Below are positions 1 to 39,191 of a stretch of 39,191 nt of DNA, one piece after another; within the stretch, counting starts at the first letter, position 1, and each line of letters begins with the position of its first letter. The translations under genes and the position numbers were made by a program. This stretch comes from a virus (lineage: Duplodnaviria > Caudoviricetes). The notes below the pieces were generated by a model. That model did no database searches and had not been told where the DNA came from. It saw nothing but the letters and a program-made list of their open reading frames with translations. Where the stretch lies: the IMG/VR virus record IMGVR_UViG_3300010214_000036, positions 1 through 39,191 of that record. One strand, written 5' to 3'.

Positions 1-840
1 ATGCTCATCGCATTCCGAACACACCTCCTCTCAGCAGGCCGCGCCACGGGCACTGTGAAGCAGCGTGTCGGCCACATCAAGCAGCTGCAGCTGACGCACC
101 GCGACCTCCGCACCGTCTCGACCGAGGATCTCGAGGCGTTCCTCGCACGACGTCGACTCACCCATTCCCCGGAGGCGAGGAAGTCGATCCTCTCGTCGTT
201 CCGAGCGTTCTTCGGATGGGCGAGCCGGCGCGGCTACATCGCGACCGACCCGTCCGCCGAACTCGAGGCGATCCGAGTCCCCTCAGCAGTCCCCCGCGTC
301 GCCGCTGACCGCGACCTGCAGCTCGCCCTCGTGACCGCACCCGTCGAGCAGAAGGCGATGATCCTGCTCGCCCGTTTCGGTTGCCTCCGGCTCACCGAGC
401 TGACAACGCTCCAGGTGCGCGACCGCCACGGCGACCTCCTCCGAGTCACTGGGAAGGGTGGCAAGAGCCGGTACGTCCCCGCGAACGACGACCTGCTCTC
501 CGTTCTACTCGAGCTCGAGCGGGGACAGGCGACGGACTACTACTTCCCCGGGCGATTCGGCAGCCACATGCACCCCGTTGCCGTGGGCAAGATCATCACC
601 CGGGCGACAGGCTGGAACCCTCACTCGCTGCGCCATGCCGGAGCGACCGCCGCCTACCGAGCTACCGGCGATCTCCGAGCCGTGCAGGAGTTCCTCGGGC
701 ACGCCTCACTCGCGACCACCCAGCGCTACCTCCACGTCGGTATGGACGAGGTGCGCGCGGTCGCCAACGGCACCGCCTTCGTCACCCCAATTCGCTCGCC
801 GCACTTCCCCGCGCAATCAACTGCACGGCGCGCTGCTTAG
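1..840 (+). CDS. int: Tyrosine integrase (short, no N-terminal arm-binding domain)
   Basis: Catalytic motifs LRLTEL, GKGGK, HSLRH, LGH and TQRY. 279 aa, ending in ARRAA. Confidence 0.95.
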   Translation: MLIAFRTHLLSAGRATGTVKQRVGHIKQLQLTHRDLRTVSTEDLEAFLARRRLTHSPEARKSILSSFRAFFGWASRRGYIATDPSAELEAIRVPSAVPRVAADRDLQLALVTAPVEQKAMILLARFGCLRLTELTTLQVRDRHGDLLRVTGKGGKSRYVPANDDLLSVLLELERGQATDYYFPGRFGSHMHPVAVGKIITRATGWNPHSLRHAGATAAYRATGDLRAVQEFLGHASLATTQRYLHVGMDEVRAVANGTAFVTPIRSPHFPAQSTARRAA

Positions 841-900
841 CCGCGGTGCGCCCCGAATGGGGCACCGAACCGGCGGCGGTGGTCCGGATAGGCTGCCGAG

Positions 901-1500
901 ATGACCAAGAGCCTCCCGATCATCGCCGCCGCCATCCTCGCGCTCACCCTCACGGGATGCAGCACCGCCGGAGCGACCAAGATCACTGAGGCTCCCGAAC
1001 CGATCGCCAGCGAGACCGCCGGCACCCCTATCCCCGACGTCGTCGGCATGCCGGGCAACGACGCACGCGACGCCCTCCTCGCGGCCGGCTTCCTCGTCGA
1101 GTTCGACGCCGACGGGAAGGTCGTACTCATGGCTGGGAACTGGAACGTCGAGGCACAGTCCCCCGCGGCCGGAGAGACCGGCGCCGCCGGCGACACGGTC
1201 ACACTCACCGTCTCGAAGCCCGAGAAGGAGCCGACCGCCCAGGAGGCAACCTCGACCGGACTCACTGGCACCTACGCACAGGCAGCATGCGACATGCGCG
1301 GCGCCGCCGAGTTCCCGTTCGGGTGGGACCCCCACTGGATTCTCGGCAAGCTGGCCGACGAGATCCAGGATGACCGATGGTTCCTGAAGGCCACAGCCGA
1401 CGTGAAGAACGAGTACAACGCGGAGCAGGAGATCAACTTCGAGTGCTACGTGAGCGGCACGAACGAGGCGCCCGTCGTCGAGGAGTTCCTCGCCTACTGA
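901..1500 (+). CDS. Lipoprotein with PASTA-like domain
   Basis: Signal peptide with lipobox LTGC. IPDVVGM...A..AL..AGF...V.AQSP.AG...GDTVTLTVS is a PASTA pattern. TAGGCT -10 lies 6 nt before the ATG. Confidence 0.8.
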   Translation: MTKSLPIIAAAILALTLTGCSTAGATKITEAPEPIASETAGTPIPDVVGMPGNDARDALLAAGFLVEFDADGKVVLMAGNWNVEAQSPAAGETGAAGDTVTLTVSKPEKEPTAQEATSTGLTGTYAQAACDMRGAAEFPFGWDPHWILGKLADEIQDDRWFLKATADVKNEYNAEQEINFECYVSGTNEAPVVEEFLAY

Positions 1501-1516
1501 ACCGTACGATCGAGTC

Positions 1517-1804
1517 ATGCGCCTCATCGGTACCATCCGCCCCACCGCCACGACTGAGCTCGTCGCCGAGGGACATGACCGAGGCTCCGCCTACGAAGCA
1601 CTCGAAGCGCTCGTCCCGGCCGGGCACGAGCTGATCCAGGCGCACTTCTCGATGAAGGCCGGCGTCACGACCGCACGCGGCACCATCCGCCCAGACCGAC
1701 CCGAGACGATCGAGGCCGAGGGTGCCGACTACGCGGCCGCGAACGCCGCACTCGAGGCGCAGGTACCCGACGGGTACGTGCTGCTCGGACGTGTGCAGGC
1801 ATGA
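1517..1804 (+). CDS. Hypothetical protein made of two tandem ~45-aa repeats
   Basis: GTIRP..T.E..AEG.D...A..ALEA.VP.G..L occurs twice. TACGAT -10 lies 6 nt before the ATG. Confidence 0.8.
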   Translation: MRLIGTIRPTATTELVAEGHDRGSAYEALEALVPAGHELIQAHFSMKAGVTTARGTIRPDRPETIEAEGADYAAANAALEAQVPDGYVLLGRVQA

Positions 1805-1805
1805 A

Positions 1806-1836
1806 CTGAGTGCCTGACACGAGGCCAGGCACCCAG
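1806..1836 (-). terminator. Stem-loop terminator between convergent genes
   Basis: ctgagtgcctga / ccaggcacccag form a 12-bp stem on the minus-strand RNA with two G-U pairs. Confidence 0.6.
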
Positions 1837-1847
1837 CCCATCGCGAG

Positions 1848-1967
1848 CTACGCCGTCGTGGCGTCGATCGCCTTCATGAGGTTGATCAGCATTCCGATCA
1901 GGCGACGCAATGCGTCAATCAATCGTGCGATCTGACCCCACTGGGGACTACGATGGTGGTACTTCAT
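1848..1967 (-). CDS. 39-aa cationic amphipathic peptide, candidate type I toxin
   Basis: Strong SD GAAGGAG (1974-1980) 6 nt before ATG 1967. Sequence MKYHHRSPQWGQIARLIDALRRLIGMLINLMKAIDATTA. Confidence 0.65.
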   Translation of the reverse strand: MKYHHRSPQWGQIARLIDALRRLIGMLINLMKAIDATTA

Positions 1968-2058
1968 TTGGTGCTCCTTCCAGAGCGTCAGCCCGAGGCG
2001 GCTACCTCGGGGAGTTGTGAACATCGGACCCCCTCGCCGGATGGCGTGGGGGTCTTTC
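1961..2058 (+). ncRNA. Putative antisense RNA covering the SD and start codon of the peptide gene
   Basis: TACGAT -10 at 1949-1954, hairpin 1992-2011, terminator-like hairpin 2027-2054 followed by TTTC. Confidence 0.4.
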
Positions 2059-2300
2059 ACGTAGAAGCTACGACCGAATTCCCACAGCGCCGGAAGCGAC
2101 ACGCCGAGAGATGTCGTAGGTTCACCTCAGCGAATGTGCCTACGATGAGTGGTTTTGACCCCAGTGGGGCTCGTGAATTCGACCCGGGGCCATCTTCCTA
2201 CCGCCCATGGACATTCCGGCCGCGACATGCGCCGCGAGCCCGCACAGCCGCGCAACCCCGTCGCCTTTCTGTCCTGACCAGACGGTGTTAATGTGGCGTT

Positions 2301-2555
2301 ATGTTCGCATCCGGCATCGCCTCCGTCGCTCTGGCCGCTGCACTGCAGCTGCTGGCGTGGGCCGGCGCACCCGGGTACGTCCACGTTTGCTCGGGCGCTT
2401 TCGCTCTGCTCGGGATCAGCCTGCTCCTTCTGGACCTTCGCCGAGAGCAGGCGGCGGCGCAGCGGGCTCGTCGTGAGGCTTGGAAGGCACTGGCCGAGGC
2501 TCCTGCACACGTTCAGTCGTATGTGATTGCTCGGCTTGCTCGACAGCATCGCTGA
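2301..2555 (+). CDS. Small two-TM membrane protein
   Basis: Two hydrophobic segments then a basic tail. Extended -10 TGtTAATGT lies 6 nt before the ATG. Confidence 0.6.
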   Translation: MFASGIASVALAAALQLLAWAGAPGYVHVCSGAFALLGISLLLLDLRREQAAAQRARREAWKALAEAPAHVQSYVIARLARQHR

Positions 2556-3030
2556 TCAGCTCGAGTACAGCACCGTAGCCCCACGACAGGACGGACCCCA
2601 ACACGATGTTCGCGATTGATCCGGCGATCCAGAGGACTACTTTGACGCTCTTCGTTCTCGACTTCCCTTTCAGCTCCTTGACGATGTAGTCGCCTAGGAG
2701 CTTGTCGCGCGCCGAGATTGCCGACACTGTCCCCACGATCCGTTCACCCGCCTCGGCGTCGGAGATCCTCTCGTCCGCGAGTGCCGCCGCGAGCTCTTCC
2801 AGCTGGCGTTGCACCTCAATAAGCGCGAACCGCGACCATGCCGGCGCATCGATCACTCGGGCGCGACCGTTCGCATCGAAGTCGAATGTGCCGTCCATAA
2901 CTTGGGCCGTCCGATTGCACGTGGGGCAGGGTTCCGTGTTTCCGGCGAAGCTGACGCCCACCGAGCCCTCCGCATGGTAATACCGCGAGGGGAACGGCCC
3001 GTGGACAGGGCAGACCGATGCGACTGGCAT
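2416..3030 (-). CDS. Hypothetical protein with Zn-ribbon-like N terminus and one TM segment
   Basis: CPVH...CPTC motif; hydrophobic VVLWIAGSIANIVLGSVLSWGYGAVL; TAGGCT -10 lies 7 nt before the ATG. Confidence 0.7.
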   Translation of the reverse strand: MPVASVCPVHGPFPSRYYHAEGSVGVSFAGNTEPCPTCNRTAQVMDGTFDFDANGRARVIDAPAWSRFALIEVQRQLEELAAALADERISDAEAGERIVGTVSAISARDKLLGDYIVKELKGKSRTKSVKVVLWIAGSIANIVLGSVLSWGYGAVLELISDAVEQAEQSHTTERVQEPRPVPSKPHDEPAAPPPALGEGPEGAG

Positions 3031-3057
3031 GCATCGGAGCCTAGTGCTCGTGGCGCA

Positions 3058-3321
3058 TCACGCGTAGGCGTGCACGACCGCCCACCCTGCCCCGCCGCGC
3101 AGCGCGTCGAGCACGAACGACTCCCCCGCCTCGCTCGTGGCCTGGAACCGCCACCCGGCCTGCACCTTGCCGGGGTGGGTGATCATCGGCGGAACGTCGT
3201 CGGCGTCGGCGTAGAGCGGGGTCGGGGTGTCGGTGACGCGCCACCGCTGCTCGCGCCAGTACAGGCGGACCGGGCGGTCCTGCTCGATCCAGAGGGTGGC
3301 GTGGTCGGTCAGGGGGATCAT
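3058..3321 (-). CDS. Small Trp-rich beta protein (DUF6504-like), probably SOS regulated
   Basis: GGAGG SD before ATG 3321. RPVRLYWREQRWRV...WRFQA...FVLD...GW pattern. SOS box upstream. Confidence 0.7.
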   Translation of the reverse strand: MIPLTDHATLWIEQDRPVRLYWREQRWRVTDTPTPLYADADDVPPMITHPGKVQAGWRFQATSEAGESFVLDALRGGAGWAVVHAYA

Positions 3322-3345
3322 GGTGCGCCTCCGGGCTTGCGAGAT

Positions 3346-3361
3346 TCGAAATTTTGTTCGA
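3346..3361. promoter_or_regulatory. Actinobacterial LexA (SOS) box
   Basis: TCGAAA-TTTT-GTTCGA has one mismatch to TCGAAC-N4-GTTCGA and lies just downstream of a minus-strand promoter. Confidence 0.75.
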
Positions 3362-3370
3362 GAGTTAACG

Positions 3371-3398
3371 AGCATACGCCCCACCGCTCGACCGTCAA
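3371..3398 (-). promoter_or_regulatory. SigA-type promoter for the 3058-3321 gene
   Basis: TTGACG (3398-3393), 16 nt, TATGCT (3376-3371). Confidence 0.6.
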
Positions 3399-3410
3399 GA
3401 GGTTCCCCCG

Positions 3411-3689
3411 ATGCGCTACTGGACCCCGAAACTCAGATCCATCCGTGACGGCGAATGGGTGCAGTTCGACCGCGGCCGCCGCATCGCGATCATCCGCCGC
3501 ATCGGCGCCGGCCACCCGCCCCGCGAACTCCTCCGCGCCGACACCTGGGCCGACGACCCACGCGCCCGCGACTTCCTCGGCTACTTCCCCGTCGACGAGC
3601 TCCGCCTGGCCGCGGAGATGGTGTGGGAGGTGTACCAGGCCGCGATCGACGCCCGGAAAAGCCGAGGCACCGCCCGTGCCGCAGCCTGA
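3411..3689 (+). CDS. Hypothetical protein with ssrA-like C terminus
   Basis: 92-aa ORF with coding-like composition, ending ARAAA. Weakly similar to the next gene. Confidence 0.7.
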   Translation: MRYWTPKLRSIRDGEWVQFDRGRRIAIIRRIGAGHPPRELLRADTWADDPRARDFLGYFPVDELRLAAEMVWEVYQAAIDARKSRGTARAAA

Positions 3690-4014
3690 CCGCCCGAAGT
3701 GGCATGCTCTCCTCGCGACACAGGAACGAGCACCCGGGGTCTGGCAGCTCGTCGATGATGACGGTCGCGCGTACGGACTCGTGACGATCATGCTCCGCAG
3801 CGGCGAGCTCGGCTACCAGGCCCTGGTGCTCCCGAAGGACGCCCCCGACGGCGCGCAGATGACGACCGTAGGCTACTTCCGCACGCTCCGCGCGTCGTGC
3901 GAGCGGGTGCACCAGGCGTTCCTCGCCTCCCACGCCAGCAAGGGCCCCATCGGGTGGTCGGCACCGCCGCAACGTCCGGGAACTACGAACGCGCCCCCTG
4001 CCACCCGAAGGTGA
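3676..4014 (+). CDS. Hypothetical protein
   Basis: GTG 3676 after GAGG, overlapping the previous gene. Corresponds to the protein-like C-terminal part of the 2809-4014 frame. Confidence 0.7.
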   Translation: MPQPDRPKWHALLATQERAPGVWQLVDDDGRAYGLVTIMLRSGELGYQALVLPKDAPDGAQMTTVGYFRTLRASCERVHQAFLASHASKGPIGWSAPPQRPGTTNAPPATRR

Positions 4015-4023
4015 CAAGGGGCG
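3992..4023 (-). terminator. Intrinsic terminator
   Basis: Minus-strand stem with cUUCGg loop, just after the stop of the 4043-5074 gene. Confidence 0.65.
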
Positions 4024-4042
4024 GGCCGGCCGAGAGTCGCAC

Positions 4043-5074
4043 CTATGGGGTGCAGCCGGTGTCCCCGGTGGCGACGGAGAGGTAGTACCCGCCCGAGCTC
4101 AGCAGACAATCCGTGAGCAGGTTCTCACCCGTGTTTCGTGCGATGGCCCACATGGGCGGCGCCTGCAGCTCAGCGATAATCGCGTCAGCATCAGCCTCCG
4201 GCGCTGGCACCTCGATCGGGTTCGACACCGACGCGTTGACGACCAACGTCTCGTTCATCATGATCTGATTGCCGTCGGCAACGGGCTGCCAAGGCGCGTT
4301 GCCGAGCGTGCACCACGCCTCCTCGCGGCCGTCCGTGTTCGAGTTGAATGCCGGCTGGACCAGGAGCCAGCCGAGCGAGCACACGGGGCTCGAAGCAGGC
4401 CACACCGGCTCGACACGAAGACTCGGCATCGGCGCGTTGCGCTCCGGCGTCGTGTTCGTCACCTCACCCGTGATCGTGTACGACCAGGTCAAGTTCGCCT
4501 CGCCGGGCTTCGCGTTCGCAACGTCCTTCGACGCGGTGCCCTCCGCTGTGAGCACGGAGAACTCGTACGAGTACCCGTCATCGTCGGTCCACGTGTCCGT
4601 GAGCAGCGGGCCTGCCGCCTCGGCGGGCTCCGCGGCCGGCTCCTCTTCAGCCCCCGTGTCGTCGGTCGCCGCGGCGTAGCTCGAGCTGCACGTCTCCCGG
4701 ATGTAGCGGGCGACGTTCACCATCGTCGTATCGTCCGAGATCGCGCCAGCAACGCCCGTGACTTCCTCCACGGTGAGACCGTCCTCGTAGTAGTCCCAGC
4801 TGTTCTTCACGTCCTCAACGTCTGAGCGGAGCTCGTCGGGGGCGACCTCCAGCCAGGCTGCCCACATTCCTCGCAGGTCGCTGAGTGCACCATCACCACT
4901 GTCGATCAGATGGTCGTCGTACTTGGCCGCCGTCAGCTGCATCACGTACGTGTCCTTGTAGTTCGACACCTCGTCGCAGAACGCCTTCGCAGTATCACCG
5001 CCACCAGACGAGCACCCCACGAGCGCGAGGCCGAGCGAGGCAACGGCGGCGGAAGCGAGGACAGCTTTTCGCAT
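4043..5074 (-). CDS. Two-domain lipoprotein
   Basis: AGGAG SD before ATG 5074; lipobox LVGC. Helical domain, acidic Pro/Ala linker, then a Cys-containing beta domain. Confidence 0.8.
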   Translation of the reverse strand: MRKAVLASAAVASLGLALVGCSSGGGDTAKAFCDEVSNYKDTYVMQLTAAKYDDHLIDSGDGALSDLRGMWAAWLEVAPDELRSDVEDVKNSWDYYEDGLTVEEVTGVAGAISDDTTMVNVARYIRETCSSSYAAATDDTGAEEEPAAEPAEAAGPLLTDTWTDDDGYSYEFSVLTAEGTASKDVANAKPGEANLTWSYTITGEVTNTTPERNAPMPSLRVEPVWPASSPVCSLGWLLVQPAFNSNTDGREEAWCTLGNAPWQPVADGNQIMMNETLVVNASVSNPIEVPAPEADADAIIAELQAPPMWAIARNTGENLLTDCLLSSGGYYLSVATGDTGCTP

Positions 5075-5231
5075 GGATGCTCCTGATCGTAGGGACGAGC
5101 TCTCGATACTCCTCGTCAAAGCTATCGACCACGGGCCGTGTGGCCGATGCCCGTGCTACCCCCAAAAGCGGGGCGAAGCGCTTCAGTGAAGGCTCCCCTC
5201 TGCCCGCCGTCGACGTCCGCACGCACGACGA

Positions 5232-5265
5232 AAGCGCCCCCTCTCCCGCAGGAGAGGGGGCGCTT
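5232..5265 (-). terminator. Terminator of the late/lysis operon
   Basis: Perfect 15-bp stem aagcgccccctctcc-cgca-ggagagggggcgctt directly after the holin. Confidence 0.85.
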
Positions 5266-5278
5266 CAGTGAGCAGGGG

Positions 5279-5500
5279 TCAGGTGGCGTGGTCGCCACCG
5301 GCTCCGCCGCGGAACGCGATCGACGTCAGGATCGACGTCGCGGCGGCGAGGCCGGCGACCGAGGCGACCTGCACCGGGTCGATCTGGAGGATGCCGGTCA
5401 CGCCGGCGCCGATCGCACCGACCGCGGCCTGCGCAAACGTGGCGACCGCACGGTCGGCCGTGTCGATCCAGAACTGCTTGCTGGCGTACTTGGAAGCCAT
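5279..5500 (-). CDS. Holin (r1t-like)
   Basis: FW.D.A.RA..TFAQA motif and hydrophobic helices, in the lysis cassette. Confidence 0.85.
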   Translation of the reverse strand: MASKYASKQFWIDTADRAVATFAQAAVGAIGAGVTGILQIDPVQVASVAGLAAATSILTSIAFRGGAGGDHAT

Positions 5501-5512
5501 CAGGGCTCCTCT

Positions 5513-5929
5513 CTAACGGGGAAGGCCGTCAGGCCATTCGGGCGGGGGCGGCGGCTTGCCGTCCCAGATGTGCGCGCGGAGCTCGTGCGCGTGGTTGCGG
5601 TACCCGTCGCGCTCGCGCATCAGATCGTGGTTGCGGTCGTCGACCTTCTGCATCCGCTCCTCGAGCCGGGCCGTGCGCTCGGTCTGCTCGGCCCGGTGCG
5701 CGGTGAGCTCCTCCTGCAGCTGGTCGATGAGCTGCTGCTCGTTCGACTTCTCCGCGACTGCGGCCGTCGTCGCCGCGGTCTGCTTCGCGATCTCGACCTG
5801 GCTGGCCGCCTGAGTCGCTGCCGTGGTACGGGCCGTCCTCGCCGAGACGAAGTAGCCGACCACGATCCCGACCGTGCCGATGATGCCGACGCCAGCAGTG
5901 ACCAGGCCGCCGAAGAGCCATTCCGGCAT
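5513..5929 (-). CDS. Lysis-cassette membrane protein (TM plus coiled coil)
   Basis: N-terminal TM, long coiled coil and PPPPP tail, between endolysin and holin. Confidence 0.8.
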   Translation of the reverse strand: MPEWLFGGLVTAGVGIIGTVGIVVGYFVSARTARTTAATQAASQVEIAKQTAATTAAVAEKSNEQQLIDQLQEELTAHRAEQTERTARLEERMQKVDDRNHDLMRERDGYRNHAHELRAHIWDGKPPPPPEWPDGLPR

Positions 5930-5940
5930 CAGCGCCCGCC

Positions 5941-6645
5941 TCAGCGTGCCGCGCGGACGGCGTCCACGGCGGCCATGATGACCCTCGCGTGCGCCTCGGT
6001 CACCTCGGCCCAAGGCGGGGTGTCCATCGCCTTCGCCAGCCGGTTGTTGTACTCGCCGTCGACCTCGGAGTGGTTCGCGCGGAACCCGGAGTCGGTGTTG
6101 TAGACGCAGTACTCGGTCTTCCCGTCGGCGCGGCGCTTCCAGTACATTCCGCTGTTCTTCGCCATGTCGTCGTCCTCCTCGGACTTGTCGAGCTCGGCGG
6201 TCTCTCCGCCGGCCGTGGTGCTGCCTCCGAGCGCTGCGCGGATGCGGGGCGCCGGGTCGAGGGTCGGGCCCTCGAAGATGCCCTCCGCCTGGTCGGAGAG
6301 GGTCGTGTGAATGTGGGCGCCGAACCACGTCTTGCCGGGACGGTCGTCGGTGCCTGCGACCTCGGCGATCTGGCCGAGCTTGCGGACGACCTGGCCGACG
6401 CGGACGCCGACGTTCCGTAGGTGCGCCCAGCCGATGTACCGGCCGTCCCTGGCGCGCCCTTCGACGCACCAGCCGAGCCAGTAGGACCAGCTGACGGTCG
6501 TGATCGTGATGTCCTCGTACGCGAGCACCGGGTCGCCCACCGAGGCGCGGTAGTCGGCACCGGAGTGGCCCTGCGGGCGGGAGTAGTAGTCGGCCTTCTC
6601 GCCGAACGGCGTGGTGAGGGTGCGGTAGGTGGATGCGAGCGACAT
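5941..6645 (-). CDS. Endolysin, M23 peptidase
   Basis: HSGAD and HIH zinc motifs, WAHL, V.VGQ.V...GQIA; AGGAGG SD. Confidence 0.88.
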   Translation of the reverse strand: MSLASTYRTLTTPFGEKADYYSRPQGHSGADYRASVGDPVLAYEDITITTVSWSYWLGWCVEGRARDGRYIGWAHLRNVGVRVGQVVRKLGQIAEVAGTDDRPGKTWFGAHIHTTLSDQAEGIFEGPTLDPAPRIRAALGGSTTAGGETAELDKSEEDDDMAKNSGMYWKRRADGKTEYCVYNTDSGFRANHSEVDGEYNNRLAKAMDTPPWAEVTEAHARVIMAAVDAVRAAR

Positions 6646-6655
6646 GACGGACCTC

Positions 6656-7924
6656 CTAGACGGCGTACTCGAACTGGGCGATGATGCGGTCCGTGTTCGC
6701 CCAGGTGAACGGGGCCGTCGCGGTGACCGCGAGGAGCATCGCGGACGCGTTCAGGTAGCGGACGGCGACGGTGGTGCCGGACCAGTCGAGGACGGCGCCG
6801 ACGAACGAACCGGTGCCGGTGTCGTTCAGGGTGGCGCGGCCGAGCTGCAGGTACGCCTCCCCGATCCGGTCGGCCGGGGTGACCGGGCGGCCGATGGTGA
6901 GGTCGCCCGAGATCGTGATGGCCCCGGTGATCGGGATCGCGAGCTCACACCGCACGACACCGTTCCGCACCCGGTACCGGCCGGTCGCTGCCCCCGCCCC
7001 GGCAGTGAGGCCGGTGACGGTAGGGGTCCAGGCGATCCACTCGGACTCCCACAGCACCCAGGCGGTCCCGTTCCAGCGGTACTCGCCGGTGTTGGCCGCA
7101 CTGTCGCCGGTGACCCGTGCACGCTGTCCGACGAACGCGCCCGAGGCGGGCAGGTCCGTCTTGAGCGGGTACTCGGCGACGATCCGGGCCCGGGCGAACA
7201 CGCCAGTCGTGGTCTTCGCCGCGTCGAGGTCCGGGATCAGTGCCGCGGTGAGCGCGGGCAGCAGGTCGATCGGGATGAGCCCGTCTGCGTCGAGCTCGAC
7301 GTAGGTCGCGAGCGCATCGGAGATGAGCGTCGCGAGGGCGGGCGCCGAAAGCCGGGACGGCACCTGTGCCTCAGGGAGCTTCGCGCCCGAGTCGAGGGTC
7401 GCGGTCCCGTTCGGCTGCCCGGGCGCAACCGACGCGGCCGCGGCAATCGCAGCATCCCGTGCGGACACCGCCTGCGCGACCACGGCCTCCCACGCGGGAA
7501 TGTCGCCGCCGGGGTCCGGCGGGACGGGGACGACGCCGCCGAGATCGACGACGCCGCCCGCGGACCCGGTGATGTGGAAGTCCCGCACCGGGAACCCCTC
7601 GACGGTGATCTGCACCCGCCACGTCCACCCCGACGGTTCGATGTCGGGGTCCAGGCCGTACGGGAGGATCACGTCGGGGGTGCCGTCGACGAGGCCGCAG
7701 ATCGCGCCGTCGATGTTCGTCGTCGCCTCGACGGGCTCCTGGAACACCGTCAGCGATGCCGCCGGCACCCGGTAGATCGCCGGGTCCAGGTCCGGAGTGA
7801 ACAGGATGCGGGCGTTGTGGACGGGCACGAGATCCGGAGCGAGGCCCGGGTCATCGGAGTCGGCGACACCGAACGCGAGCTTGCCGGTGACGGTGAACGT
7901 CGACACCTGGATGGGGTAGTCCAT
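6656..7924 (-). CDS. Minor tail / tail fibre protein
   Basis: GAAGGAGG SD before ATG 7924. Fibre-type motifs GTATLDSGAKLP..Q.P and LDADGLIP..LLP; position in the tail module. Confidence 0.75.
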   Translation of the reverse strand: MDYPIQVSTFTVTGKLAFGVADSDDPGLAPDLVPVHNARILFTPDLDPAIYRVPAASLTVFQEPVEATTNIDGAICGLVDGTPDVILPYGLDPDIEPSGWTWRVQITVEGFPVRDFHITGSAGGVVDLGGVVPVPPDPGGDIPAWEAVVAQAVSARDAAIAAAASVAPGQPNGTATLDSGAKLPEAQVPSRLSAPALATLISDALATYVELDADGLIPIDLLPALTAALIPDLDAAKTTTGVFARARIVAEYPLKTDLPASGAFVGQRARVTGDSAANTGEYRWNGTAWVLWESEWIAWTPTVTGLTAGAGAATGRYRVRNGVVRCELAIPITGAITISGDLTIGRPVTPADRIGEAYLQLGRATLNDTGTGSFVGAVLDWSGTTVAVRYLNASAMLLAVTATAPFTWANTDRIIAQFEYAV

Positions 7925-7935
7925 GCGGTCCTCCT

Positions 7936-9474
7936 TCAGGTCCGGTTCGAGGTCGTGTTCACGGGGCCGACCGTCGCGGCCGCGAGGCCCTTGAAGTCGT
8001 TGCCGAAGACCCACGCGTCCACAACGGACGCATGCACCGAGACCCCCGCGGCGACCTCAGTGCCGCCGGGCACCCCGTGCGGGATCGCCTTGTTCCCGGT
8101 CGCGCCGGGACGGACCGCGCCCCCGGTGAAGCGGATCGCGGATGCCGCGCCGGACGGGTAGCCGGGACTGCTCGCGATGACCGCCGTGACGAACGCGTCC
8201 GTGCTGCCGTCGATCGTGACGCTGTAGGACGCGGTCTGGTGCGTCTTGACCCCGTTGACGGTGGTGTTGACGTTCCCGACGCCGTCGTAGACGCCCTCGT
8301 TCGTGCCGGTGATGCTTCCGCCCTTGGCCTCACAGTTGAGGCAGCCTTCGCCGAAGGTGATGCCGAACGCGCCGGGCCCGGTGATGGTCGGGCTCTCGAC
8401 GACGACGCGGATGCTCGCCATGACGCGGATGCCCTGCGAGCCTGGCAGCAGGGCTGCGTTGCAGCGGCTGATCTTCGAGTCCTGCCACCAGTACGCGACG
8501 ATCGCCCGAGTGAGCATGCGGTCGAACGTGCAGTCGTCGACCGTGATGTTCGAGTAGCGCTCGGACGTGGCGTGCGAGTGCGACCCGATTCCGATGGTGT
8601 GCGCACCCATCGCCCCGAACGGGCCGAAGTAGCAATGCCGGATCGTGCCGTTCTTCGTGACCGTCTCGTCGGCGGCGCCCGAGTCGGTGGGGTTCAGAGC
8701 ACAGTCGATCTGGATCGCTTCCTTGCCCGACTGGGTGCCAGCGAGGTAGCCGAGGAAGTTGCAGTTGTCGACGACGAACCCGTCGACACCGTTGAGCTCG
8801 AGCGCGTGGAAGCCCTTCGTTCGGAGCATCCACACGTCCCGCACGATGACGTTGCGGCAGTGGTTGAACGTGATGACGTTCGACTCGCCCGTGTACGTGT
8901 CGCCGTGGTGGTCGAGGGTGAAGCCGAGGAGGACGAGGTTCGAGTTCCCCTCGTAGCCGGGCGTGGTCTTGTCGCCCGCGGCCCAGTTCTGGAGGAAGTC
9001 GCCAGCCGAGCCGATGCGGTGGAACGTGACCCCGTACGCCTGGATCGTGATGTTCGACCCGGGGAAGCGCACCACACCCGCGTACCCGTAGTGCCCGGGC
9101 GGGACGACCACGACACCGCCGCCGGCCGCGGCGGCCGCGTCGAGCGCCGACTGCAGGGCCGGACGAATGTCGACGTCGGCGCCCTTCACCGCGCCGAACT
9201 TCACGACGTTGAACTGCGACTGCTGGGACACCGCCCACGCGAGCGCCTCCACCGCGTCCTTCGACAGCGACGCCCCGCCGAGGAGCCCGGCGACCGCGGC
9301 ATCCGTGGGAGCACCGTTCATGCCAGGGATGCCCTGCGCGCCACGCACGAGGCCCGCGTCGAGCTCGGTCTGGTCCGTCAGAGTCAGGACCAGATGCCCC
9401 TGCGGGGTGATCCGCGCCGTCTTCACGCCGTGGCCGCGAGGGCCGCGGAGGTTCGTCTTTCTCTTCCAGGCCAT
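7936..9474 (-). CDS. Tailspike with pectin-lyase-like right-handed beta helix (putative depolymerase)
   Basis: FNVVKFGA...D...ALQSALDAA...GGGVVVVPPG.Y cap followed by Asn/Cys-ladder repeats. Short collagen-like N terminus. Confidence 0.85.
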   Translation of the reverse strand: MAWKRKTNLRGPRGHGVKTARITPQGHLVLTLTDQTELDAGLVRGAQGIPGMNGAPTDAAVAGLLGGASLSKDAVEALAWAVSQQSQFNVVKFGAVKGADVDIRPALQSALDAAAAAGGGVVVVPPGHYGYAGVVRFPGSNITIQAYGVTFHRIGSAGDFLQNWAAGDKTTPGYEGNSNLVLLGFTLDHHGDTYTGESNVITFNHCRNVIVRDVWMLRTKGFHALELNGVDGFVVDNCNFLGYLAGTQSGKEAIQIDCALNPTDSGAADETVTKNGTIRHCYFGPFGAMGAHTIGIGSHSHATSERYSNITVDDCTFDRMLTRAIVAYWWQDSKISRCNAALLPGSQGIRVMASIRVVVESPTITGPGAFGITFGEGCLNCEAKGGSITGTNEGVYDGVGNVNTTVNGVKTHQTASYSVTIDGSTDAFVTAVIASSPGYPSGAASAIRFTGGAVRPGATGNKAIPHGVPGGTEVAAGVSVHASVVDAWVFGNDFKGLAAATVGPVNTTSNRT

Positions 9475-9475
9475 G

Positions 9476-9934
9476 TCAGCTCCACTCGTAGTAGTCGCCC
9501 GAGGCCGGGTCGAAGTCGTCGATGTTGTCGGGGTCCATGCGCAGCCAGGACGTGAAGGGCCCGCGTTCGGCGGGCGGCTCGAGGCCAACCCAGGTGAGGC
9601 CGGGCGCTCCCCCGTCGGTCGTGATGAGGTCGCCCAGCGCGCCACCATCGGCGGGGACGTAGAGGCGGCCCGGGATCTCCGCGAAGCCCGCCGGCTGCCC
9701 GAGAGCGTCGAGCCAGGTCACCGTGAGCCGGTACGACGTCGCCGGGCGGATCGTGTCCGTCGGCGCGAGGTTCACGCTGAACACGCCGAGCGCGTTCGGC
9801 ACGACCTCGATCAGACGGTCGATGCGGACCGTCCCGCTATCGATCCCGGCATCCGCCTGGAACCCGAGCCGCGGCTGCAACCCGGGAATCGGAGACAGCC
9901 CCAGATCGGTCATGCTGCCCGTGACGATCGCCAT
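9476..9934 (-). CDS. Minor tail protein
   Basis: AAGGAG SD; G.F.V.L.PT...P...Y pattern; tail synteny. Confidence 0.7.
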   Translation of the reverse strand: MAIVTGSMTDLGLSPIPGLQPRLGFQADAGIDSGTVRIDRLIEVVPNALGVFSVNLAPTDTIRPATSYRLTVTWLDALGQPAGFAEIPGRLYVPADGGALGDLITTDGGAPGLTWVGLEPPAERGPFTSWLRMDPDNIDDFDPASGDYYEWS

Positions 9935-9999
9935 GCGTGGCTCCTTCCGCCCCGCGCTGGGGGTATTAATCGGGGGTGGGCGCGGGTATGCTCCGGGGC

Positions 10000-10545
10000 A
10001 TGCCGAAACGGGGACTCGTCATCGCCTCAGCCATCGCCGCCGTGCTCGTCGTCGGAGGCGGAACCGCCACCGCGATCGCGCTCGCAGGCCAGGCCAGCGA
10101 CACCGCACCCGAGGCGGGCGCCGCGTCAGAGCCGGTTGAGACCAGCGCCCCGGGTGAGACGCCAGAACCGAGCGAACCTGGCATCGACGTCGAAGCGCTC
10201 ACCGCGCCCGGGGCGGTCTGCCACCCGAACGCCGGAGACGACTTCCCCTGCCTCGTCGTCGCGCCTGACCTCGCCGTGCTCAACATGACTGGCACGGGCC
10301 GGGCGGGCGAGCCTCTTATCTCAATGGCCGACGCCGACCGGATCGCCCTCGCGCATGAGGCGTGCAGCGTCCTCGCGGAAGGTGGATCGGCCGAGACGGT
10401 CACCCTGATCGAGACGAACGATCCCGACAGGCCCGCCACGGCGAACAACTTCGCGGTCTTCTCCGCCGGCGCGGCCGCCTACTGCCCCGAGTATGCGGAG
10501 CAGTGGGTTCAGGACGAGCTCTCGGCCGCCACCCAGTCGGGCTGA
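10000..10545 (+). CDS. Membrane-anchored exported protein (inverted moron)
   Basis: N-terminal hydrophobic segment, PEST linker, four Cys with AAAYCPEY end. TATGCT -10 lies 7 nt before ATG 10000. Confidence 0.75.
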   Translation: MPKRGLVIASAIAAVLVVGGGTATAIALAGQASDTAPEAGAASEPVETSAPGETPEPSEPGIDVEALTAPGAVCHPNAGDDFPCLVVAPDLAVLNMTGTGRAGEPLISMADADRIALAHEACSVLAEGGSAETVTLIETNDPDRPATANNFAVFSAGAAAYCPEYAEQWVQDELSAATQSG

Positions 10546-11447
10546 CGCTCCTCCACCAGGAAGTCTCCGCCGAATCGCTCCGCCTTCACGAGCCACGAGG
10601 CTCGACGGCCAGCCTCGCCGGTGATGACGAACGCGCCGTCATCGATGTCGGTCCAGTCGGGGACGAACCCCCGCCCAGTGACGAGAACAGTGCGCCCCTC
10701 AGGCTTGGCGAGCGCCTCGAAGTACTCCGGAAGTTCGACTGTTGCCTCGCCCTCTGCGCTCAGAGTCACCTCGCCCCAGTACTCGATGCCCGACACGGGG
10801 GACTCCGTCGCCCCATGACGTAGCCAGTGCCTACCCTTCGTGGGGTGCTCCATGATGAAGCTCTTCGAGCCGGTAGTTTGCAAGCCACCATCCGCCCAGA
10901 GCATCCCGACGACGTGCGTACCTGAGCTGTTCACCTGGATTGCGCGCGTCGGATCGAACTGCATGCCGGCGGAGCTCGGGAACACGAACACTCGGGGGCC
11001 GACTCCAGAGATGAGCCTGACGCCGCTGCCGTCGGCTTCGAGCTTCACGCCGGTATTGAACAGCACCGCGCCGCTGCCGGACGACGGGTCGAGGGTCATC
11101 GCGGTGCCGACCTGGATCTTCCCGGCCCCCTTAACGGACAGCGTCTTGAGCAGCTCGGTCAGCCCGTCGACCGTGAAGGGCCCGGTGATCTTCACCGGGC
11201 CGGACAGCTCGGCGCTTCCCTCCCAATCGAACTCCCCGCTCCCGGCGAGAATGCCCAGGACGCTCGCGGTGCCGGTGACGTCCAGGCCGCCGTTCTCGAT
11301 CAGGACGATCCCGCCACTGTGAACACGGATGCCTGCACGGCCGACAGACGAGTTCTGGATGGTCGCGGTCCCGAGCTGGCGGATCTGCCGCTTGAGCTCG
11401 TTGATCTCCTGGCGCAGCGCGCGCTCCCCGCTGATGTAGTCGGGCAT
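10509..11447 (-). CDS. Minor tail protein
   Basis: N-terminal coiled coil, Gly-rich beta repeats, C-terminal KSF.M.HP...L.H...ESP domain. Confidence 0.8.
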   Translation of the reverse strand: MPDYISGERALRQEINELKRQIRQLGTATIQNSSVGRAGIRVHSGGIVLIENGGLDVTGTASVLGILAGSGEFDWEGSAELSGPVKITGPFTVDGLTELLKTLSVKGAGKIQVGTAMTLDPSSGSGAVLFNTGVKLEADGSGVRLISGVGPRVFVFPSSAGMQFDPTRAIQVNSSGTHVVGMLWADGGLQTTGSKSFIMEHPTKGRHWLRHGATESPVSGIEYWGEVTLSAEGEATVELPEYFEALAKPEGRTVLVTGRGFVPDWTDIDDGAFVITGEAGRRASWLVKAERFGGDFLVEERQPDWVAAESSS

Positions 11448-12523
11448 CAGTCACCTCCAGTGGTCGCGACGGTGACGGTGACCTTCTCGCCGAGCGTCCC
11501 GGACAGGCCGATGACGCGACGATCGTGGTAGCCGTCAGCCATCCAGTCATCGCCGTAGAAAAAGAGCCGGGCGAGATCACCCATCCCGATCGATGACCCC
11601 TCGCCGGACATGAGCACGTCGAAGGAGTACTCGCCGGTGGGGAACTCGTACGCGGCGAGATCCCAGTCGGAGTACGCCCACAGCTGCTGCAGCGTCGTCG
11701 CGCCCTTCCGCTGCGTGGTGCGGTCCAGCAGCGGCAGGGTGGAGGCGTTGTTGCGGCTCGACCCGACGAGCATGTCCTCCTCGGACCCTTCACCGATGTT
11801 GCGGGCGTTGTTCGTCATCCGCGCACCGTCGGTCACCTCGGAGAACGCGGACACGTTCGGGAACGCCGCCGTCGGGTGGAACTCGTGCGCGCTGCCCCCG
11901 ATCGGCCGCCCCATCCGCATCAGCCAGTTCAGCTTGTCGCCCACCCAGCGGGGGGCGAAGTCGATCTCGAGCCCCTCGCTCATCAGATCGTTCAGGACGT
12001 CGCCGACGTACTCCAGCTGGTACCCGTAGTAGGTCCGCTTCAGCGTGCCAGCCACGTCCGCGGGGAGAGTGATCGGCACCCCCATCGGCGGTGCCGCGGG
12101 ACCGGTGATGCCGCGCTGCACGGCGCGCTTCGCCAGGAGCTCGAGCGACGCGTTCGTGATCTCCGTCTTCCACTTCGACACGACCGGCGCGTTGTGGTTC
12201 CACGCGCCACGCCTTGCCCAGAGCCCCCAGAGGTCACAGAGATCGACTTGGATGCGGCGGGTTCCGACGCCCGGGTACGGGCGGCCTCGAACGATGCCGG
12301 CGTACATGACCGTGCCGTCCCAGTCGAGCACGATGGTGCGCTTCCAGTGCGCGAGCAGGTCACGCAGCTGCGGCTTCGTGTACGCCACCACGCCGGTCCC
12401 GATCGGGATGGTGACGCTGCCGGCGTTCTCGATCCCGATCGCACGCGCCCAGGAGGCGTCCATGATCGGCAGCATCCCGACCCGCTCCCCCGTGACGGTG
12501 TCGACTGACCAGGCTGTCCACAT
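11447..12523 (-). CDS. Minor tail protein (baseplate hub / Tal position)
   Basis: Second gene after tape measure; size and composition typical of this position. Confidence 0.8.
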   Translation of the reverse strand: MWTAWSVDTVTGERVGMLPIMDASWARAIGIENAGSVTIPIGTGVVAYTKPQLRDLLAHWKRTIVLDWDGTVMYAGIVRGRPYPGVGTRRIQVDLCDLWGLWARRGAWNHNAPVVSKWKTEITNASLELLAKRAVQRGITGPAAPPMGVPITLPADVAGTLKRTYYGYQLEYVGDVLNDLMSEGLEIDFAPRWVGDKLNWLMRMGRPIGGSAHEFHPTAAFPNVSAFSEVTDGARMTNNARNIGEGSEEDMLVGSSRNNASTLPLLDRTTQRKGATTLQQLWAYSDWDLAAYEFPTGEYSFDVLMSGEGSSIGMGDLARLFFYGDDWMADGYHDRRVIGLSGTLGEKVTVTVATTGGD

Positions 12524-12535
12524 GCGAACGCCCCC

Positions 12536-13300
12536 TCAGATGTAGGTGTCCGTGACCGAGACGGTGAGCGACCCGGCCGACGTCGTCGCGGCGACCGACT
12601 GCCCGGGCGGGATCGTCCACGGCTCGAACCGGGTCAGGCCACCGAGCACGGGGACGCCCCCGACAGTGAGCGTCCCCGTCGCAAGGTCGATCTCGTGCCC
12701 GGCGGACGTCAGCGCCGCGGTAACCGTGATCCGTCGCCCCTGGGGGCCGGTGACCGTGTACCCGCCCGCCGACGACCCGGTGACGATCAGCTTCGGCACG
12801 GCCGGGAAGTTGCCGTAGTGGAACGCCGCCCGACCGCCGGGGAAGGTACGGGTTGCGCCGTACTTCCTGGGGTTCGCGCAGACGAGCTGGAGAACGAAAC
12901 CGGCGCGGCGGATGCCGTGATACAGCCCGGCATCGCGGAACTCGGTCTTGCCTCCGCGGCGGGCGTTGGCCCAGAGCGTCTCGCCACGGTGGTCGATGAA
13001 CGGCCGCAACGGCCCCTCGGCACCGAGACCCGTCACGACTGAGCGGAGCTGCGCGAGCTTCCGATCAGTCCGCGCGAGCGCCCAGCCCGCGATGGTGACG
13101 GTCCGGGGCCCCTGCATGACCGGGACGTCGAACTGCCCGTGCTGGCCCGGCATGTCGATCGCTTCCCAGCGAGCATCGCCAGAGTCATCCCAGCCGGTGA
13201 ACCCGTCCCGCTTGACGTAGAGCCCATCCACCGGGCGCCCCTCAAGGGGGCGCCCGAGGATGTGCACCTGACCGAACCTGATCCGCAGGACCTCCGACAT
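12536..13300 (-). CDS. Distal tail (Dit)-like protein
   Basis: First gene after tape measure; GFTGW, LVCANPRKYG and GNFPA.P motifs; ATG 13300. Confidence 0.8.
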   Translation of the reverse strand: MSEVLRIRFGQVHILGRPLEGRPVDGLYVKRDGFTGWDDSGDARWEAIDMPGQHGQFDVPVMQGPRTVTIAGWALARTDRKLAQLRSVVTGLGAEGPLRPFIDHRGETLWANARRGGKTEFRDAGLYHGIRRAGFVLQLVCANPRKYGATRTFPGGRAAFHYGNFPAVPKLIVTGSSAGGYTVTGPQGRRITVTAALTSAGHEIDLATGTLTVGGVPVLGGLTRFEPWTIPPGQSVAATTSAGSLTVSVTDTYI

Positions 13301-13313
13301 CGACTCACCTGCC

Positions 13314-16300
13314 TCACCGGTAGAGCTGGCGCATCTTCTCGCCGGCGAGATCGACCGCGACCTGCGGGTCCATCTCGGCGAAGTTGTTGTTCTGCACCAC
13401 CTGCGGACCTGCACCACCCGCCGCGCCGGTTGGCGCCGAGCTCGACGCGGCCGCGGCAACCGTCGTAGAGACGGTGTCCATCGCCTGCTGTGCTCGTACG
13501 GACGCGTCCTGCGCCATGCCGACGAGCGAGTCACCGAACCCGGGCCCCTCGTCGTCGATTGCGTTGACTGCGCCCTGCACGACGTTGCGGCCGGCGCCGT
13601 ACATGCGCCGCGACGGCGAGTGGATATCCCAGAACGAGGTGAACGAGTCCCACGCGCTGGATGCGATGTCCCCGATCGCGTCGCCGACTGCACCGACCAT
13701 CGACAGCAGACCGTCGATGATGCCCTGCACGATCTGGATACCGAGGTCCAGCCAGTCGACTCCGGCGAGTCCCTCCCAGATCGCCTTCACGATCTCGGGC
13801 ATCATCTCGAGGATCTGCGGGATCGCTTCGACGAGGCCGGTGATGATCGAGACGACGAGCTGGATGCCCGCTTCGATCAGCTGCGGCAGCATCGTCAGCA
13901 GCCCGGTTACGAGCTGGATGACGAGGTTGATCGCGGCGGTGATCAGCTGCGGTAGCGCGGCGACGAGCCCCTGGACGAGCGACAGGATCAGCTGGATGCC
14001 GCCCTCGATGATGAGGGGCAGATTCGTGATGATCGCGTCGAGCAAGCCCATGACCAGATCGAGCGCGGCCTGCACGATCATCGGCAGTGCGGCGACGATC
14101 CCCTGCACGAGCGAGACGAGCAGTTTCACGCCGCCGGCGATGATCGCCGGCAAGCTCGCTACGATCCCGGACAGCAGCCCGGAGACCAGCGCGAGCGCCC
14201 CGTCGATCAGGAGCGGGACGGCCTGGATGATCCCGTCGAGCAGGGAGGTCACCAGCTCGATCGCGGCGTCGATGATGGCCGGCAGGTTCGAGACGATGCC
14301 CTGGACGAGTCCTTGCACCAGGCTGAGCGCGCCATCGACGAGCAGCGGGACCGCGGTCACGATGCCGGAGATGAGCGCCTGGATGATGCCGGCGCCCGCC
14401 GTCAGCAGCTCGGGGATTGCGCTGAGGATCGCCTGCACGATGCCAGGCACCGCGGCCGTGACGGCGCCGATCAGCCCGGGGAGCATCCCGACGATCTGGT
14501 CGATGATGCCGGTGAACCCGGACACGAGCGCGCCCGCGTCACCGCCGGTTGCGATGAAGCCTGCAAGCGCGGCCGCGGCGATCCCGAGGGGGCCGCCGAG
14601 CAGTCCGAGCGCCCCGGACAGGCCAGGCAGCAGGGCATTCAGCGGGCCGAGCTTGGCGAGCAGCCCGCCGATGCCACCGGCGCCGAGCGCCGCGAACGCG
14701 GCACCGAGCGGACCGATGATGCCGGAGAGCCCCTGCAGGCCCGTGCCAGCCAGGCCCGCGCCGGAGCCGATCTGATTGAACAGGTTCGTCAGCCAGTCCA
14801 TCGCGGGCCCGAGGACCTTCACGAGCACGCCGCCGAACGCCTTCGCCCGCTCCTCGATGGGGCCGAGGGCGGAGGTGGCGGCCTGGATCAGCGGCCCGAT
14901 CTTCGCGTAGACGCCTTCGAGCGCGTTCGCCCCGATCCGGCCCATTGCGGCGAGGAAGTTCTTCGCTGCGCCGGGAACGGTCTTGCCCATCTCCTGCGAG
15001 ACGGTGCCGGCGGCCTTCTCCGCCGCCTTCGAGAACGTCTCGAAGTCGATCTCGCCGCGCGAGGCCATCTCGAACACTTCGCCGGCGGTGACGCCGAGCT
15101 GGTCGCCGAGGGCCTTGTAGATCGGGATGCCCTTGTCGGCGAGCTGCCCGATGACGTCGTTCTGGACGCCGTTGGCCTGGGTGGCGGCCTTGTTGAAGAT
15201 GGAGCCCATCTCCTCCATCGACAGGCCCGCCGCGGAGGCGTTGTTCGCGATGTTCTTGAGGTGGGCCTGCAGCTGCGCGCCGGGCTTGATGTTCGCCGCG
15301 ACCGCGGACGCGGCGACGGTGGCCGCCTCTCCGAGCCCGAAGCTCGTGCCACGCACCGAGGTGAGCGCGTCGCCCATGATCGTCTTGACGGTGCCGGCGT
15401 CGTTCCCGAGGCCGGTGAGCTTCGCCCGGGCCGTGTCGATCGCGTTGAGGCGGCTGAAGCCCTTCCCGAACGCGACGGCGATGCCTGCCGCGGCGGCGGT
15501 GACGCCGGCTGTGGCGCTGTTCCGAAGTCCTGCCCCGAGGGCCTGGCCTGCGGCGGTGCCGGCGCGCTGCGCGGCGCTGACGACGGACTGCAGCGCGGAC
15601 GCCGCCTGCGAGCCGAGCGTCGACAGGCCGGAGCGGAACGTCGACACCATGTTCGACGCGGCAGGGCCGACGACACCGACGAGCTTGCGGAACCCGGCCG
15701 ACACCTGCGAGGTGACCGGGCTCATCCAGGCCGCGACGCCCTGCCCGAGGCGGATGAACGGGGACGCGACTGCGGCGCCGGCGGCCGACGCGGCCCGGCC
15801 GACCGGGGCCAGTGCGGTGCGCACCGTGGCGCCGACACCGCCGAGCCAGCGGGCGGACGCCGTCCAGCCCTTCGCGAGCTGCCCGCCGACCATCGTCGCG
15901 AGCGAGGTGAACGACGTCGACACCTGGCGGGCGGTGAGGCGCGCCAGGCGGCCGAGGTGCGTCAGCCCGGTCACGTCGGACACGGCGCGGAGGAACCCGG
16001 CGACGGAGCCGGACAGGCCGGTGAAGGCCGACTGCGCAGCCTTCGCATCCGTCCACCCGGCGCGGAGGTTCAGCACCATGTCGCGGAGACCGCCCGATGC
16101 CGACGTAGCGGCGATCGACGTTGCGGCGGTCGCCGCGGTGACGGCGTCCTGCGCCGCCTTCAGCCGGCTCGTCGCCGCCGTGACGGCGTCGGCACTGATC
16201 TGCTGCGCACGGCGCACCGAAGCGAGCCGCTCGGCCGCCGCGACCGCGAGCGCCGACTCGGCGCCGCCACGCGCGATGGCTTCCTGCAGGCGCACCTCGG

Positions 16301-16610
16301 CGACACGGGTGCGGCCGGCGTCGTCCTGCTGCTTCAGGCGAGCCTTCGACAGCGCGGTCGACGCGGCCGCGACCTCGGCGGTCAGCTTCCGCATCGGGGC
16401 CGCGCCAAGGTCGCCGGCGGCCGACGAGAGGCCCGCCTTCAGGTCGCGGCCGAGAGTGCGGCCGGTCCCCCGGCCGGCGCCCTTGAACCCGCCCTCGAAG
16501 GTCTTCGCGCCAGCAGCGCCGGCGGCCTTCGTCTCCTTCGTGACCGTCGACTTGAATCCGGTCATCACCGGGAAGATGCTGACGTGACCGCTACCGACCT
16601 CGGAAGACAT
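13314..16610 (-). CDS. Tape measure protein
   Basis: 1098 aa, Ala/Gly-rich helical. V.GTSFGL.EA and QLADKGIPI domain, periodic hydrophobic repeats, IHSPSR motif. Confidence 0.95.
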   Translation of the reverse strand: MSSEVGSGHVSIFPVMTGFKSTVTKETKAAGAAGAKTFEGGFKGAGRGTGRTLGRDLKAGLSSAAGDLGAAPMRKLTAEVAAASTALSKARLKQQDDAGRTRVAEVRLQEAIARGGAESALAVAAAERLASVRRAQQISADAVTAATSRLKAAQDAVTAATAATSIAATSASGGLRDMVLNLRAGWTDAKAAQSAFTGLSGSVAGFLRAVSDVTGLTHLGRLARLTARQVSTSFTSLATMVGGQLAKGWTASARWLGGVGATVRTALAPVGRAASAAGAAVASPFIRLGQGVAAWMSPVTSQVSAGFRKLVGVVGPAASNMVSTFRSGLSTLGSQAASALQSVVSAAQRAGTAAGQALGAGLRNSATAGVTAAAAGIAVAFGKGFSRLNAIDTARAKLTGLGNDAGTVKTIMGDALTSVRGTSFGLGEAATVAASAVAANIKPGAQLQAHLKNIANNASAAGLSMEEMGSIFNKAATQANGVQNDVIGQLADKGIPIYKALGDQLGVTAGEVFEMASRGEIDFETFSKAAEKAAGTVSQEMGKTVPGAAKNFLAAMGRIGANALEGVYAKIGPLIQAATSALGPIEERAKAFGGVLVKVLGPAMDWLTNLFNQIGSGAGLAGTGLQGLSGIIGPLGAAFAALGAGGIGGLLAKLGPLNALLPGLSGALGLLGGPLGIAAAALAGFIATGGDAGALVSGFTGIIDQIVGMLPGLIGAVTAAVPGIVQAILSAIPELLTAGAGIIQALISGIVTAVPLLVDGALSLVQGLVQGIVSNLPAIIDAAIELVTSLLDGIIQAVPLLIDGALALVSGLLSGIVASLPAIIAGGVKLLVSLVQGIVAALPMIVQAALDLVMGLLDAIITNLPLIIEGGIQLILSLVQGLVAALPQLITAAINLVIQLVTGLLTMLPQLIEAGIQLVVSIITGLVEAIPQILEMMPEIVKAIWEGLAGVDWLDLGIQIVQGIIDGLLSMVGAVGDAIGDIASSAWDSFTSFWDIHSPSRRMYGAGRNVVQGAVNAIDDEGPGFGDSLVGMAQDASVRAQQAMDTVSTTVAAAASSSAPTGAAGGAGPQVVQNNNFAEMDPQVAVDLAGEKMRQLYR

Positions 16611-16624
16611 GGCACCCCCTCGGA

Positions 16625-16984
16625 TCAGCTGAAGAGGATGCCGTCCTCGAGCTCAGCGGCCGCCGCGGCGACCTCGTCGGGCGTGGCCTGCTGCTCGCGG
16701 CGCGGCACCTTCATCGCCCACGGCATGAGCTTCTTCGACGCCTTCGGGTCCCCGATCTGCGCGACGAGCGAGATCAGGGTGGGGATGGATGCCGGGTACG
16801 CCCACCCGGCGAGCTCCGCACCGAGCGCGGTGGCGGGGTCCTCGGCAGCCTGCTCGAGGAGGACCTTCGCTTCGCCCCAGATGAGGCCGTCGCCCAGGTC
16901 CGACAGGCCAACCCCGAACGTCTCCCGCAAGGTGCGGGCGACGGTTCGGGGATGGTCGCGGATGAGCTGGGCGACGGCGATCAT
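16625..16984 (-). CDS. Tail assembly chaperone, second (T) segment
   Basis: In the -1 frame relative to the upstream chaperone, with ATGA overlap; directly before tape measure. Confidence 0.75.
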   Translation of the reverse strand: MIAVAQLIRDHPRTVARTLRETFGVGLSDLGDGLIWGEAKVLLEQAAEDPATALGAELAGWAYPASIPTLISLVAQIGDPKASKKLMPWAMKVPRREQQATPDEVAAAAAELEDGILFS

Positions 16985-17376
16985 TCCGGGAACGCGGCCT
17001 GCTGCACCTTCTGCAGGGTGCGGAAGTACTTCTCGGCGAGGATGGCCGCTTCGACCATGTCGCGCTTGGAGAACTCTGCGGCCGCGTTCTCGCCGCCGAA
17101 CTTGCCGAGGAGCGACTTGAACTGGTCGATCGGGGTCGCGAACTCGGCCTGCATCTCGTCGACCTCGTCGAGGCTGAGGGTGAGCGGCACCTCGATGATC
17201 GTGCCGTCGACGAGGCGGCCGATGAACCGCTTCTCGACGATGATGTAGCGGACGTCGGGCACGGCCGCCTGGATCGCCTTCCGCTCGTCCTCCTCCGTCC
17301 ACGCGTCGAAGTCGTAGACGGGCTGTTCAGGCTCGGCGGGCTTCGCCGTGCTCTTGGTGGTGCGGGGTGCGGCCAT
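16981..17376 (-). CDS. Tail assembly chaperone (G)
   Basis: Between major tail and tape measure; GGAGG SD. Confidence 0.8.
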   Translation of the reverse strand: MAAPRTTKSTAKPAEPEQPVYDFDAWTEEDERKAIQAAVPDVRYIIVEKRFIGRLVDGTIIEVPLTLSLDEVDEMQAEFATPIDQFKSLLGKFGGENAAAEFSKRDMVEAAILAEKYFRTLQKVQQAAFPE

Positions 17377-17416
17377 GATGGCCCTCCAATCGGGGTTCTC
17401 GGGTTACGGGTGGTGG

Positions 17417-17451
17417 ACTGGCCGGGGCGACCCGATAGCACCCCGGCCAGT
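17417..17451 (-). terminator. Stem-loop after the major tail gene
   Basis: actggccgggg ... ccccggccagt, an 11-bp inverted repeat. Confidence 0.6.
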
Positions 17452-17467
17452 CGTTCTCGGGCGACGC

Positions 17468-18238
17468 CTACGCGGCGTTGCCGGTCTCCCAGCTGTCGCC
17501 GTCCCAGTACGCGTGCGACGCGTCGCCGAGGATGACGTGCTGGCCGGTGGTCCACGCGGTCGACTGCCCGAGGGAGCCGAGCGCGCGCAGCGCGGCGAGG
17601 GTCGCCGGGGCGGCCGCGCCGGCCGGGGTGAACGCGCCGGGCGTGCCGGCGGTCGCGCCGGTCGCGGGGACGGTCCCGGGCTTGGCCGGGCCCCACTGCC
17701 AGAACGGGGCGCCGTTGAACAGGTCGTGCTCGAGCCACGTGAACGTGACCGCGGCGCCTTCGACGGAGCCGCGCTCCTGCTGGTCGGGCTCGACCGCGGA
17801 GATGAACGCGACGCCCTCCTTGCGCTTCTCGAAGCCGTTCCGGTACCGGGTCACCTCGTAGAGGATGAAGCGGTTGTCGGGCAGCGACGAGGAGACCTCG
17901 ATCACGCCGTGTTCGTCGGGCTCGGCGCCCTCGATGAGGGCCTGCACGGTCGGGTTCTGCTCGGCGAGACCGATCTGCACGGTCCGGGTGCCCTCGCCGG
18001 CGAGCTTGTACCCGACCTGGAAGAACTCGATCGCCTCGCCGGTCTCACGGCCGGGCGTGGGTCCGCCGTCCTGCTTGAACAGGCCGAGGCGCTTCGCCCC
18101 GGCCGGCAGCGCCAGCGGGCTCGCGCCAAGCCCGGACTTCGGGATGACGTTGGCGGGGTCCAGCGGCGCGAACGCGGCGAGCCCGGTGATCGGGACTCCG
18201 ACGGCGCCGAGGTCGTTGCCCTGCTCGTCAGCAGTCAT
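17468..18238 (-). CDS. Major tail protein with C-terminal extension
   Basis: GAAGGAGG SD; LGLFKQDGG motif; synteny. Confidence 0.85.
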   Translation of the reverse strand: MTADEQGNDLGAVGVPITGLAAFAPLDPANVIPKSGLGASPLALPAGAKRLGLFKQDGGPTPGRETGEAIEFFQVGYKLAGEGTRTVQIGLAEQNPTVQALIEGAEPDEHGVIEVSSSLPDNRFILYEVTRYRNGFEKRKEGVAFISAVEPDQQERGSVEGAAVTFTWLEHDLFNGAPFWQWGPAKPGTVPATGATAGTPGAFTPAGAAAPATLAALRALGSLGQSTAWTTGQHVILGDASHAYWDGDSWETGNAA

Positions 18239-18417
18239 GAGGGGGTGTCCTCCTTCTCCCGCTGAGCGGGCGTCATGGGGGTTCGGGACGAGGGCCGGCG
18301 GGGTGCCGGCTTCGTCCTCCGCGCCGTCTCGGGGCGCGGAGTCTGCGGGGCCGTCTCGACCGGCGCGGCGGCCGGCGGTGCGGGCGGGGCGGCGATGATG
18401 ACGTCGGCGTGGATCAT
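18235..18417 (-). CDS. Small Pro/Ala-rich hypothetical protein
   Basis: ATGA overlaps at both ends, filling the gap exactly. Confidence 0.6.
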   Translation of the reverse strand: MIHADVIIAAPPAPPAAAPVETAPQTPRPETARRTKPAPRRPSSRTPMTPAQREKEDTPS

Positions 18418-18866
18418 CCGGGTGCTCCTTCGTTCGGGGCTCCCCAGGAGCCGACGGCGATGTACTGGGCGGTCAGATACTGGCGGGCGACGTCGAGCTC
18501 CTCCGTGACCGCGTACGGGCCGTTGCAGCCACTGAAGTCGACGGTCGCGATCGGGCTACCCGGCACGAGGGGCAGCTCGTCGTCGAACAGGACGCCGGCG
18601 AGCCAGAGCGCGAGATCCTTCGCCGGGGTGTCGTACACCTTCGACCCAGCCAGGACGGATGCCCCGATGGAGCGATCGAAGGTGGTCCAGTCGGTCCGCG
18701 AGCCGGGGTCGTCGCGGATGACGACGAGCGGCCGCCCGAGCGGGAGCTGCTGGCCGAGGTCGGCGGGCTCCTTGTTGGAGACGTCCACGTCGTGCCCCTC
18801 GGCCGCGGCAAGCTCGCGCACGTAGTCGGTGAGCCACAGCTCGAGGTTCGGCGGGGTGACCCTCAC
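18414..18866 (-). CDS. Tail terminator protein
   Basis: Position before the major tail gene; P.VVIRDD.G motif. Confidence 0.7.
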   Translation of the reverse strand: MRVTPPNLELWLTDYVRELAAAEGHDVDVSNKEPADLGQQLPLGRPLVVIRDDPGSRTDWTTFDRSIGASVLAGSKVYDTPAKDLALWLAGVLFDDELPLVPGSPIATVDFSGCNGPYAVTEELDVARQYLTAQYIAVGSWGAPNEGAPG

Positions 18867-19156
18867 TGCTTCGCCGCCTTCAAGGCCCGGGCGAGGTTGC
18901 CCGTCTTGGACTCGATGAGCATGGTCTTCGGGTCACTGCCGACGACGCGCGTGGTGCGCCGGTAGCGCGACTCGTGGTGCTCGATGTGCAGGCCGCGCTC
19001 GTAGTCGCCGCTGTCGACCGGGGCGTTCGCCTTGGCGGCGGCGAGGGCTGCCGCTCCGACGCTGTCGACGAGCCGCTCGACGCCGGGCTGGCGGAGCACG
19101 GTCTCGAAGAATCGGGGGTTGAACTCGACGTCGGTGTCGCCACTGCGGGCCATCAC
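18863..19156 (-). CDS. HK97 gp10-like tail completion protein
   Basis: AKANAPVDSG.Y and IESKTG.L.RAL motifs. Confidence 0.8.
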   Translation of the reverse strand: MMARSGDTDVEFNPRFFETVLRQPGVERLVDSVGAAALAAAKANAPVDSGDYERGLHIEHHESRYRRTTRVVGSDPKTMLIESKTGNLARALKAAKQ

Positions 19157-19168
19157 GGCCTCCTTCGG

Positions 19169-19528
19169 TCAGCCGACCGAACGGGTCAGCGGGATCTCAC
19201 GGGCCGGCGTCCAGCCGGTGAAAGGGTTCGTGTCGGCGGCGGGCGGGATGCCGTCGATCGTGTAGACCGAGGCACCCTCCTCGCCGTCGCGGATGCGGTC
19301 GCCCTTCTGGACGTCGGCGTCCGGGGCGCAGTAGAGGGACTTCGCTTCCAGCGCCTGCGAGCGGGTCGCGTCGCCGAGCATCGAGGTCGAGGTCGACGCG
19401 ACGAACGCGCCCTCGATGGGGAGGACGTCGGGCGTCGCCCAGTCACCGCCGACAAGCTTCTTGCTGTAGGGGTCGAGGACCGGCTTCGCGCGGAGGCGGT
19501 AGACCGTTCGGCCGTGCTCGAAGTGCAT
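19169..19528 (-). CDS. Head-to-tail stopper
   Basis: GAGGAGG SD before ATG 19528; DV..GDRI...Y.I.G.P pattern. Confidence 0.75.
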   Translation of the reverse strand: MHFEHGRTVYRLRAKPVLDPYSKKLVGGDWATPDVLPIEGAFVASTSTSMLGDATRSQALEAKSLYCAPDADVQKGDRIRDGEEGASVYTIDGIPPAADTNPFTGWTPAREIPLTRSVG

Positions 19529-19541
19529 CGGAGCCGCCTCC

Positions 19542-19898
19542 TCAGTGGCGCTCCGGCCAGAGCCGGGCGATCGGCCGGTCGGTCGGGAAGCTGCCAACCG
19601 AGTGCCCCTCGGCGGCGGGTGCGGCGCAGAGAGCGCGGAGCGCGCGGCGCGGCTGGCCGTCGAACGCGGACGCGACGACGGCGTACTCGACAGCGGCGGG
19701 GCCGATCCGTTGCGACTTGATCGAGCGCGCACCGCGGGCGGCGCAGTCTCGGTAGACGCGGCGGAGGATGGCGATGGCATCCTTCCGCTCCTCGCTGTCG
19801 TCGGGGAAGGCTGAGATGCAGGGGGCGATGTCGCGACCGACGATGAGAACTTCGCGTGCGAGGTCCTCATCGGTGCCGATCTCGTCGTGTTTGATCAC
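19542..19898 (-). CDS. Head-to-tail adaptor
   Basis: IAPCI and SQRIGP..VEY motifs; follows the capsid genes. Confidence 0.75.
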   Translation of the reverse strand: MIKHDEIGTDEDLAREVLIVGRDIAPCISAFPDDSEERKDAIAILRRVYRDCAARGARSIKSQRIGPAAVEYAVVASAFDGQPRRALRALCAAPAAEGHSVGSFPTDRPIARLWPERH

Positions 19899-19917
19899 GT
19901 CATCGCCCCCTGGTCAT

Positions 19918-20253
19918 CTACTTCGTCGCCGTGCCGACGAGGCCGACCGACTGGGCGTGCTTGACGCCCTCCTTGGTGTACTCGTCGCCGACGGGAGTGC
20001 CGCGGTACACGTACCGCTCACCACCGGCCACGAGGGGCAGGACCGCGACGGGCCCGAGCACGACGAGGGCGGGCGCCTTCGCCGTGGCGGGCTTCGCCGG
20101 AGTCGCCTTCGCCGGAGTCGCCTTGTCGGCCGCGGCGGCCGGTTCAGGCGAGGTGGTGGCCTTGTTCGCGGACTCGCCGGGCTCGACGGGATCGGTGGCC
20201 GGTTCGCTGGGCTGCGTGGTCGTCGTCGTCGCGGCGGCCTTCGCGGCGGCCAT
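19918..20253 (-). CDS. Hypothetical virion-associated protein with Ala/Pro/Thr/Lys linker
   Basis: ATG overlaps the capsid stop. Low-complexity N terminus and ~45-aa globular C terminus. Confidence 0.7.
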   Translation of the reverse strand: MAAAKAAATTTTTQPSEPATDPVEPGESANKATTSPEPAAAADKATPAKATPAKPATAKAPALVVLGPVAVLPLVAGGERYVYRGTPVGDEYTKEGVKHAQSVGLVGTATK

Positions 20254-21167
20254 CAGAGGCCCGTCCCGAGGAGCTGGACGCCGGCGAGCGGCTCGGTGAC
20301 GACGGGCACCGTGACACGGCGGCCGCGGACCTTGTAGCCCTCGGTGTCGTCGTCGCGGATCGACTTCACCTCGACGCCGAAGCTGCCAGCCGAGGCGTAG
20401 CCGGGGCCGCCGAGCTTCTCGTCGGCCATGCCGCCGAGGTTGTCGCGGTCGAGCAGCAGGGGGTTCGTCCCCTGGAAGTGCGGCGTGGTGGCCCAGGTGA
20501 GCCCCAGCGCGTTGACCGGCAGGCTTCCCTGGATCGCGGTCTCGCCGGACTCCCGGGGCAGCGCCTTGTCGTCGATGAGCATGCCGATGACCTTCGCGTA
20601 CTGCGCCGGCCGGAGCACGATCGTCTCGAGCTCGAAGCCGAGGCCGAGCTCGGCCCGCTCCGCCTGGATCGTGAGGATCGACTCGACGGCTGCGCCGGCC
20701 GAATCCCACGTTCCCGAGTTGAACGTGCTCGACACGCGGGACGCGATGACGGCCATCGCGACCGAGTCGACGAACCGGACGATCGAGTTGCTGACGCGGA
20801 GGATGCCGCGGTCGACCGGGGTGCGCCCCTGGCGGGCGATCTTCTCGTCCGAGATGATCGTGTCCAGGCCCCACTTGTCGGTCTTCGCCGAGACGACGGT
20901 GCCGTCTTCGAGGACGACGACCGGGTACTCGCCCAGAGGGGCGACGGCCTCGGGGTCGTCCTTCGCGAAAACCGGCTCGCCGGTCTCGTAGAAGATCCCG
21001 CCGCCGGTCGCGTCGAAACGACCCTGCAGCAGGTAGTCGGCGATGAACCGCATCTTGGTGATGTCCGCCACGCGGCGGGCGATGAGGTTCGAGCGGGACA
21101 GGAACAGGTGCAGCTGTTCCGTGGTGAGCGTTCCCGAAGGGTGGCTCACGGGGTAGGTGTACGACAC
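20253..21167 (-). CDS. Major capsid protein
   Basis: 304 aa after protease and decoration genes; V.P.GEYP...KWGL...IS.E motif. Confidence 0.88.
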   Translation of the reverse strand: MSYTYPVSHPSGTLTTEQLHLFLSRSNLIARRVADITKMRFIADYLLQGRFDATGGGIFYETGEPVFAKDDPEAVAPLGEYPVVVLEDGTVVSAKTDKWGLDTIISDEKIARQGRTPVDRGILRVSNSIVRFVDSVAMAVIASRVSSTFNSGTWDSAGAAVESILTIQAERAELGLGFELETIVLRPAQYAKVIGMLIDDKALPRESGETAIQGSLPVNALGLTWATTPHFQGTNPLLLDRDNLGGMADEKLGGPGYASAGSFGVEVKSIRDDDTEGYKVRGRRVTVPVVTEPLAGVQLLGTGL

Positions 21168-21178
21168 GTCATCTCCTC

Positions 21179-21544
21179 TCAGATGAACAGGACGTCGATG
21201 ACGTCGTTGTCGGCGGCCGCGGACTCGAGCGCGAGACCGACGGGGTTGGTGGTGGAACCGAGCGTCTGGACCTTGCCCGAGCCGGCGGACGAGACCTTCG
21301 CGCCAGCAGCGATGGCGCCGCTCGCGACGAGGGGGTGGACTCCGCCGGCCCGAGTGAAGACGGTGACCCGCTCTCCGGCCTTGGCGTCGAAGCCGGCGAC
21401 ACCGACGACGGCGGCCGAGTCAGCGCCCGCGGGCCCGACGGTCCGGGCTCCGGTGACGGCGACCAGACGGCCACCGGTCACGTCGGCCGACGCCGCGAAC
21501 GTCACCGCCTGGCCGGGCTTGAACTTGGGCAGGTAGTCAGCCAT
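21179..21544 (-). CDS. Capsid cement/decoration protein
   Basis: GAAGGAGG SD before ATG 21544; A.GAIAAG..V.....G.V.....VG.A...A pattern. Confidence 0.8.
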   Translation of the reverse strand: MADYLPKFKPGQAVTFAASADVTGGRLVAVTGARTVGPAGADSAAVVGVAGFDAKAGERVTVFTRAGGVHPLVASGAIAAGAKVSSAGSGKVQTLGSTTNPVGLALESAAADNDVIDVLFI

Positions 21545-21545
21545 C

Positions 21546-22751
21546 TCAGGCCTCCTTCTCGGTCGAGCCGTACACCTGGCCGTACAGCGCGTCGTCCACG
21601 CTGGTGAGGGTGTCGGAGTGGCCGACCTCCTCGACCGGCACGGCGTTCTTGGGGAAGGACTCGAGCAGCGCGGCGATGCCGGGCTCGTCCTGGTCGAGCT
21701 GGGCGCGCCAGCCGTCCTTCGAGGCGGCCGAGATGCGGCCGTCGGTGAGGGCAGCGGCGATGATGCCGTCGCGCCGGGAGGCGTCGATGGTGTCCATCGC
21801 CTTCCGGCCTGCGGCGGCGTCGCGCACGAGCTCCTCGTGGGCCGCCTTGTCGACGACGATCGCGCCGTCGGGGATCTTCGCGGCCGGGGCCGCCGGGGTG
21901 TCGAGCTGCTCCTCGAGCGCCTCGTCGAGCGCTGCCAGCAGCGTCTCGTCGGAGGCCACGGCATCGGTCACACCGAGCCGCTCACGGAGGCCAGCCTTCA
22001 GGTCGTCGTATCCCACGACGTTCTCCTTTCGGATGGGTTCACCCGGCTCGGTCGAGCTCGGGAGCTTGCCGGCATCCGCACGAGCGGCAGCCTGACGGCC
22101 GCCCTTTCGCGCGAACACCGAGAGGTCGAACTTCGCCTTCGCGGCCGCGGCGTCGCCGACGCCCTCGACCCGGTCGGCGAGCTTCTCGGCGACGGCCTCG
22201 TCGGCCGTGAGGAATCGGTCCTTGTCCATCTCGGCGAGCCAGTGCTCGACCGAGTCGCCTGACTTCGCCGCGTAGACGCTGGCGATGTTGCGGTCGAAGT
22301 GCTGCTCGAGGTCGTCGGCCATGGACCGGAGGTCGGCCGCGTCGCCGATGACGACGCCCCACGCGTTGTGGATGTACAGCTCGCTGTTGCGCATCATGAC
22401 CAGTTCGTCCGCGGCGGCGGCGATGAACGATGCCGACGACGCGGCGATGCCCTCGACGACCGCGACGACGCGGGCCTTGTGAGCGCGCAGGGCGTTCATG
22501 ATCGCGATGCCTTCCATCACCTCGCCGCCGGGCGAGTTGATCAGGAGCCGGATCTCGCTGACGTCGTCGGGCAACTCGTCAAGGACGCGGGTGAACTCCT
22601 TCGCGGAGACGCCCCACCAGTCGCCGTAGCTGTCGATCGGGTCGTAGAGCCGGAGCGTCGCCGTGGCGCCTTCCGTCTTCGCGGAGGGGGCCTCCATGCG
22701 GATCGGCGTGCGCTCGGCGCTGGCGCGCCCGGGCGGTCGGAACGGGTTCAT
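21546..22751 (-). CDS. ClpP-type prohead protease fused to scaffold
   Basis: INSPGG.V, GIAASSAS, IHN and A.EAV...LAD motifs; C-terminal helical scaffold domain. Confidence 0.92.
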   Translation of the reverse strand: MNPFRPPGRASAERTPIRMEAPSAKTEGATATLRLYDPIDSYGDWWGVSAKEFTRVLDELPDDVSEIRLLINSPGGEVMEGIAIMNALRAHKARVVAVVEGIAASSASFIAAAADELVMMRNSELYIHNAWGVVIGDAADLRSMADDLEQHFDRNIASVYAAKSGDSVEHWLAEMDKDRFLTADEAVAEKLADRVEGVGDAAAAKAKFDLSVFARKGGRQAAARADAGKLPSSTEPGEPIRKENVVGYDDLKAGLRERLGVTDAVASDETLLAALDEALEEQLDTPAAPAAKIPDGAIVVDKAAHEELVRDAAAGRKAMDTIDASRRDGIIAAALTDGRISAASKDGWRAQLDQDEPGIAALLESFPKNAVPVEEVGHSDTLTSVDDALYGQVYGSTEKEA

Positions 22752-24187
22752 GCGGCCTCCTCGGGCTCGTTCGATGGGATGCGGTCGACGTCGGGTCCGT
22801 CGCCTTCGAGCTCGGCGCCCGCCTTGCGGATCAGCTCGCGGACCTCCGCCTGCGACAGCGCGAACTTGTCGGTCGTGAGGTAGAGCCGCTGGGCGGTGAT
22901 CGCCGCGTCCATCGCGACCTGCCGGGCCGCCTCCGGGTCGACGCCCTTCGCGGCGAGCTCGGCGGCGAGCACGGGCAGCCCGTACTTCGCGCGTAGGAAC
23001 TCCTGCAGCTCGGGGTCTGGGGTGAGCGCACCGCAGTCGATGAGCGCCTTGATCGCCTCGGCAGTGACGGGCTGCTGTTCACCGATCGGCGCGGGAACGA
23101 GCCGGGGTGCCGGCTCGCTCGTGCCCCAGTTCAGGTCGACGAGATCCTCGATGACGTGCTGCTGGGTGACGTCGGCGATGTGCTGGGCGACGGCGTTCAG
23201 CGAGTCGGTGAAGAAGTTCGCGAACGTCGACCCGAGCGCCCATGATCCGGTCTCGGTGCCGAGGTTCAGGAAGTGCGCGAGCACGGCGCGGGCGATCTGC
23301 TCGTCGTAGTACCGGATCGGCCTGTCGGTGTCGGGCAGCTTCCCGGTGACGCCGACGAACTGCAGCGTCGACCCGTGCGCGAGAGAGGCGCCGGCGGCCT
23401 CGCCGGCGCGGGCCTGCTTCGCGATCTCGAGGCCGCGCGCGACCTCCTTCTCCATCCACGCGATGGTCTCGTCGAAGTCGCCGCCCTCGGGCGGCGTGCC
23501 CATCGTGAACACCGGCAGGCCGAGACCGTTCCGCTCCGCGGTGAGCGCTTGGATGCGCAGCAGCCGGTCCTTCAGCAGCCACATCTTGTAGGCCGCCCGC
23601 AGGAGCGACTCGCCGATCCAGTTCGCGCCCTCGCGTTCGTTCACGAAGGCGACGAGCCGGTCGACGGGGATGCGGACGTCGGCGCGACCGGCGGTGCCGT
23701 GCTGGCGGATCGCGACGAGGCCGCCGTCGCGGGCGACCTCGATGTCGGAGATCGTGCGCGGCGGCCGCCAGGCGAGCTTCGCGAGCCGGGTGGAGCCGGT
23801 CGACTGGTCGTAGACCTGCTCGAAGTAGGAGTGCCCGTAGGGCAGGGAGAGCAGCGCGAGCCGCAGGAACTCCTTGAACGAGAACCGGCCCTTCGTGCGG
23901 AGCGGGGCGACGTAGGGCTGCCCCTTCACCGGCAGCCCGAGGTCAGCGGCGATCTGATCGACAACCTCGTCTCGGCACCCGGTACCGTCGAGCACCCAGT
24001 CGGTGCGCATGATCGTCAGCGTCACCGCGCGCAGCACGGACTTGACCTGCGGGTCCTCGCGCCGCATCCGGTCGAACACGTCGATGGAGAGGGGCCACTG
24101 CAGATCGGGGTTCGTCTCGTGCGTCTCCGCGGCGAGCTTGCCCCAGCCGAGAAGGCCGCTGTCCGCCTGGTAACCGATCTCTGCCAA
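22748..24187 (-). CDS. Portal protein
   Basis: Follows TerL; GESLLRAAY..W..K, ER.G.G.P and GS.ALG motifs (Mu gp29/DUF935 type). Confidence 0.9.
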   Translation of the reverse strand: MAEIGYQADSGLLGWGKLAAETHETNPDLQWPLSIDVFDRMRREDPQVKSVLRAVTLTIMRTDWVLDGTGCRDEVVDQIAADLGLPVKGQPYVAPLRTKGRFSFKEFLRLALLSLPYGHSYFEQVYDQSTGSTRLAKLAWRPPRTISDIEVARDGGLVAIRQHGTAGRADVRIPVDRLVAFVNEREGANWIGESLLRAAYKMWLLKDRLLRIQALTAERNGLGLPVFTMGTPPEGGDFDETIAWMEKEVARGLEIAKQARAGEAAGASLAHGSTLQFVGVTGKLPDTDRPIRYYDEQIARAVLAHFLNLGTETGSWALGSTFANFFTDSLNAVAQHIADVTQQHVIEDLVDLNWGTSEPAPRLVPAPIGEQQPVTAEAIKALIDCGALTPDPELQEFLRAKYGLPVLAAELAAKGVDPEAARQVAMDAAITAQRLYLTTDKFALSQAEVRELIRKAGAELEGDGPDVDRIPSNEPEEAA

Positions 24188-24203
24188 GGCGGGACCTCCT
24201 TCA

Positions 24204-25793
24204 TCAGAACCCCGCCGAGGCGAGGTCCACTTCGTTGCCGGTCACGGAGGTGCGAGTGAGCACCGCCGCGGGCGGCGGCGGCGTCCGCTTCTTGGGGGTC
24301 GCTTCGGACTTGAGGACGCCCCAGAACGCCCAGGTCACGGCCTGTGCCTGGGTGACGGGCTTCGTCGGGTCGGACTGCTCCCACGTGAACCCGGCCCGGC
24401 CGACGGCGCGGGTCGTGGCGAGCTCGAGTGACTTCGTCACCTCGGGCTGGTCTCGGTGCGGGACCATGCCCGCGTTGACCATCTCGATGAACAGGGCGTG
24501 CGCTGCGGCGATCTCGTCGAGGTTCATGGCGAGGTACTTCACCCCGGCCGCGTCGAGCTGCCCGATCACGGCGGCCGCGTTCTTCGGGTCGAGGACGACG
24601 AGCGCGTTCCCGAGCTCCGCCTTCAGCGCTTTCACGTCGGCGGCCAGCCAGAGCGTCCCGGCTGCCGTCTTGTGGTGCTCGACGGCGATGTGTTCGTCGT
24701 CGACACGGATGGCCTTCGCGATCGTCGCTGACCCGCCGCCGCGGCCGAGGGCCAGGGCGATGACCGCGCCGTCGCCGGCGACTCCAGCGTCGTCGCGGGC
24801 GTGCCGCTTCCACACGTCGAGGTCGAGCTCGGAGCGCTTCTCCGCGACCTCGGGGCGGCGGCTCGGCCAGATCGAGCACCGCTGCCGGGCGAACGCCTCG
24901 GGGTTGGTCTGCCCCATCCGGTCCCAGTCGTCCTGAACCGTCTTCCACGCGAGCCGGATGCCGAGGCCCGGGTTTGCCTCGCGCCACGTCTGCGGATCGC
25001 CGAGGTCGATCTTCTCCGCGGTGTCCGGGTCGTCGGACCCGACGGGGGTGTGCTCGATCCATCCGGTGCGCTCGAACCCGCCCTTGCGGCCCCGGTCGCG
25101 CAGACCCTCGAAGTACTCGCCGTCCTGGTCCTCCTTCGGGACCGTGCCGGTGAACAGGACCTGCTTGTTCGGGCTGGCATCCGTCGCCGGCAGGAGCGCC
25201 TCGAGGATGGTCAGTGGCGAGTGCTGCGCCTCGTCCACGATCAGCACGTCGAACGAGACGCCGACGCCCGCGGCACCGGTGCGGGTGAAGAACACGAGGC
25301 GGTTGCCGTTCTTCAGCTCGATCGCCCAGTTCCCATTCCCGGTCGAGATGCCGGTCACGCCCTGCGCGGTCTGCTTCCCGCCGCCGACGAGCTCGGCGCG
25401 GAGGATCGGCGACGCGAGGATGGTCCGGCGTGCTCGACGGAACGCCTCGCGGGCGGTGGCCCCCTCGTGCGCGGTGTGGCCGATCAGCTTCGGGGCACCG
25501 TCCTCCCGGGGCCACAGGTAGAGGTGGGCGAGCTCGTACGGCAGCAGAATGTTGCCCTTGCCCTGCTGGCGGGAGACGAGCACCCCGAACTCGGTCGCGG
25601 CCCACTGCCCGTCGGCGTCGATCGAGGCGATCGCTTCGAGCCCGCCCTCCTGCCACGGGTCGCACGTGATGTTCGCCAGGTCGGCGATGTCGAGGATGTC
25701 GTCGAGGAGCGAGTCGACGCGGCTAGGCGGAAGCGCCCTTACCCGCGGCTCTTGCAGCCCGAGCTGCGCGGGCTTCGGCGAGTTGGTCGGCAA
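24204..25793 (-). CDS. terL: Terminase large subunit
   Basis: PWQ motif, Walker A variant SRQQGKG, Walker B LIVDEAQ, W.EANP.LG. Confidence 0.93.
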   Translation of the reverse strand: MPTNSPKPAQLGLQEPRVRALPPSRVDSLLDDILDIADLANITCDPWQEGGLEAIASIDADGQWAATEFGVLVSRQQGKGNILLPYELAHLYLWPREDGAPKLIGHTAHEGATAREAFRRARRTILASPILRAELVGGGKQTAQGVTGISTGNGNWAIELKNGNRLVFFTRTGAAGVGVSFDVLIVDEAQHSPLTILEALLPATDASPNKQVLFTGTVPKEDQDGEYFEGLRDRGRKGGFERTGWIEHTPVGSDDPDTAEKIDLGDPQTWREANPGLGIRLAWKTVQDDWDRMGQTNPEAFARQRCSIWPSRRPEVAEKRSELDLDVWKRHARDDAGVAGDGAVIALALGRGGGSATIAKAIRVDDEHIAVEHHKTAAGTLWLAADVKALKAELGNALVVLDPKNAAAVIGQLDAAGVKYLAMNLDEIAAAHALFIEMVNAGMVPHRDQPEVTKSLELATTRAVGRAGFTWEQSDPTKPVTQAQAVTWAFWGVLKSEATPKKRTPPPPAAVLTRTSVTGNEVDLASAGF

Positions 25794-26154
25794 GGCTCAG
25801 CTCCTTCGGGGGCTCAGCAGGCCCACGCACGGCCTCGACGACGGCACGGAACTCGCGAGCGACCGGCGCGATCCGCGCCGGGTCCTCCTCCGCGACGGTC
25901 TTGAGTGCCTTCCGGAGCGCGTCGAGGATCAGCTTCATGTCGTCCGGCTCGCCGCCGCGCGCGACGTCCTCGTCAGCCTCGGCACCGGCGCCGAGCTCGC
26001 CCGGGTCGTCTTCGGCGGGCATCGACGGGCGCCGTGACGTCTTCCGCCCGGCCTGGGTGTGCGCTCGACGGCACGCCGCGTCCACGTCCTCACCGTTTCG
26101 GAGGTGGCGGCGGTACGCCGCATCGGTGCCACAGGGGGCCTTGGGCCTACCCAT
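25723..26154 (-). CDS. Putative terminase small subunit
   Basis: Immediately upstream of TerL; helical C terminus; N-terminal CGT..AYRRH.R.GE....C..AH Zn motif. Confidence 0.7.
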   Translation of the reverse strand: MGRPKAPCGTDAAYRRHLRNGEDVDAACRRAHTQAGRKTSRRPSMPAEDDPGELGAGAEADEDVARGGEPDDMKLILDALRKALKTVAEEDPARIAPVAREFRAVVEAVRGPAEPPKELSLADQLAEARAARAARAAGKGASA

Positions 26155-26256
26155 CGCTCCGCCCTCCCCTCCGAATTCCCCCACGCTCGTATTCACCTGC
26201 GGAGAGAGCTGCCGCGACCGCGCGGGAGGCTGGCAGCGCCCGCGAGCCGCTGGATT

Positions 26257-26598
26257 TTATGCGGGCGTATGCAGCGGCTCGCGGGTCTGGAATCGTCGGT
26301 AGTTGTTCTCGCTGTAAGTGACTACCTCGAGATGGTCTGGGTTCACGCAGCGACGATTGAGGCAGAGGTGGTCGATAGTCTCGCCCGGCGGGATGGGGGC
26401 ACGTAGGTGTTCCCACATAGCGCGATGCGCGGTGGTGTTCCGACCGTGGCGGGCGATCTGCCCATAGCCACCGGACATGAGAGTCCCTGTCCACTGCCAG
26501 CAGCCAGTAGACGGGTCGACGTCGTACCGGGACATGAGCCGCTCCGCGAAGGAGCGGTCGTCGCGCGGCCTCGAGTTCCTGCCGGCGTCTCTGCTCAT
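26257..26598 (-). CDS. HNH endonuclease (homing type)
   Basis: CW.W.G....GYG...AHR..W...IP.G..IDHLC.NRRCVNP.HLE.VT..EN. Confidence 0.9.
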   Translation of the reverse strand: MSRDAGRNSRPRDDRSFAERLMSRYDVDPSTGCWQWTGTLMSGGYGQIARHGRNTTAHRAMWEHLRAPIPPGETIDHLCLNRRCVNPDHLEVVTYSENNYRRFQTREPLHTPA

Positions 26599-26646
26599 GA
26601 CCCGCCTCCCGTCTATGGTTGCCCGGGCCGGGTTGCGGTGGGGCGG

Positions 26647-26979
26647 TCAGGCGATGACCTCGACACGGAAACCGAGCGGCGACGTCGCGAAGCACGGTTC
26701 GATGGTTCTCATGGCGTCGGGGGCTGCCGCCAGGTCCGGGCTCATGAGGTAGGCGACGTCCAGGCTGTAGCCGCGGGTGTTATCCGGTGACCGGTGGAAG
26801 GTGAGCCGGCCACCTGAGCGGAAGTCGATGCGAGCGCAGCCACTGGCACGCCGGACCTTGGTGGCGTCCATGCCTGCGTCCGCCTCGGCTTCGGGGAGGT
26901 GGGTTCGGGATGCGCCGTCTCCGATGATGGCGACCCGGTACCCCGCACGGGCGAACTCGACAGCCTGCAGCACGCTCAC
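26647..26979 (-). CDS. Hypothetical protein
   Basis: GTGA overlap with the upstream HNH. I.F.SGG.L.F...RG.S.D resembles a fragment of a terminase ATPase fold. Confidence 0.6.
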   Translation of the reverse strand: MSVLQAVEFARAGYRVAIIGDGASRTHLPEAEADAGMDATKVRRASGCARIDFRSGGRLTFHRSPDNTRGYSLDVAYLMSPDLAAAPDAMRTIEPCFATSPLGFRVEVIA

Positions 26980-27269
26980 GACGCCTCCCAGATCTCGACT
27001 GGCGCCGCGTCCCCCTTGCGGCTGTTGCAGCCCCGGTGCATCGGGACGAGGGCCTGGGCGACGAGCTTCCCGCCGTGGCGGAGGGCGGCGGGGTGGTCAG
27101 CGGTGAACGAGAGGCGGTGCTCGGGCGGGAGCGTCGTGTCGATCGGTTGCCCGCACCCGTAGTTGGAGCCGTACCCGCACGGGAGGTTCTCCACGGCGGT
27201 GCGGCGCTTCAACGCTGCCTGCTTGCGGCGGTACGCCCGATGGCCCTTGCCGTTGCGATCGGTGCCCAT
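26976..27269 (-). CDS. Packaging-associated HNH endonuclease (HK97 gp74-like)
   Basis: GAGGTG SD before ATG 27269; C...CG.PID...SFTADH...GG......L.PMH..CNSRKG. Confidence 0.8.
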   Translation of the reverse strand: MGTDRNGKGHRAYRRKQAALKRRTAVENLPCGYGSNYGCGQPIDTTLPPEHRLSFTADHPAALRHGGKLVAQALVPMHRGCNSRKGDAAPVEIWEAS

Positions 27270-27300
27270 GTCGCTCACCTCGCCTCGACGCCGGGAACGA

Positions 27301-27333
27301 CGAAGCCCCCGACCTGAAAGGCCGAGGGCTTCG
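27301..27333 (-). terminator. Terminator-like hairpin ahead of the late operon
   Basis: cgaagccc...gggcttcg stem followed on the minus strand by tcgtt. Confidence 0.65.
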
Positions 27334-27415
27334 ATTCTGGACACAAAGGTCCCGTGCGAGGTCCACGTTAACAGACGCTGCCGACGAACGCGAACACCGC
27401 GGATGTCGTGTCGGG

Positions 27416-27970
27416 TCAGTAGATACCTCGGTCGTTGAGGATGCGTCGCGGCAACGGGCGGGAGGCTACGTGCTGAGATTGCCCGTCCCGGATCGGCAGC
27501 TCGAACACCTTCTCGACGCGGCGATGCATGTTGGGTTGCTGGCTCCACCTGAGCCTGATCATCACCGAGGTCTTGAACACATGGCGGAAGTAGTCCTCGG
27601 GTGATGGCTTCGTAGGCCGCACGAACTCGAATCGGAAGCCATCGCTGAATGGCACGTCACCGCAGGAGTCGCCGCTTTTTATCTCGCCATCCATGCCTAC
27701 GGCAGCCTCGACGTCATGCGCTACGCCGTTCCCTCGATTCGAGACCCACACCGCCACCACTTCCGCGTCCGTCCCGGGTTCTCGGTACGGTCCCGTCCAG
27801 TCGAACTCCCATGCGACCTTGGGATGGTCGCGTCTATGAGAGCTCACTGCTGTATAGATGCCAAGCGCGAGAGTGCCTAGGGTCCCGAACGCTGCGAGCA
27901 CGAGAGTGGTGATGCTGAGCGGATTCCACAGTGGGGCTGCCTCCGCAGCAGCGACGAGCGTGAGGGTCAC
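27416..27970 (-). CDS. Membrane-anchored accessory protein
   Basis: One N-terminal TM followed by a beta-rich domain; codon usage differs from core genes. Confidence 0.7.
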   Translation of the reverse strand: MTLTLVAAAEAAPLWNPLSITTLVLAAFGTLGTLALGIYTAVSSHRRDHPKVAWEFDWTGPYREPGTDAEVVAVWVSNRGNGVAHDVEAAVGMDGEIKSGDSCGDVPFSDGFRFEFVRPTKPSPEDYFRHVFKTSVMIRLRWSQQPNMHRRVEKVFELPIRDGQSQHVASRPLPRRILNDRGIY

Positions 27971-28182
27971 CAGAAGTCGCTCCGTCCTCGGTCGAACGCT
28001 TCCCGAAGCTCGGACACAGCGCCAGCCCGGTAGGCCGATTGGTCGATGTCGCCCATCACGAGCCGCCAGAGCTCCGACCGTCCAAGGGTTCGCGGCTTCG
28101 TGCCAGTAGCGTGCTCCTCCTCCGCGGAATCCAGTCCGGCTGCGACTGCGCGCGCCAGATCCTCGGCGGTGAGCTCCCTCAT
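27967..28182 (-). CDS. Hypothetical protein
   Basis: AGGAG SD; 4-bp overlaps at both ends. Confidence 0.55.
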   Translation of the reverse strand: MRELTAEDLARAVAAGLDSAEEEHATGTKPRTLGRSELWRLVMGDIDQSAYRAGAVSELREAFDRGRSDFW

Positions 28183-29021
28183 GCTCCTGCCTCCGTGATC
28201 ATTGAGGCTCTAGGGGATGGCGTCGGCGAACTCGCGGCATCGCCCGAGCTGAACAGACCCCCGAGATACCCAGCAAGGACGGCAGCAGCCGCCGTGGCCA
28301 CGAACGTGATGACGCCCACCTTGAGGTCCCGGTGGGAATCTGCCCGGCGGGCGTACGTCTGCGCTCGCGACTCGTTGCGGATGCGATTGGAGAGTTGATG
28401 GTCGCGGATGTAGGCCTTCGCCTGCCGTTCGAGAGCGATGCCGACGAACAGCGAAAGAGCGACGACGGTCAGAGCGAAGATCAAGGCCGCCGGGTGAAGT
28501 TGCATCGTCACCGACGCCCAAAGGAGAGCGGCCGCCAAGACAATGGTCGGCAAGTAGGCGAGGGGGCGCAGCAGACGGTTCCACTGAAATCGCGGGACGC
28601 TGCGTGCCACAATGAACTCGGCCAGCTGCTCCTCAATGGCTGGGGACCCGCGGAAGTTGATGTCGTCTGCAGTGATCTGAACCCGCACACGCGGCCTACT
28701 TCCCTCCGCCGTGTAGAACACGTGAGTGCTACCAACTCCGCTGATGTTCAGGCCCACGACGACGTGCCGTCGCTCCGGTGCAGCTCCTGCGCGGAGCCGT
28801 TCCGGCGTGGTGTCGCTGGTCGCACCTGTCCATGTTGTGTTGGTTTCGCGTCCTTCGCTTCTGGCCGATGACTCGCGGAGCAGTTCTTCGGCGCGCTCAG
28901 TGGCTTCGAAGACAGTCTCGAGGTCGAGCACTCCCGCACGAAAGTAGGTGCCGAGACGTGCACCGCCATGGAGCTCTGGGGTTGTCCTCGGACCGAACAG
29001 CAGCGTCATCAGCCAAGTCAT
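28179..29021 (-). CDS. Accessory membrane protein (soluble N domain plus three TM)
   Basis: 280 aa with three hydrophobic segments in the C-terminal half; atypical codon usage. Confidence 0.75.
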   Translation of the reverse strand: MTWLMTLLFGPRTTPELHGGARLGTYFRAGVLDLETVFEATERAEELLRESSARSEGRETNTTWTGATSDTTPERLRAGAAPERRHVVVGLNISGVGSTHVFYTAEGSRPRVRVQITADDINFRGSPAIEEQLAEFIVARSVPRFQWNRLLRPLAYLPTIVLAAALLWASVTMQLHPAALIFALTVVALSLFVGIALERQAKAYIRDHQLSNRIRNESRAQTYARRADSHRDLKVGVITFVATAAAAVLAGYLGGLFSSGDAASSPTPSPRASMITEAGA

Positions 29022-29093
29022 GGCTAGATACTGCCAGTTCGCACGCCGAGATCGGGGTGTTCTGGGCCGCGGCGGCGTGACATCTGCACGCGC

Positions 29094-29282
29094 TCAGGCG
29101 CCGGCGCCTCCTTCCCCAATGGGCCCGAAACCGTCGGGTTCTGGGTCGCACCGATGGGCATCCGCAATGCTCTCGGCCTCGCCCAGGAATTCCACCCAGT
29201 CGGGGTACTCCCATCCGCACTTCAAGCACCCGACCCAGAACTGCTGCACCTGCTCGACACGTGCAGTGGTCGCCTCAGCCAC
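29094..29282 (-). CDS. Small Zn-binding hypothetical protein
   Basis: CLKCGW...H.C motif; overlaps the methyltransferase stop. Confidence 0.65.
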   Translation of the reverse strand: MAEATTARVEQVQQFWVGCLKCGWEYPDWVEFLGEAESIADAHRCDPEPDGFGPIGEGGAGA

Positions 29283-29802
29283 GCTCGCTCCCTTCCGCGT
29301 CGGGTTCAGGGTTCAGTGGAACGAAGGTTCCGGGCAACTCACACGTCATCAGTCGCTCGGCGTCCTCCGCGCCGTAGGCGACGAGACAGGACGGGGCGCC
29401 AGAGTTCGCCCGGGCGCGCGAACCGTCCTGATGGTGGAAGTGCAGTCGCCCGTGCAGGAACAGAACGCCGTGGGCCCGCTGCCACACAGTGCGGACGAAT
29501 CCCGCGGTCTCGGTCCGTGCGAAGACGAGCGCCGTGCCGTGACCGTGATCCGCCAGCCGCTCCAGCCACCGCCACGCCTCGAAGGAGTAGGGCGGATTGA
29601 GCCAGACGCGACCGGCCCAGTCCGCTGCAAGCCCGTCCTCCGGCAGTTCGATGTGACGATGGGCGGTCGGCCACGGCCGCGGCGAGGGCGCCGCGCAGGG
29701 GTCGAGATCGAATGGCCCCAGCGCGTCAACGATCTCCGGGGGCGTGAGCCAGGTGGTCGTCTTCGCTCGCGCGCTCTGGTGTGACCCCATCGACCTAGCC
29801 AC
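29275..29802 (-). CDS. Phage DNA N6-adenine methyltransferase
   Basis: W.TP, FDLDPCA, DGL...W, WLNPPY, ART.T..F and GRL.F motifs. GTG 29802 follows an SD. Confidence 0.9.
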   Translation of the reverse strand: MARSMGSHQSARAKTTTWLTPPEIVDALGPFDLDPCAAPSPRPWPTAHRHIELPEDGLAADWAGRVWLNPPYSFEAWRWLERLADHGHGTALVFARTETAGFVRTVWQRAHGVLFLHGRLHFHHQDGSRARANSGAPSCLVAYGAEDAERLMTCELPGTFVPLNPEPDAEGSERG

Positions 29803-30148
29803 GATCGCTCCCTTCCACGTCGGGTTCACCTTCGAGGGCGCCCGCCGCTTCACGCACTGCGGAAACGTAGTGCTCGCCGAAGCCGAGCAGCGGGAGCATC
29901 GCTTCGAGCGTCCGCAGGTACGCCACGATGATGTGGTTCTGCATCAGGCGAGGAGCGCGCAGTGCGGCGAGCTCGCGCTCGAGCTGCTGGTTCTCGCGGT
30001 AGACGCGACTGCTTCGCTGGTAGCTCTCCTCGGCCATTGAGATGACCTGCTCCCACATGGCCGCCCGCACCGTCGGCTGGTAGTCCTCCGGGTTGAGTGC
30101 GCACCCGAACGCCGCCCACACCCGCCTCAGCAGTGTTCGGTCATCCAC
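29795..30148 (-). CDS. Hypothetical coiled-coil protein
   Basis: AGGAG SD before GTG 30148; overlaps both neighbours. Confidence 0.65.
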   Translation of the reverse strand: MDDRTLLRRVWAAFGCALNPEDYQPTVRAAMWEQVISMAEESYQRSSRVYRENQQLERELAALRAPRLMQNHIIVAYLRTLEAMLPLLGFGEHYVSAVREAAGALEGEPDVEGSDRG

Positions 30149-30644
30149 GGTCGGTCTCCTCTTGTCCTGCCTCGTCGGCCGGCGCGTTCGGGCAGGGCCA
30201 CTCGATGAGGCCGAGGTCTTCCCACTCGCCCGGGCCGAGCCCGTAGCGGTCGACCATGCACCGGACGCACACCTCGACGGTGAAGATCGGGCAGGCGGAC
30301 ATGTCCTCGGGCTCGCCCCGCTCGTCGAGATGGTCGCAGCCGCCCTCGAGGCAATCCCACTCGCGAACGTCGGTGACGGTGACGTGCTCGGTGTGAACCG
30401 CGACGTCGCGCGCGGCATCGCTGGGCGGGCTCGCCGCGCTATCCGCCCACTCGTCTGCGATGCTCTGGAGCATCCGGATCGCGGGCGGCGTCATCTCCGC
30501 CGGCCCGAGCAACAGGAGGGCGGCGCGCAGTTGGGTCGCGTGCGCCGTGTTCACGCCGTCGAGCCGGGCCTGCACGTCGGTGAGCTGGTTGAGGATGTCG
30601 AGCTGCTCGCGCTCGAGCTGCTCCGGGGTCTTCGTGGTGGTCAT
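30141..30644 (-). CDS. Hypothetical protein with Cys-rich C terminus
   Basis: ATGA overlap; C...CDH...C....C..C....WPC. Confidence 0.7.
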   Translation of the reverse strand: MTTTKTPEQLEREQLDILNQLTDVQARLDGVNTAHATQLRAALLLLGPAEMTPPAIRMLQSIADEWADSAASPPSDAARDVAVHTEHVTVTDVREWDCLEGGCDHLDERGEPEDMSACPIFTVEVCVRCMVDRYGLGPGEWEDLGLIEWPCPNAPADEAGQEETDRG

Positions 30645-31345
30645 GCGTTCGTTCCTTCCGTCGGGGTCTGTTCGAGGTCCCATGCGAAGCCGCGGACGTT
30701 GATGCCGGTGACGCGCCAGTTGCAGCAGCCGCATTCGACGGCGGCGCGGTCGAGGCCGCCGCGTCCGTCGGGTCGGTAGGTGGCGGTGAGGGCGACGCGC
30801 TGTTCGCGGTCGTACCAGCGTCCGCCCTTCCCGTCTGGGCCGCTGTTGAGGATCTCGACGTAGTAGTCCATGCCGCAGTCGGGGCACGGGAACGGGCGGC
30901 GGGTGGCGAGGTCGATCAGCTCCAGCACGATCGGGGGCTCAAGCTTCGCGACGATGCGCTCCTCCCACCCGGACCAGATCAGGTACCAGAGCCGTTCGGC
31001 CTCGGCGTCGGACTCCAGCCACGGCCGGGCGGCCGCGTACCAGGCGCGGAGGTTCTGCTCCGGCAGCAGCTCGGGCACTCGGTCCGGAAGGAGGTCGCTC
31101 AGGCTCGCGAGGATCTGCCCCTCCAGCTGGTCGTACTGCGCCGCCGCGTCGGTGTCGAACGGCACCGAGGACGTCTGCGCCTTCGTCCCGTTCCCGCCCG
31201 TCAGCGAGGACGCGATCGCCTCCCGCAGCTGACGGATCAGCGGGTCACGGCGCACCCAACGCGACTGTCCATCGATCAGCGCCCGATAGGGGTGCTCGAT
31301 CGTGAGCCGGTCGACGACGTCGAGGACGGTATCGCGCTGGCTCAT
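30641..31345 (-). CDS. Zn-ribbon protein, possible late transcription regulator
   Basis: CPDC...CGCC pairs after a helical domain; position near the early/late boundary. Function is inference. Confidence 0.65.
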   Translation of the reverse strand: MSQRDTVLDVVDRLTIEHPYRALIDGQSRWVRRDPLIRQLREAIASSLTGGNGTKAQTSSVPFDTDAAAQYDQLEGQILASLSDLLPDRVPELLPEQNLRAWYAAARPWLESDAEAERLWYLIWSGWEERIVAKLEPPIVLELIDLATRRPFPCPDCGMDYYVEILNSGPDGKGGRWYDREQRVALTATYRPDGRGGLDRAAVECGCCNWRVTGINVRGFAWDLEQTPTEGTNA

Positions 31346-31623
31346 CGCGTCCCCCGCCCGTGGCAGCGGCACTTCCCGTCACGACCGCAGGGGAACTCGC
31401 CGAGCTCCTTCGTCCCGCGCCGGCACCCCACACAGCACTGCTGCGGGTCTGGGGTGTTCGTCACCGGGACGCCGGCGAGACGGAACATCTCGACCTCGTG
31501 GAACGCCAGGTAGTTACTCCGCTCCGGCTCGACACGCACCTCGGGGAGGCCATCTCCGACGTCGTGGATGCCGAAGCGGGCGACCTGCGCCTTCTCGGCC
31601 GGGGTGAGTTCGGGGGCTGTCAT
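31342..31623 (-). CDS. Hypothetical Cys-rich protein
   Basis: ATGA overlaps; CC..C...C....C.CH. Confidence 0.65.
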   Translation of the reverse strand: MTAPELTPAEKAQVARFGIHDVGDGLPEVRVEPERSNYLAFHEVEMFRLAGVPVTNTPDPQQCCVGCRRGTKELGEFPCGRDGKCRCHGRGTR

Positions 31624-31820
31624 CGCGACGTCCTCTCGTTCAAATGGATCTGCGCCAGCAGGCGCTGTGTCGTGTGGTCGTAGGTCTTCTGGAAGGTCAC
31701 GGCCGGGGGTTCCCGCCACGCCTCTCGGGCGAGCGGTGGGCCGTTGCGTGACCGGCGGGCCTTCCGCTGCACCCGGTCGATGAACGCGGTGAGCTCCCGG
31801 TCGCTGTAGGTGTCGCTCAC
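31620..31820 (-). CDS. Small hypothetical protein
   Basis: GAGGA SD before GTG 31820; ATGA overlap downstream. Confidence 0.6.
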   Translation of the reverse strand: MSDTYSDRELTAFIDRVQRKARRSRNGPPLAREAWREPPAVTFQKTYDHTTQRLLAQIHLNERTSR

Positions 31821-32728
31821 GTCCTCAGTCGCCTTCCGTGCTGTGCTCCCTGAGCCATTGCTCGTGCGCGAGTCGTGCGGTGCCGCAGTGCCTGCAGTTG
31901 CGTTCGGTGCCGTAGGGCTGATGTACGCGACAGAACGGTGACGGCGGGATTCCGGCGGGGCTCTCCTCGCGCCACCCCTCGCTCGTCTCCCTCTCCCTCT
32001 CGCTCCCTCTCTCCCCAGCCGAGAACGAATCCGGACCGGCTCCAGAACGGTTCCGGAAGAGATCGGCGGGTGGGGCGGGGTGCCTCGACGGGGCGGGGTG
32101 CGACACCGACGGCCAGTCCCGCAGCGCGTAGTACGTGCGCTCCCCGGCGGAGTAGATGCCGATGTACCCGGCATCGTCCAGGGCGAGCATGTGCTCGATG
32201 AGGACGTCCTCCGTCATCTCCGGATGCCCCGGCCAGATCGCGGCGCGCACCATCCACGGCGTCGTCGTTTCCCGGCCGTGGTCGTCGGCGTGCAACCGCA
32301 GGCCGATCGCCGTCAATCGGACGTCGATCGGCAACGCGATCAGGTCCTCGTCCGTGAAGATGTCCGGGGGCAGCATCCGCTGCCTGCTCATTCCCATGCC
32401 GTCGTATCCCTCGCAAGATGGTGGTGATCGCGTCGCCGAGCTCGTGCAGGGCGACGCGGAAGCACTCGGTGAAGCCGCGTCCGCGCGGAAGTAGATCGGT
32501 GCTGTCGAGCTCGCGGGCGAAGGCCCGTTCGTACTCGGCGGCGAGGGCGGCGAGCGCTGCCCGTTCGTGCCAGGCGGGCCGGTCCCGGTCGAGGAGGATG
32601 ACCTGTGCGCCGGTGCGGGTGAACGCGGCGACGCGGCGCATCGTGCGGGTGATGCCGACCTTCAGGATCTGCCGGGCGGGCCAGTACACCGCGTACAGGG
32701 TGGCGGTGCCCGTCTTCGTGTCGATCAC
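31817..32728 (-). CDS. GIY-YIG/T5orf172-like protein (only the first ~110 aa look coding)
   Basis: GAAGGAGG SD before GTG 32728; LYAV......LKVGIT...R...E...G.TECF. The frame stays open across the next gene. Confidence 0.6.
   Translation of the reverse strand: MIDTKTGTATLYAVYWPARQILKVGITRTMRRVAAFTRTGAQVILLDRDRPAWHERAALAALAAEYERAFARELDSTDLLPRGRGFTECFRVALHELGDAITTILRGIRRHGNEQAADAAPGHLHGRGPDRVADRRPIDGDRPAVARRRPRPGNDDAVDGARRDLAGASGDDGGRPHRAHARPGRCRVHRHLLRRGAHVLRAAGLAVGVAPRPVEAPRPTRRSLPEPFWSRSGFVLGWGEREREGEGDERGVARGEPRRNPAVTVLSRTSALRHRTQLQALRHRTTRARAMAQGAQHGRRLRT
31825..32397 (-). CDS. Short replication-initiator-like protein
   Basis: R.R.L.P..F.DE.L..L....RL..IGL...ADD.GR winged-helix N terminus, GA-rich linker, C-terminal Zn finger. 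Confidence 0.7.
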   Translation of the reverse strand: MGMSRQRMLPPDIFTDEDLIALPIDVRLTAIGLRLHADDHGRETTTPWMVRAAIWPGHPEMTEDVLIEHMLALDDAGYIGIYSAGERTYYALRDWPSVSHPAPSRHPAPPADLFRNRSGAGPDSFSAGERGSERERETSEGWREESPAGIPPSPFCRVHQPYGTERNCRHCGTARLAHEQWLREHSTEGD

Positions 32729-33138
32729 GGCGCCTCCTTCCCCATGCGCTCGTACGCCTCCGCTTCGGAGATCTCGACCCAGCCGCCGGCGACGTCGTAG
32801 AGCACCCAGCCGAGGCGGAGCCCGAACACCGTCCGAATCCAGCGGCGCGCTGGCCACTCGCGCGGGTCGGCCCAGCCGGGCACCGCCCACCCCTCGGCGA
32901 CCGCCTCGGCGGGGTGCGTGGTGCGCCAGCCGTGACAGCCGGTCGTGCCGGTGCCGCAGAGCAGCTGCAGGTTCGACGCGAGCGTCAGGCCGCCCTGAGA
33001 GCGGTTCTTCCGGTGATCCCGGTTCGAGCCCACCGCACGGCGGCACCGCTGGCACGCTCCCGAGTCCCGCAGCGTCGCGAGCTCGTACGCGTCGCGCTCC
33101 TCCGCAGCAGTCGGCGGCGTCACCTTCGGGCCGATCAC
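32725..33138 (-). CDS. HNH endonuclease
   Basis: RD...CQRC...DHRK.RSQGG....NL..LC......CH. Confidence 0.85.
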   Translation of the reverse strand: MIGPKVTPPTAAEERDAYELATLRDSGACQRCRRAVGSNRDHRKNRSQGGLTLASNLQLLCGTGTTGCHGWRTTHPAEAVAEGWAVPGWADPREWPARRWIRTVFGLRLGWVLYDVAGGWVEISEAEAYERMGKEAP

Positions 33139-33437
33139 CGGGCACCCCCGGTTCGGCCGTAGCGCTTGTGCGCACCCTGCCGGGTCGTGCCCAGTCCATC
33201 GGCGATGAACGACCACGAACGGCCTGCGGCTGCCTGCCCCTGGACTGCAGCCTGAATGGCCGCCTCGACCTCATCCCGCAGCTGCACGAGTGCCCGCAGC
33301 TCGGGCTCGTCGCCGTCAGCGGCACGCCGCCCAGCAGCGCGAATCATGCGGCCGAGCGCCCGAATGTACGGGATCGTCTCGACGCGCGATCCTCTGTCAA
33401 CCCGCGGTTGACGCTTCGTCGATGGCCGGCTGGTCAT
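33135..33437 (-). CDS. HTH DNA-binding protein
   Basis: G.SW..IA..LG.TRQ.AH.RY. Confidence 0.8.
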   Translation of the reverse strand: MTSRPSTKRQPRVDRGSRVETIPYIRALGRMIRAAGRRAADGDEPELRALVQLRDEVEAAIQAAVQGQAAAGRSWSFIADGLGTTRQGAHKRYGRTGGAR

Positions 33438-34183
33438 GCTGCCACCGCCTTCAAGTGGTCGATGAGCTGGGCTCCGATGAACTCCGTGTAGGCCGGCGGG
33501 ATCGCCTGCGACAGGCCATGCTGGGTCGCCCAGTCGATGCCCATCAGCTCCTCCCGAACGGGCTTCGAGGGGGTGTAGCCGCCGCGGCCGCCCTGCGGCT
33601 TCGTCCGCCGGTCAGAGCGGCCGTGCCCGTACACGCCGCCAACGGGGTCTGAGTCGTGAGCGCATCCGCCCGCGGCCATCAGGAACACGTTGGACTCGAA
33701 CAGTCGGTGCCGGCGGAGGGCGAGACGGACGCCGTCGAGGTCGTTGGCCTTCAGGCTGAACATTGACCCGCACAGCAGCATCGGTTCGAGCATCTGATCG
33801 AGCGCGCCCTCGACGTTCTCGATTACATAGGGCAAGCCGGCCTCGACGAGCAGCTCGCGGGTGGGCTCGATCAGCTCGGGGTGCGAGTTCGAGTGCGTGT
33901 GCTTCGTCACGCTGTACGCCTGGCAGGGAGGCGAAGCGTGCACGGCCGCGAAGTCCGCGAGCACGAGCCACTCGACGGTGCCGTCTGGATGCGTGAAGGG
34001 CACAGCCTCGCCGAGCAGAAGGCGGCGAACAACGATGAGCGCGTCGCCGAGGTGGAACGCGAAGGGGTACCTTCGCTGCGCGATGTGATCGACGCCGTAC
34101 ACGTCGAACCCGGAGCGGTAGTAGCCCATCGCGGCGCCACCTTCGCAGCAGTACAGGTCGAGTAGCTTCGGAGGGGCGCTCAT
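33434..34183 (-). CDS. DNA cytosine-C5 methyltransferase (short phage type)
   Basis: LLDLYCCEGG, SPPCQ, IENV, R.R.F and QAIPP motifs. Confidence 0.88.
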   Translation of the reverse strand: MSAPPKLLDLYCCEGGAAMGYYRSGFDVYGVDHIAQRRYPFAFHLGDALIVVRRLLLGEAVPFTHPDGTVEWLVLADFAAVHASPPCQAYSVTKHTHSNSHPELIEPTRELLVEAGLPYVIENVEGALDQMLEPMLLCGSMFSLKANDLDGVRLALRRHRLFESNVFLMAAGGCAHDSDPVGGVYGHGRSDRRTKPQGGRGGYTPSKPVREELMGIDWATQHGLSQAIPPAYTEFIGAQLIDHLKAVAA

Positions 34184-34209
34184 CGCGGGTCCACCGGTAG
34201 GGTGCGGGT

Positions 34210-34645
34210 GTGGCGGATCTGATTACGGACTGGGGCGACACGTTCCCCGCTTGGCTCGGCGCTCTTGGAGGGGTTCTCTCCGTCCTGATCGCGGCGTACG
34301 CCCTCGTGCGGGCGGCGCGTGCAGAGGAGAGACACGTCGAGTGGCAGGTGAGCAACGAGCCGAAGCCCAACGGCAAGCGCGGTCCGAAGTTCCGGCTGCT
34401 CAACTCGACGAGCGGCGTAGATGCACACGTCGCCGCGATCGAGGACCTGAGTAGCGGCGCTCGCGACGCAGTGCGCAACTACATTGAGCTTCCTAGAGTC
34501 GTGCGCGGGGGGCTGGGTACCGCTGCACGTTGAGCGCAGCCTGGCGAGCGGGTACCCCACTGTCGTGAAGGTCACGTGGCGAGAGGCCCCTAGCCACCGG
34601 AGGCCGCGCCGCCGCGTGTACTCGAGCACCTTCTACCTCGACTGA
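34210..34645 (+). pseudogene. Inverted membrane-protein moron with frameshift at G6 tract 34507-34512
   Basis: ORF stops at 34533. Removing one G gives GWVPLHVERSLASGYPTVVKVTWREAPSHRRPRRRVYSSTFYLD to TGA 34645. TAGGGT -10 lies 6 nt before the GTG. Confidence 0.65.
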
Positions 34646-34650
34646 CCCGG

Positions 34651-34971
34651 TCACGGCGCCACCTCGTCGAGGCCAGCAAGGAGATCAGGGATGGTCGCCG
34701 TGAGCTTGACCTCTTCGTAGCCGGCGTCGGCGAGCATCGCGGCCACAGCTCTCGCTCGGGTGCCCCCTGTGCCGGACTCGCCTTCGCTCTCCCAGCGCCA
34801 GGCGGATCGTTTGCCTCGGGCGCCCTCGACGGTCGTCTCGCGGATGGTGCCGAGCTTGGCGAACGGCGACCAGGAGTCGATTGCGAGGCCCGCGGTCGTG
34901 GCGGCGAGCACCTGGATGTGCACCTCGTCGCCGCGGAGTTCGACGAGGACGCCGATCATGTCGTCGGTCAT
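34651..34971 (-). CDS. Hypothetical protein
   Basis: ATGA overlap with the upstream gene; 106 aa. Confidence 0.65.
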   Translation of the reverse strand: MTDDMIGVLVELRGDEVHIQVLAATTAGLAIDSWSPFAKLGTIRETTVEGARGKRSAWRWESEGESGTGGTRARAVAAMLADAGYEEVKLTATIPDLLAGLDEVAP

Positions 34972-35804
34972 CGCTTCGACCCCTTCGGCTGGGGCGCCCG
35001 AGGCTTGGGCCGCGCGGTGACCTGCACGGCTTCCTCGGCGAAGAAGCGGGTGGCGGGGATGCCGTCGATCGTGATGGACGCGTGGACGCGGGCGAGGCCG
35101 AGGAGGTGCTTCGGCTGCCAGTCGGCGGCGGGGCGGCCGACGCGGGCTTCGAGCTGCGTCTGGGTGACGCCCTCGGCGGAGAACCGGGCGACGGTGTCGG
35201 CGATGCGCTGGTCGAGTGCCTGGCCGTCGCCGCCGGCGAGGGTGGCTTTCAGCTGTGCTTCGGCTTCGGCGACGAACCATCCGGGGAGGACGGAGAAGAT
35301 GCACTCTCGGACGGCTCGGGCGCCGGCGTTCTGGTTGTTGAGGTAGATGTCGCCGGGGTCGGCGATGGCCCGCCGGCGGCGGCCGGGGCCGTCCGCGGTC
35401 GTCTCGTGAGGGACGAGGAGGGAGCGGGTCGACCGGGTGTTGGCTTCCTGGTCCCACGCCCACGTCTGCACCTCGGAGGCGCCGCCGTCGCGGCGGACCT
35501 CGCGGACGCCGTAGTCGACGTTTCCCCAGAGGCGGGCGAGCTCGCGGGCGGCGTGGACGGAGAGGCCGAAGCCGCCGTCGTCGGGGAGCTCGTAGAACGC
35601 ACGCGACGCGACCGCGAGGCGGGAGCAGGTCGCGAGCATGCGGTCGCGGGCGGCGTCCTCGTTGCGGGGGAACGCCTGCGCGACCTCGACGGGCGCGAGA
35701 GGGTCGGCGGCCGGGCGTGCGCGCGGCGTCTCGATCGGCTTCACGGGCCAGCGGAGGTTCTCGGTGCTGTCGGCGGGCAGGGTGATGGTCTGCGGTTCGG
35801 TCAT
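34968..35804 (-). CDS. Putative single-strand annealing protein / recombinase
   Basis: Coupled to the exonuclease; AQ.FPR.E...FY..P.....G.SV..A.ELAR.WGN..YG...AWD.E.N pattern recurrent at this position in phages. Confidence 0.65.
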   Translation of the reverse strand: MTEPQTITLPADSTENLRWPVKPIETPRARPAADPLAPVEVAQAFPRNEDAARDRMLATCSRLAVASRAFYELPDDGGFGLSVHAARELARLWGNVDYGVREVRRDGGASEVQTWAWDQEANTRSTRSLLVPHETTADGPGRRRRAIADPGDIYLNNQNAGARAVRECIFSVLPGWFVAEAEAQLKATLAGGDGQALDQRIADTVARFSAEGVTQTQLEARVGRPAADWQPKHLLGLARVHASITIDGIPATRFFAEEAVQVTARPKPRAPQPKGSKR

Positions 35805-36628
35805 GATGCGTAGTGGTCCTCGAAGTCGTAGACCGCCGGCATGGGCGGCTTCAGGAGCTGGATCTCGTTGGGGTATCGGGGCCAGTGGCCCGATTCGAGG
35901 CAGGCGGCGTAGAGCTCGCGTGCGCGGCGGGCCTTCGCGGTGCCGATCTCGACGAAGTCGCGGTCGAGCTGGTACTGGCCGACGAGGTAGGGCGGTTCGG
36001 TCTCGACGGCGACGAACACGAACGGGCGTCGCTCGCCCTCGATGAGGAGGCGGAGGTACTGGTAGTGCTCCTGCTGGACGTCGTAGCCGAGATCGAAGAC
36101 GGTGAAGGCCCACTTCGTCGGGGTGACGAGCTTCGCGGAGGTCTTCAGGTCGACGCCGACGGGCGCGAACATGTCGAAGCGGGCGCGGAGCTCGACGCCG
36201 GTGGCGGGGTCGGTGGCGAACAGGGACGCCTCGGGGATCGCGCCGGGCTGCTCGAACAGGGCGGGCGCGTCGGCGAGGACGGCTTCGGCCATCGCGTCGA
36301 CCTGGCGGGCGACCGCGGCCTTCACCGGGGTCATGCCGTGCGAGCGGGCGAGGGCGATGAACCGCTTCGCCTTCGCCGTGGACGCAGCCCCGTTCACTGC
36401 GAGGAACTCCTCCGGGATCGCGACGGTCGGGGCTCCGACGCCGAGGACCTTCGAGTGCACCGCGGTGCCGAGGTCGAACTCCGCCTTCGGCTTCTGCGGG
36501 TGGTCCTGGCTGTAACGGAACCGGGCCGGGGAGGCGAGGAGCTGGCGCGCCCCGGTCGAGGACAGGGCCGTGTGGGCGTGGTAGAGCTTCTCGTCGAGGT
36601 CGGGGACGATGCCCTGCAGGGTGGTCAT
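35801..36628 (-). CDS. RecE/ExoVIII-like PD-(D/E)XK exonuclease
   Basis: YHA..ALSST, GTAVH, E.S.F..D..TG..LRARFD, DLKT, Y..Q..HY and F.FVAVE..PPY. Confidence 0.9.
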   Translation of the reverse strand: MTTLQGIVPDLDEKLYHAHTALSSTGARQLLASPARFRYSQDHPQKPKAEFDLGTAVHSKVLGVGAPTVAIPEEFLAVNGAASTAKAKRFIALARSHGMTPVKAAVARQVDAMAEAVLADAPALFEQPGAIPEASLFATDPATGVELRARFDMFAPVGVDLKTSAKLVTPTKWAFTVFDLGYDVQQEHYQYLRLLIEGERRPFVFVAVETEPPYLVGQYQLDRDFVEIGTAKARRARELYAACLESGHWPRYPNEIQLLKPPMPAVYDFEDHYAS

Positions 36629-36921
36629 TCGGTGGCCTCCGTCTCGTCGACGCCCGGGTTCGGGGGTGCGGTCTGGACCTGCTCGGGGACCCACTCGCCC
36701 CCGTCGAACGTTCCGCGCACGTCAGCTCCCTTGGTGTTCGCGTGGCACTCGCAGACGCAGTCCACGTACTGGTCGTTCGCGAAGTCCCAGGTGACGCCGT
36801 CGCAGCCGTCGTGCTCGTTCTCGCGGCACTCGTCGCTCGGGCGGACCTGCGGCCAGTTCGGCGGGGCGCCGAGGATGCTCAGGATCGCGGGCACCGGGTC
36901 GGTGGCGTGGTGGACGGTCAT
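36625..36921 (-). CDS. Hypothetical Cys-containing protein
   Basis: ATGA overlaps; C...H..C...C.C.CH. Confidence 0.7.
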   Translation of the reverse strand: MTVHHATDPVPAILSILGAPPNWPQVRPSDECRENEHDGCDGVTWDFANDQYVDCVCECHANTKGADVRGTFDGGEWVPEQVQTAPPNPGVDETEATE

Positions 36922-37268
36922 GCGTCGTCCTTCCGGTCGAGGTAGTCGAGGGCGGCGACCGTCCAGAGCGTGATCGCCACGGTGATGCCGCCGAGGAATA
37001 GCGGTAGGGACGCGTGAGCGGCGCCGATGATGGCGACGGCCAGCGTGGTGAGGAAGGCGATCAGGTACCACTGGGAGGGCGAGGGCCGGACGCTCACGTC
37101 CTCGTGGACGAGCTCGCTGTCGGCGCAGTACGGGCACGCGGCCTCGAAGCCCCACTCGAAGGTGCGGAGGTCAGACCAGATCTCGACCTCGTACTCCGCA
37201 TCGCACAGCCCGCACGCGACGACGGCGCGGTCCCAGTCCGTGTACGCGGTGTCGTCGGCGGGCATCAT
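36918..37268 (-). CDS. Zn-ribbon plus two-TM hypothetical protein
   Basis: CGLC...CPYC followed by two hydrophobic helices. Confidence 0.7.
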   Translation of the reverse strand: MMPADDTAYTDWDRAVVACGLCDAEYEVEIWSDLRTFEWGFEAACPYCADSELVHEDVSVRPSPSQWYLIAFLTTLAVAIIGAAHASLPLFLGGITVAITLWTVAALDYLDRKDDA

Positions 37269-37729
37269 CGGGCACCTCGGAGGATCGCGTCTGCCAGCGA
37301 GAGGGCGAGGCTGATACAGGTCTGATCGCGCGACCCGCCGGCGCGGATCGCTCGTGCCGCGCCGTCGAGGATGGCGATCTGAGCGCTGAGCGCCGAATGA
37401 GCGACGAGCAGAAGGCTGCCATCGGCGTCGCTCATCGCCCCATAGGTGCCATCCGAGGGGACGACCTCGTCTCCGTCAGTGGTGACAATCCCGCGCCAGG
37501 CAGCCCCGCCATCGAACTCCCACACGCCCGGCGTGCAGTCACGCTCGAGCTGTCGGAGCCGCGCGCTAGCTGCGTCGAGTCGCTCGACCGCGCCAGTCGA
37601 CGCCGCCTCCTGAGCATGGGCGAGCCGCGCGGTCCCGCAGCGCCGGCAGTTCCGCGCGGTTCCTTCCGCCTGGTGCTCAAGGCAGAAGAGCGACGGCCCC
37701 GCCGCAGGCACGCTCTCGGCGCCGATCAT
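37265..37729 (-). CDS. Hypothetical protein: Zn finger plus Ead/Ea22-like segment
   Basis: FC..HQ..GT.RNCR.CGTARLAH followed by TPG.W...DAD..L. Confidence 0.65.
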   Translation of the reverse strand: MIGAESVPAAGPSLFCLEHQAEGTARNCRRCGTARLAHAQEAASTGAVERLDAASARLRQLERDCTPGVWEFDGGAAWRGIVTTDGDEVVPSDGTYGAMSDADGSLLLVAHSALSAQIAILDGAARAIRAGGSRDQTCISLALSLADAILRGAR

Positions 37730-37815
37730 CGTGCACCGCCGAACGCTCGACGGAGACGGAGCCAGAGAGACGGGCGAGCCCACTCACCGCGCCGGTACCG
37801 GGGCCGCGCGATCAT
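37726..37815 (-). CDS. 29-aa Arg-rich micro-ORF
   Basis: MIARPRYRRGEWARPSLWLRLRRAFGGAR, with ATGA overlaps at both ends. Confidence 0.55.
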   Translation of the reverse strand: MIARPRYRRGEWARPSLWLRLRRAFGGAR

Positions 37816-37910
37816 CGGCCACCTCGCTCGTCGCGGCGGCCCTCGACGTGCAGGCCATTCGCGCCGACCGCGATCTTGCGCGCCGTTCGGCGGAGGAAGC
37901 GCTTCATCAC
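37812..37910 (-). CDS. 32-aa basic micro-ORF
   Basis: AAGGAGG SD; GTGA overlap upstream and ATGA overlap downstream. Confidence 0.55.
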   Translation of the reverse strand: MMKRFLRRTARKIAVGANGLHVEGRRDERGGR

Positions 37911-38254
37911 GCGACCTCCTTCACGGCCCACACGACGGCGGGGCGGCCGTACTCGGTCTGGCGGCGCTCCTCGGTCTTGTACACGCGGCCCTGCATGTGG
38001 AGCTCGGAGCGGCGGCGGGCGATCGAGTGGGGCTGGACAATGGGCCAGCCGCGGGCCTCGCGGATGGCGGCGTAGGCGGGGATCAGCTCGAAGTCGGCGC
38101 GGGGCTTCTCGGCGAGGAGCTCGAGCACGGCCTGCTGGACGACGGATGCCTCGTCCCGGTCGACCGCGGCGGCCGCGGCGGCGGACGTCTCCGGGTCGTG
38201 CTGGTGCCGGAGGTGCTTCACCCCGTCACCGGTGATACCGTGGATGCTGTTCAA
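37907..38254 (-). CDS. Winged-helix DNA-binding protein
   Basis: GAAAGGA SD; DP.TS..AA...S...RRSEL...G.V.....R.T..GR.A.VW. Confidence 0.7.
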   Translation of the reverse strand: MNSIHGITGDGVKHLRHQHDPETSAAAAAAVDRDEASVVQQAVLELLAEKPRADFELIPAYAAIREARGWPIVQPHSIARRRSELHMQGRVYKTEERRQTEYGRPAVVWAVKEVA

Positions 38255-38276
38255 GGGACTCGTTCCTTTCTCGATT

Positions 38277-38302
38277 CGCCCCCGTTGCCGCGGGGGCGTT
38301 TC
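38277..38302. terminator. GC-rich hairpin in the early operon
   Basis: cgcccccg-ttgccg-cgggggcg, followed by tttc on the plus strand. Confidence 0.55.
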
Positions 38303-38364
38303 TCATTGGTGGTTGCTCTCCCGGCGGACGCAGCACTTCGGGTGAGCCACGTCCCCGAGGAAGC

Positions 38365-38499
38365 TCAGGAGGCCAGCACTGCCCAGCCCCAGAACACGGC
38401 CGCGCACAGCACCACGAACCCGACCTCCGCCAGCGCGCCCCGCACCCTCGCGGACCGCTCGCGGCGCAGCTGCTCGTACAGGTCCACGTCGGCGCTCAT
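38365..38499 (-). CDS. 44-aa single-TM protein
   Basis: ATGA overlap with cro; hydrophobic C terminus. Confidence 0.6.
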   Translation of the reverse strand: MSADVDLYEQLRRERSARVRGALAEVGFVVLCAAVFWGWAVLAS

Positions 38500-38738
38500 G
38501 CCACACGCCCCAGAGCCGGCACCTCGGGGTAGAACCGCCAGACGGGAAGCGAGAGCGCCACCGCGAGCCGGAAGAGCTCGGGGGCGGTGAACGCCACCTT
38601 CCCCCGGAGACGCTGGCTCACGGACTGCCGAGAGATCCCGAGGATCGAGGCAACCGCCTCCTGATCCAGACGCTTCTCCGCAATCACACCGCGCACCCTG
38701 TCGGCGATCTGTGCCATATCGTCCTTCATGCGAGCCAT
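38496..38738 (-). CDS. Cro-like XRE HTH protein (start may be 38729)
   Basis: Q..VA..LGISRQSVSQRL.G...FT..EL..LA..L; divergent from the repressor. Confidence 0.88.
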   Translation of the reverse strand: MARMKDDMAQIADRVRGVIAEKRLDQEAVASILGISRQSVSQRLRGKVAFTAPELFRLAVALSLPVWRFYPEVPALGRVA

Positions 38739-38760
38739 GCTGACATGGATTTATGCCAGC
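38739..38760. promoter_or_regulatory. Putative operator over the cro promoter
   Basis: GCTGACAT-N6-ATGCCAGC inverted repeat (one mismatch), within a possible minus-strand TTGTTG-17-CAGCAT promoter. Confidence 0.55.
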
Positions 38761-38813
38761 AACAAGACGCGTGGACGCTCCGCGTGTCGGAATGTCCATG
38801 AGAATCGCCCTGA

Positions 38814-38854
38814 TGTCACGAATCCTTGACACAACGGCGCAGAATCAGTACAGT
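38814..38854 (+). promoter_or_regulatory. Repressor promoter with overlapping palindrome
   Basis: TTGACA (38826-38831), 17 nt, TACAGT (38849-38854). TGTCA-N8-TGACA overlaps the -35. Confidence 0.8.
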
Positions 38855-38861
38855 CCAGATC

Positions 38862-39191
38862 ATGACTAGTGCAGCCCGGAACACGACGGCCGAAGACCTT
38901 CAGCTCGCGCGCGCATCCCACCTGCGCGAGCTCTTCGAGCCCTGGTCGCTTCGCAAGCTCGAGACCCGCACCGGCATCGGCCGCGGCACCCTCCAGGGAC
39001 GCTTCAACGGCACGACGGCGCTCACCCTGTCGGACATCGAGGTGCTGGCCCCGGTGATCCGCATGACCCCGGAGCAGCTCTTCCTCGAGCTCCTCCGCGT
39101 CACTCCGGACAACGAAAACGGCCCGGCCTCCGAAGAGACCGGGCCGCAGATGCTCCCCCACTTGGACTCGAACCAAGAACCTATCGGTTAA
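38862..39191 (+). CDS. Immunity repressor (XRE HTH), prophage form
   Basis: SLRKLE..TGI.R.TL..RFNG...L.L.DIE.LA; leaderless ATG 7 nt after the -10; C terminus LPHLDSNQEPIG is encoded antisense to a tRNA. Confidence 0.88.
   Translation: MTSAARNTTAEDLQLARASHLRELFEPWSLRKLETRTGIGRGTLQGRFNGTTALTLSDIEVLAPVIRMTPEQLFLELLRVTPDNENGPASEETGPQMLPHLDSNQEPIG
39111..39145 (-). terminator. tRNA terminator embedded in the repressor gene
   Basis: ggcccgg...ccgggcc stem followed on the minus strand by gttttcgtt, 7 nt past the tRNA discriminator. Confidence 0.75.
39153..39191 (-). tRNA. 3' half of tRNA-Asn (att core; 5' half lies outside the window)
   Basis: Minus strand reads TTAA-CCGAT-AGGTT-CTTGG-TTCGAGT-CCAAG-TGGGGGA-G: anticodon NTT, perfect T arm. 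Discriminator G favours Asn over Lys. Confidence 0.85.

What the first reader, a model, noticed from the sequence alone, without database searches (positions are those of the whole stretch)
1806..2070. Candidate new type I toxin-antitoxin module: 39-aa peptide plus antisense RNA
Seen: minus-strand -10 TAGCTT (2070-2065), a ~90-nt leader with two hairpins (2027-2054, 1992-2011), a strong SD, a 39-aa peptide with amphipathic periodicity (IARLIDALRRLIGMLINLMKAI) and a terminator at 1806-1836. On the plus strand, TACGAT (1949-1954) and a hairpin-plus-TTTC terminator define a ~100-nt RNA complementary to the SD and ATG. Known: this is the layout of type I TA loci. I do not recognise the peptide family. 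Inference: prophage addiction or abortive-infection module missed by ORF callers.
Basis: partly seen in the sequence, partly recalled or inferred. Interest (0 to 1): 0.8.

Follow-up and report, generated by a model that had tools for sequence, protein, structure and literature searches.

The report
WhiA-boxed actinobacterial type I toxin-antitoxin candidate
A prophage and two plasmid-like elements of Agromyces soil bacteria share a 350-base cassette that encodes a small membrane-type peptide, a predicted opposite-strand RNA covering its start signal, and a promoter shaped like those of host cell-division genes, so it is likely a new toxin-antitoxin pair, in a bacterial group where none was found described, that would be timed to cell division.

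Summary
The 39-aa ORF (1967-1848, minus) has two homologues (about 40% identical) on ParB-type plasmid/ICE-like contigs of Agromyces. A sister element lacks the whole cassette, from promoter to terminator. All three copies keep an antisense -10 (TANNNT) at the same codon register although the amino acids differ (recoding null 1e-4 to 0.02). They also keep a three-hairpin antisense fold over the SD and start codon, and a 3' mRNA hairpin. New: the peptide promoter is GCGTGTCGCT-N23-GTAG[CG][GT]T. This is a reversed WhiA box (GACACGCC) at the same spacing as upstream of Agromyces ftsE, ftsZ, phoH2 and a cell-wall gene, so the host WhiA/WhiB division activators likely drive it. The peptide is one cationic amphipathic helix without a classic transmembrane segment and without a Pfam, PHROG or NCBIfam match. 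Corrections: gene callers did not miss the ORF, and nothing supports abortive infection. The family has only three members found. Best reading (0.6): an addiction module whose toxin mRNA is loaded at cell division. Interest 0.7.

The parts
2098..2107 (-). GCGTGTCGCT box (reverse WhiA site; the plus strand reads GACACGCC at 2098-2105; the 10-mer spans 2095-2104 on the plus strand), 27 nt from GTGTC to the -10
   Evidence: Invariant in all three copies; same geometry upstream of Agromyces phoH2, ftsE, ftsZ and a cell-wall gene; only such site in the window. WhiA binding inferred.
2065..2070 (-). -10 element TAGCTT of the peptide mRNA (start predicted near 2058)
   Evidence: TAG[CG][GT]T at fixed spacing in all three copies
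2027..2054 (.). Strong hairpin: 5' leader hairpin of the mRNA and predicted terminator of the antisense RNA (TTTC follows on the plus strand)
   Evidence: equivalent hairpin in both homologues, with a T run on the antisense side in L003 but not clearly in L016
1992..2011 (.). Middle hairpin of the leader / antisense RNA
   Evidence: equivalent helix in homologues, 3 of 7 pairs with two-sided changes
1974..1981 (-). Shine-Dalgarno GGAAGGAG, predicted partly hidden in a local stem
   Evidence: Sequence; P(unpaired) about 0-0.05 for GGAG in the window, partly paired in homologues
1848..1967 (-). 39-aa cationic amphipathic helical peptide gene (candidate toxin, P0001)
1949..1954 (+). Antisense -10 TACGAT inside codons 5-7 of the peptide
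   Evidence: TANNNT at the same codon register in all three copies, and the only such site in each CDS
1961..2060 (+). Predicted ~100-nt antisense RNA (candidate antitoxin): short free 5' tail over the start codon, hairpin over the SD, middle hairpin, terminator
   Evidence: transcription not shown
1801..1841 (-). 3' hairpin (terminator without U tract) of the peptide mRNA
   Evidence: 5 of 5 listed variants in two public runs keep minus-strand pairing, two of them forming one compensatory pair

Best explanation
The locus is a mobile cassette that encodes a 39-aa amphipathic peptide and a predicted cis-antisense RNA over its ribosome-binding site, and it likely works as a type I toxin-antitoxin (addiction) module whose toxin mRNA would be switched on by the host cell-division activators WhiA/WhiB. 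Shown in sequence: the ORF, its two homologues, the conserved promoter box, the conserved antisense -10, the conserved hairpins and an empty site. Inferred steps: (1) WhiA/WhiB bound at the GACAC box activate the mRNA around division; (2) the hairpin-capped mRNA is stable and only weakly translated because its SD is partly paired; (3) a ~100-nt RNA from a promoter inside codons 5-7 pairs with the leader, SD and start codon and blocks translation or triggers duplex decay; (4) a daughter cell that loses the prophage or plasmid loses the antisense RNA first, translates the inherited mRNA, and the cationic amphipathic helix disturbs the membrane or envelope and stops growth.
For: Homologues: L003:7079-7201 (Agromyces neolithicus, E 3.9e-5) and L016:1480-1602 (G018, E 0.005), each with SD, leader hairpins and 3' hairpin. 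Antisense -10: codons H-R-S / H-T-T / Q-D-T keep A..TA. It is the only invariant T among 14 invariant third positions, and a shared site arises in 1.2e-4, 0.006 or 0.02 of synonymous recodings under three codon models. Antisense fold: same dot-bracket layout in the window and L003. The SD-covering hairpin uses 2-3 G-U pairs and folds at -7.7/-7.7/-4.7 on the antisense strand against -7.4/-1.5/-1.0 on the sense strand. 10 of 33 pairs change on both sides; 0 of 500 shuffles reach that. Cassette: L095 1866-2234 (promoter to 3' hairpin) is replaced by about 31 nt in the sister element L096, with flanks 91% and 93% identical. Context: a provirus and contigs with ParB, SRAP, a type IV coupling protein and a ParA/MinD-type ATPase. 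Promoter: pattern in 38 of 100 Agromyces genomes against 2 for the reversed control; 29 of 30 fetched loci lie upstream of phoH2. In G031 the 7 GTGTC-N27-TANNNT sites include ftsZ, ftsE, phoH2 and a cell-wall-type gene. GACAC/GACACGCC is the WhiA motif (PMC3781837, PMC10243135, PMC13473873). M. tuberculosis phoH2 is a WhiB2 ChIP promoter target and falls on knock-down of whiA (log2FC -0.53) and whiB2 (-1.04). Peptide: one helix, residues 9-39; charge +2 to +6; moment 0.67-0.74.
Against: Only three members, so the recoding null and the pair counts ignore shared ancestry, and the structure was derived from the same three sequences. No expression evidence: the public runs are contigs with small shares, which show neither strand nor transcription. 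In G018 the minimum-energy antisense fold differs at the 5' end and the terminator has no clear U tract. The peptide lacks a classic transmembrane stretch (best 19-residue hydropathy 1.22-1.46). No match to a known toxin family; the ESM-Atlas TisB/DinQ neighbours score 0.75-0.80, which is chance level. No 5'-3' long-range pairing, and the SD-hiding stem is not conserved in form. The N27 spacing is not enriched by count: 7 sites against 9 for the control in G031; my count of the listed rows for spacers 23-31 is 5,5,4,0,7,8,2,3,5. ftsZ had it in 1 of 4 genomes checked. Published WhiA sites vary in spacing and orientation (PMC10243135, PMC3781837).
Confidence: 0.6

Rival explanations
1. An antisense-controlled but non-lethal effector: the peptide is a division-timed modulator, for example a coiled-coil partner of a divisome or envelope protein or a superinfection/entry-exclusion factor, and the antisense RNA only tunes its level.
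For: WhiA-type promoter shared with ftsE/ftsZ; heptad-like hydrophobic face with best helical angle 104-106 degrees and no true TM segment; it sits among prophage accessory genes next to a PASTA lipoprotein.
Against: Tight cis-antisense control over SD/ATG of a sub-50-aa amphipathic peptide is the type I TA hallmark (PMC8167048, PMC12390103). Gain or loss as one cassette on unrelated mobile elements fits a selfish module.
Confidence: 0.2
2. A small WhiA-driven peptide gene with a structured 5' leader and no functional antisense RNA; the antisense -10 survives by descent and the hairpins serve mRNA stability.
For: n = 3; hairpins fold on both strands; G018 lacks a clear antisense U tract and folds differently; under uniform synonymous usage the shared TANNNT has P 0.02; no RNA data.
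Against: The SD-covering hairpin forms well only on the antisense strand in two of three copies, through G-U pairs. A..TA is kept across changed amino acids against a GC3 of 0.74-0.85. The T run follows the big hairpin on the antisense side in two of three copies.
Confidence: 0.15
3. An abortive-infection or anti-phage module triggered when an incoming phage shuts off host transcription. It could coexist with toxin-antitoxin function.
For: Any labile-antitoxin system can act this way (general knowledge); prophage location.
Against: No defence-island context seen; two of three copies are on plasmid/ICE-like contigs near parB; the promoter points to the cell cycle, not to infection.
Confidence: 0.05

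Closest known systems
AapA/IsoA type I TA of Helicobacter pylori (PMC8167048, passages)
   Same: Small peptide gene with a cis-encoded antisense sRNA that inhibits toxin production; overlap at the 5' leader (that detail recalled).
   Different: No sequence match; no 5'-3' long-distance pairing predicted here; WhiA-type promoter; other phylum.
SymE/SymR of E. coli (PMC8167048, passages)
   Same: Antisense RNA pairs with the toxin 5' UTR and blocks translation; toxin promoter under a host regulator.
   Different: SymE is a nuclease under LexA repression; here a 39-40-aa amphipathic peptide under a predicted activator.
TisB/IstR-1 and DinQ (PF13939, PF28061)
   Same: Short amphipathic helical peptides; nearest named ESM-Atlas clusters for both queries tested (0.75-0.80, lead only); host-regulator-driven toxin promoter.
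   Different: No Pfam match at E 10; IstR-1 is trans-encoded with limited complementarity and tisB is LexA/SOS-controlled; no LexA box at this promoter.
Plasmid/prophage addiction modules Hok/Sok, Fst/RNAII and the C. difficile prophage type I systems (search listing; details recalled)
   Same: Mobile-element location, small peptide plus antisense RNA, proposed post-segregational killing.
   Different: No sequence similarity found; no classic TM helix; not known to be tied to a cell-cycle regulator.
WhiA/WhiB co-activated promoters (S. venezuelae sepX, ftsZ; M. tuberculosis GACACGCC regulon incl. phoH2; PMC10243135, PMC3781837, PMC13473873)
   Same: GACAC(GC) box on the template strand upstream of a poor -35; same geometry as Agromyces ftsE/ftsZ/phoH2.
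   Different: Here it precedes a mobile peptide gene, not a host gene; binding untested.

Membership tests
Type I toxin-antitoxin system | Small (<60 aa) protein gene with its own promoter, SD and terminator | tested here: met
   conserved in three copies
Type I toxin-antitoxin system | Antisense RNA gene complementary to the toxin mRNA (sequence signals) | tested here: met
   Conserved antisense -10, conserved fold; terminator T run in 2 of 3
Type I toxin-antitoxin system | Antisense RNA is transcribed, is unstable and represses translation | not testable with these tools
   Only contigs of public runs were available
Type I toxin-antitoxin system | Protein is toxic and is neutralised by the RNA | not testable with these tools
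   Needs bench assay
Type I toxin-antitoxin system | Toxin is typically a hydrophobic helix with one transmembrane segment | tested here: inconclusive
   Single helix, strongly amphipathic and cationic, best 19-residue hydropathy only 1.22-1.46
Type I toxin-antitoxin system | Translation-inert full-length mRNA (SD hidden, often by 5'-3' pairing) | tested here: inconclusive
   SD locally paired in the window, partly in homologues; no long-range pairing
TisB / DinQ / Hok / Ldr / Fst / AapA toxin families | Profile match to the family | tested here: not met
   0 Pfam and 0 NCBIfam families at E 10 for 3 of 3 members; 1 unnamed PHROG at E 0.41
Known Rfam antitoxin RNAs | Covariance-model match | tested here: not met
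   2 matches at E 1.2 and 1.9, far below gathering scores
WhiA/WhiB-activated promoter | GACAC(GCC) motif upstream of the core promoter | tested here: met
   GACACGCC 2098-2105; GACACGC in both homologues
WhiA/WhiB-activated promoter | Same geometry as host division-gene promoters | tested here: met
   ftsE 3 of 4 genomes, ftsZ 1 of 4, phoH2 4 of 4, cell-wall gene 4 of 4; no enrichment by raw count
WhiA/WhiB-activated promoter | WhiA binding and WhiA/WhiB-dependent transcription | not testable with these tools
   Host genomes encode both (3 of 3); not found in the 86%-complete provirus; binding untested

The most novel reading that the evidence does not exclude
A cell-cycle-gated addiction module, and the first type I toxin-antitoxin family of Actinomycetota: mobile elements borrow the host WhiA/WhiB division switch to load stable toxin mRNA just before septation, when a daughter can lose the element, while a labile antisense RNA from a promoter hidden in the toxin codons keeps carriers safe.
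Probability: 0.35. Interest if true: 0.85.

Novelty: new variant of a known kind. Interest (0 to 1): 0.7.

Why it matters
A 2025 paper (PMC12390103, passages read) states that type I TA systems were known only from Proteobacteria, Firmicutes and Tenericutes before its cyanobacterial case. My five literature searches listed no actinobacterial type I pair; the nearest title is an antisense-co-regulated type II RelBE (PMC9325379, listing only). The library lacks most subscription papers, so this is not proof of absence. If real, the cassette extends type I TA to a new phylum with a new peptide family. It would also tie toxin expression to a cell-division regulator, a link not listed by searches. 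It is only about 350 bp, so every step can be tested directly, and it gives a search rule (WhiA box, short ORF, TANNNT hidden in early codons) for more such modules.

Tried and rejected
Wider homologue searches found no fourth member. phmmer over 1.84 billion representatives: self plus 4 long repetitive proteins. Word-index searches: 1 of 1 and 3 of 8 candidates. Viral contigs: 0 of 31, 0, and 74 pattern hits of which 0 had a short ORF with SD. Metagenomes: 5 hits, all chance. Family sample: 9 of 401, only G002 real. Order sample: 4 of 401, only G002 real. Genus with the alignment: 5 of 100, 2 real. GenBank phages and PLSDB plasmids: none. Covariance model R1: 36 of 100 genomes at E<=0.05, but of 30 loci fetched only the two model members carry the promoter. 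The 18 loci around the divergent SOS-type neighbour gene held no further cassette. Promoter pattern in viral contigs: 5 hits, none with a peptide; one search used a wrong spacer and served only as a control. The LexA box beside the homologues belongs to the divergent gene, is kept at the empty site, and is absent from the window promoter, so SOS control is rejected. A second trans-acting RNA from the TACGAT at 2141 is not supported: unstructured (z 0.1), no terminator, and a 13/14 repeat arises in 4 of 150 random stretches. The longer in-frame ORFs (58 and 84 aa) and the plus-strand 112-aa ORF are not called proteins. Public runs: 6 of 8 laid runs have their main piece on the cassette, but all are contigs with small shares, so they are not used as expression evidence. 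PDB sequence search: nothing below E 0.3. A peptide oligomer prediction was not obtained.

Full report
Setting. The window is a whole virus record, classed as a provirus, 86% complete. It carries an integrase at 1-840, holin and M23 endolysin at 5279-6645, and tail, head and terminase genes. The finding lies in an accessory stretch between lysis genes and integrase. The host is inferred to be an Agromyces-like actinobacterium, because the neighbouring 95-aa gene has its best relatives (67-78%) in Agromyces.

Observation. Both predicted RNAs fold better than all 200 shuffles. The 3' hairpin is longer than stated (1801-1841), much more stable on the mRNA strand, and has no U tract. The generic promoter/terminator scan finds nothing. 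The ORF is a called gene, so it was not missed by annotation, but it matches no Pfam, PHROG, NCBIfam or PDB entry and the region matches no Rfam family.

Homologues. A tblastn of the peptide against loci fetched for the neighbour gene gave one clear hit in Agromyces neolithicus (L003:7079-7201). A search of 100 Agromyces genomes added one in G018 (L016:1480-1602). The three peptides are 39-40 aa with 13 invariant columns. No further member appeared in any wider search (see Tried and rejected), so the family is rare or too divergent for a three-sequence model. Both homologues lie on plasmid- or ICE-like contigs: ParB, SRAP, a type IV coupling protein and an IS21-type element in G002; ParB and a ParA/MinD-type ATPase in G018. 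A sister element in A. cavernae (L096) matches the A. neolithicus flanks at 91% and 93% but has about 31 nt in place of 369 nt that run from just upstream of the promoter box to the 3' hairpin. The cassette is therefore gained or lost as a unit.

Antisense RNA. In all three coding sequences the only antisense TANNNT falls at the same codon register, although the residues differ (H-R-S, H-T-T, Q-D-T). The T at that third position is the only invariant T among 14 invariant third positions. Random synonymous recoding gives a shared site in 1.2e-4 (window codon usage), 0.006 (GC3 0.65) or 0.02 (uniform) of 50,000 trials each; this null ignores common descent. The predicted RNA has the same layout in the window and L003: 7 free bases over the start codon, a hairpin over the SD, a middle hairpin, and a terminator followed by a T run. 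The SD-covering hairpin contains 2-3 G-U pairs and folds clearly better on the antisense strand in both homologues, and about equally in the window. On the consensus structure 85% of cells pair and 10 of 33 pairs change on both sides, beyond all 500 shuffles and all slid controls, though with three sequences and a structure derived from them. Against: in G018 the best fold pairs the 5' end differently and no clear U tract follows.

mRNA. The SD is predicted paired in the window and partly paired in the homologues, by different partners. No long-range 5'-3' pairing is predicted. Near-identical copies occur in public runs. In X3 and X4, 5 of 10 differences are listed; all 5 lie in the 3' hairpin and keep minus-strand pairing, two forming one compensatory pair, while one breaks a plus-strand pair. 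Depth is under 5 and the two contigs are probably the same sequence. The four listed changes in X6 spare both -10 elements, the box and the stems. None of these contigs shows transcription.

Promoter. The DNA alignment shows an invariant GCGTGTCGCT exactly 23 nt before GTAG[CG][GT]T in all three copies. This pattern occurs in 38 of 100 Agromyces genomes (40 matches; reversed control 2), and 29 of the 30 loci fetched lie upstream of one host gene, identified as phoH2. GTGTC is the reverse of the WhiA motif GACAC (PMC3781837 and PMC10243135, passages and one section read), and the window has the full 8-bp GACACGCC reported for M. tuberculosis WhiA and WhiB2 (PMC13473873, passages and section 33). 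In that paper's supplement phoH2 is a WhiB2 ChIP promoter target and drops on knock-down of whiA or whiB2. In G031 the 7 sites of the minimal pattern GTGTC-N27-TANNNT precede ftsZ, ftsE, phoH2 (all above NCBIfam cut-offs), an aggregation-promoting-factor-domain protein, a RimJ-like acetyltransferase, an unnamed membrane protein and one doubtful ORF. In three more genomes, 19 sites include 2 ftsE, 3 phoH2, 3 of the cell-wall gene, both peptide promoters, and a ParA-like gene on the G018 element, named by eye from its Walker A motif. The pattern is unique in the window. Against: the spacing is not enriched by raw count, ftsZ showed it in 1 of 4 genomes, and published sites vary in spacing. I put WhiA/WhiB control at about 0.7. 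Hosts encode both factors; neither was found in the provirus. Earlier scan notes report WhiA boxes on other actinophage promoters; these are unchecked leads that I saw after forming this reading.

Peptide. AlphaFold gives one helix, residues 9-39, mean pLDDT 83, for the L003 member. Charge is +4, +6 and +2, and the hydrophobic moment 0.67-0.74 (reached by 12, 43 and 7 of 2000 shuffles). The best 19-residue hydropathy of 1.22-1.46 is low for a transmembrane helix (the usual threshold near 1.6 is recalled). The nearest named ESM-Atlas clusters are TisB and DinQ at chance-level scores. A surface-seeking or oligomerising membrane-active helix is the most likely form; this is inference.

Mechanism. 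I commit to a type I toxin-antitoxin addiction module (0.6). The ORF, homologues, conserved signals and empty site are shown. Transcription, antisense repression, toxicity and WhiA/WhiB activation are inferred. Division-timed loading of a stable toxin mRNA would suit post-segregational killing, since elements are lost at division. Rivals: an antisense-tuned non-lethal division or exclusion peptide (0.2), no functional antisense RNA (0.15), abortive infection as the main role (0.05).

Comparison and novelty. It works like the 5'-overlapping cis-antisense systems (AapA/IsoA, SymE/SymR) and resembles TisB-type peptides physically (PMC8167048, passages), but fails every family profile, so it is not a member of a named family. 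PMC12390103 (passages) lists no Actinomycetota among phyla with type I systems, and searches listed none; searches listed no TA system under WhiA. PMC10730256 (passages) covers Firmicute toxins. The library omits most subscription papers and T1TAdb itself was not searchable. Verdict: new variant of a known kind, interest 0.7, held down by three members and no expression data.

Noticed in passing
window 1933-1946 and 2156-2169; 1948 and 2140: Near-palindrome TGACCCCA(C/G)TGGGG occurs twice, each beside CTACGAT: once just upstream of the antisense -10, once just downstream of a second TACGAT. Not conserved in the homologues. Could be an operator pair or a trans-pairing seed; a 13/14 match arises in 4 of 150 random stretches.
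   Followed up: partly
G018:C2:2169-2206 (L122): A ParA-like gene on the same mobile element as one homologue has the same GTGTC-N27-TANNNT geometry, leaderless or nearly so, suggesting that partition is also tied to WhiA/WhiB.
   Followed up: partly
Agromyces chromosomes, e.g. L055-L084, L117-L120: A conserved WhiA-type promoter class at phoH2, ftsE (leader of 1-2 nt), ftsZ and a cell-wall gene; a similar box lies about 200 nt upstream of a whiB gene in G002:C2. This outlines an Agromyces WhiA/WhiB regulon.
   Followed up: partly
window 3346-3361: LexA-type box between two divergent small genes (3058-3384 minus, 3411-3689 plus); like boxes flank related SOS-type small genes in many Agromyces loci. 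Motif name recalled.
   Followed up: no
window 901-1500: PASTA-domain lipoprotein right after the integrase, similar in kind to a prophage moron in an earlier scan note (e1-3448151); possible exclusion factor.
   Followed up: no
window 1517-1804: 95-aa gene with an internal two-fold repeat, convergent on the peptide and ending inside its 3' hairpin; relatives in Agromyces and Leifsonia, no Pfam hit.
   Followed up: partly
window 2301-2555: 84-aa two-helix membrane ORF with a TAATGT -10 placed for a leaderless start; not a called protein; a relative is in RNA-seq contig X8.
   Followed up: no
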